Assembly (NCBI GenBank): GCA_019057475.1
Contig: DXJO01000020.1
Span: 1 to 64,000, forward strand
Direction: 5' to 3'
Length of the DNA stretch: 64,000 nt
Origin: Candidatus Thorarchaeota archaeon
GTDB taxonomy: Archaea > Asgardarchaeota > Thorarchaeia > Thorarchaeales > Thorarchaeaceae
In this document: piece by piece, positions 1 through 64,000 of the stretch
How the letters are laid out: each line of letters begins with the position of its first letter
Position numbering within the stretch: the first letter of the stretch is position 1
The notes under the pieces: model-generated
What the model saw: the letters and a program-made list of their open reading frames with translations, nothing else
Database searches by the model: none
Told to the model about the DNA's origin: nothing
Translations under genes and position numbers: made by a program

Positions 1-206
1 AAGTCATAGTGGTGGATGACTGCCATATCATAGGCCTGGTCGTACGACAGGGTCATGGTTTATCAATGGCAGTCCCACCCCTCCCTCTCCTTGTACCCGA
101 GTATTACACAACTTATGCAACAGAGCCCTTGTGGCTCGCATCAACTGGCTTCAATCTAATAGAAGATTCAACGTATTCCGTTTCATGTCAACGTCTTAAG
201 TTGATA

Positions 207-836
207 TCAATGGTAACGTCCGCGCTCTCGAATCTCATCTGCTCTTGAGAGGACTGCCTCTGCATCATCACCTGATATTTCGACATAACCCTCCATTGTG
301 GATTCCAGCATAATTTCTTGGAGGGCCCAATGTGTGGTTTCGTATGCACGCCGGAGAAGATGCATATCAACACCCTTCATCTCAATAGTGGCATTCTTCT
401 CTGCTAATCCAAAGTCTACAAGCCACATTTTGGATTGCATATCAACGACTGCATTGCTTGTTGTCGGATCCCCATGAACTATGTCGCTCATATGCATAAT
501 ACCAAGCAGTTTTCCGAATTCGTGGCAGAGCGTGGTAATTCTCTTCTTGCTCGAGGTATTAACGAGCTGTTTGAACTGCTGACCCTCGATGAAGTCCATT
601 AGAATTGAATGATTGCTGATGTCAATAGAGTGCACAGCTGGAGTAGGGACTCCCAGTGCGCGTACAAAGGTCAGCATCTTGCACTCCCTACTGGTTCGGG
701 ATGTTCTAAGCAGCTTGTCTATCTTATTGTGTACATAGGGCTTACTGTGTCGCCACTTAAGTGCAAGAGTCATGCCCCAGTATTCAACTATGTAAATCGC
801 AGATTCAGCCCCAAGTGTCAGCAACTGTTTCTTCAG
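207..836 (-). CDS. bud32: KEOPS complex kinase/ATPase Bud32
   Basis: GAESAIY, ALKWR, HGDPTTSN, LVDFGLA and C-terminal RGRY motifs; directly downstream of kae1. Start extended to CTG at 836 (CTGA overlap with the kae1 stop, GGAGGAG 6 nt upstream); ORF track uses TTG at 824. Confidence 0.93.
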   Translation of the reverse strand: MKKQLLTLGAESAIYIVEYWGMTLALKWRHSKPYVHNKIDKLLRTSRTSRECKMLTFVRALGVPTPAVHSIDISNHSILMDFIEGQQFKQLVNTSSKKRITTLCHEFGKLLGIMHMSDIVHGDPTTSNAVVDMQSKMWLVDFGLAEKNATIEMKGVDMHLLRRAYETTHWALQEIMLESTMEGYVEISGDDAEAVLSRADEIRERGRYH

Positions 837-1828
837 AATCTGCTCCTCCAGAGTATGTCCTGTTCATCCGTGCGCCACTTGGGCATCACATGCGAGTCAG
901 ATATAGGAAGTTCATCTCCAGCTTGATGCTGGAGAATGCCCGTCCAAGCAATCATTGCTCCTTGATCACCGGCAAGCGGTGGTGAAACTCTGTGAAAGCT
1001 GGCGCCATGACGTTCTGCTACACCTTCGAGAATTTCAGTAAGTCTGTTGTTGCAGGCCACTCCACCAGTAAGAAGAATTTCGTTCTTCTTCGTGTGAGCA
1101 ACTGCACGTTCTGCAACCTCAGCAAGCATCCCGAATGCCGTTTCTTGAATGCTGAAACATATGTCAGCAACAGGGACTCCTTCTAAATGGAGTTTCTTGG
1201 CGGCAGTCAACATCCCTGAATAGCTTAAGTCCATACCCTTGACCGAATAAGGAAGTTGGTAATACTCAACCCCGTCGGCAGCCGCATGTTCGATGGATGG
1301 GCCAGCGGGGAAACTCATGCCAATTGTACGACCGAAGACATCTAGCATATTGCCTAATGCCATGTCGAGCGTTTCGCCGAATGTTCTAAAACGTCCACCG
1401 GCAAAAGCTATGACTTGTGTATTTCCCCCCGACACGTATATTGTTACGGGGTCTTCAAATCCCGACTCAAGACAACCTATCTCAATGTGTGCTACACAGT
1501 GATTCACGCCGACAAGTGGAACTGTTAGTTTCTGTGCTAGCGTGCGTGCCATTGTTGCGGTGGTTCGCAGACAAGGTCCAAGTCCAGGACCTCTTGAGAA
1601 AGCAACAAGCTGAATATCGCTGTGACTGACTCCCGCATCCTTCAATGAACGCTTAATTATTCCGGGCCCTACGTCAGAATGATGGCGACTGGCCTCGCGT
1701 GGATGAATTCCTCCCTCAACAGGTGACAACATATGCCATATGTTGGAGAGAACTTTGCCCTCGCTGGAAACGACACCGGCTCCAAACGAATGTGCAGTTC
1801 CCTCCAATCCCAAGCATAGTAAGGACAT
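833..1828 (-). CDS. kae1: tRNA N6-threonylcarbamoyltransferase Kae1 (KEOPS)
   Basis: LGLEGTAH, GGIHPREA, GPGLGPCLR, VNHCVAHIE, YVSGGNTQ and GGVACN motifs. Confidence 0.97.
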   Translation of the reverse strand: MSLLCLGLEGTAHSFGAGVVSSEGKVLSNIWHMLSPVEGGIHPREASRHHSDVGPGIIKRSLKDAGVSHSDIQLVAFSRGPGLGPCLRTTATMARTLAQKLTVPLVGVNHCVAHIEIGCLESGFEDPVTIYVSGGNTQVIAFAGGRFRTFGETLDMALGNMLDVFGRTIGMSFPAGPSIEHAAADGVEYYQLPYSVKGMDLSYSGMLTAAKKLHLEGVPVADICFSIQETAFGMLAEVAERAVAHTKKNEILLTGGVACNNRLTEILEGVAERHGASFHRVSPPLAGDQGAMIAWTGILQHQAGDELPISDSHVMPKWRTDEQDILWRSRF

Positions 1829-1969
1829 GATCGTTCATTTCCACAAATGACTGTTCTTCGGGTAATTCCTAGTGTGAAATAGTCAGGCAAATACTCTTTC
1901 GTTGCAACTGTTCCACCTTCTGAGAGCAAAGGGTTTATAATCGCCGCTCAGGGCACCCCCAATGAGGAA

Positions 1970-2206
1970 GTGCTAGTGTCCACAGAAAATAGCCCAATTA
2001 AGGCTCTGGAGCAACGCCTTAGCGACATGGTTTCAATCAAACTCAAAGACGAGCGCATCTTCCGCGGACGCCTTACAAGGTGTGATCAGTATATGAATCT
2101 GACACTTGGAGATGCCGAGGAGCTTGAGAATGACGAAACGAAAGCGAAATACGGGTCAATTCTGATTAGAGGAAACAACATCCTTTGGATTCAAATTCCT
2201 GAGTGA
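1970..2206 (+). CDS. Sm-like (Lsm/SmAP) RNA-binding protein
   Basis: Sm1 (GRLTRCDQYMNLTLGDAEE) and Sm2 (ILIRGNNI) motifs, 78 aa. Confidence 0.93.
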   Translation: MLVSTENSPIKALEQRLSDMVSIKLKDERIFRGRLTRCDQYMNLTLGDAEELENDETKAKYGSILIRGNNILWIQIPE

Positions 2207-2226
2207 GTAGGTTACACGCTCAGTGA

Positions 2227-4257
2227 CTAGCGCTCAGTTTCGCGCCTGTACTTTTCAACTATAGCCACAAGGCGGTCTTCACCTTTTATCCGCGCTTGTT
2301 CTTGAACGCGTTTCATGAATTCTTGGAACTGGTGCTCGAATTTCTTTTTGTTAACGAAAGCAAACTCATCTACTCTCTTCAGCTCGACTTCTTTCGCATC
2401 AATGACTGGTATTAGAGCGTCAACAAGCTCCGCCCTTGCAAGATGAGAAAGGGGCGTGTCAATGATGATTGCTCGAATCTCGCGGTCAATCAGCATTCGT
2501 GCAGTAGTTGGTCCACCCCCGCTCGCGTCTTCAAAGAGGATTATGTCGCCGTGTTTCAGGGTAGCAACCTTACTAGTGTACTCCTCGATGGATTCTTGCG
2601 TAAACTTCTCAAGGGCTTTCACTGCCAGCATATCACCACGCATCTCGAGATGCTTGACGCCCCTAAGCTGCGTCAAACGGCTTCGAAGATTCCGCAGTTG
2701 TTTGCGGAGTGTTTCAGTATCTCGTTGAGACTGCTTCAATTCTGACTGCTTCTTAACTACCTCACGGTCGCGTTTGATATTCCAGTGATTCTTCTGAGTG
2801 ACTATATCAAGGCTGTATGTCAACTCGCTCTCTCTGAACTTCAAGAACTCGACTAGGCGCTCTAGATCCTCTACTCTATCTTCAAAAAGCCTGTTCTCTG
2901 CTCGAAGAGCATCTAGCTTGGAACGAATTGTATCAAACCGTTCCTGAGTTAATTCTTCTTCAGGGACATCAGGTTCAGGTTCGATATCGATTGTCTCTGA
3001 TTCCTCTTGAATCAGACTTGAGATAGCCTCATTCATAGACATGCCCTTGAGAATCAAGGCTTTGAGATGAGATTGGTCGACAGCAATCTGCTCCTCGCGC
3101 ACCTTATGCTCTATTTGCTGAAACTTTGGCAGCATGCTCCTGTATGCGTAAACTGCAGCAGTCAATGCGTCACGTTCGTGCGCATTTCTGATTCGAACAT
3201 CGGATAACTCTCGTGCTAGCTCCTGCTTATCTGCTACAGGAATCGGTCGGCTAGGAGCGTATATCTTAGCGTTCACTGTCTTGCCAATCTTTTCGACAAA
3301 GTGAGGAATGCGAGGGACATCTGTAGCCACCATCACTGGGATTCCGTGTTCATACACCAAGCGTATGATGTCAGCCCTGGTGAAACTCTTCCTACTCTTA
3401 AGAAGGTGGACGCGACCATCGAGTGACAAAAGGCAAATTGCGGCGGTCGTACCTGGATCGATGCCCAAGATGAAGAATCTAGGTTGAAGTTGGGTAGAAA
3501 TAGGACCAGACTCTAGTGGAACGAATTCGGTCCGTTTTCTCACAGGTGAAATTATGACATTAAAATCCCCCCCGCGCTTGCGCTCAACAAGGCGATTAAT
3601 AGCTGGCAAGGGAGCATACGCGACTATTCGGGAACTGGCATAACCGAAGTCTGAGCGTCGGATATCAATATCGTACTCGATGCCTGCTGTCTTGAGTTGG
3701 GATTCAATAAAACGGGTCATTTGTTGGACCTCAGAGTGGATTTTCCTGCGGTATCGATTCGCACTCTGCCCCCCTTTGCCCATCTTCCGTCCGCGTGTCA
3801 CCTTGATTTCTGTTTGTTCGCCAAAGCACTCTAAGCTGTGTCCGACTCCTAGCCACGCAAGATGTGCTGCAAGCCGGGCGGATTCGAGTGGAGTTGGCTT
3901 CCCGCGAATACTGAGTCCATGTCGCTTGGCAAGTCTCTTGAGCGCAACTTGACGTGGAGGAACGCCCGTAACCTGAACAAGACGAGTTTCATGAGGCAAT
4001 TTTTCAACCAACTTGAACAAGGATTTGCTGTCAGGTATTATCTCGAAAATGTTGTCTGTGCAGAGCCACTTGGGGCTAATCTCCCGGGTTAGCTTCAACA
4101 AGTTAGTGCGTGATATCTCCGGGTATTCGCTCAATATTGCTCCATTTCTCATTGTCACACAGGCAAACTTTGGAGCTGTCTTCGAGCGAGGACTCTTGGA
4201 GGGAAGTATGTCGAACCCCATTACGAAAACGCTGTCATCGCCCATGAGGCTTAGCAC
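2227..4257 (-). CDS. DUF460/COG2433 family protein (RNase H-like domain plus long coiled coil)
   Basis: GGQSANRYRR, ILGIDPGTT and HERDALTAA motifs; C-terminal coiled coil. Confidence 0.85.
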   Translation of the reverse strand: MLSLMGDDSVFVMGFDILPSKSPRSKTAPKFACVTMRNGAILSEYPEISRTNLLKLTREISPKWLCTDNIFEIIPDSKSLFKLVEKLPHETRLVQVTGVPPRQVALKRLAKRHGLSIRGKPTPLESARLAAHLAWLGVGHSLECFGEQTEIKVTRGRKMGKGGQSANRYRRKIHSEVQQMTRFIESQLKTAGIEYDIDIRRSDFGYASSRIVAYAPLPAINRLVERKRGGDFNVIISPVRKRTEFVPLESGPISTQLQPRFFILGIDPGTTAAICLLSLDGRVHLLKSRKSFTRADIIRLVYEHGIPVMVATDVPRIPHFVEKIGKTVNAKIYAPSRPIPVADKQELARELSDVRIRNAHERDALTAAVYAYRSMLPKFQQIEHKVREEQIAVDQSHLKALILKGMSMNEAISSLIQEESETIDIEPEPDVPEEELTQERFDTIRSKLDALRAENRLFEDRVEDLERLVEFLKFRESELTYSLDIVTQKNHWNIKRDREVVKKQSELKQSQRDTETLRKQLRNLRSRLTQLRGVKHLEMRGDMLAVKALEKFTQESIEEYTSKVATLKHGDIILFEDASGGGPTTARMLIDREIRAIIIDTPLSHLARAELVDALIPVIDAKEVELKRVDEFAFVNKKKFEHQFQEFMKRVQEQARIKGEDRLVAIVEKYRRETER

Positions 4258-4556
4258 TCAGAATATCCTTCTTGAGGTTTGGCTATAAGAGTTGACATCG
4301 ATTCAAGACCGTACGAATCAATCCAAACAGATGATGGCGAATGAAACCTCTGCTCGCATTGTATGTCTATTGGATGTGCATGGTAGATGCAACACTGGGC
4401 AGGGGACAGATGGAATACAGAGGATGCGAGTAGTTGAGTTCGTTCAAATGCTGAAATGATAGGCATTATAATAAGCGAGTGTTTTAATGAGCCCGTATCA
4501 ATACAATTATTAAAGACACGATTAAGAAATGTGCCAATTCAACTGAGGTGTAACAA

Positions 4557-4835
4557 CTGTCAGAATCACTAGAGATAAGCAATGACCACGAGATACTACG
4601 CATTGGACGTGCCCTTTCATCAGGCACTCGCCTGAAAATACTAAAGCTCCTGCTTCAGGGAGAAAAAGACGTTACACGGGTTGCTAGGCATCTTGGCGGA
4701 ACGGAGGCCAATGCCAGTGCACAGATTAAGATCCTGCAAGAGGCAGGTCTACTTTCGTGCAGGTACGAACCCGGTCAGCATGGTTTGAGGAAAATTTCAA
4801 GAACCAAGATTAATCGCATCCTTATCGATTTGTAA
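4557..4835 (+). CDS. ArsR-family winged-helix regulator (CTG start, absent from ORF track)
   Basis: Manual translation MSESLEISNDHEILRIGRALSSGTRLKILKLLLQGEKDVTRVARHLGGTEANASAQIKILQEAGLLSCRYEPGQHGLRKISRTKINRILIDL; GAGGTG SD 6 nt before CTG; in-frame TAA at 4551 upstream. Confidence 0.85.
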   Translation: MSESLEISNDHEILRIGRALSSGTRLKILKLLLQGEKDVTRVARHLGGTEANASAQIKILQEAGLLSCRYEPGQHGLRKISRTKINRILIDL

Positions 4836-4861
4836 CTACTGGCGGATCAAAGCTGGACATG

Positions 4862-5461
4862 TCATGTGCTCAGTGCTGCTTTCCAGCGGCGAATGCGCGT
4901 TAGTATGTTATCACGTTCCTCTGGACGGATGGTTCTCTTTTCTCGTGCCTTCAGAAATTTCAACACAATATCCATATCACTCGCCACTTTATTGAGTGAT
5001 GTTTCATCGCTGAATAGATAGTCTTTGGCTGCTTGGAGATATTCAGCTAGGACTTCTGCAGGTGCCTCACCGGTACGCAGCTCGTGCGTGATTGGATCCA
5101 AGACACGTGCAACACGAGCATCTGAGATTGGTGGATGCTTTTCGGAATTTGACTCTCCGGTTTCTGGTGTATCGATAACTGCAGAAACAATTGTAGGCGA
5201 AGTGGGTTTTTCAGTACGCTCCTCCACAGATTGATCAAGCGATGATGTGTCAGGGGAAGGGGGCGTCAAGGGAGCGATTGGCGCCTTTGGTTTCTTAACT
5301 TCAGTGAACAATTGAACTGCTGAGGAGGTTGTACCAACAAGCTCGTCATCGATAAGATTCAAACGGCGTCGCAATTCACGAAGCTGGTCGAACATCTCGA
5401 CCATTCCGGCCTGCAACGAGTCGATTAGTCGACGGATTTCATCTCTGTCTTCATCAGCCAC
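4862..5461 (-). CDS. Hypothetical protein: N-terminal coiled coil, P/S/T-rich linker, helical C-terminal domain
   Basis: 199 aa ORF co-oriented downstream of herA, plausible modular composition. Confidence 0.7.
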   Translation of the reverse strand: MADEDRDEIRRLIDSLQAGMVEMFDQLRELRRRLNLIDDELVGTTSSAVQLFTEVKKPKAPIAPLTPPSPDTSSLDQSVEERTEKPTSPTIVSAVIDTPETGESNSEKHPPISDARVARVLDPITHELRTGEAPAEVLAEYLQAAKDYLFSDETSLNKVASDMDIVLKFLKAREKRTIRPEERDNILTRIRRWKAALST

Positions 5462-5534
5462 TTAGGTTGCACTCCCAATATTCGCAATCACAGTTTATCC
5501 GGCATGACACTCCAAAAAAGGTTTTTCCGGACTT

Positions 5535-7058
5535 CTATCTGTCCGCCTTCTTGATTGCGCGAAGCAAGTCGTGTGTGGACTCGCGCGGCTCGAAATGGCG
5601 TTTGCGAACCTTCACGAAAGTGGGGACAGAAACGGTTTCACCCACAAATAGAGCTTCTCCAACTTCAAGCGTTGTGATTGCCTCCAATGATGGACGGTCA
5701 ATGCCTTCACTACTTCGACCAATGTGTTCAAGGTCATAGGGATTGGTGCATCTGAGTATTGCCTGATTGGTGCATTGACTCAAGACTGTGGTCGATAGCT
5801 TCACCGGGCGCTGTGAAATCAAGCACAACATTGCAAAGAACTTTCGTCCTTCGCGTGCTATTGTTTCGATCCGTGTCTTTGGAAGTGCAAGTTCATGTCG
5901 GCTTTCAGGGCAGAATTGATGAGCTTCCTCGAGAACCAACAGAAATGGCGGTATCCTCCCTTGTCGTCTCAAATAGAGAAGTTCGCTAGCAAGATGTGAA
6001 ACGATAATCTGCTTCTTCTTAAGCGAAACAAAGTCGCTCAAATCAATAATGGTAAGCTTGCCAGGCCGAATGATTTCCATTAGATCTGGTACTGACTCTC
6101 GCCCGAAGAGACCGGTGTCATCTAGACCAACTAGCCAGCTTACCAACGCATCACGAGTGTTCTTGCTAATCGTTTCATCATCCTTCACATGAGTGATGAG
6201 TTCTCGAAGAGTGTAGCCACTATCCGAACTTTCTCTCATTTCCGAAACAACCCGTCGTAAATCACGGACCTGAACTGCGCTCATGTCAGCCACGAGTGAC
6301 CTCAACGCTTCAGCAGACAGGTTCTGGGCAGGAATCTGGATATGTGACGCACGGATGTGTTCAACCTCAAACTGAGCGTCTGGCACGCTCAAGTCGTTTG
6401 CCGTTATGTCCTTCAAGTATTCGTACTCGCCGTGAACATCAACGATTACTACAGCAAGACGACCGTTATCCTTCGTACGTGAGAGTATCTCCTCAAGAAG
6501 CACTGATACGAAGTACGATTTGCCGGCGCCACTCATTGCCAAGATTGCCAGATGCTTCGACAGGAGTCTATCGAGCGATGGAGTGAATTCAAGTTCGTGG
6601 TGGCCAAGGTGGCCCAGTCTAAGACCGCTTTTCGTATCAAGCCTCAGGAAGGCAGAAAGTATCGCCTCATCAACCCTTCGGACCACAGCTCCCGGCGAAA
6701 CCGTGAAGTATGGTCTGACCGTTCGGTTACCAGTCCAAAACCCCAGAACACGTGCTTCTGCAACTGTATATTGCCAGCGATCTGTGGGGAATATCGAACG
6801 CAGAGGTTCGCCTCGCGATTGATACTCTTTCACAGCCTCGGCATGCTGATAGTAACGATTTATTTTCACAATGTTCTGAACTCTTGCGATAATTGTTCCA
6901 TTCTCTGTCACAACAGAAACAAACTCCCCTCGTCGAACCACAATCTCATTGGAGCTACCCTCTGTCACGAATGAGAACTCTAGGACATTCGGGCCATCTC
7001 CTGTGCAAACAACTGTTCCCAGTCTACTTGATTGATAATCTTCTTTCAACACATTCAT
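5535..7058 (-). CDS. herA: DNA end-resection helicase HerA
   Basis: N-terminal HAS-barrel region, HLAILAMSGAGKS, LVLEEAH, IAREGRKF, ISQRP. Confidence 0.93.
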   Translation of the reverse strand: MNVLKEDYQSSRLGTVVCTGDGPNVLEFSFVTEGSSNEIVVRRGEFVSVVTENGTIIARVQNIVKINRYYQHAEAVKEYQSRGEPLRSIFPTDRWQYTVAEARVLGFWTGNRTVRPYFTVSPGAVVRRVDEAILSAFLRLDTKSGLRLGHLGHHELEFTPSLDRLLSKHLAILAMSGAGKSYFVSVLLEEILSRTKDNGRLAVVIVDVHGEYEYLKDITANDLSVPDAQFEVEHIRASHIQIPAQNLSAEALRSLVADMSAVQVRDLRRVVSEMRESSDSGYTLRELITHVKDDETISKNTRDALVSWLVGLDDTGLFGRESVPDLMEIIRPGKLTIIDLSDFVSLKKKQIIVSHLASELLYLRRQGRIPPFLLVLEEAHQFCPESRHELALPKTRIETIAREGRKFFAMLCLISQRPVKLSTTVLSQCTNQAILRCTNPYDLEHIGRSSEGIDRPSLEAITTLEVGEALFVGETVSVPTFVKVRKRHFEPRESTHDLLRAIKKADR

Positions 7059-8218
7059 CCTCCACTAAACGGATTTCTAGACCGTCTCTTTTCGAGAGCT
7101 GTGTATGTAAGTCCTGATAATGCCATTAAACGATCTATAATCAACTGAGCTTCGTGGCCTGTAATCCGTGCTCGTGCGTCAGCCTCTAGGATCGGAGTGG
7201 GAATGCCATACTCGGGATGCTGCCAAGACAGAGGAAGAATCGCTGAAAGTGCCCTATCCAATTCCTTGGCGTCTTTGCTGTCTTGGTCCATGAGGACCTC
7301 AATCCTCAATGGTAAATCATCCCGGGCCGTCTTGAGATATGTGACCCAAATCGATGATGACCAAATGGCTAGCTCATCACTCGCCGAATTCACATTATGT
7401 GTTAGTTCTGACGAGTACCTGAAAGCAAAGGTTCTTTCACCCGGCTCCAGGAACGTATCAAGGAGGTCACAGTCCCTCGAGACCTTGAGAAGCCAACGAT
7501 AGTCGACGTCTTGCATGAGTTCGAAGATAGACGAATCCCGAATAATGTGTGGGAGCACCTCGCCTAGTACTTGGACCATCCGCGTGGAGCGGCTGTCTTT
7601 CACTATCCCGACTAGAGTTGTTCTCTTCTTTCGGGACTTGTGATACAGCTGCCTGTAGAGAGCCATAACTTCCTGGAACTTCGCAAACGCGGTCGATCCA
7701 CGCTGTGGACGATCTCTCGGATGATAAAAGAGACTTCCGTCAACAAGAATAAGATCTGTGTGGAATTCGTCGAGCACGGAGATTGTTGCTTCAAGCTCAG
7801 TCGCAACTCGTTCAAGAGAGGCTAGCTGGTCCAGCTCAAGGCTTGGCAGTGCGAGTAGCACAGGTGTGACTTTTGGCTCTGGAAAGGCTTCGGGGTAAAA
7901 CTCCACAACAGGACCGTCTTCGCGTCCGAACTGGAATATGACTGCAACTGCGCGAGTGAGGAGAATATCCATTGATCTGAAACGCTTCCGGACCAACCCG
8001 CCATCAATTCCAGCAATTCTGAGACCGGAGAGGCTTGTTGCTTCTAGCTTCGTCAGCAGAGAGGTTTCCATTGTATCAGTTACTATTGCGGGAAACCTTG
8101 AGAGGTCTATGTCTCCCTTTATCTTCTTCATGACCGCACCGAATCTGTTGCGGGCGGTTTCGACCCGATCTATCTCTTCAACAAGCTTGGATAGAGCGTG
8201 GTCGAGCCGTTTGTCCAC
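7055..8218 (-). CDS. nurA: NurA 5'-3' nuclease
   Basis: IAGIDGG, ILVDGSL, GIVKDS, YGIPTPILEAD; ATGA overlap with herA. Confidence 0.92.
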   Translation of the reverse strand: MDKRLDHALSKLVEEIDRVETARNRFGAVMKKIKGDIDLSRFPAIVTDTMETSLLTKLEATSLSGLRIAGIDGGLVRKRFRSMDILLTRAVAVIFQFGREDGPVVEFYPEAFPEPKVTPVLLALPSLELDQLASLERVATELEATISVLDEFHTDLILVDGSLFYHPRDRPQRGSTAFAKFQEVMALYRQLYHKSRKKRTTLVGIVKDSRSTRMVQVLGEVLPHIIRDSSIFELMQDVDYRWLLKVSRDCDLLDTFLEPGERTFAFRYSSELTHNVNSASDELAIWSSSIWVTYLKTARDDLPLRIEVLMDQDSKDAKELDRALSAILPLSWQHPEYGIPTPILEADARARITGHEAQLIIDRLMALSGLTYTALEKRRSRNPFSGG

Positions 8219-9894
8219 TAAGTTTCCCTCTCTCTCTTATAGTCCAAAGCGGCCCTTATTAGCCCGGAATATAGAGGGTGTGGTGCGCCCGGTTGTGACT
8301 TGAATTCAGGATGGTATTGCACTCCAATCCAAAAGGGGTGATTTGTAAGTTCGATTGCATTGATTATTGTCCCTGTTGAGTCATATGCCGAAACAATCAA
8401 TCCGTTTTCAGCCATGCGATCCACATAACGTGAAATGAGGTGGTACCTATGCCTGAAGCGTTCCCTAACTTGATTGGTACTGTAGATGCTGTGCAGTTTG
8501 GTCCCCTCTACGATTCTCACTTCGTGGCCACATAGCCTCATGGTCCCTCCCTTGTCTTCGGTATTTTTTTGATCGTCCATCATATCTATTACCGGGTAGA
8601 GACAGTTGGGATCAACCTCTGTTGTATGAGCGCCTTCCCACCCCATTGTCGTTCTGGCGAAAGCAATCGATCCAAGCTGTGCCCCAAAGCAGATGCCTAG
8701 GAAGGGGATATTTGACGTAAATGAAATCGCTGCGGCATTAATCATTCCCTCAACCCCGCGAGAACCGAACCCGGGTGTAAGAAGAATGCCATCAGCTTCA
8801 CGAAGGGCCTCCGTAAGACTCAGTTTGTCACAGCTTTCCTCGGTTTCAATCCACTTGATTTGAACACCAACACCATACTTCGCGGCGGCGTGCGTCAATG
8901 CCTCATTGATGCTCTTGTACGAGTCGCTCAGAGTAGTGTATTTCCCAGGCATGGCAATTACTACGGTTTCCGTGATGTTCTCAAACGACTCCACTATCTC
9001 TGTCCATGAATCAGTTTCCAGAGTTCTTGATTCCATGCCAAGGTGGTCAGTAATAATATCACCAAGGCCATGTTCCTCAAAATGGAGAGGAAGTCGATAA
9101 ATAACAGGGATGTCTGGATTTGAAATAACTCGTTCTTCGGGTACATTACAAAACAATGCAATCTTCTGTCTTGCAGCGTCAGGCAGCTCTGACTCAGCCC
9201 TGCACACCACGATGTCCGGTTGCAGACCGAGTCCTTGGAGAGTCCTCACGCTATGCTGAGTGGGTTTTGTCTTGAACTCACCAACTGATGCCAGAAATGG
9301 CACCAGAGTCACGTGGACCAAGGCAACTCTGTTTCGGCCAACCTCACTAATGAATTGCCTGATTGCTTCTAAGAAGGGCATCGCCTCTATATCGCCAACA
9401 GTTCCGCCAATCTCAACAAGTAGAACGTCCGGGATTGGTTCTTGGTTGACAACCGCCAAGATTCTCGATTTGATTCTCTCAGTCACGTGCGGGATTATCT
9501 GCACTGTTCGCCCCAAGAAAGCTCCTTTTCGTTCCTCCAAGATGACTGAGATGTAAATTTGTCCGGAAGTTATATTCTGAAACGGATGGACCACAGTCCC
9601 AGTGAACCTCTCATACGTGCCGAAATCTTGATCAATCTCAGAGATTTTGAACGTGAAGTCATCAACTGGCTTGAATGTCCACGTCTGATCGGTAACGAAG
9701 ACTTCCCCGTGTTCAATGGGATTGAGTGTTCCTGGGTCGATATTGAGGTATGGATCAATCTTTACTATTCGTATTGTGTACCCTCGGAACTGGAATATCT
9801 TGGCAATCGATGCGGTTGTGACGCCTTTCCCGATTCCGGAGAGCACACCCCCTGTTACGAATACAAACCGAGTTTCTTTAGGGGCTGACTTCAA
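8218..9894 (-). CDS. pyrG: CTP synthase
   Basis: [52 protein letters not shown]. Start uncertain: TTG at 9894 chosen, ORF is open to 10023. Confidence 0.96.
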
Positions 9895-10019
9895 AGGGAC
9901 TGCCTCGACTGACCAAGTGCAAAGAGAGGTGGCTGTGCGGGTCCTTGATAGTGCAGCAGAAACCTTGGCTCGTATAAAGTAATCGCTAGAATTGACAACA
10001 TAACGGTAATTACAGGAAA

Positions 10020-10601
10020 TCATGAAACAGCTTGTGCTATGATGCTTGTACGCATAGATTGTTGAAACAGAAGCTGGAATGCCTCGATTACATTGAAGCC
10101 ACTCATGGCAACACTTCTGAATACCGGTACCGATAATGGAAGATTAAGATGTTCTCTGAGCCGCTCTTCATTGATTGCATCTGGCAGATCCTGCTTGTTG
10201 AGACAGACAACTATTGGAAGAGGATGTTCCTCTTCAATGATCATGGCCATCAACTCATTCCAGCTCTCAAGATTCTCATCAAGCAGATGCTCTTGAGAGT
10301 CTGCCACAAATACAACACCATCTGCGCCAACCAAAACAACCTCACGTGTTGATCTGTAGAAATCCTGACCGGTCGCGGACCAGATATGTGCATTGATAAT
10401 CCAGCTGTCACTCAGATTGCAGGGAATTGTTCCAAAATCGCAGAACATGGTTCTACCCAGCGTGTTCTCTATCGATGTAAGCTTCTCTGTAATGCCTAGC
10501 TCCGAAAAGAGCCATCTGATTGTTGTGGTCTTTCCACTCATGGCAGGGCCGAAAAACACTATTTTGAGCCCAATTGTCCGGTTGCCATAATCTATGATCA
10601 A
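10020..10601 (-). CDS. MglA-like small GTPase
   Basis: KIVFFGPAMSGKTT, GRTMFCDF (like MglA RTLFFDF), SATGQ replacing DxxGQ, GADGVVFVADSQ, NKQD; TTG start at 10601 with GGAGG SD. Confidence 0.9.
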   Translation of the reverse strand: MIIDYGNRTIGLKIVFFGPAMSGKTTTIRWLFSELGITEKLTSIENTLGRTMFCDFGTIPCNLSDSWIINAHIWSATGQDFYRSTREVVLVGADGVVFVADSQEHLLDENLESWNELMAMIIEEEHPLPIVVCLNKQDLPDAINEERLREHLNLPLSVPVFRSVAMSGFNVIEAFQLLFQQSMRTSIIAQAVS

Positions 10602-10618
10602 ATGACTATCCTCCCACT

Positions 10619-11539
10619 CTACGTTCCCCACATACTGTCTACCCAAGCACCCAAACCTGAAAGCGCGCCACTCTTGACACAGTCGGAAAAATCCTCGTGC
10701 CACTCGGCTCGTATGAACCGTATCAGGTCTGGAAGCTGTCCGCCTTCCCACCCTATCGCTTCATACAGGTTTCTTGCAGTCAGAGCAGCAGGTGCACCCA
10801 GTTCTCTAGCAAGATGTATCCTTGATAGAAGAGTCACGGCCCGTCTAGCTGCATGGACATAGCTGTCAATTTCCTCATCAAACACATCGTGTGTGAGCTT
10901 CTCAGCCTCATCGTCGAGCTTCATAACTGAGGTTATGATATGCTCCGACACATTGAGTCCGCGAAGGGATTTCTTCAGAAGACGCCTGATTCGCTCCAGT
11001 GACTGACGCTTTCGTGTGATTATCTTGCTCACGATGCGCTTTTCAAGGTCTAGACTTCCAGCACCTGACTGTACGAGTGAAAACCTGATAGACGACGGTG
11101 AATTCACTCGAAGTACTCCGCAATTCTCAGAACTCTGTAGAATACGAGTGACACCATCCTGCAATGTTTCTTCAGTCACATGTACACCGAGGACGGTTGC
11201 ACCAAGAGGCATAGCAATAATCCAACCCGAGAAGCGACTGATGCGGTCCAAGGCCAATCTGAGATTGGCTGAAAGGCAGCAGACAATAGTCCTGCTTACT
11301 TCATAGTCATGCCGTTCCTCCTCCCATACCGACAGAATCTCTCCCTCTGACGTGAAATCGCGCCAGAACGTGATTTTATGGCGATGGGGGCAGAGCATTG
11401 GAATACTGTTAGCAATATCATCCACTAGCTCGATGTCCTCTCCCGCTACAATGATGGGGAGACGAGAAAGTACTGCATTCAATAGAAGTGGGAACTTATC
11501 ACCCATCAGCTCAATCATTCTCATTATGGAATATGTCAT
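10619..11539 (-). CDS. Hypothetical protein with DENN-like (cDENN/folliculin-type) N-terminal domain
   Basis: LLLNAVLSRLPIIVAGEDIELVDDIANSIPMLCP matches the helix-strand-helix-Pro pattern of the cDENN core; lies between Roadblock and GTPase genes. Confidence 0.6.
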   Translation of the reverse strand: MTYSIMRMIELMGDKFPLLLNAVLSRLPIIVAGEDIELVDDIANSIPMLCPHRHKITFWRDFTSEGEILSVWEEERHDYEVSRTIVCCLSANLRLALDRISRFSGWIIAMPLGATVLGVHVTEETLQDGVTRILQSSENCGVLRVNSPSSIRFSLVQSGAGSLDLEKRIVSKIITRKRQSLERIRRLLKKSLRGLNVSEHIITSVMKLDDEAEKLTHDVFDEEIDSYVHAARRAVTLLSRIHLARELGAPAALTARNLYEAIGWEGGQLPDLIRFIRAEWHEDFSDCVKSGALSGLGAWVDSMWGT

Positions 11540-12483
11540 GGATCTCGCCTCGTGAGAAGTAGACTCTCTGTGGAGCCACCGGACATCAGCAGCTCCTTCA
11601 AATCATCAGGAATTGCAGGTTTCATCATTGATGCTGTTTCTAGTATCCGTCGGGCTTCTTCGATATAGTGCTTCAATAAGAGCCTCATAAGACCGAGTTT
11701 CTGACTATTACGATCTATCCACAAACCGAAGACTCCATTCGGAACTGAGTAGATGACATGGCGCGTCCGTTCGGTTTCGCACAGCACTGTTTGAAGTGAG
11801 CTATTACGTAGGGTGCGAGTTACTCGCTCGGATGCATCATATAGAGCAAAAGACATTGCTGCGAGCCGATCATTTGCGAATGCTTCTAGTGAAACGCGAA
11901 CTCCTCCACTTAAAGCCAGAAAGACCGATTCGATGCCTGGAATGCTATCATGAACCTGTCGCAAAATAGTTCTGAGAGCAAGAGCTTGAGATCGATTCAA
12001 GGTTATTATTGATCGTGAAATAGAATACGTTGCTTGACTGCCTTCAGCCACTGCGAACCTGCTCAACACCCGCTGTGTTTCGTCCATATTATACGAACGT
12101 AGTGGCGGAAGTCTGCCGTCCAAATGCTGTTTCAAAAGGAAGGATATGCGCGATAGACTATCCTTCATCTCGATGAATAGGGCTGCAAGGTTGACTCTTG
12201 GCGCGGTGGTGATGGCTAAGAAATAGTCAGGATCATTTGGGAGTGATGCCAAGAAGATCTTCGAGGTTTCCGATTCCATAAGAAGGTACTTGAAATCCCC
12301 ATGGATTAGTTTCGCCACGCCGAATATTGCGCAGGTAGATGCCGCAACTGCGAATACCTCCTCCTTGCTGAACCATACTCCTGCACTGGCAACCGGAAGA
12401 CCGTCCTTTTGGATCATAATAACATTTTCGACACCTGATATTACCTTGATAGCTTGCAGTGCATCGTTAAGGTCGTTGGTCAA
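11536..12483 (-). CDS. Tandem Roadblock/LC7 (MglB-like) domain protein
   Basis: Two repeats of helix-GV/GI-x-strand-DG/GG-strand-helix(AA)-three strands-helix (GVENVIMIQKDGLPVAS...NLAALF; GIESVFLALSGGVRVS...KLGLMRL). Confidence 0.85.
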   Translation of the reverse strand: MTNDLNDALQAIKVISGVENVIMIQKDGLPVASAGVWFSKEEVFAVAASTCAIFGVAKLIHGDFKYLLMESETSKIFLASLPNDPDYFLAITTAPRVNLAALFIEMKDSLSRISFLLKQHLDGRLPPLRSYNMDETQRVLSRFAVAEGSQATYSISRSIITLNRSQALALRTILRQVHDSIPGIESVFLALSGGVRVSLEAFANDRLAAMSFALYDASERVTRTLRNSSLQTVLCETERTRHVIYSVPNGVFGLWIDRNSQKLGLMRLLLKHYIEEARRILETASMMKPAIPDDLKELLMSGGSTESLLLTRRDP

Positions 12484-12675
12484 GTGTTCAGCTCCATAGC
12501 GGATACTAGATTCAATGTAGAATCCTTGGGGTCACTATTTAATCTCCACACAGGTTGGACATTATCGAAGGTGAAGCACAAGACTCCAGCTAATTCCTCA
12601 TGGACAATCAGTTAAGCGGACTCCTGTACACGTGCAGTGCTTCGTCATGCAAGATGATTGTATAGGGAATGCAAC

Positions 12676-12990
12676 AGCTGCCAAGAACTAGTACAATCTT
12701 AGACGTTTTGTAGATGGTTATAACATACTGCTCAGGATTGAGTGGTGTGGATGTTCAATGCTGATTGCTAGGGCATTCAAGTATGAACCGGACCCAAACA
12801 ACCAGCAGTGATCTGAACGCTGCATGTAATCTTGTCGCCGCCAGTTGGATGGAAACAGAAAACGCCTGTGGAGAGGACGTGAAACTAGTCGCAGATTCAG
12901 TAGGATGTGCAGAGCAGACCTCAATGAATCAGGAACCGAACATCAGTCAAGGACCTTGATGTCCAGTATTGTACAAGTTTCAGGCAACGG
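12676..12990 (+). mobile_element. Non-autonomous IS607-like element with internally deleted tnpB
   Basis: 12758-12811 encodes MLIARAFKYEPDPNNQQ* (TnpB N-terminus), joined out of frame to DLNAACNL..ASWMETENACGEDV..SMNQEP (TnpB C-terminus); ends TTGTACAAGTTTCAGGCAACGG; both ends collinear with 61078-61254. Confidence 0.8.
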
Positions 12991-13000
12991 AATGCCTAAG

Positions 13001-14296
13001 TCACATGTGAATTAGTGCGGCATCTGGAACTTCTTGAAAGACTTCACGTGCCGCCCTTCCCACCTCAGCCCGGTTCCGATCAAAAGTGTATACGCGAATT
13101 ACATCAAGGTATACTTTCATCATCTCGGCGATGTTGGAGTATTCCGAGAGGTTGTGTGATACCTTTTTTCCATCAATGACTTGGAAGATGCCAATCTCCA
13201 TTGGATTCACTTGGTGCGGATTATATGGCACAGACGGCAGAGTTGGAACATCAACAATAACCTCATCAGTTGGAACATTGGCGCTTGATGCAATCTCCTC
13301 TTGTATACTCTCTCGCACCTTACGTTTGGTCAGTATCTTGGACACGAATCTGTCATCTGTATGGAGTACTTTCTCAAATACGGACTTGTAGAATATCCGT
13401 GAATCCAACATCTGAACCAGCTCAGCAGTTTCCTTGGCTTCGTCAGACTCGGATGGATTGATTCCTCGCAGCCTGGAAATTAGTGACATATCATCCAGTG
13501 CCAAAAACTCCTCGGGCGTTGAGAAGGCTGTGAGTCCGAGTAGGTCATCTGCAGTATGCATCAGTTTTACCAGCAGCACTTCAACACTGCGTACAGTCTT
13601 GTGGTAGTATACGTTCAAGAACATCTCATACCTCGCCACGAGAAATGACTCTAGTGCACCTCTGGCTGCGATGTCAAACTCTATGAGGCCGCTTCCAGAC
13701 ACCTCGAGACTGTTTATCAGACGGTGAATGTCCACAAGCCCGTAGTTGACGCCGCAGTAGAACGAGTCCCGTATCAAGTAGTCCATCTTGTCGGCATCAA
13801 CCTGTCCTGCGACTATTCCGCTCACAACTGCATCTGTCTTAGTCTTCCTGCGGCCACGAACAAGATCGGCAATCCTGTCCCGAGACACTCCGCCATCCTC
13901 CAGCAGGTCTCCTAACTCACCTTTGCGGATTATCCATTCGGTAACATCCTCATGGTTCATGCCCCGTTTCTCTGTCAGAACTTCCTCAAACACATGGCTG
14001 AAAGGGCCATGACCTATGTCATGGAGTAAGCCGGCTATCCGCACCTCCTGAAGTGCATCTTTTCCAAGACCAATTTGACCTAGTAGTCGTCTACCTGCGA
14101 GACCGGCCAGGTACATTGCACCAATACAATGACCAAAGCGAGTGTGTTCGGCTGTGGGATAGACATAGTGTCCTCCCGAAAGTTGCTTGATTCTTCGGAG
14201 TCGCTGATAGGTTTCCGAGTCAATTATCTTCGACTCTAGCTCAGTCAGGCCAACGAAGCCATGAATCGGGTCGTTGATTTCCATAATGAAATCCAA
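13001..14296 (-). CDS. HD-domain phosphohydrolase (SAMHD1/dNTPase-like)
   Basis: DPIHG, QRLRRIKQL, HTRFGH, LLHDIGHGPFSH, DADKMDYLIRD, VYYHKT. Confidence 0.93.
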   Translation of the reverse strand: MDFIMEINDPIHGFVGLTELESKIIDSETYQRLRRIKQLSGGHYVYPTAEHTRFGHCIGAMYLAGLAGRRLLGQIGLGKDALQEVRIAGLLHDIGHGPFSHVFEEVLTEKRGMNHEDVTEWIIRKGELGDLLEDGGVSRDRIADLVRGRRKTKTDAVVSGIVAGQVDADKMDYLIRDSFYCGVNYGLVDIHRLINSLEVSGSGLIEFDIAARGALESFLVARYEMFLNVYYHKTVRSVEVLLVKLMHTADDLLGLTAFSTPEEFLALDDMSLISRLRGINPSESDEAKETAELVQMLDSRIFYKSVFEKVLHTDDRFVSKILTKRKVRESIQEEIASSANVPTDEVIVDVPTLPSVPYNPHQVNPMEIGIFQVIDGKKVSHNLSEYSNIAEMMKVYLDVIRVYTFDRNRAEVGRAAREVFQEVPDAALIHM

Positions 14297-14321
14297 ATCT
14301 AATCACCACATTATGATGAAT

Positions 14322-15065
14322 CTACATTTGAGGATTAAACTGCCGCACGACGCGGATAAGCTCTTCTGTAGACTCGATTTCCGATACACATAGAGGTAGG
14401 TGAATACTATCTGCAATTGTCACTGCAAGGGGGTCAAGCTCTTTGACTCCCTGTAGTATCACAACCGCAGGTTTCACAGCGATTGATGTCCCTATTTGAC
14501 TTGCTTTGATGGCAACCATCGGGGACCGTCCTGACGAAACATTCGTGAGAATGGCAGCTCGCTGGGTTGTGCCACCATACAGACGAAGAAGCTGCTTGGG
14601 TGTGAGTGTAACAATGGCTTTTACACTATCAAGCGCAGTATAGCCATAGATGTTACGATCAAGCAATCGCGGATGTGTCAGCACCTTGCATTCGAGTTTT
14701 TCAACTAGTAATCTGGCGGGAACAGGAACCCCAAACTCGCGACTGTCCAAGATTGCATCGGAGGCGATTTCAGGGGCTATCAGTTTCTCGAGTGTCACTG
14801 CCACCCGACCACCTTCAGCAGCATCCATCTCTATCAAGCCTTCAACAAACCTGCGGATTGTTTCGACTCTAGGCGATTTCCTTCGTCCACTCTCATAGTC
14901 GCTGATGACAGAGGGCGAAACCTCTAGGTGTTTTGCTAGGTTTTTTTGAGAGATTTTGAAGCGCTCTCGCCACCTTCGCATAACTGCTCCTGGATTATCC
15001 TCTGCAAGGCATATCTCACCAGCCATTGCTTTGGCAAGCCTATGGAGCGTTTCACCTGCATCCAT
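14322..15065 (-). CDS. Archaeal XRE-HTH transcriptional regulator (COG1709-like)
   Basis: AGEI..PG..MRRWRE, SPSVISDYESGRRKSP, GYTALDS, GRSPMVAIK. Confidence 0.85.
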   Translation of the reverse strand: MDAGETLHRLAKAMAGEICLAEDNPGAVMRRWRERFKISQKNLAKHLEVSPSVISDYESGRRKSPRVETIRRFVEGLIEMDAAEGGRVAVTLEKLIAPEIASDAILDSREFGVPVPARLLVEKLECKVLTHPRLLDRNIYGYTALDSVKAIVTLTPKQLLRLYGGTTQRAAILTNVSSGRSPMVAIKASQIGTSIAVKPAVVILQGVKELDPLAVTIADSIHLPLCVSEIESTEELIRVVRQFNPQM

Positions 15066-15224
15066 ATTTGAACTCCAGAGTGTATCGCAGATAAGAGTTG
15101 TGTGGAAGCCGACTTAGATTTCGTCAACTGACGACATACAGCTGTCAAATGACTGTACACAGAGTATTCTCGCTTCTTGTAAGTGGTACCGAAGAACTCA
15201 AAGAGCGTTAGGAGTCACACGAAG

Positions 15225-16007
15225 ATGAGTCCACAAATGTTCTTTACATTTCTAGTTGGCACTGCAGGCTCCGGCAAATCACTACTCACCGCATCACTGG
15301 AGAAATGGTTACTTGCCTCTGAGATGAGTGTGACGATAGTAAACCTTGACCCGGGCGTGGAGGAGCCGCCATACACGAGTGATGTTGATATTAGAGAGTA
15401 TGTTAACTATGGCGAAGTCATGCATCAGTTCGGCCTAGGACCAAATGGTGCCTTGGTCGCATCATTAGATATGGCAGTCAGTCACGTCAATGATTTGAGA
15501 GAGGAGATACTAGATACTGGTAGGGACTACGTATTGGTGGACTGCCCGGGACAGATGGAGCTCTTTGCATACCGCAACTCCGGGCCAATGTTGGTGTCGA
15601 GTCTTAGTGGTAGAGATCCAGCCCTTTCGCTATATCTTCTTGATTCAAACATTGCCAGTACTCCTACAGGGTATCTGTCATCAATGCTGCTTGGAATGTC
15701 AATCAACATCCGCTTTGGATTGCCTCAGTTGAATGTTCTGAGCAAGCCAGACATACTGACAGAAGAACAAATGGAACAGGTAGTTGAGTGGGCAGAAGAA
15801 CCCCATACCCTAAATGATGCTCTCAACATGTCAGCGAGCGGTCTAGCTCGCGAGTATTCTGCATCGATACTAAGGATGATGGAGGACTTAGGAGGTGTGA
15901 CACGCTTAGTGCCCGTGTCAGCCAAGGAGATGACTGGTATCGATATCCTTTACGGAGAACTTCAGCGAGTGTTTGCAGGTGGGGAGGACTACGTAACATA
16001 TGAATAG
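15225..16007 (+). CDS. GPN-loop GTPase
   Basis: GTAGSGKS, VNLDPG, GLGPNGAL, DCPGQMELF, LSKPD. Confidence 0.93.
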   Translation: MSPQMFFTFLVGTAGSGKSLLTASLEKWLLASEMSVTIVNLDPGVEEPPYTSDVDIREYVNYGEVMHQFGLGPNGALVASLDMAVSHVNDLREEILDTGRDYVLVDCPGQMELFAYRNSGPMLVSSLSGRDPALSLYLLDSNIASTPTGYLSSMLLGMSINIRFGLPQLNVLSKPDILTEEQMEQVVEWAEEPHTLNDALNMSASGLAREYSASILRMMEDLGGVTRLVPVSAKEMTGIDILYGELQRVFAGGEDYVTYE

Positions 16008-17043
16008 GAATGCGTCGACCAATTGGTACTTCGCGATTGTTTCTGGTGAGAATGCAGAGTTAGCCCGAGTCGAGATTGAAACCCTTCTTCAGATGGTTGA
16101 CTCGAAATACGAGATTTCCTGGCATGAGAATGTGGCCATCATTGAGGGATTGCAGGACCCAACTGATTTTTTGCTGCAGAGAGCGGCCTTATTGAAAGAA
16201 GCTGGAATGATAGTTTTTGAAACAGATTCACTGGATGGTGCAGCTCTTGAGATACCAGATGAGCTGCTGAAATCCAGCATAGGTAATAATGAAACCTTTT
16301 GTATCCGAACTAAATCGTTTCCGCCGGGTAGGAAAACTGAAACTAGAGGACGTCTTGTCATTGAGCTAGGCGACAAGATTCAACGAACTACAGGTGCAAA
16401 AGTTCACTTGGAGAACCCGGACATACGAGTCCTTGTTCTGGTGCTGTCTGATAGAGTCCTGATCTGTACATCCGAGGAGTCACAACTGCGTGGGCAGCTA
16501 AGAGGGAGAAGACCTGGGAGAAAGCCATTCTTCCATCCAAGCATGATGAATGCCTTATTGGCCAGGACTATGTGCAACTTAGCTCGTGTCATGCCAAACG
16601 AAAATGTGCTCGACCCATTCTGCGGTGGAGGGGGAATATTGTGTGAGATTGCCTCCATTGGTGCCAGACCGATTGGACTGGAGCTTAACTGGCGTCTCTT
16701 GAAAGGTGCTTCGATGAATCTTGCCGGTATTCAAGACAGTGACTATAGCTTGATTCAGGGGGATGCCAGGAGTCTTCCTATCAAAAAATGTCATCATGTG
16801 GTTACAGATCCTCCATATGGTAGAGCTAGCTCCACCCGAGGGGAAAAGGCTGTGCGATTAGTTACCGCCTTACTTGAAAACGCTGAAGAAACCATTCTAC
16901 CTGGTGGCAGCATATGTACCTGTCATAGTAGTGAGATGGGAATTCCGGATGTCATTCGGCAGCTTGGCTTTGAGATTGAATATCAGATACGGTTCCGTGT
17001 GCACAGTGGACTCGTTCGTGAAGTGATTACTATCAACTTTTAG
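16000..17043 (+). CDS. trm11: tRNA m2G10 methyltransferase (THUMP + Rossmann)
   Basis: VHLENPD (THUMP), PFFHPSMM, VLDPFCGGGG, TDPPYGR. Confidence 0.88.
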   Translation: MNRNASTNWYFAIVSGENAELARVEIETLLQMVDSKYEISWHENVAIIEGLQDPTDFLLQRAALLKEAGMIVFETDSLDGAALEIPDELLKSSIGNNETFCIRTKSFPPGRKTETRGRLVIELGDKIQRTTGAKVHLENPDIRVLVLVLSDRVLICTSEESQLRGQLRGRRPGRKPFFHPSMMNALLARTMCNLARVMPNENVLDPFCGGGGILCEIASIGARPIGLELNWRLLKGASMNLAGIQDSDYSLIQGDARSLPIKKCHHVVTDPPYGRASSTRGEKAVRLVTALLENAEETILPGGSICTCHSSEMGIPDVIRQLGFEIEYQIRFRVHSGLVREVITINF

Positions 17044-17471
17044 TGATCAGCCATCCTACCGCTCAAGGTACGAGGTGTGAACCAATTGAGGAAATTCTCG
17101 AATTCGGAGGTGCTCTGAAACCTGATGGCAATCTCAATGAAGCCTAGAGGAGGGGTTTCTTGAGCGTCGTCAACCACTCTAAGCTTGTCTACGCAAGCAG
17201 CCTGCTTTTCGAAACATAGGCGTGTCATTGTATTCAAGTCATCCCAGTTTGCTACCAGCCGTTTCCGTACAACGTCGATTATTCGGAGTTCATGAATACG
17301 CTGGCGGATTGATGACAATGAGCTTGGATCATTCCAGAGTGCTTTCAGTTCAATGTGATTTTCCGTTTCTTGTTCCTCAGGCTTTTGAGTTAGGAATAAG
17401 TTGGCAAGTGCAGTTTCAACCGAATGTTTGTCCTCTGTGGGAAACACAGGACAGCATACGGTCACTTCCAT
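17040..17471 (-). CDS. UPF0201/DUF54 putative RNA-binding protein
   Basis: PVFPTED, KQAA, PPLG.I, W..P.T..G motifs; paired with a UPF0200 kinase. Confidence 0.82.
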   Translation of the reverse strand: MEVTVCCPVFPTEDKHSVETALANLFLTQKPEEQETENHIELKALWNDPSSLSSIRQRIHELRIIDVVRKRLVANWDDLNTMTRLCFEKQAACVDKLRVVDDAQETPPLGFIEIAIRFQSTSEFENFLNWFTPRTLSGRMADH

Positions 17472-17472
17472 C

Positions 17473-18012
17473 TCAAAGGAACCTCTTGACCACGTTTTGC
17501 GAAAGCTCGTGCAGTTCGTCTACAGTGCCCTCGTTGACAAGCATTATGTCACTAAGGGCGATGACTCCGCCAAGACCTACTGATATCTCTCTAATGTCGC
17601 GCTCTCTGAAGACTGACCAGTCACTCGGGTCGTCATCGCGACCGCGCTCTCTCAATCTCTCGAATCTAGTAGCGGGGGATGCATGCACACAGACAGTTAT
17701 GACCTTCTTAGCATAGTCGTCAAAGACCTGAATCTCTGCTACGCTTCTGCACCCCTCAACGACTACTAGTTCTGCCGTTGTCTGCTTCAAATCATCTATG
17801 CATTGCATGGCTACTGCCCCCGGACCGTTCTCGTCCCTCAGCTCTAGCATTACCTTCTTAGTGTTCGCTGGATCGGGTTCAAGTCCTCTTTTGCGGACTT
17901 CCTCCCGGATCACATCTCCCATGACAATTACGGGGACATCGGCATTGCGAAATGTATCAGCAACCTCACTCTTCCCAGCTCCGGGCATTCCTGTGACAAC
18001 TACCAGCTTCAT
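17473..18012 (-). CDS. UPF0200 P-loop kinase (dephospho-CoA kinase-like)
   Basis: VTGMPGAGKS, MGDVIREE, EGCRS, RFERL..RGR.DD, ERD.RE. Confidence 0.85.
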   Translation of the reverse strand: MKLVVVTGMPGAGKSEVADTFRNADVPVIVMGDVIREEVRKRGLEPDPANTKKVMLELRDENGPGAVAMQCIDDLKQTTAELVVVEGCRSVAEIQVFDDYAKKVITVCVHASPATRFERLRERGRDDDPSDWSVFRERDIREISVGLGGVIALSDIMLVNEGTVDELHELSQNVVKRFL

Positions 18013-18055
18013 GGTATCTCCACCACCTCGTCAGAATAGGCTCCAATAGGCTTTT

Positions 18056-19201
18056 TCATATCGCATAGTCAGGTACATGCTTCACCTTAATCTTATCGAG
18101 AATGCTGAGAACAGTGTTTCGAGTGATTGAAGAATGATCCTCCGATATTGCTGAATGGAGTGCCTCCTTCAATACACGGTTTCTCAGATCCCTTCCAGAT
18201 AACCCTTCAGTCCTCGAGGCAACAAGTTGCAGGTCTATGTCTATTGGGAGAGGGAGTCGTGCTGCATACATCTCCAGTATCCTCAGTCGTTCTATGCTAT
18301 CAGGCAACTTAAACTCAAAAACTGTATCGAATCTACTACGTAGAGCCGGATCAATCAGCATGAAGGCATTGGTCGCGCCAATTACGACAACGCCGGATCC
18401 TTCATCCGTTTTATCCAGCTCACCGAGAAGTGCAGTCACGACTTCCGAAACATCACCCCTGATTGATTGGAAAGAACGAGCTAACCCTATGGCGTCCAGC
18501 TCGTCAATGAACACAATGCTTGGTGAAGTATTCCGCGCATCCTCGAAAAGGGCACTGATTCTCCTACCCCCATCGCCTACATGGACACCTATTAGATCTG
18601 ATGCTTTAACAAGGAAAATACGTGCGTTGGCCTCACTTGCCATGGCCTTTGCTAGCATTGTTTTCCCTGTGCCGGGCGGGCCATGAAATAGAAGCGCTCT
18701 TGGTGCCCATTCTCCATAGCGTGCAGGGGTTTCAAGGTAGTTCAGAATGACTCGGCATTTTTTCTTCACGGTTTCATGTCCCACAACATCATCAAGACTA
18801 GTTTTTCGACTGGGAGTGTTACTGGAACTGATGCTGGAGTCAAGTCGTATCACTGTGTCGTTAGTCACGATAGACTCTACGGGGTCGACTTCTGTTACTT
18901 GAAACGCGAAATCCGGCATGACGTATCTGTCAAAGAGATATTGTCCCTTCTTGATTACACATCCAATCCATTGCTCGCGGGCATAGTCTGCAAATAGTTC
19001 AGCATTGTCAGTTTCGACGCCCATAGCTCGTGGGTCCCCTTTTAGCCTGAATGGAAAAGCTGCGCCTCGCAGCACCAGTAGTCTTGCACTTGGTATATCC
19101 AATCCGCCTATACGAGCGATTTTCTTTGTACTTTCCCGTGATGCTACGGGCTGTTCAACTCCGGATTCTTTACGCTTTGTCAACTTCTTGTGTGCCACCA
19201 A
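18056..19201 (-). CDS. Archaeal AAA+ ATPase (COG1223-like)
   Basis: YAREQW.G N-domain, GPPGTGKT, VFIDELD, ATN..DPALRSRF. Confidence 0.88.
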   Translation of the reverse strand: MVAHKKLTKRKESGVEQPVASRESTKKIARIGGLDIPSARLLVLRGAAFPFRLKGDPRAMGVETDNAELFADYAREQWIGCVIKKGQYLFDRYVMPDFAFQVTEVDPVESIVTNDTVIRLDSSISSSNTPSRKTSLDDVVGHETVKKKCRVILNYLETPARYGEWAPRALLFHGPPGTGKTMLAKAMASEANARIFLVKASDLIGVHVGDGGRRISALFEDARNTSPSIVFIDELDAIGLARSFQSIRGDVSEVVTALLGELDKTDEGSGVVVIGATNAFMLIDPALRSRFDTVFEFKLPDSIERLRILEMYAARLPLPIDIDLQLVASRTEGLSGRDLRNRVLKEALHSAISEDHSSITRNTVLSILDKIKVKHVPDYAI

Positions 19202-19302
19202 CGTGCCGTTCTTTGATGTTCCTTTAAGAGTTGCCTTAGCTACCCCAAATCGTCATGGTAATATTGGGGCTGGGAGTTTGAATCTGTGTTCAAGGTGATG
19301 TT

Positions 19303-19875
19303 TTGACTGAAACTGTGAGAGTATTCTTGAGCGTGGATATTGAGGATGAGAGGCATCTCTCTCGAATAGCCTGCATACAGAACAAGCTGGATCGTGATGC
19401 GGCGAAAATGAAGCTGATTGAACTAGAGAACGTCCACTTCACATGGAAATTCTTTGGGGATACACTGATTTCAAAGGTAGAGTCCATACGCAATGAACTA
19501 GAGCAGATTAAGTTCAGTCCATTCACGATTCGGATTGGAGGTGTGGGCGCCTTTCCAAGCATAAGAAAACCCAGAGTAATATGGATTGGAGTGACGCACA
19601 ACGCAGACGCCATGCGTGAACTGAAAAGTATGACAGATGATAGGCTTGGCAATCTCGGGTATCCGCTCGAGAGAAGAGAATTCACACCCCATGCCACGAT
19701 TGCAAGAGTGCGAACCGTAAGGGACAGAGATGCCATCTTGAGAAACCTTGAAGCGATATCACGTGAGTCGGTTGGAACCATGATTGTTGACGCGATTAGA
19801 ATGACGAAGAGCACGCTAACCCCTTCTGGTCCAATCTATGAAATGTTGTGGGAGATCACGGCAACAAAGGAATGA
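19303..19875 (+). CDS. thpR: RNA 2',3'-cyclic phosphodiesterase (2H family)
   Basis: Two HxT motifs (HFTW, HATI); GAFP..RKPRVIW. Confidence 0.92.
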   Translation: MTETVRVFLSVDIEDERHLSRIACIQNKLDRDAAKMKLIELENVHFTWKFFGDTLISKVESIRNELEQIKFSPFTIRIGGVGAFPSIRKPRVIWIGVTHNADAMRELKSMTDDRLGNLGYPLERREFTPHATIARVRTVRDRDAILRNLEAISRESVGTMIVDAIRMTKSTLTPSGPIYEMLWEITATKE

Positions 19876-19896
19876 CTAGAAACAGAGAGAAGAAAG

Positions 19897-20031
19897 TGGG
19901 CCGGGGGAGATTTGTTCCGAAGCAGAGCAGTCCTGCCACGCTTGAACTCCCGATCTCTTGCATTTTGTGACTTTGCACTCATGGCAGGAATCACCCCAAG
20001 CAAGAATCATACCAAGCTAGACTACCGACCC
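19897..20031 (-). tRNA. tRNA-Pro(GGG) with two introns (37/38: 19963-19993, 31 nt; T-loop 58/59: 19912-19941, 30 nt)
   Basis: Removing both introns gives GGGTCGG TA GTCT AGCTTGGTAT GAT T CTTGC TTGGGGT GCAAG AGATC GGGAG TTCAAAT CTCCC CCGGCCC A; bulge-helix-bulge-like structures at both junctions. Confidence 0.9.
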
Positions 20032-20190
20032 ATGAGTAGTTCAGGCGTTATTTGAGAGCAAAATAAAGGTTGCCACCTGCTGCGAATTTTAGAACACGTG
20101 TTCCAAGTAAGTGGATTCATCGGATTGTTTGGATAAGCCGTATTTCACAAAGAATAGAAGTGCCTAGGTTGACAGATGAAGATAGGGTAG

Positions 20191-21255
20191 GTGCCAATGA
20201 CTACTGACTTGATTTATCATGAAACGTTCATGAAGCATATCCTCTCCCCTGGACATCCTGAAAGTCCTGAGAGATTGAAAGTTGCTTTGGAACGCATTGG
20301 CAGCACAAGACTTGTTGAGAGCTCAAAGGTCACCATTGTGAAACCAGAAAAGGCGGACCTGAGCGAAGTGCTCGCTCTGCACGGTGATGACTATATCCAA
20401 GAACTGCGTGCGAAATCAGAGAAAGGCGGGGGATCCTTCACAATGGACACATCTGCCAATAGATACACGTATGATGCGGCTCTACTAGCTGCAGGTGGGG
20501 GCATACTGGCAGTAGACAGAATTCAGGACGGTGTGTCTGAGAATGCGTATGTTCTCTGTCGACCTCCAGGACATCATGCTGAGCATTCGAAAGCATTTGG
20601 GTTCTGTTTCATCAATAATATCGCAGTAGCTGCTCAGCACCTCATAGAGAAACAGAACCTTGAACGTGTGCTAATAGTGGACTATGATGCCCATCATGGG
20701 AATGGGACACAGAGCGCCTTCTATTCTAGCAATCGTGTGCTATACATTGGACTGCACCAAGATGGGAGAACCTTGTTCCCGGGCTCTGGATTCCCCAATG
20801 AAATAGGTTCAGGAAAAGGCGAGGGATACAATGTGAATCTGGCAATGTATCCTGGAGCTGGAAACCAATCTTATGAGATGGCATTTCAAAGGGTTGTCGA
20901 GCCAATAGCCGCCTCATTCAATCCAGAGTTCATCCTCGTTTCAGTGGGCTTTGACGGGCACTTCAGTGACCCGCTCACGTCTTTGGGCTTAACTACATCA
21001 GGACTCTCAACGATGAATGCAAAGCTTCATGCTATGGCAAGGAAACACTCACGCGGACGACTTGCGTTCTTTCTTGAGGGGGGATATAATCTTGACATTG
21101 TCGGAAGGGGCTCACAGAATCTGGTGGAACAGCTTGCAGGAGTCCAAATTACACGCTTTGAAGATAGTCATATGGAGAGCGAGAATTGCACCGAGTATAC
21201 CAAGGCCCTGGTGGATGGCATGGATGGGATGCTGGGCGGAGTATGGAAACTTTAG
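20191..21255 (+). CDS. Zn-dependent histone deacetylase/AcuC family protein
   Basis: GHPESPERL, RPPGHHA, GFCFINN, DYDAHHGNGTQ, GFDGH..DPL, LEGGY. Confidence 0.94.
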   Translation: MPMTTDLIYHETFMKHILSPGHPESPERLKVALERIGSTRLVESSKVTIVKPEKADLSEVLALHGDDYIQELRAKSEKGGGSFTMDTSANRYTYDAALLAAGGGILAVDRIQDGVSENAYVLCRPPGHHAEHSKAFGFCFINNIAVAAQHLIEKQNLERVLIVDYDAHHGNGTQSAFYSSNRVLYIGLHQDGRTLFPGSGFPNEIGSGKGEGYNVNLAMYPGAGNQSYEMAFQRVVEPIAASFNPEFILVSVGFDGHFSDPLTSLGLTTSGLSTMNAKLHAMARKHSRGRLAFFLEGGYNLDIVGRGSQNLVEQLAGVQITRFEDSHMESENCTEYTKALVDGMDGMLGGVWKL

Positions 21256-23537
21256 TCATCAGAGGATTTGAAGTCCTCTAATAAAGTCTGCATTGGACCT
21301 AAGTCGCCTTCATTGTCTGAGGGAGCCTGGGTAGGCTGGCCCATTGTGTCAACCTCAATGCCCAGTTGTTTCTTGATTGAAGTCGCCACACCGGTGCCTA
21401 TCGTTGGCACACGTGCAATCTCCTCAAGGGATGTATGATACAGATCAGCCATTGCACGCAGTCCATGGGTATATAGCATTCTTCCTCTGATGCGCCCAAC
21501 TCCTCTGAGCGTAACAAGTTCAAGTAGCTCCTGACGCACCCCATATTTCATTCTCGAATGGAGTGTATGCAGAATCGGCACATGATGAGTTGCCCCTGTG
21601 ACTCTAGCAATCTCTGATGCAGAATAAAGCAGCCATCCAGCAGTTTGGATGTAGCGACGAACGTCGCCTACGCCGACACTATAGTCCTCAGTAATATCTC
21701 TCTCCGACCGCTCCGAGAGCCAATCTTGCAACATACGAGCTGTTTTGACTTGGGCTAGAAATGAAGAGTAGGCATCTCCGTCTTCCCAGCTGTCTGGCGG
21801 GTCTATGAGAAAGTCGTCAAGGTGACCTTCGAGATAGTATTCATAATCCTCAATCTCAGAACGGGCTACATAAGTGGTAGGCTGATCTGGAGTGTGGCAG
21901 ATGAGGTGAAGCACTCCAATCGATGAGAGAGTCTGTGATTCAGAGAGAGCATCTCGAAACAGGATGGCCGTGTATGGATCTATGTACAATTTAGAAGCTC
22001 TCTGGCCCAAAGGAGTAGCCACCAGTGTTCCGTTCTCATTACACTCAAGCAGGCCGCCATTCTCAAGGAAAGATAAAGCAGCTGAGATATGATCTTCAAT
22101 TTCCCAGCCTTCAAATTGAGATGAAAAGAAAGTGCCATTAATCAGATCATCTATCTCATCACGGTTATGGGTCATCTCCGCGGCAACTGAGGCCAGCAGA
22201 TGAGAGCGTAATGCAGAGGGAGAAGCCAACTTGGAAGTGATTGATTCGGGTTCTGAGAGCACATAATGGCCCATCAGAGACTCCTGTTCTTGCTCAGTTT
22301 TCGCGATTAGTATTGCCTCACCATACTTGTCGTACTTAGGTCGTCCTGCACGACCTGCCATCTGTTTGTATTCAAGTATGGGAATTGTATAGCGTCCTCG
22401 ATTTTTTTCAAAACGATGATAGTCGCGTAGTATTACTCGTCTTGCAGGCAAGTTTACGCCAGCTGCGAGTGTGGGGGTGGCAACGATTACCTTCAACTGG
22501 TCCTTCTTGAAGCATTCCTCAACATGAGTGCGCTCGCGATTCGCCAGACCAGCATGGTGAAACGCCACACCCATACTCATAACTCGAGCAAGAGTCTTGG
22601 ACGATTCAGGAACTGACTCGCCACCCCCGATTCGACGAGCTACTCTGGAGAGTTCTGTAAGTGTATCTTTGGCAACGTATGGACGTACACTGGACGCTAG
22701 TTTCTTAGCGACTGATACTGTGGACCTTCGGCTTGATACAAACACCAAAACCTGGCCTTCCTCATCAAGGATGTCACAAACAAGATCAGTTAATTCCTCT
22801 CTGCGGGCTCGCTTAATTCCCCTCGTTGATCCATCATTGAACAGTATTGTGCCATCGAGTAGGACTCCTTCGCGTAATGGTACAGGACGCCAATCGCTTT
22901 TCACAAGTTCTGCATCCAGCCAGTCAGCTATCTCTCCAGCATTTGATATTGTGGCGCTCAACGCTACAATCTGAATCCCCGGGATTATTTGCAATAGCTT
23001 CGCCAGTACCATTTCAACTGTGGGGCCCCTTGACGGGTCATTCACGAGATGGACCTCGTCAACCGTAATGATTCCGATTTCACTCAACCAATTTGTGCCA
23101 TGACGAATGAGTGAATCAGCCCTTTCTGTTGTCAGTATGACAATGTCCGCTTCACGCAAACGTGTACCTGGCGAGTCATAATCTCCCACTGACATCGCTG
23201 TCGTGATTCCAAGCTGCTCGTATTTCTTAAACTCAACATACTTTTCATGGGCAAGAGAACGTAATGGGACTAGATAGAGAGCCTTGCCTTTCCCCTCCAA
23301 AATGGTCTTGAGCATGCAGATCTCAGCAACAAGTGTCTTTCCTGAGCTTGTGGGGATTGCAAGCACGAGGTTTTTACCTTCAAGTACACCCGTTTCAAAA
23401 GCATGTTCTTGAGGGGGAAAGAGCTTGCTTATGCCGAAACTGTGAAGAAGATCGATGATCTTCCGATTGATTGGGAGGCTTTCCAAGGTCTTTTTCTTCC
23501 TTGTCATTGGGACACCTGTTGTGACTTCTGTGTTCAA
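21252..23537 (-). CDS. hel308: Ski2-like SF2 DNA helicase Hel308/Hjm
   Basis: PTSSGKT, DEVH, SAT, QMAGRAGRP, C-terminal HhH GVGRIRGR. Confidence 0.95.
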   Translation of the reverse strand: MNTEVTTGVPMTRKKKTLESLPINRKIIDLLHSFGISKLFPPQEHAFETGVLEGKNLVLAIPTSSGKTLVAEICMLKTILEGKGKALYLVPLRSLAHEKYVEFKKYEQLGITTAMSVGDYDSPGTRLREADIVILTTERADSLIRHGTNWLSEIGIITVDEVHLVNDPSRGPTVEMVLAKLLQIIPGIQIVALSATISNAGEIADWLDAELVKSDWRPVPLREGVLLDGTILFNDGSTRGIKRARREELTDLVCDILDEEGQVLVFVSSRRSTVSVAKKLASSVRPYVAKDTLTELSRVARRIGGGESVPESSKTLARVMSMGVAFHHAGLANRERTHVEECFKKDQLKVIVATPTLAAGVNLPARRVILRDYHRFEKNRGRYTIPILEYKQMAGRAGRPKYDKYGEAILIAKTEQEQESLMGHYVLSEPESITSKLASPSALRSHLLASVAAEMTHNRDEIDDLINGTFFSSQFEGWEIEDHISAALSFLENGGLLECNENGTLVATPLGQRASKLYIDPYTAILFRDALSESQTLSSIGVLHLICHTPDQPTTYVARSEIEDYEYYLEGHLDDFLIDPPDSWEDGDAYSSFLAQVKTARMLQDWLSERSERDITEDYSVGVGDVRRYIQTAGWLLYSASEIARVTGATHHVPILHTLHSRMKYGVRQELLELVTLRGVGRIRGRMLYTHGLRAMADLYHTSLEEIARVPTIGTGVATSIKKQLGIEVDTMGQPTQAPSDNEGDLGPMQTLLEDFKSSDD

Positions 23538-25630
23538 CTCTGGGCCCGTCTAACCTTGCCTTCCCTAGGGTGAAAGAGAATGCCTTCTGCAACTAGTTTT
23601 TTAATTACTTGTTCCGCTCTATCGCGGGGGAGACCCATTGATTGCACTCGTTGAAGCAGCGCCTCTTCATCGACAGTGGACGTTCCTTCAGATTCCAAGT
23701 CTTTCATCACTTTGAGGATAATATCAGAAGAACTACGCTGGGCTGCGCTCATTTTTGATACTAGACGGTCTATGTCGATTTTGCCAGTGATACTATCGAG
23801 TGCAACCATTCGCAGCGACTCCTCCATTAGTCGTACTGCAGCTTGCGCATCTTCCTTGCTCACCTTAGACCTCAGCGCCATCCGAGCTCTTGACTCAGCA
23901 AGACGAACCAAGGACTCCAGCTGACGTGCAGTTATGGGAACAGGTGCTGCACCACCCTCAGCAGTCTTTCGAAGGTCAACATAGAAGTTCTCAATCACTT
24001 CTGCGGCTTCAGAAGTGAGTTGAGGCACAACGTATCGATTGGCATAGCCAATGTATTTCTTCAGGAATTCAGGTGGAAGTGGCGGCGTTGCAGACTTGGT
24101 TGATGGCTTCTTCTTCTGATGCAAACTAAGAATGAACTGTGCCAGCTCTCGGTCTTTGGTTGCTTCCACTGTATCAACCATAATCCAAAGCAGGTCAAAC
24201 CTTGAGAGGATTGTGAATGGGAGCCGTATATTGTCTTGTACAGAGAGCGAGGGTTCATACCTGCCAAGTGTTGGATTTGCTGCTGCCAATATTGATGTTC
24301 TTGCATTCAATGTTGCTATGATTCCAGCCTTCGCGATACTGACTGTGTGTTGTTCCATGGCCTCATGAATTGCATTCCTGTCATTCGGGTCCATTTTGTC
24401 AAACTCGTCGATACATGCAATTCCTTGGTCAGCCAATACTAATGCTCCTGCTTCCAGAGTCATGGCACCTGTTTCGGTATCATGGAGTACTGCAGCAGTA
24501 AGACCTGCAGCAGTAGTACCTTTGCCAGAAGTGTACAACGCTCGTGCAGCCAAACCTGAAACGAACTTGAGAATCTGACTCTTCCCGGTACCAGGGTCTC
24601 CAATCATCAGAATGTTTGATTTACCTCTGAGTCGGGTGCCGTCTGGCAGCTGTTTCGCAACTCCGCCAAAGAGAAGAAGTGCAATTGACTCCTTAATTTG
24701 TTCGTGACCATGAATGGAGGGTGCAATTGAAGCGTATATCCGCTCGTGAACATACTGATCTTCCGCCAGCTCCCGTATCTTCTTCTCATCCTCCTCAGAG
24801 ATTTCCAACTGCTCGTATTCTTTCTCTGTAATCTCTACCCCGTTTGCATCGATGAATACATTGAACGTTGCCAGTCTGCTGCCACGTCTGGTGAAATCGG
24901 GTGTTGTTTCAAGAAGCCCTGTTACTTTTACGAAATCGCCCGGTCTTGATATGTCAACGATGTCACCTTCAAGAATAACATCAACGGATCGCGGCATCTG
25001 TCCTGGAGGTAGCTCCTCGGGGGATTCCTGAATTCTCACCTTTTGCCAATCGATGAAATGGGATAGTTCTGGGATAAGTCTCATAGCTGTCTTCTTTCCG
25101 CAAACAGGACAAAGTGCCGGTTCTGTGTATCTTCCGTCCTCTTGAGTCTGAGGGATATCCCCGCCACAGATGCGACATCTGAACATTGCTTCAACTAGAA
25201 GCGGCTTGACTATGCTCGCCCGCATCATGATGCCACTGATGTGTAACAGTCGTCCGATATGTTTTGAACGAATAGCTCTGAGCGGAATATGCTCAGGATA
25301 ATCAATGATTCGAACTTTCAGCAGATTTGTGTCGATTGCGCTAACATACTCTGGGTCCTCGATTTTCAAAACTGAAACCAAGGCGCCATCAATCATCTTC
25401 AAGAATTGCGCAGGATTCTCTGTGGCCAGCATTATGAATACACTGTCAAAGCTGGCCAAATCTTGAAAGCTTACAACAATTGAAGTTTCGTCGTTAATCG
25501 ACATTTGTTGTAAACGTGACCAATAAACAAGCTTACCTACCTCATCCTTGTAGGTGCGAAGGAACTCTTCGAATCGTTCTTGTGGACCTTCATCATTAAG
25601 CCCTGACATCAGATTGCGCCTCGAAGTCAT
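23534..25630 (-). CDS. mcm: Replicative helicase MCM
   Basis: C4 Zn finger, GDPGTGKSQ, IDEFDKM, SRFD; no intein. Confidence 0.97.
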   Translation of the reverse strand: MTSRRNLMSGLNDEGPQERFEEFLRTYKDEVGKLVYWSRLQQMSINDETSIVVSFQDLASFDSVFIMLATENPAQFLKMIDGALVSVLKIEDPEYVSAIDTNLLKVRIIDYPEHIPLRAIRSKHIGRLLHISGIMMRASIVKPLLVEAMFRCRICGGDIPQTQEDGRYTEPALCPVCGKKTAMRLIPELSHFIDWQKVRIQESPEELPPGQMPRSVDVILEGDIVDISRPGDFVKVTGLLETTPDFTRRGSRLATFNVFIDANGVEITEKEYEQLEISEEDEKKIRELAEDQYVHERIYASIAPSIHGHEQIKESIALLLFGGVAKQLPDGTRLRGKSNILMIGDPGTGKSQILKFVSGLAARALYTSGKGTTAAGLTAAVLHDTETGAMTLEAGALVLADQGIACIDEFDKMDPNDRNAIHEAMEQHTVSIAKAGIIATLNARTSILAAANPTLGRYEPSLSVQDNIRLPFTILSRFDLLWIMVDTVEATKDRELAQFILSLHQKKKPSTKSATPPLPPEFLKKYIGYANRYVVPQLTSEAAEVIENFYVDLRKTAEGGAAPVPITARQLESLVRLAESRARMALRSKVSKEDAQAAVRLMEESLRMVALDSITGKIDIDRLVSKMSAAQRSSSDIILKVMKDLESEGTSTVDEEALLQRVQSMGLPRDRAEQVIKKLVAEGILFHPREGKVRRAQS

Positions 25631-25720
25631 TGCACGAAAGGGAGATTCGGCCGAGCATCTGCTCAGCCCTCATCGTTAAGTCCATTGGAATTGTATTTAA
25701 GCTCCTGTATTTCATGGGGT

Positions 25721-26305
25721 CTATTCCATTACTTTTGTGCGCCAAACAGAGAGTAGCTCTGCGATCTCCTCACACAACCATCGTTCTTCATTTGTCATTT
25801 GCTTCCTTTTTTCCTGATATGCACCCGATTTGGCCACGCGGATTATTTTGGAAAGTCGAGTTTCTACTAAGAACGGAATCATGCGCTGCATCCTCTCAAT
25901 TTCCTCGTATCTGCGTGGGTCCATTGAGGTCCTGTCCTCTTGGAGTCGAAGCATCTTGCGGTTGAGCGCGGCATACAAAAACGGATGAAATGTCTGAAGC
26001 TTGTGAGGCTGTTTCTCCTCCTCCCGATGAAGATTCAGGAGGCGTCTCAATGATTCGTAGGCATCTTCAGGAGCTATGTTAGCCAATCCATGTGTCACGA
26101 GTTGCTCTATAACCCAATTCGGTAGATTTGCTTGCTCACCGGATTGAAAGGGGCCCAGTTTTTGGCCTCCGATTATTAGCTCTGGGGCTTGTTCTTTGAA
26201 TGTGCATGTTCGAGAGTCATTCATGAACAACATTCTGAAGCGGTCAATAACTTCTGTAGATTCGCTTTGGACCTTCATGATGGTTGCACCACACGCAATT
26301 TGCAT
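25721..26305 (-). CDS. gins23: GINS complex subunit Gins23 (B-A domain order)
   Basis: N-terminal GPF..G...LP.W...L...G B-domain, RLSKI, MT.EE; upstream of mcm. Confidence 0.82.
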   Translation of the reverse strand: MQIACGATIMKVQSESTEVIDRFRMLFMNDSRTCTFKEQAPELIIGGQKLGPFQSGEQANLPNWVIEQLVTHGLANIAPEDAYESLRRLLNLHREEEKQPHKLQTFHPFLYAALNRKMLRLQEDRTSMDPRRYEEIERMQRMIPFLVETRLSKIIRVAKSGAYQEKRKQMTNEERWLCEEIAELLSVWRTKVME

Positions 26306-26528
26306 TCCAATGTGATAAAGACATTGCTGTAAAATGGCTCTGGAATTGTGACAAAGAAAAGCTTGTTTGCATGAGGATGTCAGACTAGTTGCAGTTCATA
26401 AGAATAGGAAACGTAATAGAGTTGCCAAGACTCTCCGGTGAATCTTTTAAGGGTCTGACAGAGTGTGTCTATCACTCCTCTCTACAGAAAGTAGGAATTT
26501 CAACTTCGTATTCGGGAAGGGATTTTGA

Positions 26529-27473
26529 ATGGATGTCGATCTATGGACTGAAAAATACCGCCCTCAGACACTGAATGATATCATCGGGCAAGAGCCTGTG
26601 GTCGATAGGTTAGTCAGATTCGTTAAGGCAAAAGCGGTACCTCACTGTCTATTCGCAGGTCCCCCTGGGACCAGTAAGACCACTGCAGTCATGGCAATGG
26701 CAAGAGATCTCTTTGGCGATTCCTTTGATAGTAACTTTATGGAACTGAATGCGAGTGATGAAAGGGGCATCGATGTTGTGAGGAATCAAATTAAGAACTT
26801 CGCAAGGGCAATGCCAGCTGGTGATGCCCCATTCAGGATTCTTGCCTTAGATGAGGCTGATCATCTGACTAGTGATGCCCAACACGCTCTAAGACGAACC
26901 ATGGAGTCATACGCGGCATCCTGTAGAATGATTCTGCTATGCAACTACTCAAGCCGGATAATTCCGCCAATTCAATCAAGATGTGTCATCTTCAAGTTCG
27001 CTCGACTTAGCGATGAAGCGATGTTAGGGAGATTGAAATACATCGCAAAGGCAGAAGGAGTCCAGCTAGGCACTAAGGGAATTGATGCGATTCTCTATCT
27101 TTCCAAGGGTGATATGAGAGCTGCAATCAATTTGTTGCAGGCATCAGCATCTACCGGTGAGAAAGTCACCGACGATGTTATCTATGCCATTTCTGGACGA
27201 GCTGATCCTGAGAGAATCAGGAGTATGCTGAGTGCGTCCCGGGAGAAAAGATATCATGAGGCTCTTGATATCTTGAAGGACCTGACGTATCATCAGGGCG
27301 TTTCACCCGTAGATTTGGTTCAACAAATTCACCGAGAAGTACTATCGTCCGAACTCCCTGAGCAAAGAAAAATGAATGTGCTAGAAAGGACTGCAGAGGC
27401 AGAGTTTAGAATATCAGAGGGAGCAGATGGGGAAATTCAGCTGACTGCATTACTTGCCTTTATGGGGCTGTGA
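26529..27473 (+). CDS. rfcS: Replication factor C small subunit
   Basis: WTEKYRP, GPPGTSKT, ELNASDERG, DEAD, QSRC. Confidence 0.96.
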   Translation: MDVDLWTEKYRPQTLNDIIGQEPVVDRLVRFVKAKAVPHCLFAGPPGTSKTTAVMAMARDLFGDSFDSNFMELNASDERGIDVVRNQIKNFARAMPAGDAPFRILALDEADHLTSDAQHALRRTMESYAASCRMILLCNYSSRIIPPIQSRCVIFKFARLSDEAMLGRLKYIAKAEGVQLGTKGIDAILYLSKGDMRAAINLLQASASTGEKVTDDVIYAISGRADPERIRSMLSASREKRYHEALDILKDLTYHQGVSPVDLVQQIHREVLSSELPEQRKMNVLERTAEAEFRISEGADGEIQLTALLAFMGL

Positions 27474-27479
27474 CAGAAC

Positions 27480-28700
27480 GTGAGCAGAGAAAGCCTTCCA
27501 TGGCCGGAGAGATACAGGCCAAGAAGCCTGGAGCAGCTTGTAGGGAACACGGACACAATTCGCACGCTGAGGGAGTGGATATCATCTTGGAGAAGAGAAA
27601 TTCCGAAGAAAAAGGCAATACTCCTTATCGGTCCGCCGGGAGTAGGAAAGACAGCATCCATTGGTGCATTGAGCCACGACCTAGACATGGAACTAGTTGA
27701 ATTCAATGCAAGTGATAAGCGCAACAAGGGGAGCATAGAAACAACTGTTTGGATAGCTGCCACGCAGCAGACTCTAGATGGACGCCTGAGGATAATTATG
27801 CTAGACGAAGTGGATGGGCTTTCGGGGACAAGTGATCGAGGAGGAGTTGGCGCAATATTGAATGTAATCGCAGAGTCTGTACATCCAATTGTGATGACAG
27901 CGAATAATCCTAGTAGTCCCCGTTTGAAAGACCTTAGAAAAAACTCTCTTGTTTTGGTCTTTGAACCTCTAGAACCCAGTAATGTTATGGGTGTGTTGAA
28001 GCGTATAGCTGATAGCCAAGATGCACTTGTGAAAGATAAGATTCTAGAGGAGATAGCAGAACGCTCTGCTGGAGACCTTCGTGCTGCAATATCAGACTTG
28101 GAAGCTATCCTGAGAGGAGGATTTCCTCTAGAGGGAGAACTTCCCTCACGGGACATCAAGCGCAATGTGAAGGAGGCACTTAGTCGACTCTTCATGACTA
28201 CTGACTCAGTTGCAGCACGGAGAGTTGTGTCTGAGGCTGATGTCGATCATGAGAGTTTACTGCTGTGGCTTGAGCAAAATGTGCATCTTCATCTTAGGAG
28301 TACCAAAGAATTGGAGATGGGATTTGAGGCGCTATCTCTCGGAGACCTCACTCTGGGACGAATAATGCGAAAGCAGAACTGGAAACTGCTCTCCTACGTC
28401 TATGACTTCCTCTCTGCAGGAGTAGCAACAAGTCGACAAGAATCGCCATTTCGACATGTTGATTATACTGAACCCAATTGGCCATTGATGGTCTGGCAAG
28501 GAAACAGAAAGCGGGAGAAAAAGACGCAAATTCTCACGAAACTTGCGAAATTCACGGGGGTTTCAGTTAGAAGAGGCGCTCGCACTCATCAGGATACAAT
28601 TGAGAGAATACTTGAGCGAGAACCGAAGCTGAAAGGAGCCTTTACCAGCTGGTTGGGAATCAAGAGCGTTGCCTTCGATCGGAGTCGAAGCGCTCGGTAA
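27480..28700 (+). CDS. rfcL: Replication factor C large subunit
   Basis: WPERYRP, GPPGVGKT, EFNASDKR, LDEVDG, GDLRAAI. Confidence 0.93.
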   Translation: MSRESLPWPERYRPRSLEQLVGNTDTIRTLREWISSWRREIPKKKAILLIGPPGVGKTASIGALSHDLDMELVEFNASDKRNKGSIETTVWIAATQQTLDGRLRIIMLDEVDGLSGTSDRGGVGAILNVIAESVHPIVMTANNPSSPRLKDLRKNSLVLVFEPLEPSNVMGVLKRIADSQDALVKDKILEEIAERSAGDLRAAISDLEAILRGGFPLEGELPSRDIKRNVKEALSRLFMTTDSVAARRVVSEADVDHESLLLWLEQNVHLHLRSTKELEMGFEALSLGDLTLGRIMRKQNWKLLSYVYDFLSAGVATSRQESPFRHVDYTEPNWPLMVWQGNRKREKKTQILTKLAKFTGVSVRRGARTHQDTIERILEREPKLKGAFTSWLGIKSVAFDRSRSAR

Positions 28701-29490
28701 GAGCAGAAAGAATCATTGTAGATCTGTGAAGATAACCAAGTCGTCTTGCGAGTTCCTTTTGCATTCTTCGTCTACCGTATTTGCTCACGTTCATACGAAT
28801 CGGCACTACTACATCCAACAGAACAAGACTCTCTGGAGGAGAGGGGTTGATTCCCCCGGGAAGTACGTTGGTCTGTTCCAAGAGCTTGCGTACTGCGTTC
28901 AGCTGAAGCTCGCCACTCCCAATCCAGGTCAGTAGAGAAACTATCTTTCGAACAAGTTTCCAGAGAAAACTGATGCCAAAGACATCGATCGAGAGGGTCC
29001 CGTTTGATGCTTTTAGGCCTATATTCAGGATTGTGGCGGAAGATCCACGGTTTCCATCAGGCTTTGACAACAATGAGAAATTGTGTGACCCCGTTAGGAG
29101 TTGTGTAGCTTGTTTCATCAAGGAAAGGTCAAGATTGAGTTCAGTGGTGTCAAGATAGTACCTGTAATGTCGCATGAGTATACTGTAGCGCGGTTTGAAA
29201 TCTTCTGGAACTTTGGCATGTGCCCACAGTCTGATGTCATCTGGTAAGTGCTTGTTTACACCATCAACATCGAAACGCTTGTCCGTCTTGACTAACACTA
29301 TCTGACCGATGCTGTGCACCCCTCTATCAGTCCTGCCAGCAAGCTGAACCGTGGAGGGGGAATGAGTTTCTCCGCTCCATGCAGCTAAGGCATTGATAAG
29401 CTCGCCCTGAACTGTACGTAGACCAGGTTGCCACTGGGACCCATGATATTCATCTCCGAGATAGAAAAGTCGTCCAATGTAAGAGGTCAA
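28660..29490 (-). CDS. truA: tRNA pseudouridine(38-40) synthase
   Basis: YHGSQWQP..RTVQG, AGRTDRGVHS, SFLWKLVRKIV; likely TTG start at 29490. Confidence 0.92.
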   Translation of the reverse strand: MTSYIGRLFYLGDEYHGSQWQPGLRTVQGELINALAAWSGETHSPSTVQLAGRTDRGVHSIGQIVLVKTDKRFDVDGVNKHLPDDIRLWAHAKVPEDFKPRYSILMRHYRYYLDTTELNLDLSLMKQATQLLTGSHNFSLLSKPDGNRGSSATILNIGLKASNGTLSIDVFGISFLWKLVRKIVSLLTWIGSGELQLNAVRKLLEQTNVLPGGINPSPPESLVLLDVVVPIRMNVSKYGRRRMQKELARRLGYLHRSTMILSALTERFDSDRRQRS

Positions 29491-29506
29491 TTGACTCCGG
29501 TCTCCA

Positions 29507-29800
29507 TTATGATTCCCACAAATCGATGAGATTCCTAAGAGAACGGGCACGCATGTCCTCGATGCGATATCTATAGATCTTGATTCGTCCAAAGACCTTC
29601 TCTTCAATAAGGCCTGTTTTCATAAGGACCGTGAGGTGTTGTTTTGTTGAGCTATGATTAAGGCCTACGCGTTTGCATAGTTCTGTGATGTTTAGCTCGC
29701 TTGACGTTGCAAGTTCTTTGATTATCTTAATTCGCCCTCTCGAAGAGAATAGCTCTTCAATAGGAATCTTGGCCTGTGTTTGCAAATCCATAGGGGTCAC
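29507..29800 (-). CDS. Small winged-helix (ArsR-like) protein coupled to cdc6
   Basis: FSSRGRIKII..LNITEL..GLNHS..HL..L..GLIEEK.FGRIKIY. Confidence 0.85.
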   Translation of the reverse strand: MTPMDLQTQAKIPIEELFSSRGRIKIIKELATSSELNITELCKRVGLNHSSTKQHLTVLMKTGLIEEKVFGRIKIYRYRIEDMRARSLRNLIDLWES

Positions 29801-29811
29801 CTCATCGTGGA

Positions 29812-31005
29812 CTATTCTAGCAGTTCCAAAAGAAATCGTTCTAGCATCTCAGCAGGCACGTCAGAAAGGCCAATGAGTGTGGTCTGCCCTCTTTGGCCCG
29901 CTCCAGAGCGCTTTGTATCTACTACACCATGTGCATTAAGGTTTTGAACCCATTCCCAGACTTGCGTGTGTGCCCGTGGCTCTTCGTCATACTCCTCGCA
30001 GACTGCTCGATACATCTCTTCAACCTCCCCCATTGTCACGTAAGCACTCCTAACTTCCTTGAGTTGTCTGGCTGCGGCCAGAAGGACGAGCTTGTTGTGT
30101 ATGGGAAGTGTAGCGAAAATCTCCTTCCGGAGCTCGGGATGTGTGTCAACCTTTGCTTGGCGAGCATAATCGGGAATTACTACTCTGACTCGACTACGAT
30201 CCGCCTGCTTTCCTGCTCGCCACAGTAGTTCGATGGCGTATCTGGCATCTCCATGTTCTGATGCGATGTCAGAAATTACCTGCAGTGTTTCGTCCATTAT
30301 TGTGTCATTCTCGAAAGTAATCTTTACTCTATCTTCCAGAATAGCATAGAGAGCTTCTGAACTGTATCTCTCGAACCGCATAAGATTCCGCTGGAGCGTG
30401 CTCAAAATGCTTGAATCGAGGGTGTCCCTGTCGAGAGGTATGTTTCGTCCTACCGCAATCATGGAAAGTCGTTGTGGCGCATTCAACCGATCATCCATCA
30501 GACGTGTAAGGTCATATAGAATGTTAGCCCCCCTCTGATTGATGAAGTAGTCAAGTTCATCTAGAATCAGGAGCAGATAACAATCCTCTGCGTCTAGGAC
30601 TTCGACTAGCATTTGCAAAAGCTCTTCGGGTGAGTGGCCTCGACGGGGAAATTTCGGCTTAAATTCTCTTAGCATTCGTAAGTATACTAGGTACTCACTC
30701 TTGTTAATCCTGCAGTTGATGTGAAGCTTATGCAGGCGAATTCCGCGTCTCTCGGCAGCTTGAACCATTTGTTCTGTGAAACGTTTCGCAACCGCCGTCT
30801 TGCCTGTCCCGACTGGGCCTTCAATTATGAATCGCTGACTGGTGCGTCCTGGAGATGTTATGAGTGTCTTGAAGCTCTGTGCTAAAGTCCTTAGTTCTTG
30901 TTCTCGATGTGGAAGAGCTTCAGGGACATAATCGATGGACAGAAATTGCTCCGACTTGAATATACTGTGTCGACCTAGTTCTTCCTCAACATAATCGTGG
31001 GGCAT
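29812..31005 (-). CDS. cdc6: Orc1/Cdc6 replication initiator
   Basis: YVPE.LPHRE, GPVGTGKT, ILDELD, GDARYAIELL, C-terminal winged helix (GQRGQTT). Confidence 0.95.
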   Translation of the reverse strand: MPHDYVEEELGRHSIFKSEQFLSIDYVPEALPHREQELRTLAQSFKTLITSPGRTSQRFIIEGPVGTGKTAVAKRFTEQMVQAAERRGIRLHKLHINCRINKSEYLVYLRMLREFKPKFPRRGHSPEELLQMLVEVLDAEDCYLLLILDELDYFINQRGANILYDLTRLMDDRLNAPQRLSMIAVGRNIPLDRDTLDSSILSTLQRNLMRFERYSSEALYAILEDRVKITFENDTIMDETLQVISDIASEHGDARYAIELLWRAGKQADRSRVRVVIPDYARQAKVDTHPELRKEIFATLPIHNKLVLLAAARQLKEVRSAYVTMGEVEEMYRAVCEEYDEEPRAHTQVWEWVQNLNAHGVVDTKRSGAGQRGQTTLIGLSDVPAEMLERFLLELLE

Positions 31006-31272
31006 CTCGTTGTTTGCTCACTTACGGATGCATAAAAACATTATGTGCAGTGTGCGATTAAATGCACACTGACGGCAGAGGTTGCCGAAAGTAATTGTGG
31101 CGAGCTCCTCACTCAAGATCCATATCATCGTCATGTTTGACTCATCGGGGTCATAGCAATCATCACTCGCCAGGGATAGATTCATCGCATTGCCCTTAAA
31201 CTTGACTGCAGGAGTATGACATGGCATGTGCAAATGGTGGCCTACCTGGGGCGGGATATAAGAACAAAAGTG

Positions 31273-31346
31273 TGCGGCCACCGGGATTTGAACCCGGGCG
31301 AGAAGCTTGGGAAGCTTCCATCCTAACCAAACTAGACCATGGCCGC
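31273..31346 (-). tRNA. tRNA-Gly(CCC)
   Basis: GCGGCCA..GAAGC TT CCC AA GCTTC..CCGGG TTCAAAT CCCGG TGGCCGC A. Confidence 0.95.
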
Positions 31347-31450
31347 TTGGCAGCTCGCCTTGTATCACAAGATAAAAAAAAGGTATCGGCATAGGGAATC
31401 TGTGTGACGCTAGAAGTGCCGCAAGAATATCCTTATCTTGAGTTCATGGA

Positions 31451-32608
31451 GTGGGGATTCTCGAGATTGATCATATGTCTTCCCAAGAGCAGTCTGTGAA
31501 TTTCTGGCAGGGAAACCACGCCTGTGCGGAAGCTGCAATTGCCGCAGGGTGCAGATTCTTTGCAGGCTATCCGATAACTCCTGCTTCGGAGATTGCAGAA
31601 ATAATGGCGCGCCGTTTGCCAGAAGTGAGAGGCGTTTATCTCCAGATGGAGGACGAGATTGGAGCGATTTCAGCAGTCATTGGTAGTTCATGGGGTGGAA
31701 AGCTCACAATGACTGCCACTTCGGGACCTGGATTCAGTCTGATGCAGGAAAACATCGGATATGCCATTATGACTGAAACTCCCTGTGTAATTGTTAACGT
31801 GCAACGTGCTGGACCTAGTACAGGACAAGCTACGAAAGCAGCCCAGGGCGACTTTATGCAGGCCAGATGGGGAACCCACGGGGACCATGAGAGCATTGTC
31901 TTGGCACCAAGCTCCGCTCAAGAAACTTATGAGCTTACAGTAAGAGCATTCGAGTTATCAGAACACCTCCGGCATCCTGTAATACTCCTCTCTGACGAAA
32001 TAGTGGCACATTCCCGAGAGAGAGTGGTTGTGAGTCCCAACCAAAACGTTACCATCAATAGAAGACTAGCAAGAGTCGGTGATCTGCCGTATGGAGCAGT
32101 TGACGAGGAAGGCAAATCAATGATGCCGAGGTTTGGAGATGGCCACAATCTACTTGTCACTGGTTCCACTCACGATGAACATGGCTTCAGGAAGACTGCT
32201 GATCCTAGGGTCCATGATGAACTTGTACGCAGATTGGCAATGAAGATTCAGGAGAATCGCGATCTCCTAGCTGATGTTGTTGTTGCCGGCCCCTCAGAAG
32301 CTGAATGGGGTGTCGTTTCATTTGGCTGTACTTCCAGGTCAGTTGATGAAGTCATGGCCACTGGCACCAGTGCAAGCTCAATCAGATCTCTAAGACTGCG
32401 TACTCTTTGGCCATTCCCGGACAAGGAGATTAAGGAGTTTGCCCATACTGTGGAGCGATTACTCGTGCCGGAGCTCAACTTGGGGCAGTTGGCAGGAGAA
32501 GTGTCGCGTGCAGTTGGCGAATCCGTCGGTGTAGTATCTCTTAACAAGATTGGGGGAGGCCTCATGATTGAGCCTGATGAGATAGCTGCTGCGATGGCTT
32601 CAGTTTGA
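31451..32608 (+). CDS. korA: 2-oxoacid:ferredoxin oxidoreductase alpha subunit
   Basis: GNHA, FAGYPITPASE, QMEDE, TATSGPGFSLMQE, VQRAGPSTG, ELNLGQ. Confidence 0.92.
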   Translation: MGILEIDHMSSQEQSVNFWQGNHACAEAAIAAGCRFFAGYPITPASEIAEIMARRLPEVRGVYLQMEDEIGAISAVIGSSWGGKLTMTATSGPGFSLMQENIGYAIMTETPCVIVNVQRAGPSTGQATKAAQGDFMQARWGTHGDHESIVLAPSSAQETYELTVRAFELSEHLRHPVILLSDEIVAHSRERVVVSPNQNVTINRRLARVGDLPYGAVDEEGKSMMPRFGDGHNLLVTGSTHDEHGFRKTADPRVHDELVRRLAMKIQENRDLLADVVVAGPSEAEWGVVSFGCTSRSVDEVMATGTSASSIRSLRLRTLWPFPDKEIKEFAHTVERLLVPELNLGQLAGEVSRAVGESVGVVSLNKIGGGLMIEPDEIAAAMASV

Positions 32609-34902
32609 ATACCAAACGGTTCTACACTCGATTGGCCGTCCTGTCTGCGTTCGCCCACTGAGATTGTGAGTGTCAGATTCGTTCGCATCCAGATGAGAAT
32701 ATCTAGAAACCTGTTCGTAGTTTCGAGCCACGGACTGCTTACTTCGAGTGTGATGTTGTGAACTCCGGGATTGATCCAAAGAGGCAGCGGAATCGAGCCA
32801 AGTAGGCTTGGACTTAGATTCATCCATACGAAGAATGGATCTCCACTATTATCAACAAAGACACTGACATTGATTGAACTCGGGATGCTGCCATTGTCAT
32901 CATGGACATCTAGACTCATGGCGATGGTTTCTCCATAGAATGCCTCCATAATCACGATATCTGCATCCATGGTCCCATAAACAATCAGTTCGAAATCAAA
33001 TGGCCCTATTGCGATGTATTTTGTATTATTGATGCTTACAGTAATCGTATGCATACCAAGAATCACATTGTGAGCTATTGTAAACGTGAAATTCACGGTC
33101 GTATCAGTTAGGATGATTTCAGTTGTGGAGAGCTGGTGTTCGCTATCTAGAAGAGCTATCCCAATGGTCTGTTGGAAAGCCCATTCGGACTCTATCAAGA
33201 AACTGACAGTTGTAGTTTGACCGCGCACAGCGTCCCATATTGTATGGACAGAAGAGAATGTAAGAGGATAGTATGTCATGAACTCAAGGAGAAGTGTTGT
33301 TTCACAGACATGCTTCGAGGGCTCGTCAAGAATGACTAATGAGTAGTTCGCCAGTCCCACTTGTGTTCCCGGAGTTGTGTACCATTGCAGCAGAATCAGA
33401 CCAATCATGTCGCTCGTACCGGTTGCCAATACATAGCCCGTAGAATTGAAAAGTTCGACAGAGATGCTTCCAACGTCAGCATCCAGTGGGTCCGTCAGAT
33501 GTAGCAATACTGCAGTTTCATAGCCAAGAGCCGAAGGAAACAATATTTCGTGGGTGACCTCTGGGATGAATGAAACAATGAGTGGTTCCTGGTAATGCAT
33601 CTGGACGTAGTGAGTTGTTTCATTTGTTTGAACTGAGATTACTCCCATGCCCCAGCTTGTTTCTGGAATCAGGAAGGAGTGCCTGAAGCAACCGGATTCA
33701 TTAGTCGCCCCTTGGGTTATGATTTCTGTACTGTTTCCGATTGTAAGACTAACAGATAGTGGAATGGCGCTGATTGTAGTGTTGGCCGCCTGGTCTGTCA
33801 CGATAATTTCAATGGTAATTGACTGTCCACATATGGCAGGCTGTGCACTCTCGACATTGACAATCACATCTCGTTGGATGGCAGCAATCAATACAGAAGT
33901 TGTAGCTACTTGATACGAGGGGTTGGTTGCAGTTACATTTACCCGATAAAGTCCAGGATCTACTGCAAAAGCAATTGTGGAACTGTATGTACCGTTTCCT
34001 AGGCTAGTCATGTTTCCGTTTGCGAATTCAGTATTCCATCTAACTATACTATCGTTTATTGGCTCTGAGAGATGATTAAGATGTTTCACACGCAAATCAG
34101 CCAAGTTAACATGGCTCCCGTCGTGTAACTGACAGTGTACTGAGTCAGAATACGAGGTCGCAATCAGGCTAGATTCCGGGGGTTGAACAGTGAGTGTGAG
34201 AGATTCTGAAAGTGGATGAAATGCATCGGTGCCATTACACGAAACAGTGAGATTGTAGTCCCCAGGTGGTCCCAGCGATGAATTCCAGTTCACTGTGACT
34301 TCACCGTTATTGTCTGTCGTGTCGTTCGAGTGCACCACTAATTCGCTATCCGCGTTATAGATATCTATGGAAACTGGACTATTTGAGAGAGTTATGTTGC
34401 TGTTGTGTGCGCTCACAATCCTAAGGCTAAAGCTCTTGTCTGTGCCATAGGGGACAGATAGTGGCTCCAGCGCATATGCTGTTAGTGGACCCCTGGTTAT
34501 GTTAATCCCTATGATTTCACTGGCTCCTTGGGAATAGCCATCGAAGGCTTCGACATTAAAGATGACAAAGCCACTGGTCCCATTGACGCCTGGGAACGTA
34601 TGCTCAGGCTGGATTATGTATGAGGAGAGAAGAATCCTAGTGTCGGGTGATGGCGGTATGAAATAGTCGTCATCAAAGACAGGCCCGAAGTCTGTAACTA
34701 TTGCGAAAGAAACGTAGCACCATCCATCCTCGCTGAAATCAGCAGTGACCTTGGCCACCATGTGAATGGTTTCGCCAACCTCGTATGTTAGCATATCGGT
34801 TTCGAAGTAGTCAAACTCGAAGTAGAAGGCGCTAACTGGCGAAATCAGACCAAAGGCGATGAATACTGCGATTGCAACAATAGCCAGTGCGTTTCGATTC
34901 AA
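32248..34902 (-). CDS. Large secreted/surface protein with tandem beta-sandwich (Ig-like) repeats
   Basis: Signal peptide ending VSA; repeated T.NG...W/G.Y.L.V motifs and many NxS/T sequons; no obvious C-terminal TM; 3' end overlaps korA antisense. Confidence 0.75.
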   Translation of the reverse strand: MNRNALAIVAIAVFIAFGLISPVSAFYFEFDYFETDMLTYEVGETIHMVAKVTADFSEDGWCYVSFAIVTDFGPVFDDDYFIPPSPDTRILLSSYIIQPEHTFPGVNGTSGFVIFNVEAFDGYSQGASEIIGINITRGPLTAYALEPLSVPYGTDKSFSLRIVSAHNSNITLSNSPVSIDIYNADSELVVHSNDTTDNNGEVTVNWNSSLGPPGDYNLTVSCNGTDAFHPLSESLTLTVQPPESSLIATSYSDSVHCQLHDGSHVNLADLRVKHLNHLSEPINDSIVRWNTEFANGNMTSLGNGTYSSTIAFAVDPGLYRVNVTATNPSYQVATTSVLIAAIQRDVIVNVESAQPAICGQSITIEIIVTDQAANTTISAIPLSVSLTIGNSTEIITQGATNESGCFRHSFLIPETSWGMGVISVQTNETTHYVQMHYQEPLIVSFIPEVTHEILFPSALGYETAVLLHLTDPLDADVGSISVELFNSTGYVLATGTSDMIGLILLQWYTTPGTQVGLANYSLVILDEPSKHVCETTLLLEFMTYYPLTFSSVHTIWDAVRGQTTTVSFLIESEWAFQQTIGIALLDSEHQLSTTEIILTDTTVNFTFTIAHNVILGMHTITVSINNTKYIAIGPFDFELIVYGTMDADIVIMEAFYGETIAMSLDVHDDNGSIPSSINVSVFVDNSGDPFFVWMNLSPSLLGSIPLPLWINPGVHNITLEVSSPWLETTNRFLDILIWMRTNLTLTISVGERRQDGQSSVEPFGIQTEAIAAAISSGSIMRPPPILLRDTTPTDSPTARDTSPANCPKLSSGTSNRSTVWANSLISLSGNGQRVRSLRDLIELALVPVAMTSSTDLEVQPNETTPHSASEGPATTTSARRSRFS

Positions 34903-35023
34903 TCATCACACCAAACGTCAGTCATCATGTTACCTAAAAAACAGCACTTGATATAGCGACAGGTTTAATTCAAGACCGCTCAGCGTCAGTGCGACACTGA
35001 AGGAACACGGAGTGCAGTAAGCG

Positions 35024-35389
35024 ATGGTCATCAGGTTAAGGAATGCTACAATCGATGCGATTGAAGACACAGAAACAAAAAGATTGAAGCTTCTGAGAAT
35101 TATTTCCAAGACTGAAGGAGCCAAATTGACATTGGAACTTCCAGAAGCACTTTGTGACAAAATGAATGTGCGTGATGGCATCGTGGTGATTGTCGATTCC
35201 AAACCAATTGCGAGAGGGGACAAGAGCAAGCTCTATGCAGAGGGCGATATCTTCAAGATTGGAGGGAATGGTGACTTAGAGATGGTGGGAGCGATAGGCG
35301 GTTTGAGGGTCGTCCTTACCCTTGCCAACCCAACGCCAGCGAAGAAGAAAATGTTTGCTGCTGACAAATTCTATTTGATGCTCTCATAA
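35024..35389 (+). CDS. rpo8: RNA polymerase subunit Rpo8 (Rpb8 homolog)
   Basis: 121 aa OB-fold pattern; LYAEGDIFKI...AIGGLRVVL resembles Rpb8 YVMYGKVY...SYGGLLMRL. Confidence 0.7.
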   Translation: MVIRLRNATIDAIEDTETKRLKLLRIISKTEGAKLTLELPEALCDKMNVRDGIVVIVDSKPIARGDKSKLYAEGDIFKIGGNGDLEMVGAIGGLRVVLTLANPTPAKKKMFAADKFYLMLS

Positions 35390-35591
35390 CAATCTGGTAC
35401 GGTAACAAAATGGGGCTTTCAAATCCCTCGTCAGGAAATTTCTAGCAGGTAGGAGTGACAGCGCTGAATAGTTTCGGTGATCTCTCATTCTGAGGAGGCC
35501 ATCCGTAACTACTCTGCCTCTATGCAAGTCCATTCGAGTAAATGAACAGTTTCTGTGAACGTATTGAACCCTTCTGAAACTCAGTTATGAG

Positions 35592-36650
35592 TTGATGTCC
35601 GATTCGATACGGGTGTGGTCATTGACTGGTAGAATGATTGAATCATCGAGTCTGATGTCTTGGTCTTGTCCTGATTGTCGCGGGCGATTGCTACACAGTC
35701 AAGGATACATAGTATGTTCTGAATGCGGCATTGCAATCTCCAGAAAGTATGTCGATCCCACATATCAGATGGGTGAGCCTAAGCGTGGTGATGCTCCTGA
35801 TGCAACCATGTACGTTTCTCTCGGTAATAGGATGCATATTGTTGATGGGCTTGGCAGTTACATAGGGTTTCACAAGGACTGGTATTTTCGTGATGCAAAC
35901 GGCCATTCACTATCCGCAGCAAGCCAGAAAAGGTTCAAGCGTCTGAAGAGTATATACAGTACTCAAGTGCGAATTGGAACGAGTGAGGCGAAGTATCGTG
36001 CTCTTAGAACACTGAATCATGTGTCAAAGCTATTGATGCTGAATGAACAAGTGCGCGATCGCACTGCATACCTATACAAGAAAGTGGTTTCGGAATCTCC
36101 TAAGGTGACTAACAACATTCTGCTTATGGCAGTATGCCTCTTGATAGCAGTGAGGGAGTTCAAAGATGGTGCACCGATAACACTTGAAGAGATTGCTGAT
36201 GTTTTCGAGAAATGCGGACATAGAGTGAGCGTAAGATCAATTGTCAGAGAAGCACTTAGACTCAAGTCTATGATGGGATATGCTCCTCAGATTCGCAAGC
36301 CAAGGGACTATGTGCCCAGAGTTCTGTCAATGCTAATGAATAATCAGAGAGTCATAGGTAAGGTGAAGCTTCGTGGATGGGACTCGAAGGCCTATGAGAG
36401 TGCCCTTAGAGATAGAATCTTTGAAGTTCTTGAGTCGATTCCTGCGTCGAAACGTGGGGGACGGAATCCATTCATCTTTACCGTATCAGCAGCCTACGCT
36501 GGCGATCAGTTAATTGCCAATGAATATGGTAAACGGACGGTATTGACTCAAAAGCTTGCGTCGATAGCAACACAGGTTGCTGAATACAGTATTCGTGATC
36601 ACTTTGGTATGATGAAGAAGCTCATTCAACCTGTGGAAAAGACAGCCTAG
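35592..36650 (+). CDS. tfb: Divergent TFIIB/TFB paralog
   Basis: Zn ribbon CPDC-x13-CSECG, LGSYIG, two cyclin repeats (ITLEEIA; GRNP...AAY; TQK.....VAEYSIR); start may be 35655. Confidence 0.8.
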   Translation: MMSDSIRVWSLTGRMIESSSLMSWSCPDCRGRLLHSQGYIVCSECGIAISRKYVDPTYQMGEPKRGDAPDATMYVSLGNRMHIVDGLGSYIGFHKDWYFRDANGHSLSAASQKRFKRLKSIYSTQVRIGTSEAKYRALRTLNHVSKLLMLNEQVRDRTAYLYKKVVSESPKVTNNILLMAVCLLIAVREFKDGAPITLEEIADVFEKCGHRVSVRSIVREALRLKSMMGYAPQIRKPRDYVPRVLSMLMNNQRVIGKVKLRGWDSKAYESALRDRIFEVLESIPASKRGGRNPFIFTVSAAYAGDQLIANEYGKRTVLTQKLASIATQVAEYSIRDHFGMMKKLIQPVEKTA

Positions 36651-36803
36651 AAACGTCAGCGTGAATTCGAACTAACCCTGTTGAGTAGCGTGCTTTCGGC
36701 AGCAAACGGTGATACTAGTGAATGGATTAGTGGCACTGAGTAGGGGCAGATATCATCTCGGCTGGGTGCTTAAATCTCCAACAAAGAAAGTACTATTCGG
36801 CTG

Positions 36804-38513
36804 ATGAGTGGTAGGATGTGTCTTTTGATGACTAGTCGTGATGTACTTGTTGTAGAATGTCCTAATACGCGATGCAGCGGCTGTCGCTACTTTTCGGCCC
36901 CAGTATGTGCTAAACTTGAATCTCTACATGGTACCTCAAATCATCAAGCAAGGGCAATTCTTCTAGAAACTGAAAAGAAGCTTGTCCATCTTGGAGGACA
37001 CAACGTAGTGCTCCCACTGGAACCCCCTTGGCATGCTGAAGGCTGGGAGTCTATCTACATAGGCGAAAATGAATCAGGACTTCAAAATGTCGTTGACGCC
37101 TATGTAGTTGGGCCATATCTAGCTGTGTTCTATCTGCAAGAAAAGCATCAGATTATGTATAGGTCATATCCATTAGTTAGAACATCTCTTGAACTTGCTC
37201 TTTTAGATGAATTGTCTAACAAGACTGGGTATCTTACAAGTAGCCATTCGGATTTTAGAGTTAGTATTTCTGAGAGAGTCAGTGCCGTGTCATCCCAAGT
37301 TTCATCAAGTATCGCCGAATTACTTCCTGAGATAAGTGAATCAACCAAGGGGAGGATTTCAGATGTTGTTGCTCATAGAATGACTGTATTGGGATTGTTC
37401 TTCTCATTGTTGCTGGACGATGAAGTTGAAGAAGTCTTTCTGGACAGGCCAGGAGCAGTGCTATATTTTGATCATCAGAGATTTGGGCGATGTCATTCAA
37501 ATTTCATTTTGACTGACAAGATGGTGTCACGCCTTGTTACACTGATGCGAGCAGAAAGTAATCTACATCTGGACCGAGCGAACCCTTCATTAAAAACAGA
37601 CATGAGAATAGCCGGCACGATTCTTCGTTTTTCTGCATGTGTGCCACCATTAAGTCCAGACGGCCTGCACCTTGAAATTCGAAGAGCCCGATCTAGTCCA
37701 TTCACAATCTTGGATTTGATACATATTGGTACATTGACAGTTAGCGCAGCAGCAACACTACTTGTTGCCATAGCTGGACGTTTCAACATCACTATTACTG
37801 GAGGACCAGGTTCTGGCAAGACTACTTTGTTGAATGCACTGGATATGGTTACGCCAATCACTTGGAGAAAAATCTACATCGAGGATGCTGTTGAGAGCAG
37901 GTTGATTGAAGGGCACCATCAGGTCAGGATAAAAGTCGATCCAGTGGATGAGAGAAGTAGGCAATCTGACAAGAGCATTGAGATAGTGAAGAGCTTGCAT
38001 CGGTCCCCTGATTATCTGATTCTAGGTGAGATTCAGACAGCTGAACACAGCCAGGCGTTGTTTCAAGCGGTGGCAGCAGGACTTCGTACAATTCAGACAT
38101 GTCACAGCGACTCGGCAGCAAGTCTTATGTCTCGTTGGACCATAGGACACCAAGTTGATTCATCTAGCATTGCTTTGATGGACGTCATAGTTACACTTGA
38201 CAGGCCAGTGCCTGGACAGTCTAGACGTCATGTGAGGGAAATTGTTGAAGTAAGAAGAGATATTGACCATCGAGGCGTGGTCTTTGTGGGACTTAACAAG
38301 GTCTTTGATTTGCGAAATCCGGGAGCCGAAGTCGGAAGGTGGGCCAAGGACGGGGCATTCAGACTGCGTGCACAGATTGCCAGTTGTAAGGATTATGTCC
38401 AGGTGTTCGAGAAAGCAACTGAAGGCCTCGAATTCGCGCTTGAGGAAGCTGCTATAGACTCAGTAACCTCATTGGTCGAAGAGTTGTGGTGCGGTGAGCA
38501 CGATATGATTTAG
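36804..38513 (+). CDS. TadA/CpaF/VirB11-family secretion ATPase
   Basis: LLLDDEVEEVF, PPLSPDG..LEIRR, GGPGSGKTTLLNAL, IED, SPDYLILGEIQ, TCH; N-terminal Cys4 cluster. Confidence 0.88.
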   Translation: MSGRMCLLMTSRDVLVVECPNTRCSGCRYFSAPVCAKLESLHGTSNHQARAILLETEKKLVHLGGHNVVLPLEPPWHAEGWESIYIGENESGLQNVVDAYVVGPYLAVFYLQEKHQIMYRSYPLVRTSLELALLDELSNKTGYLTSSHSDFRVSISERVSAVSSQVSSSIAELLPEISESTKGRISDVVAHRMTVLGLFFSLLLDDEVEEVFLDRPGAVLYFDHQRFGRCHSNFILTDKMVSRLVTLMRAESNLHLDRANPSLKTDMRIAGTILRFSACVPPLSPDGLHLEIRRARSSPFTILDLIHIGTLTVSAAATLLVAIAGRFNITITGGPGSGKTTLLNALDMVTPITWRKIYIEDAVESRLIEGHHQVRIKVDPVDERSRQSDKSIEIVKSLHRSPDYLILGEIQTAEHSQALFQAVAAGLRTIQTCHSDSAASLMSRWTIGHQVDSSSIALMDVIVTLDRPVPGQSRRHVREIVEVRRDIDHRGVVFVGLNKVFDLRNPGAEVGRWAKDGAFRLRAQIASCKDYVQVFEKATEGLEFALEEAAIDSVTSLVEELWCGEHDMI

Positions 38514-38601
38514 ATTCATCTAGAGCAGTATAATCTTCAATAGATGCGATTTCTTGAAGGAGTTAAAATAGCACTCAAAGAGGTTAGTAGCTAGGTGTTA
38601 G

Positions 38602-38808
38602 TTGATGGTTGATAATGCTGACCTCCTTCATGATAATCACGCGGGTCCATTAGTAGAAGAGAGCTTGCTACTAGGTATAGCGGTAGTGACTGTTTCTATA
38701 GTAATTGCGGTAATCCTGCAAGCCACTGGTTGGGCTCAAGATGTAGTCACCAACCTTCTTCAGCTTTTGGAGAATAGCTGGAGTGACTTTGCTGGACTGG
38801 TCCCGTAA
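38602..38808 (+). CDS. Flp-like (type IV) pilin
   Basis: LLHDNHAG-PLVEESLLLGIAVV: class III signal-peptide-like leader, Glu near +5, hydrophobic helix; follows the TadA ATPase. Confidence 0.62.
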   Translation: MMVDNADLLHDNHAGPLVEESLLLGIAVVTVSIVIAVILQATGWAQDVVTNLLQLLENSWSDFAGLVP

Positions 38809-38971
38809 ATTTCACTTGCCTAACTGCAGCGCGTCCATGGAGCTACTCGCTCTGTTTCAGTCCGCATCAGATACACAGCAAGAATTGTATTTCGGAATGA
38901 AAATGTTTCAGTTCGTGGGAAAGCCTTATTTGTAGTTGGAGAGGTTTCGCGCTTCGGACTCGACTAGGATG

Positions 38972-39049
38972 GCTCCGGTAGTGTAGTCCGGCCCAGCATG
39001 GGGGACTCTCGATCCCCCGACCCGGGTTCGAATCCCGGCCGGAGCACCA
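38972..39049 (+). tRNA. tRNA-Glu(CTC), CCA encoded
   Basis: GCTCCGG..GGGGA CT CTC GA TCCCC..CCGGG TTCGAAT CCCGG CCGGAGC A CCA. Confidence 0.95.
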
Positions 39050-39059
39050 CCAATTTTTC

Positions 39060-41027
39060 TCAAGCTAACATATGTCGACGTCTAATTAATGGAATGCTAA
39101 CTAGGCTAATTGACAAGCAAAAACCGACAGCTAGGCCGATTATTCCGACGCCTTGAGCTGCTGAAACGTCGGCTTCTTCAATCACAATTACGATTGATCC
39201 TGCGTATGACTGAAGGGAATCTGACGCTTCCGATTCGTACGATAGAAGATAGCTACCCGGTGCGGATGGAATCATTAGCTGCAGATTGATGAAACCATCG
39301 TTACTGCTACCTATTTCCATATGAGCTGAGAGCCATACGTAACTTATTGGAATGCTTCTCAGTAATGACCCATTCAACGCTTGAATAGTAAGCTGAACGT
39401 GTATCTCCTTAAGCTGTGGTACTATCTCATAGTACTCGAAAATAATTATGACAGGTATCGTTTTAGCTACAGTGAAACTATATTCCAGGATGACTGAAAG
39501 TTCGTATGCTGACTCATTTCCGCTGCATGTTATTAGGAAAGCAAAGTGGCCTTCACTGGAAGGTGCAATGAAAGCCATGGTCGCGGTGCCGTCCTGATTG
39601 GTCATCGACTGTGCAACGAGAGTATTATCAATCGAGTAGACTTCCACTAGTTTGTTGGAGTAGTTGGTATTGTCGTTGATAAGATGGACTGCAAGTAATA
39701 TCTCCTGTCGGGGGGATGCGAATCCCATAATGTTGCTCTGATTCAGTGACAATGTAGGACGAAACCATACTGCTTCACTGAATCGGTGAGTTCCATTCGT
39801 GATGTATGGTGCCTCATTGACAATTACAACGAATTCCCTATCTCCTCTAGATCCTGTTATAGGTAGAAGAAGCAGAGTTGGGTTGTTGCTACCAGTCATG
39901 GGTTTTGTAACTGCTTCTTCAGTTAGTGTATCGAAAATTGTAATGGATGCATTGGGAATCGGTCGGTTTAGAATGTCGTGCACCATTACTGAAATTTCAA
40001 TTTCAGCCCCAGTGATAATGTACTCTGGCAAGAGTACTTCCATCAGCGCAGGGCTTGTGACAACAAAGTGAATTTGGAGAATTGAAGTGCTGTACCGGTC
40101 AGTTCCCATGTATTCAATTGTCAGTGTGTGATTGTTCAGAGAGATTGCCTCATCGATTTGCAAATCAAGAGTTGCTACGCCCGACCCGTTGGTCGTTATT
40201 GAGGACTGTGTTGTGCCATCAAGCGACACCATCATGAGGAAGCTAGGCAATGTTTCGTCGTTGGCCCAAAGCGTGATGGATAGAGTAATCGAATCATTCA
40301 AAGTAACAGTATCAGATAGAACATTATCGTGTTCAATAAGGGTTGCAATCTGCTCTATTGTCACGGAAAAGGATGACTCTGCGCTTTCTTGAAAAAGCGC
40401 CAAGTTCCCTTCGTAGATAACAGTAACAATATTCACACCCAGCTGTGCCCAAGAAGTGTTGCAGTGCAAAGAGAAACTAACATAGCCGGTGTCATTGGTG
40501 ATGCCAGAGCCAAGTAGTAAGGAATCACTGATTACCATAAGAGGGGCGTCTAAAAGTGGTTCGTTCATGTTGTCAAGCAGGCGGACTATGAGAGATAGAT
40601 CGTCGCCTGGCGCCAAGTCACTGTCCTCGACTTGAATCTCTATTGTTGTTGATGAAACAACTGTAAGTGGCATCCACTGACAAGAAGACGAGAGTGACAA
40701 CGATTGATTGCCACGAAAAGTCGCATTAATCATCATGAAACCCAATGGATGTCCGAACGGGAGGAGCCAATCTATGTGTGCAAAGCCATTTGAATCTGTC
40801 ATGTCGGAACCAAGAAACGAATCGTGGGTCTGGTCAAAGAATTCTATTCTCTGATGGGCAACTGGGTCGCCATAGGTCCCATTTTGCAACAACTGAGCAG
40901 TAATGGTTATGGTTTCCCCTCTGGAAACAACAGCTTCGCCTTCAGCAGAAACGGTAGGCATACTGCATGCGAATAGAAGAGAAATGGTAGCCAGAACAAT
41001 CAGCAAGGGAACTGCACTGTTTCTCAA
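39060..41027 (-). CDS. Membrane-anchored surface protein with tandem Ig-like repeats
   Basis: TTG start after GAGGAGG, signal peptide ending VSA, repeated T(D/N)xxG.A motifs, C-terminal TM followed by RRRH. Confidence 0.8.
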   Translation of the reverse strand: MRNSAVPLLIVLATISLLFACSMPTVSAEGEAVVSRGETITITAQLLQNGTYGDPVAHQRIEFFDQTHDSFLGSDMTDSNGFAHIDWLLPFGHPLGFMMINATFRGNQSLSLSSSCQWMPLTVVSSTTIEIQVEDSDLAPGDDLSLIVRLLDNMNEPLLDAPLMVISDSLLLGSGITNDTGYVSFSLHCNTSWAQLGVNIVTVIYEGNLALFQESAESSFSVTIEQIATLIEHDNVLSDTVTLNDSITLSITLWANDETLPSFLMMVSLDGTTQSSITTNGSGVATLDLQIDEAISLNNHTLTIEYMGTDRYSTSILQIHFVVTSPALMEVLLPEYIITGAEIEISVMVHDILNRPIPNASITIFDTLTEEAVTKPMTGSNNPTLLLLPITGSRGDREFVVIVNEAPYITNGTHRFSEAVWFRPTLSLNQSNIMGFASPRQEILLAVHLINDNTNYSNKLVEVYSIDNTLVAQSMTNQDGTATMAFIAPSSEGHFAFLITCSGNESAYELSVILEYSFTVAKTIPVIIIFEYYEIVPQLKEIHVQLTIQALNGSLLRSIPISYVWLSAHMEIGSSNDGFINLQLMIPSAPGSYLLSYESEASDSLQSYAGSIVIVIEEADVSAAQGVGIIGLAVGFCLSISLVSIPLIRRRHMLA

Positions 41028-41309
41028 GATAGACTCCTCCTCAATTTGTGTTTTGATCTCCGTTTGCCTGCGCCTTTCTTGCTCTAACACGAAGCAGCAG
41101 GTCTGAATCACTCTAATGTGGGTCGTGAACTGGGGCTATTAACCTCCTACCGTTTCTGTGTTGTTTCTCAGTGAGCCAGATTGTAGGATAACTGAGGGGA
41201 GTTCTTATGGAGAAATCTGAAACCATGAACTGACTGCATATCTATGCTAAAGAAATTGGGTATTGTCATCCACAACGGATGAAATCCGCCCTAACACACG
41301 GCCTAGAAT

Positions 41310-44300
41310 ATGACGAAGAGAGATGAGAAGGTGATACTGGTATCCAGTCGCACGTATCTAGGACTATGGCCCTTGGTCAGAGCAATGTGGATAGGTGGAA
41401 CGATTGTATGTGGCCTCTACATGACACTCGTGTACTTGTTACCTCTTGTTGGCCTTATCCAACAGCCACCTGTGCCTCTGAAACTGACTGTCGAGATTAT
41501 TGTTTGTGCACTACCAGTCCTGTCAGGTGGGTTGTTGACCAGTGAGAGAATTCGCAATGATGAATTGTCGGCTTTTATCGATGAGCAATTTCTTGTTATT
41601 CAGCTGGATGGACATGTTGTTGTGACTTGCGTTCTGGAACTTGCTTCTGTGCCTAGCTCAATTGTTGTTGATCCGGGCAAGAAGCCTAGGTATAACACAG
41701 CCATGCTGTTGGCACTACGTGCAGGATTGGATAGTAGAGTTTCCATAGCATATGAGGTGGGAGTGGAGAGAGGGGAACCATTCCTGCGGCTATTCATTAC
41801 AGTATCTGGAAAGAATCTAACCGAGATGAAAGAGATCCTGAGGCGAGAAGCCACACGAACGGAAGCTATTCTTCTAGCTTCTTTAAACGGGGTCGAGGTG
41901 TACCAGCTAGGAGAAGACAAGCTGAGGGGAGCAGTTGAAATAGTACATCACATAGACTCGTTGAGAGAACCCGCAGCATTGGTTCATGGTGACGGGATGC
42001 ATCGGTCACTCACATTTGTTTCGGGAATCCCCCGAGTGGCGCCTTCGATTGATGCATCACAGGTTGGTACATTCATCTCTACTGTAATCAAACAGGGATA
42101 TTCTGTCACGCTTACGTGTGTATTCTCAAGTGCAAAAGCGGGCAGAGAGAGGAGGAGAATGGAAGGAGAATGGAAAAACATTCGCACAAAGGAGTTGAGG
42201 AATGAGGAATCCTTAGCTGATCATGCCACCAAGAGGAAACTTCTAGATCAACATGAGAGAATGCAAGGTGATTCTGGCTGGTTTTACAACTCTGTATATG
42301 TTCATGCTAAAGCAAGAGATGCTGCTGAACTTGAAAGGGTGACAAATGGTGTAAACGGTCTTGTCGCCTCGATTTGGGGTGGGGAGGAAAACATCTCCTT
42401 GAAGAAAAGAAGAATTCGAGGTAGAACTGCATGTAGATTTCTCACCAGACGGCATCTCAAACGTCAAAAAATTCACGTGAGTTCCTTAGTGGGTTACGTA
42501 AACACCCCTGTACAACAGCTTCCTGTAATTGCAGCGACCATGGCTCCAGTCTTTCCAGTTCCGCTGAGAGAGCTGATAGAAAATGAACTGATCATTGGAA
42601 AGACAATCTATGGGGGGCGACGCATTAGTGATATCGGGATTAAACCGGAGTGGCTGAGAGAACATGTTGCAGTTCTCGGTGCTACTGGCACGGGCAAGAC
42701 AAATCTTGTGAAGAAATTGATGCTTGAACTGAGCTTGAAGACTAACGTTCCTTGGTGGGTATTTGATATTAAGGGATCTGAATACGCGGACCTTGCAGGA
42801 TGGGATTCCAACATTCTCATACTCAGTCCGGGAGAAGATGCCTCCTTCGTGATGGATTTGTTAGACACTGAAATGGATTCAAGTGAGATAGATGCACATG
42901 CAACGTTTGCGATTCTAAGGGAGCTCATAAATGAAAGAGGTCTGTCATCTGAACTTTCGCCTGCCATGGAGAAGCTCTTGCGAGAATCAGTAGTGGAGTT
43001 AGCGAAATCAAGACGTAAGACAAAGTCAGTTCAAGCCCTCAACCAGATTATCTCGAAACTGGCTGGCAATGATCGCTTTGGAAACATGACTAGGGATGCG
43101 CTTCTAAACCGTCTTGAAATATTATCACGTGAACCCCTCGGATCCATACTAAGGGGGGGAGCAAAAGCACTCAAGATTTCTACTCTGTTGAACAAGCGTG
43201 TGGTATTCGACATGCGCCACGTTGCACGGGTAGGCGGAATGGATGCTGTCCGGATCCTCTACAATCTTGTTGCCAAGAGAATATTCGATAGTGCGATGAA
43301 GCGGGGAATAAGGCCTGGACTGCATCACGTAGTGGTTCTTGAAGAGGCAAGTAATTTGGTGCCTGAGAGCTATACAAGGCATTCTGCAGCAGATGTCACC
43401 ACTGGCGAGTCAATGGTTATGCTTCAAAGAGCCACCGGACAAGGAGTCATTGTTGTGTCAACAAGGCCAAACATCTCCTCGAACATTTTGGCCAATACTG
43501 CAACCAAGATTACATTTCGTCTGCCTTACGACAGCTCAATTGGGGCGAGGTATATGGCCCTCAATGCTGAACAAGAGGAGTATCTTAAGTCACTGAAGTG
43601 TGGCAGAGCCCTCATTCATGTTCCGAGTTCTAGTACTTTCGAGATCGCAACTAAGCTGTTTGGGCCCATGTCTGAAACCTCAGGGCAAGATGTGAGAGAA
43701 ACGGTCACTCAAGGCTGTGAGAAAACTGAATTCGGTACAGTCATACACGAAACGCGCACTATTACTGAACCTGAGAGTGTAGTGTTTAATCGGTTGGGTG
43801 AGCTGGCGAACCATGTGGTTGCCTTTCTTGCATCCAGAGATATGGCCACTGAGATTGAGATAAGGAATATATTGATGACTCTGGATTCGCAATTTGCAGA
43901 AAACGATATTGCTGAGATAATCCGGGACTTTGTATCTCTGGGAACTATTGCACGCGAAGCACTTTCACTTGTCCCTGGAGGTTTCGTGTTTACACTGCCA
44001 GGCAGAGAACTGGAAGCTGTTAAAGACGTTATTATGGACTACATAATTCAACGTCTGGACTCAGTTCATAACTTTAAATACCAGAAGCTGGATTCGAATG
44101 GGGCACAGTTGATTGTGGGCAATCATGCTATGCTCATCTTGCCAAACCATTTGAAAGCATCTTCCATTGAATCGGTTCTGGAACAGATTGGAGCATGTAT
44201 GAGTGAGCTCGGGAACAACATCAACAAATTGGTGGTAGTGGTAAGAGGAAGTATCGCCGCAGCCAAGCTAAGAGAACTCACTGACCGGTCGGAGGCATTT

Positions 44301-45062
44301 GATGATGTGACTGTAATCTCAGCTTTTCCCAGCTCAATAAACAAGGTGGTGGATGAACTTGTCCACGGGAGGTCCCATCTGAGCGAAATAGTTGAAGAAC
44401 AGCCTGGTGCAGTTGTTAGTTTCTCCGAATCAGAAAAGATTGATTTGAGGGGAGCTGTGCATGAAGTTGGTTCAGCTACGAGTCGTGCAGTCCAAATGCG
44501 TCTCTGGTTTGGTCTAATCGAAGACTTCGTTGGTCTGTCGGATGGACATGTTGCGTGGGATGCTCTTCTAGAATTTATCAAAACTACTGCATTGCAGTCG
44601 CTCAAAGGGAGATCAGCTCCCATGAGTGTCGAGGAAGGCAAACGTGCTCTTACAGAACTCCTTGCTGACGAAGTACTTGTGGCATTGCGTGTGGGGGGCA
44701 AAAAGCGATATACCAATTTTGAAAAGGACCTCTGGATTGTGAATTCATCAGTACTGGGAAATCTCAAGGAAAGAGCAGTCAATCTGCTAATTGGAGAGAT
44801 TGGGAAGCAGAATGGGCCTGTTTCTCTAGGCCATGAATATTACGATTTCTGCGTTGGTAAGAAATCCTATGTTGTATTTCCGACACAGCAACAGCTTAAC
44901 ACACTTCTTAATCTTCATAGTGATTTGGCATGCCGGATTTGTGGGTCGACTCAAGTGATATGCCTCCTAACAGCGGCTGAGTATCTTGATGATAGTGCTA
45001 TAGTTCCAGCGAATTTGACCATGAAGACGATGGACGATGCGATTGCAGAAATGCTAATCTAG
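41310..45062 (+). CDS. Large membrane-anchored HerA/FtsK/VirB4-superfamily ATPase
   Basis: Two N-terminal TM helices, HVAVLGATGTGKT, VFDIKGSEY, VVVLEEA, NILANTATKITFRL; about 450 aa C-terminal extension. Confidence 0.82.
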   Translation: MTKRDEKVILVSSRTYLGLWPLVRAMWIGGTIVCGLYMTLVYLLPLVGLIQQPPVPLKLTVEIIVCALPVLSGGLLTSERIRNDELSAFIDEQFLVIQLDGHVVVTCVLELASVPSSIVVDPGKKPRYNTAMLLALRAGLDSRVSIAYEVGVERGEPFLRLFITVSGKNLTEMKEILRREATRTEAILLASLNGVEVYQLGEDKLRGAVEIVHHIDSLREPAALVHGDGMHRSLTFVSGIPRVAPSIDASQVGTFISTVIKQGYSVTLTCVFSSAKAGRERRRMEGEWKNIRTKELRNEESLADHATKRKLLDQHERMQGDSGWFYNSVYVHAKARDAAELERVTNGVNGLVASIWGGEENISLKKRRIRGRTACRFLTRRHLKRQKIHVSSLVGYVNTPVQQLPVIAATMAPVFPVPLRELIENELIIGKTIYGGRRISDIGIKPEWLREHVAVLGATGTGKTNLVKKLMLELSLKTNVPWWVFDIKGSEYADLAGWDSNILILSPGEDASFVMDLLDTEMDSSEIDAHATFAILRELINERGLSSELSPAMEKLLRESVVELAKSRRKTKSVQALNQIISKLAGNDRFGNMTRDALLNRLEILSREPLGSILRGGAKALKISTLLNKRVVFDMRHVARVGGMDAVRILYNLVAKRIFDSAMKRGIRPGLHHVVVLEEASNLVPESYTRHSAADVTTGESMVMLQRATGQGVIVVSTRPNISSNILANTATKITFRLPYDSSIGARYMALNAEQEEYLKSLKCGRALIHVPSSSTFEIATKLFGPMSETSGQDVRETVTQGCEKTEFGTVIHETRTITEPESVVFNRLGELANHVVAFLASRDMATEIEIRNILMTLDSQFAENDIAEIIRDFVSLGTIAREALSLVPGGFVFTLPGRELEAVKDVIMDYIIQRLDSVHNFKYQKLDSNGAQLIVGNHAMLILPNHLKASSIESVLEQIGACMSELGNNINKLVVVVRGSIAAAKLRELTDRSEAFDDVTVISAFPSSINKVVDELVHGRSHLSEIVEEQPGAVVSFSESEKIDLRGAVHEVGSATSRAVQMRLWFGLIEDFVGLSDGHVAWDALLEFIKTTALQSLKGRSAPMSVEEGKRALTELLADEVLVALRVGGKKRYTNFEKDLWIVNSSVLGNLKERAVNLLIGEIGKQNGPVSLGHEYYDFCVGKKSYVVFPTQQQLNTLLNLHSDLACRICGSTQVICLLTAAEYLDDSAIVPANLTMKTMDDAIAEMLI

Positions 45063-45066
45063 TGTT

Positions 45067-45870
45067 TTAGAATTCTATTCTGGTACAAGTAGTTGATTTG
45101 CCTTCGAGAAGAGAGGTTAGACGCCCTGGAGCCGTGAGGTTGAAGATTGCAACTAGAGTTGTGTAATTGGCTAGCTCAAGAAGCTCCTGTGTCTTCTGTG
45201 TCATACCTCCTGTGACATCTATGGCTGCGGAAGTCCCTGTACCTGCGAGGACAGAATCCTTGTTGGAACTGTCAATCACAGACACGAGTGTGGCATTCGG
45301 GTTGACACGGGGATCTTCTTCGAATATGCCATCTACATCTGTGCCGATGAATACTCTTTGGATATCCAATGCTTTGGCTAGGTAGACCGAAATAGTATCG
45401 CCGCTTAGGATGGATGCCCCTTGAATATCGTCAAGGCACACATCGCCGTGGATGATGACTGTACAGCGCGCCTTAAGAGCCCCTTTGATTATGTCTGTTG
45501 GAAAGCTCGATATCACGCCATCGTGCATGCTAACTGAGGAAAATGGCGGAATTACAACAGATGGGATGCCATTGGCGTTTAGCGCTTGTTCAACCTCAAG
45601 TGATAGCAGCGTCATATTGTGCCGTATCGATGGGATGCCTGCAAGAAGTTTCTCTGGTGGAGTAGATGAATCTCCAAATCCATAAGCGTGTGCAGCTTGG
45701 TGACCATGTGCACCCCCTCCGAGAACGACAATTAGAGGTCCTTTGTGAGCTCGGATCTCTTTGGCAATACGATTAATTGCCACCTCGTTGACAGTAGGCG
45801 GAGAGAGTTTTTTTTGAGTTATTACTGAACCACCCAGTTTCACAAGTGTAAGAGATTTCAAATGTAACAC
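45067..45870 (-). CDS. ipk: Isopentenyl phosphate kinase
   Basis: KLGGSVIT.K, GGGAHGH..A, HGDV, ILSGD, TDVDG, DVTGGM..K. Confidence 0.9.
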   Translation of the reverse strand: MLHLKSLTLVKLGGSVITQKKLSPPTVNEVAINRIAKEIRAHKGPLIVVLGGGAHGHQAAHAYGFGDSSTPPEKLLAGIPSIRHNMTLLSLEVEQALNANGIPSVVIPPFSSVSMHDGVISSFPTDIIKGALKARCTVIIHGDVCLDDIQGASILSGDTISVYLAKALDIQRVFIGTDVDGIFEEDPRVNPNATLVSVIDSSNKDSVLAGTGTSAAIDVTGGMTQKTQELLELANYTTLVAIFNLTAPGRLTSLLEGKSTTCTRIEF

Positions 45871-46059
45871 TTAGGTTCGGAGAGGAATTGCGTGCTTATT
45901 GATATACCGTACATTGAATTTTGGACAAAGCTGACCATTATACTGCTATTCGTCTAGGAGCAGCTGCATACCTTCATGATGCGCCCCACAAGACAATCTT
46001 TTTATCGGGATGCAAGACGGTTGCCTCGGATGCCCTACCAAGTGGAGCTGTAATTCCAA

Positions 46060-46371
46060 ATGACTCAGAAAGCCAGAATTCGACTATCAAGCACAAGTAC
46101 AGAAGACCTTGATGGTGTTTGCAATCAAATTAAGCGCATAACACGCAAAACAGGCGTCCGAATGGCGGGGCCTATTCCGCTGCCAACCCGACGAATGGTA
46201 GTACCTACTCGCAAGACCCCATGTGGTCAAGGCACCGAATCGTGGGATAAATGGGAAATGAGAATTCACAAACGTCTAATAGATATTGACGCGGATGAAC
46301 GTGCAATACGTCAGATAATGCGTGTGAGAATTCCAGACTCGGTATACATCGAGATTGAGCTAACTGGCTAG
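46060..46371 (+). CDS. rpsJ: 30S ribosomal protein uS10
   Basis: [32 protein letters not shown]. Confidence 0.97.
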
Positions 46372-46456
46372 TTGGTCAACATTTATCTCTTTCACAAACT
46401 CTTTCAAGTTAGTGTAAGTAAGGTCAGTCACAGCAGTTTCTTGGGGCATCTTTGAG

Positions 46457-48280
46457 ATGTGCGGAATAATCGGTGTCGTTCAAGGGCGAGGCGAGGTTGC
46501 CTCATTTCTTCATCAAGCCCTGAAACGTCTTGAGTATAGGGGTTACGATTCCGTAGGCATTACCACTATTGCGGACAATCACCTGCACACAAAGAAAGAC
46601 AAAGGCAAGGTCGATGACGTTCACAGGAGTCTGAACCTTGATGACCTTCCAGGATCCATTGGAATAGGTCACACTCGCTGGGCAACACATGGTATTCCGT
46701 CGCTCATGAATTCGCATCCACATTTTGACTGCAAAAACGAGATAGCCGTAATACATAATGGAGTGATAGACAATTTCCTTCAACTAAGAACAGACTTGTG
46801 TTCAAGAGGTCATAAGTTCAAATCTGAAACAGATACAGAAATAATTCCGCATTTGATTGAGGAGTATATGAAAGAGGGGATGGACCTTGCGACGGCCCTC
46901 AAAGAGGTCACAAGGCAGATTGAGGGTACTTATGCCATAGTAGCAATGTCAACAAAGGAGCCCAAGAAGATTGTATGCACACGCAATGGTAACCCGCTTG
47001 TTCTTGGAAGGGAAGAAGGTGTATCGTATGTTTCCTCGGATATTCCAGCATTCCTGCCGATGACTAGCAACATGATTCTCCTGCTAGATGGTGAGATGGC
47101 TACATTATCAGTGGATGGTGTTGAAATCAGGAAACTCAGCGATAACACGCTTGTGAATCGGGAAACAATCAAGATAAGCTGGACAGCAGATCAAGCGCAG
47201 AAGAGTGGATTTCCGCATTTCATGTTGAAAGAAATACATGAACAGCCCGATGCGATAAGGAATACACTTCGGTTGAAACCAGAAGTAATTGAGGGTGCTG
47301 CCAAGCTCATACACAATGCACGACGAGTCTATCTGCTTGCAATGGGAACATCTGGACATGCCGCAATGGCATCACGTCACATGTTTGCATCAATCGCTGG
47401 AATCCTTCCGACCTTTGAACTGGCTAGTGATTTCCCAGACACAGTATATGGCGCCTTATCCAAAGATGATCGTATAGTTGCAATCACACAGTCTGGGGAA
47501 ACAACTGACACGATTACAGCTGTCAAGTACGCGCAGAAATTTGGTGCCAAGGTGCTTGCAATAACAAATGTGGTGGGTAGTTCCATCACGAGAATGGCTG
47601 ATTATACCGTTATCACACAAGCAGGGCCTGAGATTGGCGTGGCTGCTACGAAGACATTCATGGTCCAGCTCACTTCGCTTGCTCAAATTGCACTGGCCCT
47701 TGGAGAGCTTACGGGGTTCATGGATTCCAAAGAGATAGAGAGAAAACGTCAATCTTTGCAAGGAATTCCCGAGATTGTTTCAAGTGTTATCTCAACACAA
47801 GAAGAAAGAGCAAGGCGATTAGCTGGCATTCTCTATGACAGACCGAGTCTTCTGTTCTTGGGACGAGGGGTTTCTATGGCTACAGCATACGAAGGGGCTC
47901 TTAAGCTCAAGGAGATTGCTTACAATCATGCGGAGGGATACTCTGCGGGCGAATCCAAACACGGGCCAATCGCCCTTGTTCAGGGCGACTATCCGGTCAT
48001 ATTCGTGGTGCCCAATGATGGAACCAGAAGTACCATAATTGGAAATATTATGGAGATGAAAGCGAGAGGGGCGTCCATTATATCTGTCATCGAGGAGGGC
48101 GATACTGACTTGGATAGCTTATCAGATCACACATTCACGGTTCCTGCGGGAGTTGAGCCGGAGTTCTCAACAATGGTGTACGTGGTTCCTTTGCAACTGT
48201 TTAGTTACTACATGGCGACAAGAAATGGATACGATCCTGACAAACCTCGAAACCTTGCCAAGTCAGTTACTGTGCTTTGA
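46457..48280 (+). CDS. glmS: Glutamine-fructose-6-phosphate aminotransferase
   Basis: MCGIIG, LEYRGYDS, GHTRWATHG, MLKEIHEQP, PRNLAKSVTV. Confidence 0.97.
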   Translation: MCGIIGVVQGRGEVASFLHQALKRLEYRGYDSVGITTIADNHLHTKKDKGKVDDVHRSLNLDDLPGSIGIGHTRWATHGIPSLMNSHPHFDCKNEIAVIHNGVIDNFLQLRTDLCSRGHKFKSETDTEIIPHLIEEYMKEGMDLATALKEVTRQIEGTYAIVAMSTKEPKKIVCTRNGNPLVLGREEGVSYVSSDIPAFLPMTSNMILLLDGEMATLSVDGVEIRKLSDNTLVNRETIKISWTADQAQKSGFPHFMLKEIHEQPDAIRNTLRLKPEVIEGAAKLIHNARRVYLLAMGTSGHAAMASRHMFASIAGILPTFELASDFPDTVYGALSKDDRIVAITQSGETTDTITAVKYAQKFGAKVLAITNVVGSSITRMADYTVITQAGPEIGVAATKTFMVQLTSLAQIALALGELTGFMDSKEIERKRQSLQGIPEIVSSVISTQEERARRLAGILYDRPSLLFLGRGVSMATAYEGALKLKEIAYNHAEGYSAGESKHGPIALVQGDYPVIFVVPNDGTRSTIIGNIMEMKARGASIISVIEEGDTDLDSLSDHTFTVPAGVEPEFSTMVYVVPLQLFSYYMATRNGYDPDKPRNLAKSVTVL

Positions 48281-48325
48281 GGACCTTAAATCCTTCATTG
48301 ATGAGTAGACTACTGTGAGAAGCCA

Positions 48326-48574
48326 ATGTTCTTCGAATTGCTAAGCCCACTTGCTGATTTCGCGATTCTCATTGCAGGGTATTTTGGCGAGATATGGGAC
48401 TTTTTGATTTTTATTGGCCAAGTTTCGGCAAGCATTATTGTGCTCATCGGAGCGATACTATGGTTTACAGAAGCCAATATGAAGAGAGGTAAGGGATTAG
48501 TGTTTAGTGGCATACTTTTAGCAGTTGTAATTCAGTACTTCGTCATGTATCCTCCAGTGTTCAGCCTTGGTTAG
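48326..48574 (+). CDS. Small two-TM membrane protein (VirB2/TrbC/CedA1-like architecture)
   Basis: 82 aa; two hydrophobic helices joined by a basic KRGK loop. Confidence 0.6.
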   Translation: MFFELLSPLADFAILIAGYFGEIWDFLIFIGQVSASIIVLIGAILWFTEANMKRGKGLVFSGILLAVVIQYFVMYPPVFSLG

Positions 48575-48594
48575 TGAAATGCATTTAATCCATA

Positions 48595-49812
48595 TCAGAG
48601 CAAATGATTGCATATCAAACGGAGACCGTCTATCAAACGATCGATGTCTTCAAGAGAATTGTAGGCATGCAAGGAGGCCTGTACAATTCCTTCCGAAGAT
48701 ATGGGCTTGATTAGGGGATGGGCACAGACAAGTCCACTTCTTACAGCTATATTCGACTCGTCCAGAAAGAGAGCGACATCATGACAGCTCATGCTGCCGT
48801 CGCTTCCTAGGTTGAATCCAAAGATGGTGTTTCTGTCGTTTGGCGTACCATATACAGTCAAGCATTTCATGTCATTCAGTCGGTCAGCCATATGACGGGA
48901 GATTATCCTCATGTAGCTATGAAAGTTATTTTGATGGAGATGAGATAGATAATCGATTGCTGCTCCCAGGCCAACAATAGCAGGAATATTGATTGTTCCA
49001 GATTCGAACTTGTCAGGTTGAAATGAAGACTCGAATGAGGTTTTCTCTACGTTTGCCACTGAAGATCCCCCTACGATTCCAGGGATATGTTTGGTGCCTA
49101 GTGTCCTTGTGACCCATTGCACTGAAAAACCTGGAGGACCCATTAACCCAATGTTGCCCGAGAATAGTAGAATGTCCGCTTTTAGTAAAGTAGGTGATGT
49201 ATCAAGGAAAGCAACAGAACGCGAGATATCAGTCAGGAGCAAGGATTCGTTCTCGTGGGCAATTCTTGCGACTTCTTCAATTGGGTTGGACATACCGATG
49301 CCAACAGTCACATGACCAACTGCGACAATTCCCGTCTTCTCATCGATTGTGTCCTTGAGCGTTTCCATGTTTAAAATTCCATTCTTGTCTACGGGGATTG
49401 TTTCAACTTGAAGATTGAGAACCTGGGCTGCTCTCAGGAGTGCAACTAATACTGAATGTTCCTCACTCTGAGAGATGATGATTTTGTTTCGTTGCTCCTT
49501 TTTCCAATCATAGCCGTACACAAGAGAAGCAACCGCTGATGGAATTGACTTTTGAAAGGAAACCTGCGCCTTGTCAGTGTTCAAGAATGTAGCTAGCTTT
49601 GCACGAACGTCTTCGACGATGGCGCTTCCATTGACTGCTAGTTTGTAGGCTCCACGTCGTGAAGACACCACTGTTGACGTTAGAAATGTGGTCATCGCAT
49701 CTATAGCAGTCTTCGGAACCAATGTGGTGCTCGCTGAATCGAAGTAGGCAAGGTCCGGATTGTCGTCATAGATGCCAAATTCCTTCTTCACATCATCCGG
49801 ATTGATTGGCAT
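48595..49812 (-). CDS. SufS-like class V aminotransferase homolog, degenerate PLP site
   Basis: YFDSASTT, FESGTINIPAI, RSGLVCAHP, ASLHAYN; SGNIG in place of SGHK. Confidence 0.85.
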   Translation of the reverse strand: MPINPDDVKKEFGIYDDNPDLAYFDSASTTLVPKTAIDAMTTFLTSTVVSSRRGAYKLAVNGSAIVEDVRAKLATFLNTDKAQVSFQKSIPSAVASLVYGYDWKKEQRNKIIISQSEEHSVLVALLRAAQVLNLQVETIPVDKNGILNMETLKDTIDEKTGIVAVGHVTVGIGMSNPIEEVARIAHENESLLLTDISRSVAFLDTSPTLLKADILLFSGNIGLMGPPGFSVQWVTRTLGTKHIPGIVGGSSVANVEKTSFESSFQPDKFESGTINIPAIVGLGAAIDYLSHLHQNNFHSYMRIISRHMADRLNDMKCLTVYGTPNDRNTIFGFNLGSDGSMSCHDVALFLDESNIAVRSGLVCAHPLIKPISSEGIVQASLHAYNSLEDIDRLIDGLRLICNHLL

Positions 49813-49868
49813 GGTTTGACATCGTTTGCTACACGTTTTTAACATCGTGTTATGGTTGGTCTTTCTGA

Positions 49869-50879
49869 TTGGTATTGAATCTCCAAGCTGTTGAGGGGTT
49901 TTTCCTTGTCACCGATGACGATCACATCTTTGAGGTGAAAGGTGTTGTTCATCCCAAGAATCGAGTAGTGGCATACCTGAGGTATTTGCCCGCCCAAGAT
50001 GGAAACCGTGTTTCTTCAAGTGGGGTTCGATATAGAAAAATTACTTCGTTGAAAGAACGTGAAGCCTATCTACAAGGAAAGCATAACGAATACCTCTGGT
50101 TTGATGAAACTCGTGGACGGCTCTTGCAAGCTGTGTCCTTGAATAGGATTGCATTTGTCCTTGACCCAGTTGATTGTCTGCGTCAGTTTAGAGATATGGG
50201 GCGACATTCAAGCTCATTGCAGCAGGCGTCTTTGGACTTGGTCCAAACATTGACTGACATAGCGGGGATTGAATGGGGAGCCATTGGGCTTACAGGGTCT
50301 CAACTGGTTGGACTTGCCTCGAGTGAATCTGACATTGACCTCGTAATTTATGGTGAAAAGCCGGCAAGAAAGGTGTACTCCATTCTGAAAGAACGGTTTC
50401 ATGCGATCGAGGATTTGGATTGGTATGCAGGCAAGCTACTGGATAAGCATGTAACATTCAGATGGGGTGAGAATCCTCGATGGCGTGATGTTTTGCGGAA
50501 GGTCGAATCAGACAAGGTGTTACAAGGAATCTTCGGCGGATACGAATTTTTCATTCGGATGGTCAAATCATCGGATGAGGTTGGATGTGAGTATGAGGAC
50601 TTTGAGATTCATAATGAAGGAATGCTAACAGTCAAGTGTCATGTGACTGATGATCATGATTCAATCTTCACTCCGTGTGCGTATGGGGTTCTATGCGATG
50701 GACTTGGCAATCTAAGGAAACTTGTGAGCTACCGAGGACGTTTCACAGAGCAAGTTTCAAAGGGAATGGATGTGGAAGCCAAAGGACGACTTGAATCCGT
50801 TACAGATAGACGGTCTGGAGAAGAGTTCAGCCAGTTAATGCTTGGAGAGAATTGGGATGATTACCTAATACCCCTTTGA
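49869..50879 (+). CDS. Archaeal Pol-beta-like nucleotidyltransferase (COG1665-like)
   Basis: F.VKG..HP...VAYLRY, GLTGS......SDIDLVIYG, SYRGRFTEQ. Confidence 0.8.
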   Translation: MVLNLQAVEGFFLVTDDDHIFEVKGVVHPKNRVVAYLRYLPAQDGNRVSSSGVRYRKITSLKEREAYLQGKHNEYLWFDETRGRLLQAVSLNRIAFVLDPVDCLRQFRDMGRHSSSLQQASLDLVQTLTDIAGIEWGAIGLTGSQLVGLASSESDIDLVIYGEKPARKVYSILKERFHAIEDLDWYAGKLLDKHVTFRWGENPRWRDVLRKVESDKVLQGIFGGYEFFIRMVKSSDEVGCEYEDFEIHNEGMLTVKCHVTDDHDSIFTPCAYGVLCDGLGNLRKLVSYRGRFTEQVSKGMDVEAKGRLESVTDRRSGEEFSQLMLGENWDDYLIPL

Positions 50880-50947
50880 TTATCAAATTCACCACATTAA
50901 CACTAGTTCACACCATTCTGTTGTGAATGGCGCCATAATTGTGAATC

Positions 50948-51049
50948 GTCCAGAGAAATCGGGGGCTATAAGCCTCCATTGTATGCAAAAGGAGTTCATA
51001 ATGCCGGTCATCCTTGTGAATGGACACACCCCTCCGTTTCCACTGGAAC
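50948..51049. promoter_or_regulatory. ORB cluster A (candidate replication-origin elements)
   Basis: Minus-strand GTTCCAGTGGAAACGGAGGGGT (51028-51049) and degenerate plus-strand GTCCAGAGAAATCGGGGG (50948-50965), inverted, in an intergenic region. Confidence 0.7.
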
Positions 51050-51359
51050 TGAGCAAGAAGAATTCTTTATCCCTTGTAGGCTATTCACAAGCCACATATT
51101 CTAGTGAATGCTTGAAGATATGGAGGAATCGCCTATTTTTCCAATTAAGGGGCGGATAGGCCTTATTATATTCATTACGGAGTGTAGAGCATGTCACCAC
51201 AGGAGAATCGTGATGGGGGGGTCTTGAACGTATACAGACGCAATATCTTGCGCTTACCCAGGTATTGGCAATTCACATACTCACATTTATTTGCAGAATG
51301 TGTGTAATTCATTGTGAATAGCAATAATATGGACCGCTTATTCGGAGAGTGATGAAATC

Positions 51360-51986
51360 ATGGCGGAAGGTGAAAGAACCAATTACGTTTACGAGTTCAC
51401 TTACAGCTCTGGACCTGGTTTACGCGAGATCTTTCAATGCAAATACGTCAGACCAGATGAAGCTCTCAACCGATTTCAGAAGATTCTTTCACTTACCCAA
51501 TCGCCCTTTGACTTCAAGATTCTGGTTTCTGACGAGTCGACTGGAGAAGAGTCAAGCTTCCAAGTAAAAGGGAACCCTGAAGAGATGGTTGGAAAGTTTA
51601 AGGTTTTCTTAGAAACCAGTACAGGCTGCACATTTGCCCCAACAGTTGAAGAGTTGGCAGATGTGGATTTCGAAGACATTAGCTATGAATCTATGAGCAA
51701 CTATGAGAAGATGCAGATGATAATCTATGCCTCGTTCAAACATGGAAAATTCTCATCATTGGATGTGGCAGAGATCTATGAATCTACGTTTGAGGAAGAC
51801 CTGCCGAAAAGCACTGCATCAACGTACCTTGCACGTATGTGGAACAACGGCGAGGCCCATCTGGAGAGACATGGCAACAGATCCGGTTATACATACCGTC
51901 TCAAGACAGAGCTGCCAGAAGTTCAAAGTGACATTGAAAGAGCAGAAGAGGTACTAGCAGCGATTCAGATACGAATTGGTAAGTAA
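51360..51986 (+). CDS. Uncharacterised protein with C-terminal winged-helix domain
   Basis: FSSLDVAEIYE...LPKSTASTYLARM...LERHG....YTYRL wHTH pattern. Confidence 0.75.
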   Translation: MAEGERTNYVYEFTYSSGPGLREIFQCKYVRPDEALNRFQKILSLTQSPFDFKILVSDESTGEESSFQVKGNPEEMVGKFKVFLETSTGCTFAPTVEELADVDFEDISYESMSNYEKMQMIIYASFKHGKFSSLDVAEIYESTFEEDLPKSTASTYLARMWNNGEAHLERHGNRSGYTYRLKTELPEVQSDIERAEEVLAAIQIRIGK

Positions 51987-52081
51987 GTTGTTCCTTAGAG
52001 TAACTATACTGCATGGATTGCTCTATTCTTGAGGGGGTAAGCTTGTGTCCTTGTGAGTGACCCCGAGTTAGGGGTGCTGGC

Positions 52082-53398
52082 TTACAATGTTGTAATGCAA
52101 TCTTCAAGCTTGATTCCAAGGCTTTCAAGTTCGCTTAAAATCGGCTCATATATTTCAGACATGATTGGCCTGTGGACTCCAGTTAGGGTGATTCTACCTT
52201 CAAGGATCATTCTGCTTGCCACTGCTACAGGTAGTGCGACAGTTCTTGACATTGAGCTGTCCCCATTTGGAATACCATAATCAATCAGTGTTGATGTTAT
52301 CTTCTCTTTCTTGTCGCTGTACTCTGCTATGAATTCGTGATGCATGACTATCATGTCACGTTCTCCAGGAGCATACTGCAGCTTCTCTTCAAAGAGATGG
52401 CACAATACATCAAGGTGTGTCGTGATATTTGAAGGAATCTCTGTATCATTGAAGAGGCCAAGCCATTCCAAACGGGAAATGATTGGGTCACTCTTCTTGA
52501 GACCGGCCGCTTTTGCAACTGCATCTTGTAAGTTGCCATTCTCAGAATCTGTTAGTTTACGCATCATATCTGCGTATGTCATATTCTCAAAGGACTGTTC
52601 ATCAAGTTCTAATAGGCCCAAGTCTGCAATTTTCTTTAGTGTGTTGCACCATCCTGGGTTTCTGAAAGTTCCACGCAGCATTGTTTTTGTTTCTGATATA
52701 TTGTAGATGTCAATGTAGGATATGCTGTCCCTGTTGGGATATCCTTCAAACTTCCCCATTCCTGGAACTTCCATGATCTCATAATTATCAAAGAGCTCAG
52801 GACCCGGAATCACAACATCCTTGCCGTCGCGTAGGAAGTGAGCATCGTTCCTGCCCGCAAGAAGAACGCCTCTTGGACTCCAAGAGAGTTTGTATCCAAA
52901 TGGATTGTTATTGGCATCAGGAGCAGGAAGTCCTCCAGTGAAAGATGTGAAACTTATGACCTTGCCGCCTTTGTTGTGAATGTCATTGATTATCTTCATG
53001 GCGCTCATGTGATCGATTCCAGGATCAACTCCACACTCGTTCAGTACCAAGATTCCTGCTTTTTTTGCTTTATCATCCAGGGCTTGCATTTCATCGGATA
53101 TGTATGAAGTTGTGCAGAATGGCTTGCAATATTTGATTGCTAGCTTTGCAGCTTTCACATGGTAGGTGTAAGGTAGCAGCGAACAAGTCAAATCAGCTTC
53201 GGCAACTAGCTTGTCAAGTAGTTCATCATCAGTCTTGATATTCAGGGTGATAGCTTCTGCGCTCTTACATCCTTTAATCAATCGCTCGGCCTTGCTTTTT
53301 GTCCGACTGGCTACTATAACATGAAATCCATGATTGCACATGTATTGAATGTACGGGCGGGCTACGAGACCCGCACCAAGACAGAGTACTTTCTGCAT
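52082..53398 (-). CDS. Saccharopine dehydrogenase (L-glutamate forming, Lys9/AASS-SDH type)
   Basis: LGAGLVARP, SLLPYTYH, NECGVDPGIDHM, NNPFGYKLSWSPRG, SSMSRTV. Confidence 0.93.
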   Translation of the reverse strand: MQKVLCLGAGLVARPYIQYMCNHGFHVIVASRTKSKAERLIKGCKSAEAITLNIKTDDELLDKLVAEADLTCSLLPYTYHVKAAKLAIKYCKPFCTTSYISDEMQALDDKAKKAGILVLNECGVDPGIDHMSAMKIINDIHNKGGKVISFTSFTGGLPAPDANNNPFGYKLSWSPRGVLLAGRNDAHFLRDGKDVVIPGPELFDNYEIMEVPGMGKFEGYPNRDSISYIDIYNISETKTMLRGTFRNPGWCNTLKKIADLGLLELDEQSFENMTYADMMRKLTDSENGNLQDAVAKAAGLKKSDPIISRLEWLGLFNDTEIPSNITTHLDVLCHLFEEKLQYAPGERDMIVMHHEFIAEYSDKKEKITSTLIDYGIPNGDSSMSRTVALPVAVASRMILEGRITLTGVHRPIMSEIYEPILSELESLGIKLEDCITTL

Positions 53399-53415
53399 TT
53401 TTAATTCTCCTTGGT

Positions 53416-54714
53416 TTATAGGTATTGTTTGAGATAGTCGTAATTCTTAGTCAGCTCTCCGTTGTATACAATTGTTGCATCCTTGAGTTCTCTGGGGAGC
53501 TTGAGCTGACCAAAAGGAACTGTGAAATCTGCCTTTGCTAGAGCAGGTATGAAATCTAGCAGAGTTTCGCTGAATGAAGTAGATGATTCGCGTGGAAGCT
53601 CTGTGGGGAGATTGTCTACTGCCATGACAACTGGTCCATTGCCTTCCACACCTAAAACCGCACGGTCTTCGTCCACAAGGTAGGTGAATGCGGGCTCACC
53701 AGCATCAGTACATTGAAGAGTAAATTCCATTGCGCCGTTGACATCACATGAGATATCTCCGACAATTCGTAGGCGGCGATTAGGATCACTCCAGTGCTTT
53801 CGGATAAAGTCCTTTGTCACAAGACGTGGGGACTTCTTCGTCCAGTAGATGCAGTTCATTAGTACCGTTAGATGAGGAATGTAAGATTCGAATTTGCCCT
53901 TGTATTTCGTAGCACCATGCTCGTAGTAGTCCATGAGTTCGAATTCTGCTGAAGAGTCTAGCGGCTCCACCATATGCTCTTCCTTGAAGACACATTTGTA
54001 GAGCAGGTTCCGCTTTGCTGTAACATTTGCCAAGCCTTTGGGTTCTATTGTTTCATGCGGGAGCATGTCAAATATCTCCTGTGCACCTCGTGATACATTC
54101 CCATATCCTGCGAATCCGACGATGAAAGGTGTCAAGGAGTCAGGCAGACCCTGTTCTTTGATGCGTTTGCCCAGTGTTTGGATTCCTTTCTTGAGTTCAT
54201 CAAGATCCTTGTATTGTGCGGTATGTTTCATACCAAAGAATGGATTCGGTTTAATACCCTCAACCTCGAGCCGTAGGCCCAGAATACGAAATGTTTCGGA
54301 CATACCTGCAAGGCCGGCCCAGTTGCCAAAGAAGATCAATCTGAACCCTTTCTCATTCACAATGCGTTCGTAGTCAATGAGAGTTGCGCCTACGTTCATG
54401 ATTTGCTTCAACATTGGCATGTTGTACTTCTGGCCCTTGATTGTATGGCTGAAGAAGATGTACACCTTTCCTTTTTCGTAGAAGTCGTTGGGCATCTCTT
54501 TCACTCCCAGAATCACAGGGATTTCTGTTCCCTTCAGGGGTTTGATCTGTGCGCCAACTTTTTCGAATTCGTCTGGTCCAAAAGCTCGTTGATTACTCGG
54601 TTCAACAACGAACTGAATCCCATGTTTGGTGCTCAAGAGCTTGATATGCTCAGGAACAACAGGGACTCTAGTTTCGAACATCTTCTCTTCTTTTCTCAGG
54701 CCAATGATGTTCAC
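53416..54714 (-). CDS. Lysine-ketoglutarate reductase (AASS-LKR type)
   Basis: LGVKE, FFSHTIKGQ.YNM, LIDYE, GYGNVSRGAQE, NCIYW, DISCD, AVDNLPTELP; GTG start after GGAGG. Confidence 0.9.
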   Translation of the reverse strand: MNIIGLRKEEKMFETRVPVVPEHIKLLSTKHGIQFVVEPSNQRAFGPDEFEKVGAQIKPLKGTEIPVILGVKEMPNDFYEKGKVYIFFSHTIKGQKYNMPMLKQIMNVGATLIDYERIVNEKGFRLIFFGNWAGLAGMSETFRILGLRLEVEGIKPNPFFGMKHTAQYKDLDELKKGIQTLGKRIKEQGLPDSLTPFIVGFAGYGNVSRGAQEIFDMLPHETIEPKGLANVTAKRNLLYKCVFKEEHMVEPLDSSAEFELMDYYEHGATKYKGKFESYIPHLTVLMNCIYWTKKSPRLVTKDFIRKHWSDPNRRLRIVGDISCDVNGAMEFTLQCTDAGEPAFTYLVDEDRAVLGVEGNGPVVMAVDNLPTELPRESSTSFSETLLDFIPALAKADFTVPFGQLKLPRELKDATIVYNGELTKNYDYLKQYL

Positions 54715-54844
54715 GACATTTCCTCCTTGAAAGATGGGAATGCGACCCAAGGACTGGGGCGGCTGTTGAGCAAGGCATTTCCGCTTTAAGCCTTCCCTCT
54801 TGTACCTGTAATACTTGGACTAATGAATCAGAACATGTGTTCTA

Positions 54845-55150
54845 ATGTTGGCTGAGAAAATGTCAAACTTTGTCTATCTCTATGACTGCCGAAATGCGCG
54901 TCAGAGGAATGCCAGAAGAGTTTCTTTCACCAAGGAGCTTTACGGATTCTTGTATTCCTGGAAAACAAAGACAGGGGTCAAACAAAGGCGAAAACCAGGG
55001 TTACTTGACGAGTGTGTAGGTGCAGAAGCTGTTGCTGATTCTGCAATCTTTGTACCGGGGGAATATCGAGGTGAATTTGATTCTCTCTTTCAATCATATC
55101 AAGACATTCTGACAATCCGAATCTTCGAAATACTTGAAGAAGTGATATAG
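54845..55150 (+). CDS. Small hypothetical protein, possible Cas2/VapD-like ferredoxin fold
   Basis: FVYLYD...RRVSF.K.LYG...GLL....ADSAIFVP...F; 101 aa. Confidence 0.55.
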   Translation: MLAEKMSNFVYLYDCRNARQRNARRVSFTKELYGFLYSWKTKTGVKQRRKPGLLDECVGAEAVADSAIFVPGEYRGEFDSLFQSYQDILTIRIFEILEEVI

Positions 55151-55244
55151 GATTGCTTTGAATTTCGTATCTATCGTATTACAATAATTAGAACATGTGT
55201 TCCAAGTTGCATTTCAAGTTCGTTTGGATCAGTGCAACTCTCTA

Positions 55245-55408
55245 ACCCCTCCATTTCCAGTGGAAAATAAGAGGAGTGTCGATAAGAATAGATGTAGAAA
55301 AGTATTTATAGCTGTTTCAGAACCCGATGATCATCTCCATTTTATTATATTATATATATAACCACCCAGCGTATCTCACATTTTATTCTCCAGTGGAAAT
55401 GAAGGGGT
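55245..55408. promoter_or_regulatory. ORB cluster B with AT-rich unwinding element (probable oriC)
   Basis: Minus-strand TTCCACTGGAAATGGAGGGGT (55245-55265) and plus-strand CTCCAGTGGAAATGAAGGGGT (55388-55408) flank a 23-nt pure A/T run (55339-55361). Confidence 0.8.
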
Positions 55409-55624
55409 GTTATGTCATATTAGCCGAATACATGGATAGCTATTTGTGTAATACGTGATCCAAATGCTTGGAACACGTGTTCCATAAAATTCACCGACTG
55501 TATTTCCATATTTGCGATTTTGTTTGGTGTTTTGGGCCCATAAAGATCAATACCGCAAGACTGATACCAACGATTCTTTCTTCGCCCGACAGCATTCATG
55601 CGAATGCGAGAAGGAGGCAAATCA

Positions 55625-57517
55625 GTGACCAAACCGAAACAGCTCCTAGAAGACAACGTCGGCAAAGAAATGCTCTTGCTTGCCAACGAATCGATAGCGC
55701 GTGGAGTGCTTGAGGCGGGAGTACGTCTGGTAGCTTTGTACCCTGGTACTCCAAGCAGCGAGATAGGAAATAATCTCACTTTCATGGCACCACACATCCC
55801 CGATTTCTATTTCGAATTCAGCACCAACGAAAAGGTTGCAATGGAAGTCGCTGGAGCTGCTGCCGTAGCTGGCGTTCGATCCATGATGGTATGTAAAGGA
55901 CCCGGTCTCAATGTAGCTGCCGATCCGTTCTTCTCACTAGCTTATGTTGGAGTTCGAGGTGGGATGGTCATAGTTGTTGCTGACGATCCAAGCATGTGGA
56001 GCTCCCAAAACGAGAACGATTCTCGCTACTATGCACTCATGGGTAATATGCCTCTAATAGAACCGTCCGATCCCTCTGAAGCGAAGTCAATGTTGCTCCA
56101 AGCCTACGAAATCTCAGAAAAGCTCGAACTACCTATTCTCTTTCGTACAACCACCCGAATCAATCATACTAGATCACCAATCACATTCGGCCCGATTCGA
56201 GATAGACCAAAAAAAGTCGAATTTGTCAAAGAGCCATTCAGATTCGTGCCAATACCTTCAGTAGCTCGAATTCGCCATTCTTGGCTTTTGAAACAGATTG
56301 AACTTGCAATGGAAATCTCAGAATCAACGAAGCTTAACTTCACAACCGGCAGCGGAAATCTGGGAATATTAACTAGCGGAGTTTCATACAATTACGTGGT
56401 TGAGGCTCTATCGGCTTTGGATATCAATGCCGAAACTTTGAAGCTTGGAATGACACATCCTGTTCCTGAGAAGATGATATCAGAGTTTCTTAAGCGTCAT
56501 AAACAAGTGGTGATAGTCGAGGAACTCGATCCATTCTTGGAAACACATGCTAGAAGGATTGCACAGCTCAATGGAATCAAAACAAACATTCTCGGCAAAG
56601 AACAGGGTTTCTTCCCTCGAACGCTCGAATACAGTCCGCGAATTGTGATTGAAGCCCTCTCGAAGATTCTGAATCGTAATACGAGTATTAACTGGAAGAC
56701 AATCGATCAGAAAGCTGGCGAAATCTCCGAATTGCCTCCACGGCCTCCGCTTCTTTGTGCTGGATGTCCTCACAGGGCTACGTACTATGCAATTCGAGTA
56801 GCTACGCGCGGAAAAGCAATCTACCCATCGGACATCGGATGCTATACGCTTAGCATTGCACCACCATTAGAAACTGCTGACATTCTATTTGACATGGGTT
56901 CTTCAATTACAACAGCCTGTGGTCTTGCTGAAGTCACAGACCAGGACGTTGTTGCTACAATAGGTGACAGTACTTTCTTCGCAGCTGGATTGCCTGGGAT
57001 TGCCAATGCTGTCTATAATCAGCATAGAATTAGCTTAGTCGTACTTGACAACCACACAACTGCAATGACCGGACACCAGCCTCATCCTGGAACTGGTGTC
57101 ACAGGAATGCAGGAAAAGGTACCACCACTCAACATTGCAAAGGTCTGCAAGGGACTTGGAGTAGAATATGTGAAGACAATCGATCCATTCGCCTCCTTAG
57201 CAGATCTTGTTGCTGCAGTTCGGGAGATGACCACGTGGACAAGAGAAAATCACAAACCAGCAGTACTAGTTTCAATTGCTCCTTGTGCACTCCTTGAAGC
57301 TGCTGAGCGCCGTAAGACAGGCGAGTTCCCCCCACCTTACTACGTCGATTCCGAACTCTGTAACTCATGCAAGCGCTGTTTGAATCGCTTGTCATGTCCA
57401 GCTATGTATCTCGATACGGAAACCGGACAGGCAGTGATTGACCAGACTATGTGTAATTATTGCGGAACATGCGTTGCCGTATGTCCACAAGGCGCAATCA
57501 AACAGGAGGATGCCTAA
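55625..57517 (+). CDS. iorA: Indolepyruvate:ferredoxin oxidoreductase alpha subunit
   Basis: YPGTPSSEI, NEKVA, GLNVAAD, CAGCPHR, DIGCY, IGDSTF, C-terminal ferredoxin domain; GTG after GGAGG. Confidence 0.94.
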   Translation: MTKPKQLLEDNVGKEMLLLANESIARGVLEAGVRLVALYPGTPSSEIGNNLTFMAPHIPDFYFEFSTNEKVAMEVAGAAAVAGVRSMMVCKGPGLNVAADPFFSLAYVGVRGGMVIVVADDPSMWSSQNENDSRYYALMGNMPLIEPSDPSEAKSMLLQAYEISEKLELPILFRTTTRINHTRSPITFGPIRDRPKKVEFVKEPFRFVPIPSVARIRHSWLLKQIELAMEISESTKLNFTTGSGNLGILTSGVSYNYVVEALSALDINAETLKLGMTHPVPEKMISEFLKRHKQVVIVEELDPFLETHARRIAQLNGIKTNILGKEQGFFPRTLEYSPRIVIEALSKILNRNTSINWKTIDQKAGEISELPPRPPLLCAGCPHRATYYAIRVATRGKAIYPSDIGCYTLSIAPPLETADILFDMGSSITTACGLAEVTDQDVVATIGDSTFFAAGLPGIANAVYNQHRISLVVLDNHTTAMTGHQPHPGTGVTGMQEKVPPLNIAKVCKGLGVEYVKTIDPFASLADLVAAVREMTTWTRENHKPAVLVSIAPCALLEAAERRKTGEFPPPYYVDSELCNSCKRCLNRLSCPAMYLDTETGQAVIDQTMCNYCGTCVAVCPQGAIKQEDA

Positions 57518-57518
57518 A

Positions 57519-58127
57519 ATGAAGAGTGATACAGTAAGCATTGTTATCTCAGGGGTCGGTGGCCAAGGTGTCCTTACATTAGCAGAGATATTAGCAAAAG
57601 CTGCTCTGTCTGATTCGCACAATGTCCGCGTGGGTGAGATACACGGAATGGCCCAAAGAGGAGGTCATGTGGTATGCACTGTTCGCATTGGTGCTGGCGC
57701 ACGAGGTCCAATAGTAGACCCGGGGACAGCTAATCTTCTTGTTGGTTTTGAACCAGTTGAAACACTACGCGAGGCTCACATGATTCGAGAAGATGGATGC
57801 GTTTTGCTGAGCTCACACATACAATATCCTGTAGCGGTTTCCATGGGCAAAGCAGCATACCCTAACAACAAAGAAATCATTAGCGGCATTCGCAAATTCT
57901 CTGATCGCATCCTTGAATTCGACGCAATGGCAATGGCAAAGAAAGCAGGGAGTTCAAGAGTACTCAACATGATAATGCTTGGTGCTATCATTGGAACAGG
58001 ATTGACTCCGATAACCGAAGAAGCAGCAATAGATGCAGTTCGTAGCACTTTCTCAAAGAAGTTTGAGTCGATCAATATCAAAGCAGTCAAGATGGGTCGC
58101 AAAAAGGTCGAGGAGCTTAATCGTTAG
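57519..58127 (+). CDS. iorB: Indolepyruvate:ferredoxin oxidoreductase beta subunit
   Basis: GVGGQG, EIHGMAQRGG, NMIMLGA. Confidence 0.93.
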   Translation: MKSDTVSIVISGVGGQGVLTLAEILAKAALSDSHNVRVGEIHGMAQRGGHVVCTVRIGAGARGPIVDPGTANLLVGFEPVETLREAHMIREDGCVLLSSHIQYPVAVSMGKAAYPNNKEIISGIRKFSDRILEFDAMAMAKKAGSSRVLNMIMLGAIIGTGLTPITEEAAIDAVRSTFSKKFESINIKAVKMGRKKVEELNR

Positions 58128-58130
58128 CAT

Positions 58131-60503
58131 TTATCTTGCAAGCTTTGCAGCTGCAACTACGGCTTGACCTGATGAAATTCCCCCGTCACCAGGTGGAATG
58201 TGCCTATGGATCAATGGGGTGAGACGCTCATTGGTGATACGGTTGATGATTGCCTTGGTTATAATTCGATTCAATGCAACACCTCCAGAGAACCCTACAT
58301 AGTCTAGCCCCTCACTGTGTGCTGCATCACAAGCCATCTTGGCAAATGATTCACCTAGGTACCATTGAGCTGCATAGGCGAGTTCAACAGACTTAGCTCC
58401 ATCTTTCTTGAGCTCGAGTAGCTGCATTAATGACTCGGCGATATCCAAGAATGTACCACGATTGTTTGTATTGAATCTGGGTTCAAGTCGTATCTTCGTT
58501 TTATGAGCAACCGATTCAAGTCTCATGGGGCATTCACCATCATAGGTATTCTCCGAGCAAATCCCCAGTGCTATTGCCACTGCATCAAGATATCGTCCGG
58601 CACTGCTGCTTTGAATAACATTCACCTTTCGTTTGGTCGCTTCAATGAGCAATGACAGTGACTTTTCCGTAGTACTTATGCCGGGGGCAATCAAGCTTCC
58701 TTCAACAATATCCAACATCTCACATAAGCTCAGTTCCTTTCGAAGCAGTCCAACGAACGGTCTCACTGCATGCTTTGCAGAGAGATCTCCGCCGGCATAC
58801 GCAGTCTGTTCCAACCCCCCGATTCTTGCATACTCTTCGAAGCTTCCTACAAGGATTTCACCACCCCACGCACTACCATCATTTCCATAGCCAAATCCAT
58901 CTGCTGTAATACAAGTGATACGCGTATTGGATGACAGTTGATGGTCAACCATGAGGGATGCTAAGTGAGCATGATGATGCTGTACCCTAAAGAGTGGAAT
59001 GCCCTTATCCGATGATAGCGCTTCTGCGAACTCAGTAGTCAGGAATTCAGGATGGAGGTCACAAGCGACAGCATCGATCTTATCGACAGCCAATAGACGA
59101 ACCATGTGATTCAAGGCGTCAGACAGGAACTCGATGTTCTCAAGTCGGTCTGTGTCACCGATGTGCTGGGTGACGTAAATACGTCTAGACTTCAACACTG
59201 CACCAGTCGTCTTTTCTTCTGGACCTACTGCAACTATTGTTGACGAACCATAGGGTCCTTCCAGCCTCATCGGATCAGGTACGTAACCCCTTGCTCGTCG
59301 TAAGAAGACAGCATGATCACTACTGACGGGCTTGATGACCGAATCATCTGCTCTTTGGTATATCCTCCTATTGTGAATAAGAAAATAATCTGCAACACCC
59401 TCTAGCTTAGACATAATGTTGTCAGGATGAATGTACATTGGAAGTCCCGTAGGATTCGCACTTGTCATGACTAGTGCTGGCTCCTCTGAGAAATGAAACA
59501 ATAGATGATGAAGAGGAGAGTACGGGAGCATCACTCCCACAGTATCAAGACCTGGTGATATCAGCTCCAAAGAGTCGTCAGGTATCGCACCTCCCCCCTC
59601 AGACTCCTGGTTCCTGTCATCAATCCGGTCTCGCTTCTTCACAAGTACAATTGGCCTTCTCCATGAAGTGAGTAGTTCCTCCTCCATTGGCGTTGGTCTT
59701 GAGAATGCTCTAATAGCATCGAGGTTTCTTGCCATGATGGCAAAGGGCCGGTACGCTCTCTGTTTCCGAGTTCTAAGGTTTCGTATAGGAATAGCGTCGG
59801 TCACTTTCGTGACCAAATGAGTTCCCCCTATTCCTTGAACTGCAATGATAGATCCCTGTGACAACAGATCTGCAGCACCAGCAATCGAATCGGCATCCAC
59901 AGCTGGTCGATTATGTGCATCTACGAGTCGATAGATCGGCCCACAATCTTCACAAGCAGTAGTTTGAGCATGATACCGGCGGTCAAGAGGGTTTGTATAA
60001 CCTGTATTACAAGTATCACATAGGGGAAAATCAACCATTGTAGTATTGGGTCTATCATAGGGAAGATCAGTAATTGTTGAGAACCTTGGACCGCAAGCAG
60101 CACAGGAAGTAAAAGGATACAGATACCACCTTGAATTGGGATTGGTCATGTCAGTGATGCAGGCCGAGCAGATTGCAATATCGGGGGGTATGTCGGGGGT
60201 CAATTCAGCATTCCTGAATGTAGAGGACTTTTTGATGATGAAATCCTTGAAGGATTTCCTTAATTCTTCCCATTCGATGTCAAGCTTGTCCACCCGTGAT
60301 ATGGATGGAGGATCCTGCTCAATCTTATGTATCAGTTCCTTAATACTCTTTAAATTGCCCTCAACAACAATGCGGACACCGGCATCGCCAAGATTCAAGA
60401 CATATCCTTCTAGGGAGAGGGACTTTGCAACACGATACACAAACGGCCGAAAGCCTACTCCCTGCACGATTCCAGTGACATGGATGCTGGCTCTGCGTTT
60501 CAT
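58131..60503 (-). CDS. hypF: [NiFe]-hydrogenase maturation carbamoyltransferase HypF
   Basis: GIVQGVGFRPF, Zn fingers (CGPRF, RRYHAQ..AC..CGP), QHHHAH, WGGE, PPGDGGIS.GQ. Confidence 0.96.
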   Translation of the reverse strand: MKRRASIHVTGIVQGVGFRPFVYRVAKSLSLEGYVLNLGDAGVRIVVEGNLKSIKELIHKIEQDPPSISRVDKLDIEWEELRKSFKDFIIKKSSTFRNAELTPDIPPDIAICSACITDMTNPNSRWYLYPFTSCAACGPRFSTITDLPYDRPNTTMVDFPLCDTCNTGYTNPLDRRYHAQTTACEDCGPIYRLVDAHNRPAVDADSIAGAADLLSQGSIIAVQGIGGTHLVTKVTDAIPIRNLRTRKQRAYRPFAIMARNLDAIRAFSRPTPMEEELLTSWRRPIVLVKKRDRIDDRNQESEGGGAIPDDSLELISPGLDTVGVMLPYSPLHHLLFHFSEEPALVMTSANPTGLPMYIHPDNIMSKLEGVADYFLIHNRRIYQRADDSVIKPVSSDHAVFLRRARGYVPDPMRLEGPYGSSTIVAVGPEEKTTGAVLKSRRIYVTQHIGDTDRLENIEFLSDALNHMVRLLAVDKIDAVACDLHPEFLTTEFAEALSSDKGIPLFRVQHHHAHLASLMVDHQLSSNTRITCITADGFGYGNDGSAWGGEILVGSFEEYARIGGLEQTAYAGGDLSAKHAVRPFVGLLRKELSLCEMLDIVEGSLIAPGISTTEKSLSLLIEATKRKVNVIQSSSAGRYLDAVAIALGICSENTYDGECPMRLESVAHKTKIRLEPRFNTNNRGTFLDIAESLMQLLELKKDGAKSVELAYAAQWYLGESFAKMACDAAHSEGLDYVGFSGGVALNRIITKAIINRITNERLTPLIHRHIPPGDGGISSGQAVVAAAKLAR

Positions 60504-60618
60504 CTAGTAACGGCCTCTCAAAAGCCTTGCTTAGTCATGATATTAATCCAGTGAAGCAACGACAAATTACATGTGACCTTGTAGGACCTCTTAAGGAAAT
60601 GCCAGAACACATGTATGA

Positions 60619-61065
60619 TTGACCTTGCATATTTTCAGTAAGAACACCGAGTCCATCGTTCATGAACCGATAACTACGCCTTCCATTCTTGCCACTGTGC
60701 CGGAGTGCTTAAGGAACACTCTGAAAAAGTCCATCAGCAAGACACAGAAGCGGAGGAAGTCGGTTTTAATCTCAAGTAACAGTCTTGCAAATCGATTCAT
60801 TCTTTCCAGGTGGGGAATCCACCCCTCACAACGCAGACACTATCGAAATCTATTCGCAGCAGTAAGGAAGCACTGTAGAGCTGTCTTCAGGCACACTCTT
60901 GCCCAAGGCCGCTTGGAATGGGAATCTGCATCCGAAAGATATGTGTTTGGAGTTTACAAGTTCGACGAGATACGAGGAAATTTAATACTTGGTTTTGTGA
61001 TAGTATCTCCGAACTCAGAATGGTTTCTTAAGCCGAGATCATCCACTTGGCGCCCTAAAACCTAG
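60619..61065 (+). CDS. Hypothetical basic protein
   Basis: 148 aa ORF divergent from hypF, K/R-rich; no recognised family. Confidence 0.6.
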   Translation: MTLHIFSKNTESIVHEPITTPSILATVPECLRNTLKKSISKTQKRRKSVLISSNSLANRFILSRWGIHPSQRRHYRNLFAAVRKHCRAVFRHTLAQGRLEWESASERYVFGVYKFDEIRGNLILGFVIVSPNSEWFLKPRSSTWRPKT

Positions 61066-61077
61066 TGGGTTGCAAAC

Positions 61078-61254
61078 AGCTGCTTTTAAGTTGGACATAC
61101 CCGGACAATTCCATTGTGGGCCTTATATAGACCAATACGACATTGATCTGAGGAATATGACACACCTGTAAAGGTTTCTCACGGAGTAGTCCAGTGCCGT
61201 TTTCTGGACGTACTAGACTTCGGTGTCCAACTTTGTACAACTTACAATGAACGG
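61078..61254 (+). mobile_element. MITE-like non-autonomous IS607-like element
   Basis: Left end AGCTGC..AA.T.G.ACA..C...GAC and right end TGTCCA..TTGTACAA.TT.CA...AACGG collinear with 12676-12990. Confidence 0.65.
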
Positions 61255-61521
61255 TAGTATTACAGATATTACTCAATGGTAAGCAGTTCGCGAAAGACAT
61301 ATCTCAAGCTTACTGTATGAAACACTGGTATACGATACTGTATCCGCTAAGAGGCTCCTATCATTCACATGAAGAACAACCATCATAGACCTCTACAACC
61401 GAAATTGGGCTATATGAGGTACGTTCCCTGTGGCTATGATGGGCCCCAATCAGCAATTTCATGCAGAATAACGGAGTGTAGAGTCTTGGAATCGAATAGG
61501 AAGGAGCAAGGGTTTCGGGGA

Positions 61522-62046
61522 ATGCCGAAAAGGAGAATCCGATCTAATGTTAAGCAGGTTTTGAACGAACCAATACTGAAGACCCTAGTCAAGCAGTCAA
61601 TACTCACTGAAACACAACTTGAAACATTAATCATTGATCTTCTCGTGGAGGATAACTACGGAGCTCACATTCCCTATGATGACAAAGCAGCATTCAGGTT
61701 TCGTCGGGGTACTAGAGCACGAGGAGTATCGCGTGGAGCATTCAACAGATCACTGAGCCAGGCACGGAGGAACCTGACGCGGTGTCTAAGTACAATGCTT
61801 CTGCTAGCCTATCTCGGACTGTTTGAATTCACTATATTTCGGCCTTTTGAAGAGATAGCTGGAAGGATTGGAAACTACAGGCACATCCGCGACATACTGG
61901 GCGACAAGGTTCAGTTGACAACTGAAGACGTCGAGAGCTACCGTGCGGCTGAACGTATGATTCTTGCAGCCCTTGATGAGCTTACCTCGTCCGTTGCGTT
62001 GAAATCCGATCTCTCTAAGAGAAGGTCTAGTCCCACAACTGATTAG
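61522..62046 (+). CDS. Hypothetical HTH-type DNA-binding protein (Tfx-like)
   Basis: LTETQLETL...GVSRGAFNRSLSQARRNL...TMLLLAYLG; ATG at 61522 preferred to 61369. Confidence 0.6.
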   Translation: MPKRRIRSNVKQVLNEPILKTLVKQSILTETQLETLIIDLLVEDNYGAHIPYDDKAAFRFRRGTRARGVSRGAFNRSLSQARRNLTRCLSTMLLLAYLGLFEFTIFRPFEEIAGRIGNYRHIRDILGDKVQLTTEDVESYRAAERMILAALDELTSSVALKSDLSKRRSSPTTD

Positions 62047-62447
62047 CTTTGAATAGATGTACTAGACCGGTGATTGCGGGCGAGCAAAAAACGGTACGAA
62101 TGTGTCGTGTCATCGAAGACGCAATGCAACGCCAGCTAAGTTCGTTTTCCCATCGGGTCGTTCATAGCCACATTGATCATCTTGGAAGTATATCTTGAGG
62201 AGATAGAGATGCCAACGATATTGCCTGAACTTACCAAGGCAATCCGAAACTTCGGCATTGGCATGTCATCTTTGACACGACACACTCATACAGAACATGA
62301 ACACAATGATACATAGTTCTAATCTTAGAACAGGAATTTCGCTCAAGATACATGTGCAAATAGCCTATTTGTAATACGTGACATACAGATAATACAATCA
62401 TCTTTTATCTAGCCAACCTTTATCCTACTTGGACGAATCAGTGAATC

Positions 62448-63725
62448 TTGATTCAGGCAGTGACAGTGATAACGGTGGTCAAGGAAAATCCCTTGGACAG
62501 GCTATTGAAAGAAAGTAGAAAACGAGTTGCGGAAATTAAGGATCGCGATAAGCTTGATGAGATTGCGAATGCAATTGGCGACCGAAGAGAACGGGACCTA
62601 CTTGATCTCCTAGCCAACATCGAAGCCAGAAATGGATGGGGAACCGTAGTTCAGTTTCTAATCGAGTCGGCAAAATCTACTTACTCGGCTCCAATTGGCG
62701 CAGGGGGAAACCAAAGAAGAATCGAGCCTTTGAAGTATCGAGAAGTGATTTTCGCCACCTTCTCCTCCGCAGGCCTGGAGCCTGTGAATCATGATACAGT
62801 AGCGTTGCTCAATGAACTACGAGGTGAAGAGTCGATGGTATCCGCTACACGTACATTCGCTGCCAGAGTTCAGAATCTGGCAATTGAGCAATTCCAGAGT
62901 GGAGATGCCCTTTTCTTCGATTTGACGAGTATGAGCAGCTCTCTTCCAACAGACTTGATCAAAATGGCTGAAGCGATTCACAAGAAACGAATGCACGAGC
63001 TAATCATTCCGGTTAGCAAGAAACAAGCACACGTGAAACAGCTGTGGTACTCCGAGTATGGCCGGACAGCCTTGGCAGAACAAGGAGCTAAAGGAAACAG
63101 ATTACTACTCTCCGATCTCGACTCGGTATTATCTGTAATACAATTAAGAATTGGCCGTCGGCCTATGACCAAGGAAAATGACAGTCCCCTGGAAGTATCA
63201 GAGGCTTCACCCGCTAATATTGACTATGGAAACCTTCTCACCATGATAATCAACCAAGACATCAATGGACTTGGCCTTCTTGGAAGCAAATACTCACATC
63301 CTCTTCTCAATACTGTACTAGAATCAACGGTTGTTGATTACCAGCAAGACAAGTCCAACAATCTGTTTAGGAGGTTTATCTCTTGCATAAACAGCCATGT
63401 GCAAGTTCGATCACTAAATTCACTCGCAACGTTCGAGCGAATTATGCAACTAGATAACAGCCGCCTTGCGACACCGGTCACCATTGCTCTTGGGAATTTC
63501 TATCATGAATCCGCGGCTTCAGTTTTAATTGAGCTAGCATGTAGGACAAGGAATAAGGACGTCGAAACTGCTTCGCTCACATCCATCGCAAACATTCGCC
63601 GAAAGTGTCCTGAGGTTGAAGTCGTATTAGACACAGTCCTAGCATCAGAGTGTAGAAATCGCGGCAGACTAAGACGCTTGCAGAAGAAGCTTTTGAAGAC
63701 CGGTAGAAGCCAGTATTACAGCTAA
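62448..63725 (+). CDS. Hypothetical alpha-helical protein with HEAT-like C-terminus
   Basis: 425 aa ORF; VTIALGNF.....ASVLIEL...ASLTSIANI repeat pattern. Confidence 0.65.
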   Translation: MIQAVTVITVVKENPLDRLLKESRKRVAEIKDRDKLDEIANAIGDRRERDLLDLLANIEARNGWGTVVQFLIESAKSTYSAPIGAGGNQRRIEPLKYREVIFATFSSAGLEPVNHDTVALLNELRGEESMVSATRTFAARVQNLAIEQFQSGDALFFDLTSMSSSLPTDLIKMAEAIHKKRMHELIIPVSKKQAHVKQLWYSEYGRTALAEQGAKGNRLLLSDLDSVLSVIQLRIGRRPMTKENDSPLEVSEASPANIDYGNLLTMIINQDINGLGLLGSKYSHPLLNTVLESTVVDYQQDKSNNLFRRFISCINSHVQVRSLNSLATFERIMQLDNSRLATPVTIALGNFYHESAASVLIELACRTRNKDVETASLTSIANIRRKCPEVEVVLDTVLASECRNRGRLRRLQKKLLKTGRSQYYS

Positions 63726-63787
63726 TATAAGTATTACGCCCTGCGAGCACGACAGACATAAATCAACTGGCCTTCTCGCGTGAGAAC

Positions 63788-64000
63788 ATGAGCAAATCAA
63801 AAGGGAACGCAATGGAGGAAATTGGCAAGTTCTTCACACCTCATTCCGTTGCCTTAGTTGGAGCTTCATCTGACTACAGGAAGTTAGGTAACTCAATACT
63901 GATGAATCTCCTGGCTTCAGAAATACAGGTATATCCCGTTACCCGAAGTAGAAACCGTGTCCTCGGTGTCAAGGCGTATCCGGATTTGAGAAGCCTACCC
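63788..64000 (+). CDS. ADP-forming acyl-CoA synthetase (CoA-binding domain), truncated by window end
   Basis: Manual translation ...FFTPHSVALVGASSDYRKLGNSILMNL...VYPV......VLGVKAYPDLRSLP. Confidence 0.88.
   Translation, partial: MSKSKGNAMEEIGKFFTPHSVALVGASSDYRKLGNSILMNLLASEIQVYPVTRSRNRVLGVKAYPDLRSLP

Follow-up and report, generated by a model that had tools for sequence, protein, structure and literature searches.

Eukaryotic regulation of Rab, Rag and Arf GTPases has at its core platforms built from Roadblock or longin domains, together with DENN modules; Ragulator, folliculin-FNIP, C9orf72-SMCR8 and the DENN GEFs are examples. Three adjoining genes within a 64,000-nucleotide stretch of Thorarchaeota DNA (the window) raise the question of whether an archaeon encodes a switch of this type in one operon and, if so, what each of its parts would do. 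The original prediction described a coupled module of Roadblock, DENN-like and MglA-type GTPase proteins, resembling the Ragulator-folliculin-Rag system and lying in line with the CTP synthase gene pyrG. We put the probability at roughly 75% that this locus is the thorarchaeial copy of a conserved Asgard three-gene operon encoding a self-contained small-GTPase switch, with the DENN-fold protein as a second regulator.

Operon layout and conservation among Asgard archaea

The list of open reading frames and direct reading of the sequence both place three closely packed genes on the minus strand in the order Roadblock, DENN-fold, GTPase (Table 1), which confirmed the coordinates predicted for them. 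The ATG of the DENN-fold gene overlaps the stop codon of the Roadblock gene by 4 nt (ATGA, 11536-11539), and a gap of 17 nt (10602-10618) separates the DENN-fold gene from the TTG start of the GTPase gene. A purine-rich ribosome site likewise precedes the GTPase start codon in orthologues, among which the N-terminal sequence MIIDYG recurs behind ATG, GTG or TTG. Upstream of the first gene, a TATA-like box that may serve as the operon promoter falls within a region of ~190 nt that is conserved among three genomes of the same genus. A scan for bacterial-type signals, not designed for archaeal promoters, returned promoter-like sites at the number expected from shuffled sequence and zero terminator-like sites. 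Also, contigs from the RNA libraries of two studies bridge both internal junctions, one (X17, 10462-11514) spanning that between the DENN-fold and GTPase genes and the other (X20, 11390-11658) that between the Roadblock and DENN-fold genes; such libraries may contain DNA, and bridging contigs do not prove a single transcript.

Table 1. Features of the three-gene locus, in coordinates of the window
Feature	Positions	Strand	Basis
TATA-like box ATTAAATA, candidate operon promoter, ~55 nt upstream of the first gene	12536-12543	-	sequence read
Tandem-Roadblock (MglB-like) protein, 315 aa, TTG start	11536-12483	-	ORF; orthologues in 32/32 loci
Predicted N-terminal Roadblock domain, residues 1-122	12118-12483	-	VIA-align and Pfam
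Predicted C-terminal Roadblock domain of greater sequence divergence, residues 159-286	11626-12009	-	VIA-align, no Pfam match
Short predicted helix near the C terminus, behind the second Roadblock domain, residues 293-301	11581-11607	-	AF2 model, low pLDDT there
Predicted DENN-fold protein without longin domain, 306 aa, ATG start	10619-11539	-	ORF; AF2 fold matches
Predicted cDENN-like alpha/beta core, residues 1-159, without Walker A	11063-11539	-	strand-helix repeats in AF2 model
Predicted dDENN-like helical domain, residues 164-303	10631-11050	-	helices H164-192, H199-246 and H255-303 in AF2 model
Shine-Dalgarno-like GGGAGGA, 7 nt ahead of the TTG (10601) of the GTPase gene	10609-10615	-	sequence read
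MglA-family small GTPase, 193 aa from TTG start	10020-10601	-	ORF; phmmer, Pfam
P-loop GPAMSGKT, residues 18-25	10527-10550	-	alignment of 23 orthologues
Switch I R50-T51, intrinsic arginine beside the G2 threonine	10449-10454	-	orthologue alignment
G3 motif SATGQ, residues 75-79, no Asp, catalytic Gln79	10365-10379	-	orthologue alignment

Synteny across Asgard genomes bore out the expectation that the trio would recur elsewhere. The Roadblock-DENN-GTPase order was identical in all 32 loci examined, which represent at least nine Asgard families and have varying flanking genes, and with the order kept in 32/32 loci the genes lie far beyond chance. The middle gene is single-copy and was found in about half of the sampled Asgard genomes (110/201), while the operon was not found in 18 of the 27 Asgard families of the sample searched. 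When related loci were collected with the GTPase alignment, the best 80 were almost all labelled Thorarchaeota. The genes of the window are orthologous to those of published Thorarchaeota MAGs, e.g. SMTZ1-45 and AB_25. Among longer proteins no Roadblock-DENN or DENN-GTPase fusion was found, a null result of little weight, and an NCBIfam search with the three proteins returned nothing informative.

The GTPase and the tandem Roadblock protein

For the GTPase, phmmer searches of PDB sequences gave MglA of Myxococcus xanthus and Thermus thermophilus at E-values of 1.1e-30 to 8.3e-30, followed at a distance by Arf (7.7e-9) and otherwise weaker Arf/Rab matches. Pfam assigned the protein to Arf, Roc and Ras, with Gtr1_RagA only at threshold (22.1 bits) and below all three. 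Alignment of 23 orthologues revealed a set of strongly constrained catalytic motifs. In the P-loop, G18, A20, M21, S22, G23, K24 and T25 are invariant and P19 is conserved in >=90% of sequences; G49-R50-T51, within GRTMFCDF, is invariant and corresponds in alignment to DRT in M. xanthus MglA; and A76, T77, G78 and Q79 of the G3 motif are invariant, position 75 being S or T. The NKxD motif is also invariant. Group 1 MglA proteins are defined by an arginine next to the G2 threonine and by a G3 motif, TVPGQ, that lacks Asp and retains the catalytic Gln (Wuichet & Sogaard-Andersen 2014, PMC4316618). The SATGQ of the present protein aligns with this TVPGQ, the Val-Pro of Group 1 being replaced by Ala-Thr. 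A further Group 1 trait, coupling to an MglB/Roadblock gene, is seen in all 32 loci, where both genes share the operon with the DENN-fold gene between them. As judged from sequence, these features support placing the GTPase in the MglA family with a Group 1-like catalytic signature, not among Rab-like proteins, in agreement with the predicted intrinsic arginine and GQ motif.

The comparison with Rag proteins fared differently. At 193 aa the GTPase is a single domain, it has no C-terminal Roadblock domain, and MglA is by far its best match; we therefore rejected a Rag-like GTPase. As a label for the module, 'Rag-like' is imprecise.

The first gene was expected to encode two Roadblock domains in one chain, and structural comparison of both halves agrees. 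An AF2 model of the 315-aa protein (pLDDT 77.6, pTM 0.74) comprises two alpha-beta-beta-alpha-beta-beta-beta-alpha repeats, and the pTM suggests a defined arrangement of the two domains. In VIA-align comparisons the N-terminal repeat matched Roadblock3 of MK-D1 (9jue_B; Z 12.7, rmsd 1.6, 115 residues aligned) and M. xanthus MglB from its complex with MglA (6h5b_C; Z 12.6), and the C-terminal repeat matched T. thermophilus MglB from the MglA-MglB complex (3t12_C; Z 11.7, 125 residues aligned, rmsd 2.1) and a Thorarchaeota Roadblock protein (7f8m_B; Z 11.4). Pfam recognised Robl_LC7 in the N-terminal half only (residues 9-81, E 2.5e-8), where orthologues share invariant D27-G28-x-P30 and G35-x-W37. 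A short segment beyond the second Roadblock domain is present in all orthologues, and its modelled helix is a possible counterpart of the Ct-helix of M. xanthus MglB (PMC13408092).

From gene structure, predicted folds, catalytic motifs and conservation, candidate binding and GAP/GEF roles can be proposed for the three proteins. The GTPase would work in the manner of Group 1 MglA, using its own R50 and Q79 to hydrolyse GTP. In its partner the two Roadblock domains would pair within the chain as an MglB-like pseudo-dimer; this would hold a single GTPase and place R50 and Q79 so that hydrolysis is stimulated, as the asymmetric MglB dimer does for MglA.

Fold and candidate roles of the middle protein

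The 306-aa middle protein, for which a cDENN-like core had been proposed, was modelled by AF2 with high confidence (pLDDT 90.9, pTM 0.87), and the model extends that proposal to cDENN followed by dDENN. The closest structures by VIA-align were DENND10 (Z 13.4), FLCN (Z 11.9-13.0), and C9orf72 and SMCR8 (Z 10.9), with DENND1A/B at Z 9.4-9.8, aligned from residue 1 to about residue 283. Foldseek, the comparison suggested for telling a DENN from a non-DENN fold, returned the former: its top five matches were all folliculin at a probability of 0.99-1.0, with marginal E-values (1.7e-3 and weaker) and TM scores of 0.35-0.52. In the ESM Atlas, DENND10 and SMCR8 were matched at TM 0.52. Sequence-level comparisons gave few matches. 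Pfam gave no match, DENN and Folliculin included, for the protein of the window; among 38 relatives, Folliculin_C was matched by two (best E 4.8e-4) and DENN by one (E 0.093). A profile of the family searched against PDB sequences returned no DENN protein, only ferritin matches at chance level. Based on the model, the data support a complete cDENN+dDENN fold, with DENND10 and folliculin as its nearest structural matches.

The matched regions begin at DENND10 residue 156, FLCN residue 345 and SMCR8 residue 705, that is, after the longin domains of these proteins. The N-terminal uDENN (longin) domain is thus absent from the middle protein, whose chain opens with the cDENN-like core. Since the arginine-finger site of folliculin lies in the missing domain, the site is missing as well, and the GAP mechanism of eukaryotic folliculin is therefore not simply transferable to the archaeal protein.

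Many ASCE ATPases also match residues 1-159, at Z 7-9.9, and make up the greater part of the Foldseek list beneath the DENN matches. This would fit a degenerate P-loop NTPase (VirB11/PilT/RecA-like) with a helical tail, in which the DENN likeness is convergent or reflects a general alpha/beta arrangement. Most of the ATPase matches, however, end near residue 159, and those to GspE and FlaI, which reach residues 227-269, attain only Z 9.2-9.7, whereas the matches to DENND10, FLCN, C9orf72 and SMCR8 run through both subdomains, from residue 1 to about residue 285, with Z scores (10.9-13.4) that exceed the P-loop ATPase background of Z <=9.9. Walker A and B motifs are absent: strand 1 is followed by a loop of sequence VAGED that contains no GK[ST], and across the 38 relatives this loop has no conserved Lys, Ser or Thr. 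Furthermore, Folliculin_C is the only Pfam family matched significantly by more than one relative. We consider a degenerate NTPase very unlikely, and an active ATPase was rejected on the missing Walker motifs.

Given a DENN fold, the protein would most likely act as an exchange or release factor for the GTPase, or else as a scaffold docking on the Roadblock platform. In either capacity, the DENN protein and the Roadblock platform would jointly look like a folliculin-type longin-DENN module split over two chains. A different assignment is that of an effector or purely structural subunit, recruited by the GTP-bound form or fixed to the Roadblock platform, passing on the signal, and not a regulator at all. 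The closest structural match, DENND10, ranks ahead of the Rab GEFs DENND1A/B, and DENND10 is a structural subunit of Commander. In FLCN-FNIP (6ULG) and C9orf72-SMCR8 (7MGE), catalytic contacts come from the longin domains, not from the DENN domains, and a longin domain is what the middle protein lacks. In addition, MglB alone has been found both to act as GAP and to promote nucleotide exchange for MglA (PMC13408092), so that a separate GEF is not strictly needed, a point that counts for an effector or scaffold. Against this, the ranking of DENN folds differs by only a few Z units and is no guide to function, and the strict 1:1:1 linkage with translational coupling across the phylum fits a stoichiometric regulator equally well. 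Complex prediction with the three chains, in which the DENN-fold protein was the scored partner, gave 0.02 relative to a mark of 0.32 and weighs neither way. We regard the effector or structural role as unlikely, and favour the DENN-fold protein as a second regulator of the GTPase.

Known counterparts and the neighbouring pyrG gene

The operon is already known. Liu, Makarova, Koonin, Li et al. (bioRxiv 10.1101/2020.10.19.343400, Fig. 5b; Nature 2021) predicted in print in 2020/21 an operon of a LAMTOR1-like Roadblock protein, a small GTPase of the Rab-like kind and a DENN protein, reported its conservation across most of the Asgard archaea and proposed a folliculin-like role. As matched against the preprint text, the three components and the folliculin-like proposal are the same and nothing essential differs. 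The labels do: the GTPase here is of MglA type, not Rab-like, and the Roadblock protein is a predicted tandem MglB-like pseudo-dimer. What the window adds is one orthologue and sharper labels, namely Group 1-like MglA catalytic residues, the predicted MglB-like pseudo-dimer in one fused chain, and the absence of a functional tie to pyrG. The operon bears on the origin of eukaryotic GTPase regulators, a value likewise recognised in print.

Three characterised systems share parts of this arrangement. Bacterial MglA-MglB of M. xanthus and T. thermophilus (3T12, 6H5B, 6IZW) likewise has the intrinsic arginine, the Asp-less G3 with its catalytic Gln and a co-operonic Roadblock partner, and both Roadblock domains of the window superpose on MglB. 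It differs in that the Asgard protomers are fused in one chain, a DENN-fold gene separates the Roadblock gene from that of the GTPase, G3 is [S/T]ATGQ and not TVPGQ, and no RomR/RomX partners or link to motility are known here. With folliculin-FNIP/Ragulator/Rag (6ULG, 6NZD, 8DHB) the operon shares a Roadblock-fold platform, a DENN-fold regulator and a small GTPase, the C-terminal DENN domain of FLCN ranking with the closest folds found for the middle protein. In contrast to Rag, the Asgard GTPase is a single-domain MglA that carries no Roadblock domain of its own, and neither a membrane anchor of LAMTOR1 type nor any mTOR-pathway component was identified. The DENN Rab GEFs (DENND1A/B with Rab35; 3TW8, 6EKK) have the same cDENN+dDENN architecture, whereas the middle protein has neither their uDENN/longin domain nor significant sequence similarity to them, and its client GTPase comes from a different family.

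By bringing an MglA-type GTPase and a Roadblock pair of MglB type together with a DENN fold, the operon would offer the simplest natural system in which to measure the ancestral job of DENN. A more speculative scenario, doubtful as a whole, is that the tandem Roadblock protein and the longin-less DENN protein represent a split longin/Roadblock-DENN module acting on an MglA with its own arginine finger, and that eukaryotic folliculin/FNIP and DENN regulators descend from an MglB-MglA switch. DENN might then have begun as a release or exchange factor for the Roadblock-bound GTPase, functionally like RomR/RomX of Myxococcus and not as a classical GEF.

Downstream of the GTPase gene and on the same strand lies pyrG, an arrangement that had been read as a hint of nucleotide or nutrient sensing by the products of the trio, with a functional link to CTP synthase. 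The GTPase gene and pyrG are neighbours in one genome of a sister family as well, and in the majority of loci of the same family. This adjacency is seen in Thorarchaeia only, and some genera of the same family lack it: pyrG is not next to the trio in any of 17 loci from the other seven trio-bearing families, nor in two loci of the same family (L031 and L032). The sequence comparisons support no functional tie: the linkage is incidental, and we consider nutrient sensing through CTP synthase extremely unlikely. No RNA-library contig bridges the spacer between the GTPase gene and pyrG, a gap that in itself proves nothing. The ATGA at 10020-10023, where the GTPase stop codon would overlap an ATG of pyrG, is not kept even among members of the genus; the ATG is absent in one of their genomes (G182). 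Instead, a conserved pyrG start lies 121-133 nt downstream in the loci of family f1, leaving room for a separate promoter, and 65 nt downstream in the sister-family locus (L017); in the window, the TTG at 9894 is the most likely start of pyrG, after a spacer of ~125 nt.

Layout and conservation of the three-gene module

The three-gene feature is real. Within the window, contig C54 of a 3.34 Mb source genome that is 96% complete, the stop codon of the Roadblock gene overlaps the start codon of the middle gene in an ATGA sequence (11536-11539), and 17 nt separate the stop of the latter (10619-10621) from the GTPase gene. The TTG start of the GTPase gene is sound, because its orthologues share the same first residue, encoded by ATG, GTG or TTG, and possess similar purine-rich ribosome sites. 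A longer, GTG-started GTPase ORF (10751) would overlap the middle gene and is not conserved.

Features of the operon and its surroundings (window coordinates)
Feature	Position	Strand	Description
Roadblock gene	11536-12483	-	ORF, 315 aa, TTG start
Middle (DENN-fold) gene	10619-11539	-	ORF, 306 aa, ATG start
GTPase gene	10020-10601	-	ORF, 193 aa counted from TTG start
GGGAGGA	10609-10615	-	Within the 17-nt gap, 7 nt before the GTPase TTG at 10601
TATA-like ATTAAATA	12536-12543		Within a conserved stretch upstream of the operon (sequence read)
HerA-NurA pair	5535-8218		Downstream of pyrG; ordinary archaeal neighbours
HD-domain phosphohydrolase, HTH protein, GPN-loop GTPase	13001-16007		Upstream of the operon; ordinary archaeal neighbours

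Among 201 sampled genomes of the phylum, the middle gene was identified once per genome in 108 using a single-protein query, and in 110 using a family profile. It was present in 42/43 genomes of the window's own family (f1), 36/40 of f9, 15/19 of f12, and in every sampled genome of f2, f3, f6, f8, f15 and f24. Across 18 other families searched, including three closed genomes (93-97% complete), it was unmatched or gave weak partial matches only, which we take as not found rather than as proven absence. Named relatives comprise Thorarchaeota and other Asgard archaea. Synteny across Asgard genomes, suggested as a check in the original prediction, was retained: the Roadblock-DENN-GTPase order and tight spacing were identical in all 32 fetched loci, from at least nine families, while none of the flanking genes in these loci was common beyond single lineages. 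The trio thus represents a self-contained module.

Structural assignment of the three proteins

The structural guesses of the original prediction (two Roadblock domains in one chain, a DENN-like core and an MglA-type GTPase) all proved correct. The middle protein belongs to no family in Pfam or NCBIfam, and its own family is small, forming 65 clusters at the 50% identity level in a set of 1.8 billion proteins, with all named members deriving from Asgard archaea. A confident AF2 model built from a 38-sequence alignment (pLDDT 90.9, pTM 0.87) consists of an alpha/beta core spanning residues 1-159 and, after it, a helical domain (residues 164-303), and three independent fold searches agreed on a DENN-type fold. 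The top five Foldseek matches in the PDB were all folliculin (6ulg_L, 8dhb_J, 3v42, 6nzd_H; probability 0.99-1.0, E 1.7e-3 to 5e-3), below which DENND10 and C9orf72 were interspersed with AAA+/secretion ATPases. VIA-align against 48,161 representative chains yielded DENND10 (Z 13.4), the FLCN C-terminal domain (Z 13.0), SMCR8 and C9orf72 (both Z 10.9) and DENND1A (Z 9.4), each match spanning model residues 1 to ~285 and the region of the target after its longin domain. P-loop ATPases reached at most Z 9.9, mostly over residues 1-159 only, with a few secretion ATPases extending to residues 227-269. In the ESM Atlas, the nearest non-family clusters were DENND10 and SMCR8 (TM 0.52), followed at TM 0.50 by a Heimdallarchaeota cluster in which part of the annotation reads Folliculin. 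Pfam Folliculin_C also matched 2 of the 38 relatives (E 4.8e-4) and Pfam DENN weakly matched one, and the middle protein has no Walker A motif. On the basis of these fold searches, the Pfam matches and the lack of a Walker A motif, the middle protein is read, at moderate scores, as a predicted cDENN+dDENN module, without the longin domain that precedes the matched region in FLCN, SMCR8 and DENND10.

For the Roadblock protein, Pfam detected Roadblock/LC7 at residues 9-81 only, and the same family in 21/23 orthologues. Its AF2 model (pLDDT 77.6, pTM 0.74) displays the Roadblock secondary-structure pattern twice, either side of a low-confidence linker (residues 124-157). Both halves were confirmed by structural alignment: residues 1-122 matched MK-D1 Roadblock3 (Z 12.7, rmsd 1.6, 115 aligned) and Myxococcus xanthus MglB from its MglA complex (Z 12.6), and residues 159-286 superposed on Thermus thermophilus MglB in its transition-state complex with MglA (Z 11.7, 125 aligned) and on a Roadblock from Thorarchaeota (Z 11.4). 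Foldseek matches include LAMTOR2 and multi-longin GEF subunits, e.g. Mon1/Ccz1. Invariant DG-x-P and G-x-W motifs sit in the N-terminal domain, the second domain being more diverged. The modelled tandem fits the fixed pseudo-heterodimer originally envisaged. Given that an asymmetric MglB dimer works on MglA in a 2:1 ratio (PMC13408092; PMC11016934), we reasonably infer that the fused pair would bind one GTPase. Beyond the second domain, residues 293-301 form a short C-terminal helix, whose resemblance to the MglB Ct-helix is offered only as a suggestion.

Pfam matches of the GTPase were to generic small GTPases (Arf, Roc, Ras), with Gtr1_RagA at threshold. Against PDB sequences, MglA of M. xanthus and T. 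thermophilus scored E 1e-30 to 8e-30, compared with only ~1e-8 for the next-best Arf and Rab sequences. 'MglA-type' describes the protein more accurately than 'Rab-like' (Liu et al.) or 'Rag-like'. Over 23 orthologues spanning the whole lineage range, the P-loop GPAMSGKT (except P19, kept in at least 90%), switch I G49-R50-T51, G3 A76-T77-G78-Q79 and NKxD are invariant, the residue before A76 being Ser or Thr, never Asp. Group 1 MglA, as defined by Wuichet and Sogaard-Andersen, carries Arg beside the G2 Thr and G3 TVPGQ, whereas other groups carry Thr-Thr and GTPGQ (PMC4316618). The Asgard GTPase has the Group 1 arginine; its G3 is Group 1-like in lacking Asp but carries Ala-Thr where Group 1 has Val-Pro.

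Proposed mechanism and earlier descriptions

The fused Roadblock pair would act in an MglB-like manner as a GAP, on R50/Q79 of the GTPase, and the DENN-fold protein may play a regulatory or scaffolding role. The Roadblock pair may stand in for the longin pair, which would make Roadblock and DENN a split longin/Roadblock-DENN module. In FLCN, the catalytic arginine is carried by the longin domain; with this domain absent, the folliculin GAP mechanism is not directly transferable to the middle protein.

The operon has previously been predicted in the literature. Liu et al. described it (bioRxiv 10.1101/2020.10.19.343400, Fig. 5b), likened it to folliculin complexes and suggested that it acts in a GEF-like way. 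Tran et al. drew attention to MglA-like GTPases and determined the structures of Roadblock proteins from Thor and MK-D1, and work published in 2026 offers a model of an MglB-like Thorarchaeota dimer together with its GTPase (PMC13408092). No experimental studies of the DENN-fold protein turned up in our literature search. Since the system has been published as a prediction, the interest of the operon lies in its biochemistry only.

Genomic surroundings, transcription and related copies

The longest pyrG ORF (8218-10023) begins with an ATG at 10023, in overlap with the GTPase stop codon. A same-genus genome lacks this ATG, and the 43-residue N-terminal extension that it adds is unconserved. The sole family-wide start is 121-133 nt downstream of the GTPase stop codon; the corresponding TTG in the window, at 9894, is likely the true start. 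In the window's family, pyrG comes next after the trio at most loci, as it does in one sister-family genome, but not at L031 or L032 of the window's family, nor in any of the other seven families. Because the adjacency is so confined, the nucleotide-sensing role originally hinted at from pyrG is without comparative support.

Two RNA libraries, each from a different study, yielded contigs with 93-95% identity to the window that span the gene junctions, one from X17 (10462-11514) across DENN/GTPase and one from X20 (11390-11658) across Roadblock/DENN. These are compatible with co-transcription, bearing in mind that libraries can hold DNA and that a contig does not equate to a single transcript. 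A 595-nt X20 contig (~93% identical; 11973-12531), covering the first 170 Roadblock codons and the upstream TATA-like region, has a depth of 4,201 versus 66-87 for the Roadblock/DENN-junction contigs of the same run, depths that cannot rank genes; the excess could stem, for example, from a strong promoter combined with an abundant 5' fragment or from sequence of another organism. An intergenic insertion of ~315 nt (12676-12990) separates the stop of the HD-domain gene from the conserved upstream region of the operon; the same-genus genome G182 lacks it, and G075 has a shortened form. X20 contigs over it reach very high depth (~2,000-5,600), and other copies or forms of it exist, since RNA contigs contain joints at which 46-59 nt are skipped around 12769-12834.

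Related copies were also observed elsewhere. A Promethearchaeota MAG contig (BAAHGB010000007.1; L033:5052-6936) encodes two adjoining, diverged DENN-fold paralogues (304 and 311 aa) with no adjacent Roadblock or GTPase gene, which could pair as a DENN-DENN heterodimer, much as FLCN-FNIP and C9orf72-SMCR8 do. Five f9 loci (L021, L023, L026, L029, L030) possess a second small GTPase gene on the opposite strand, 0.7-3 kb past the trio, with 30-32% identity to the GTPase of the operon. Four Thorarchaeota MAGs carry two diverged copies of the operon GTPase on different contigs (L050/L104, L106/L111, L060/L108, L085/L099; 60-66% and 74-78% identity to the query), which could represent paralogous operons or mixed bins.
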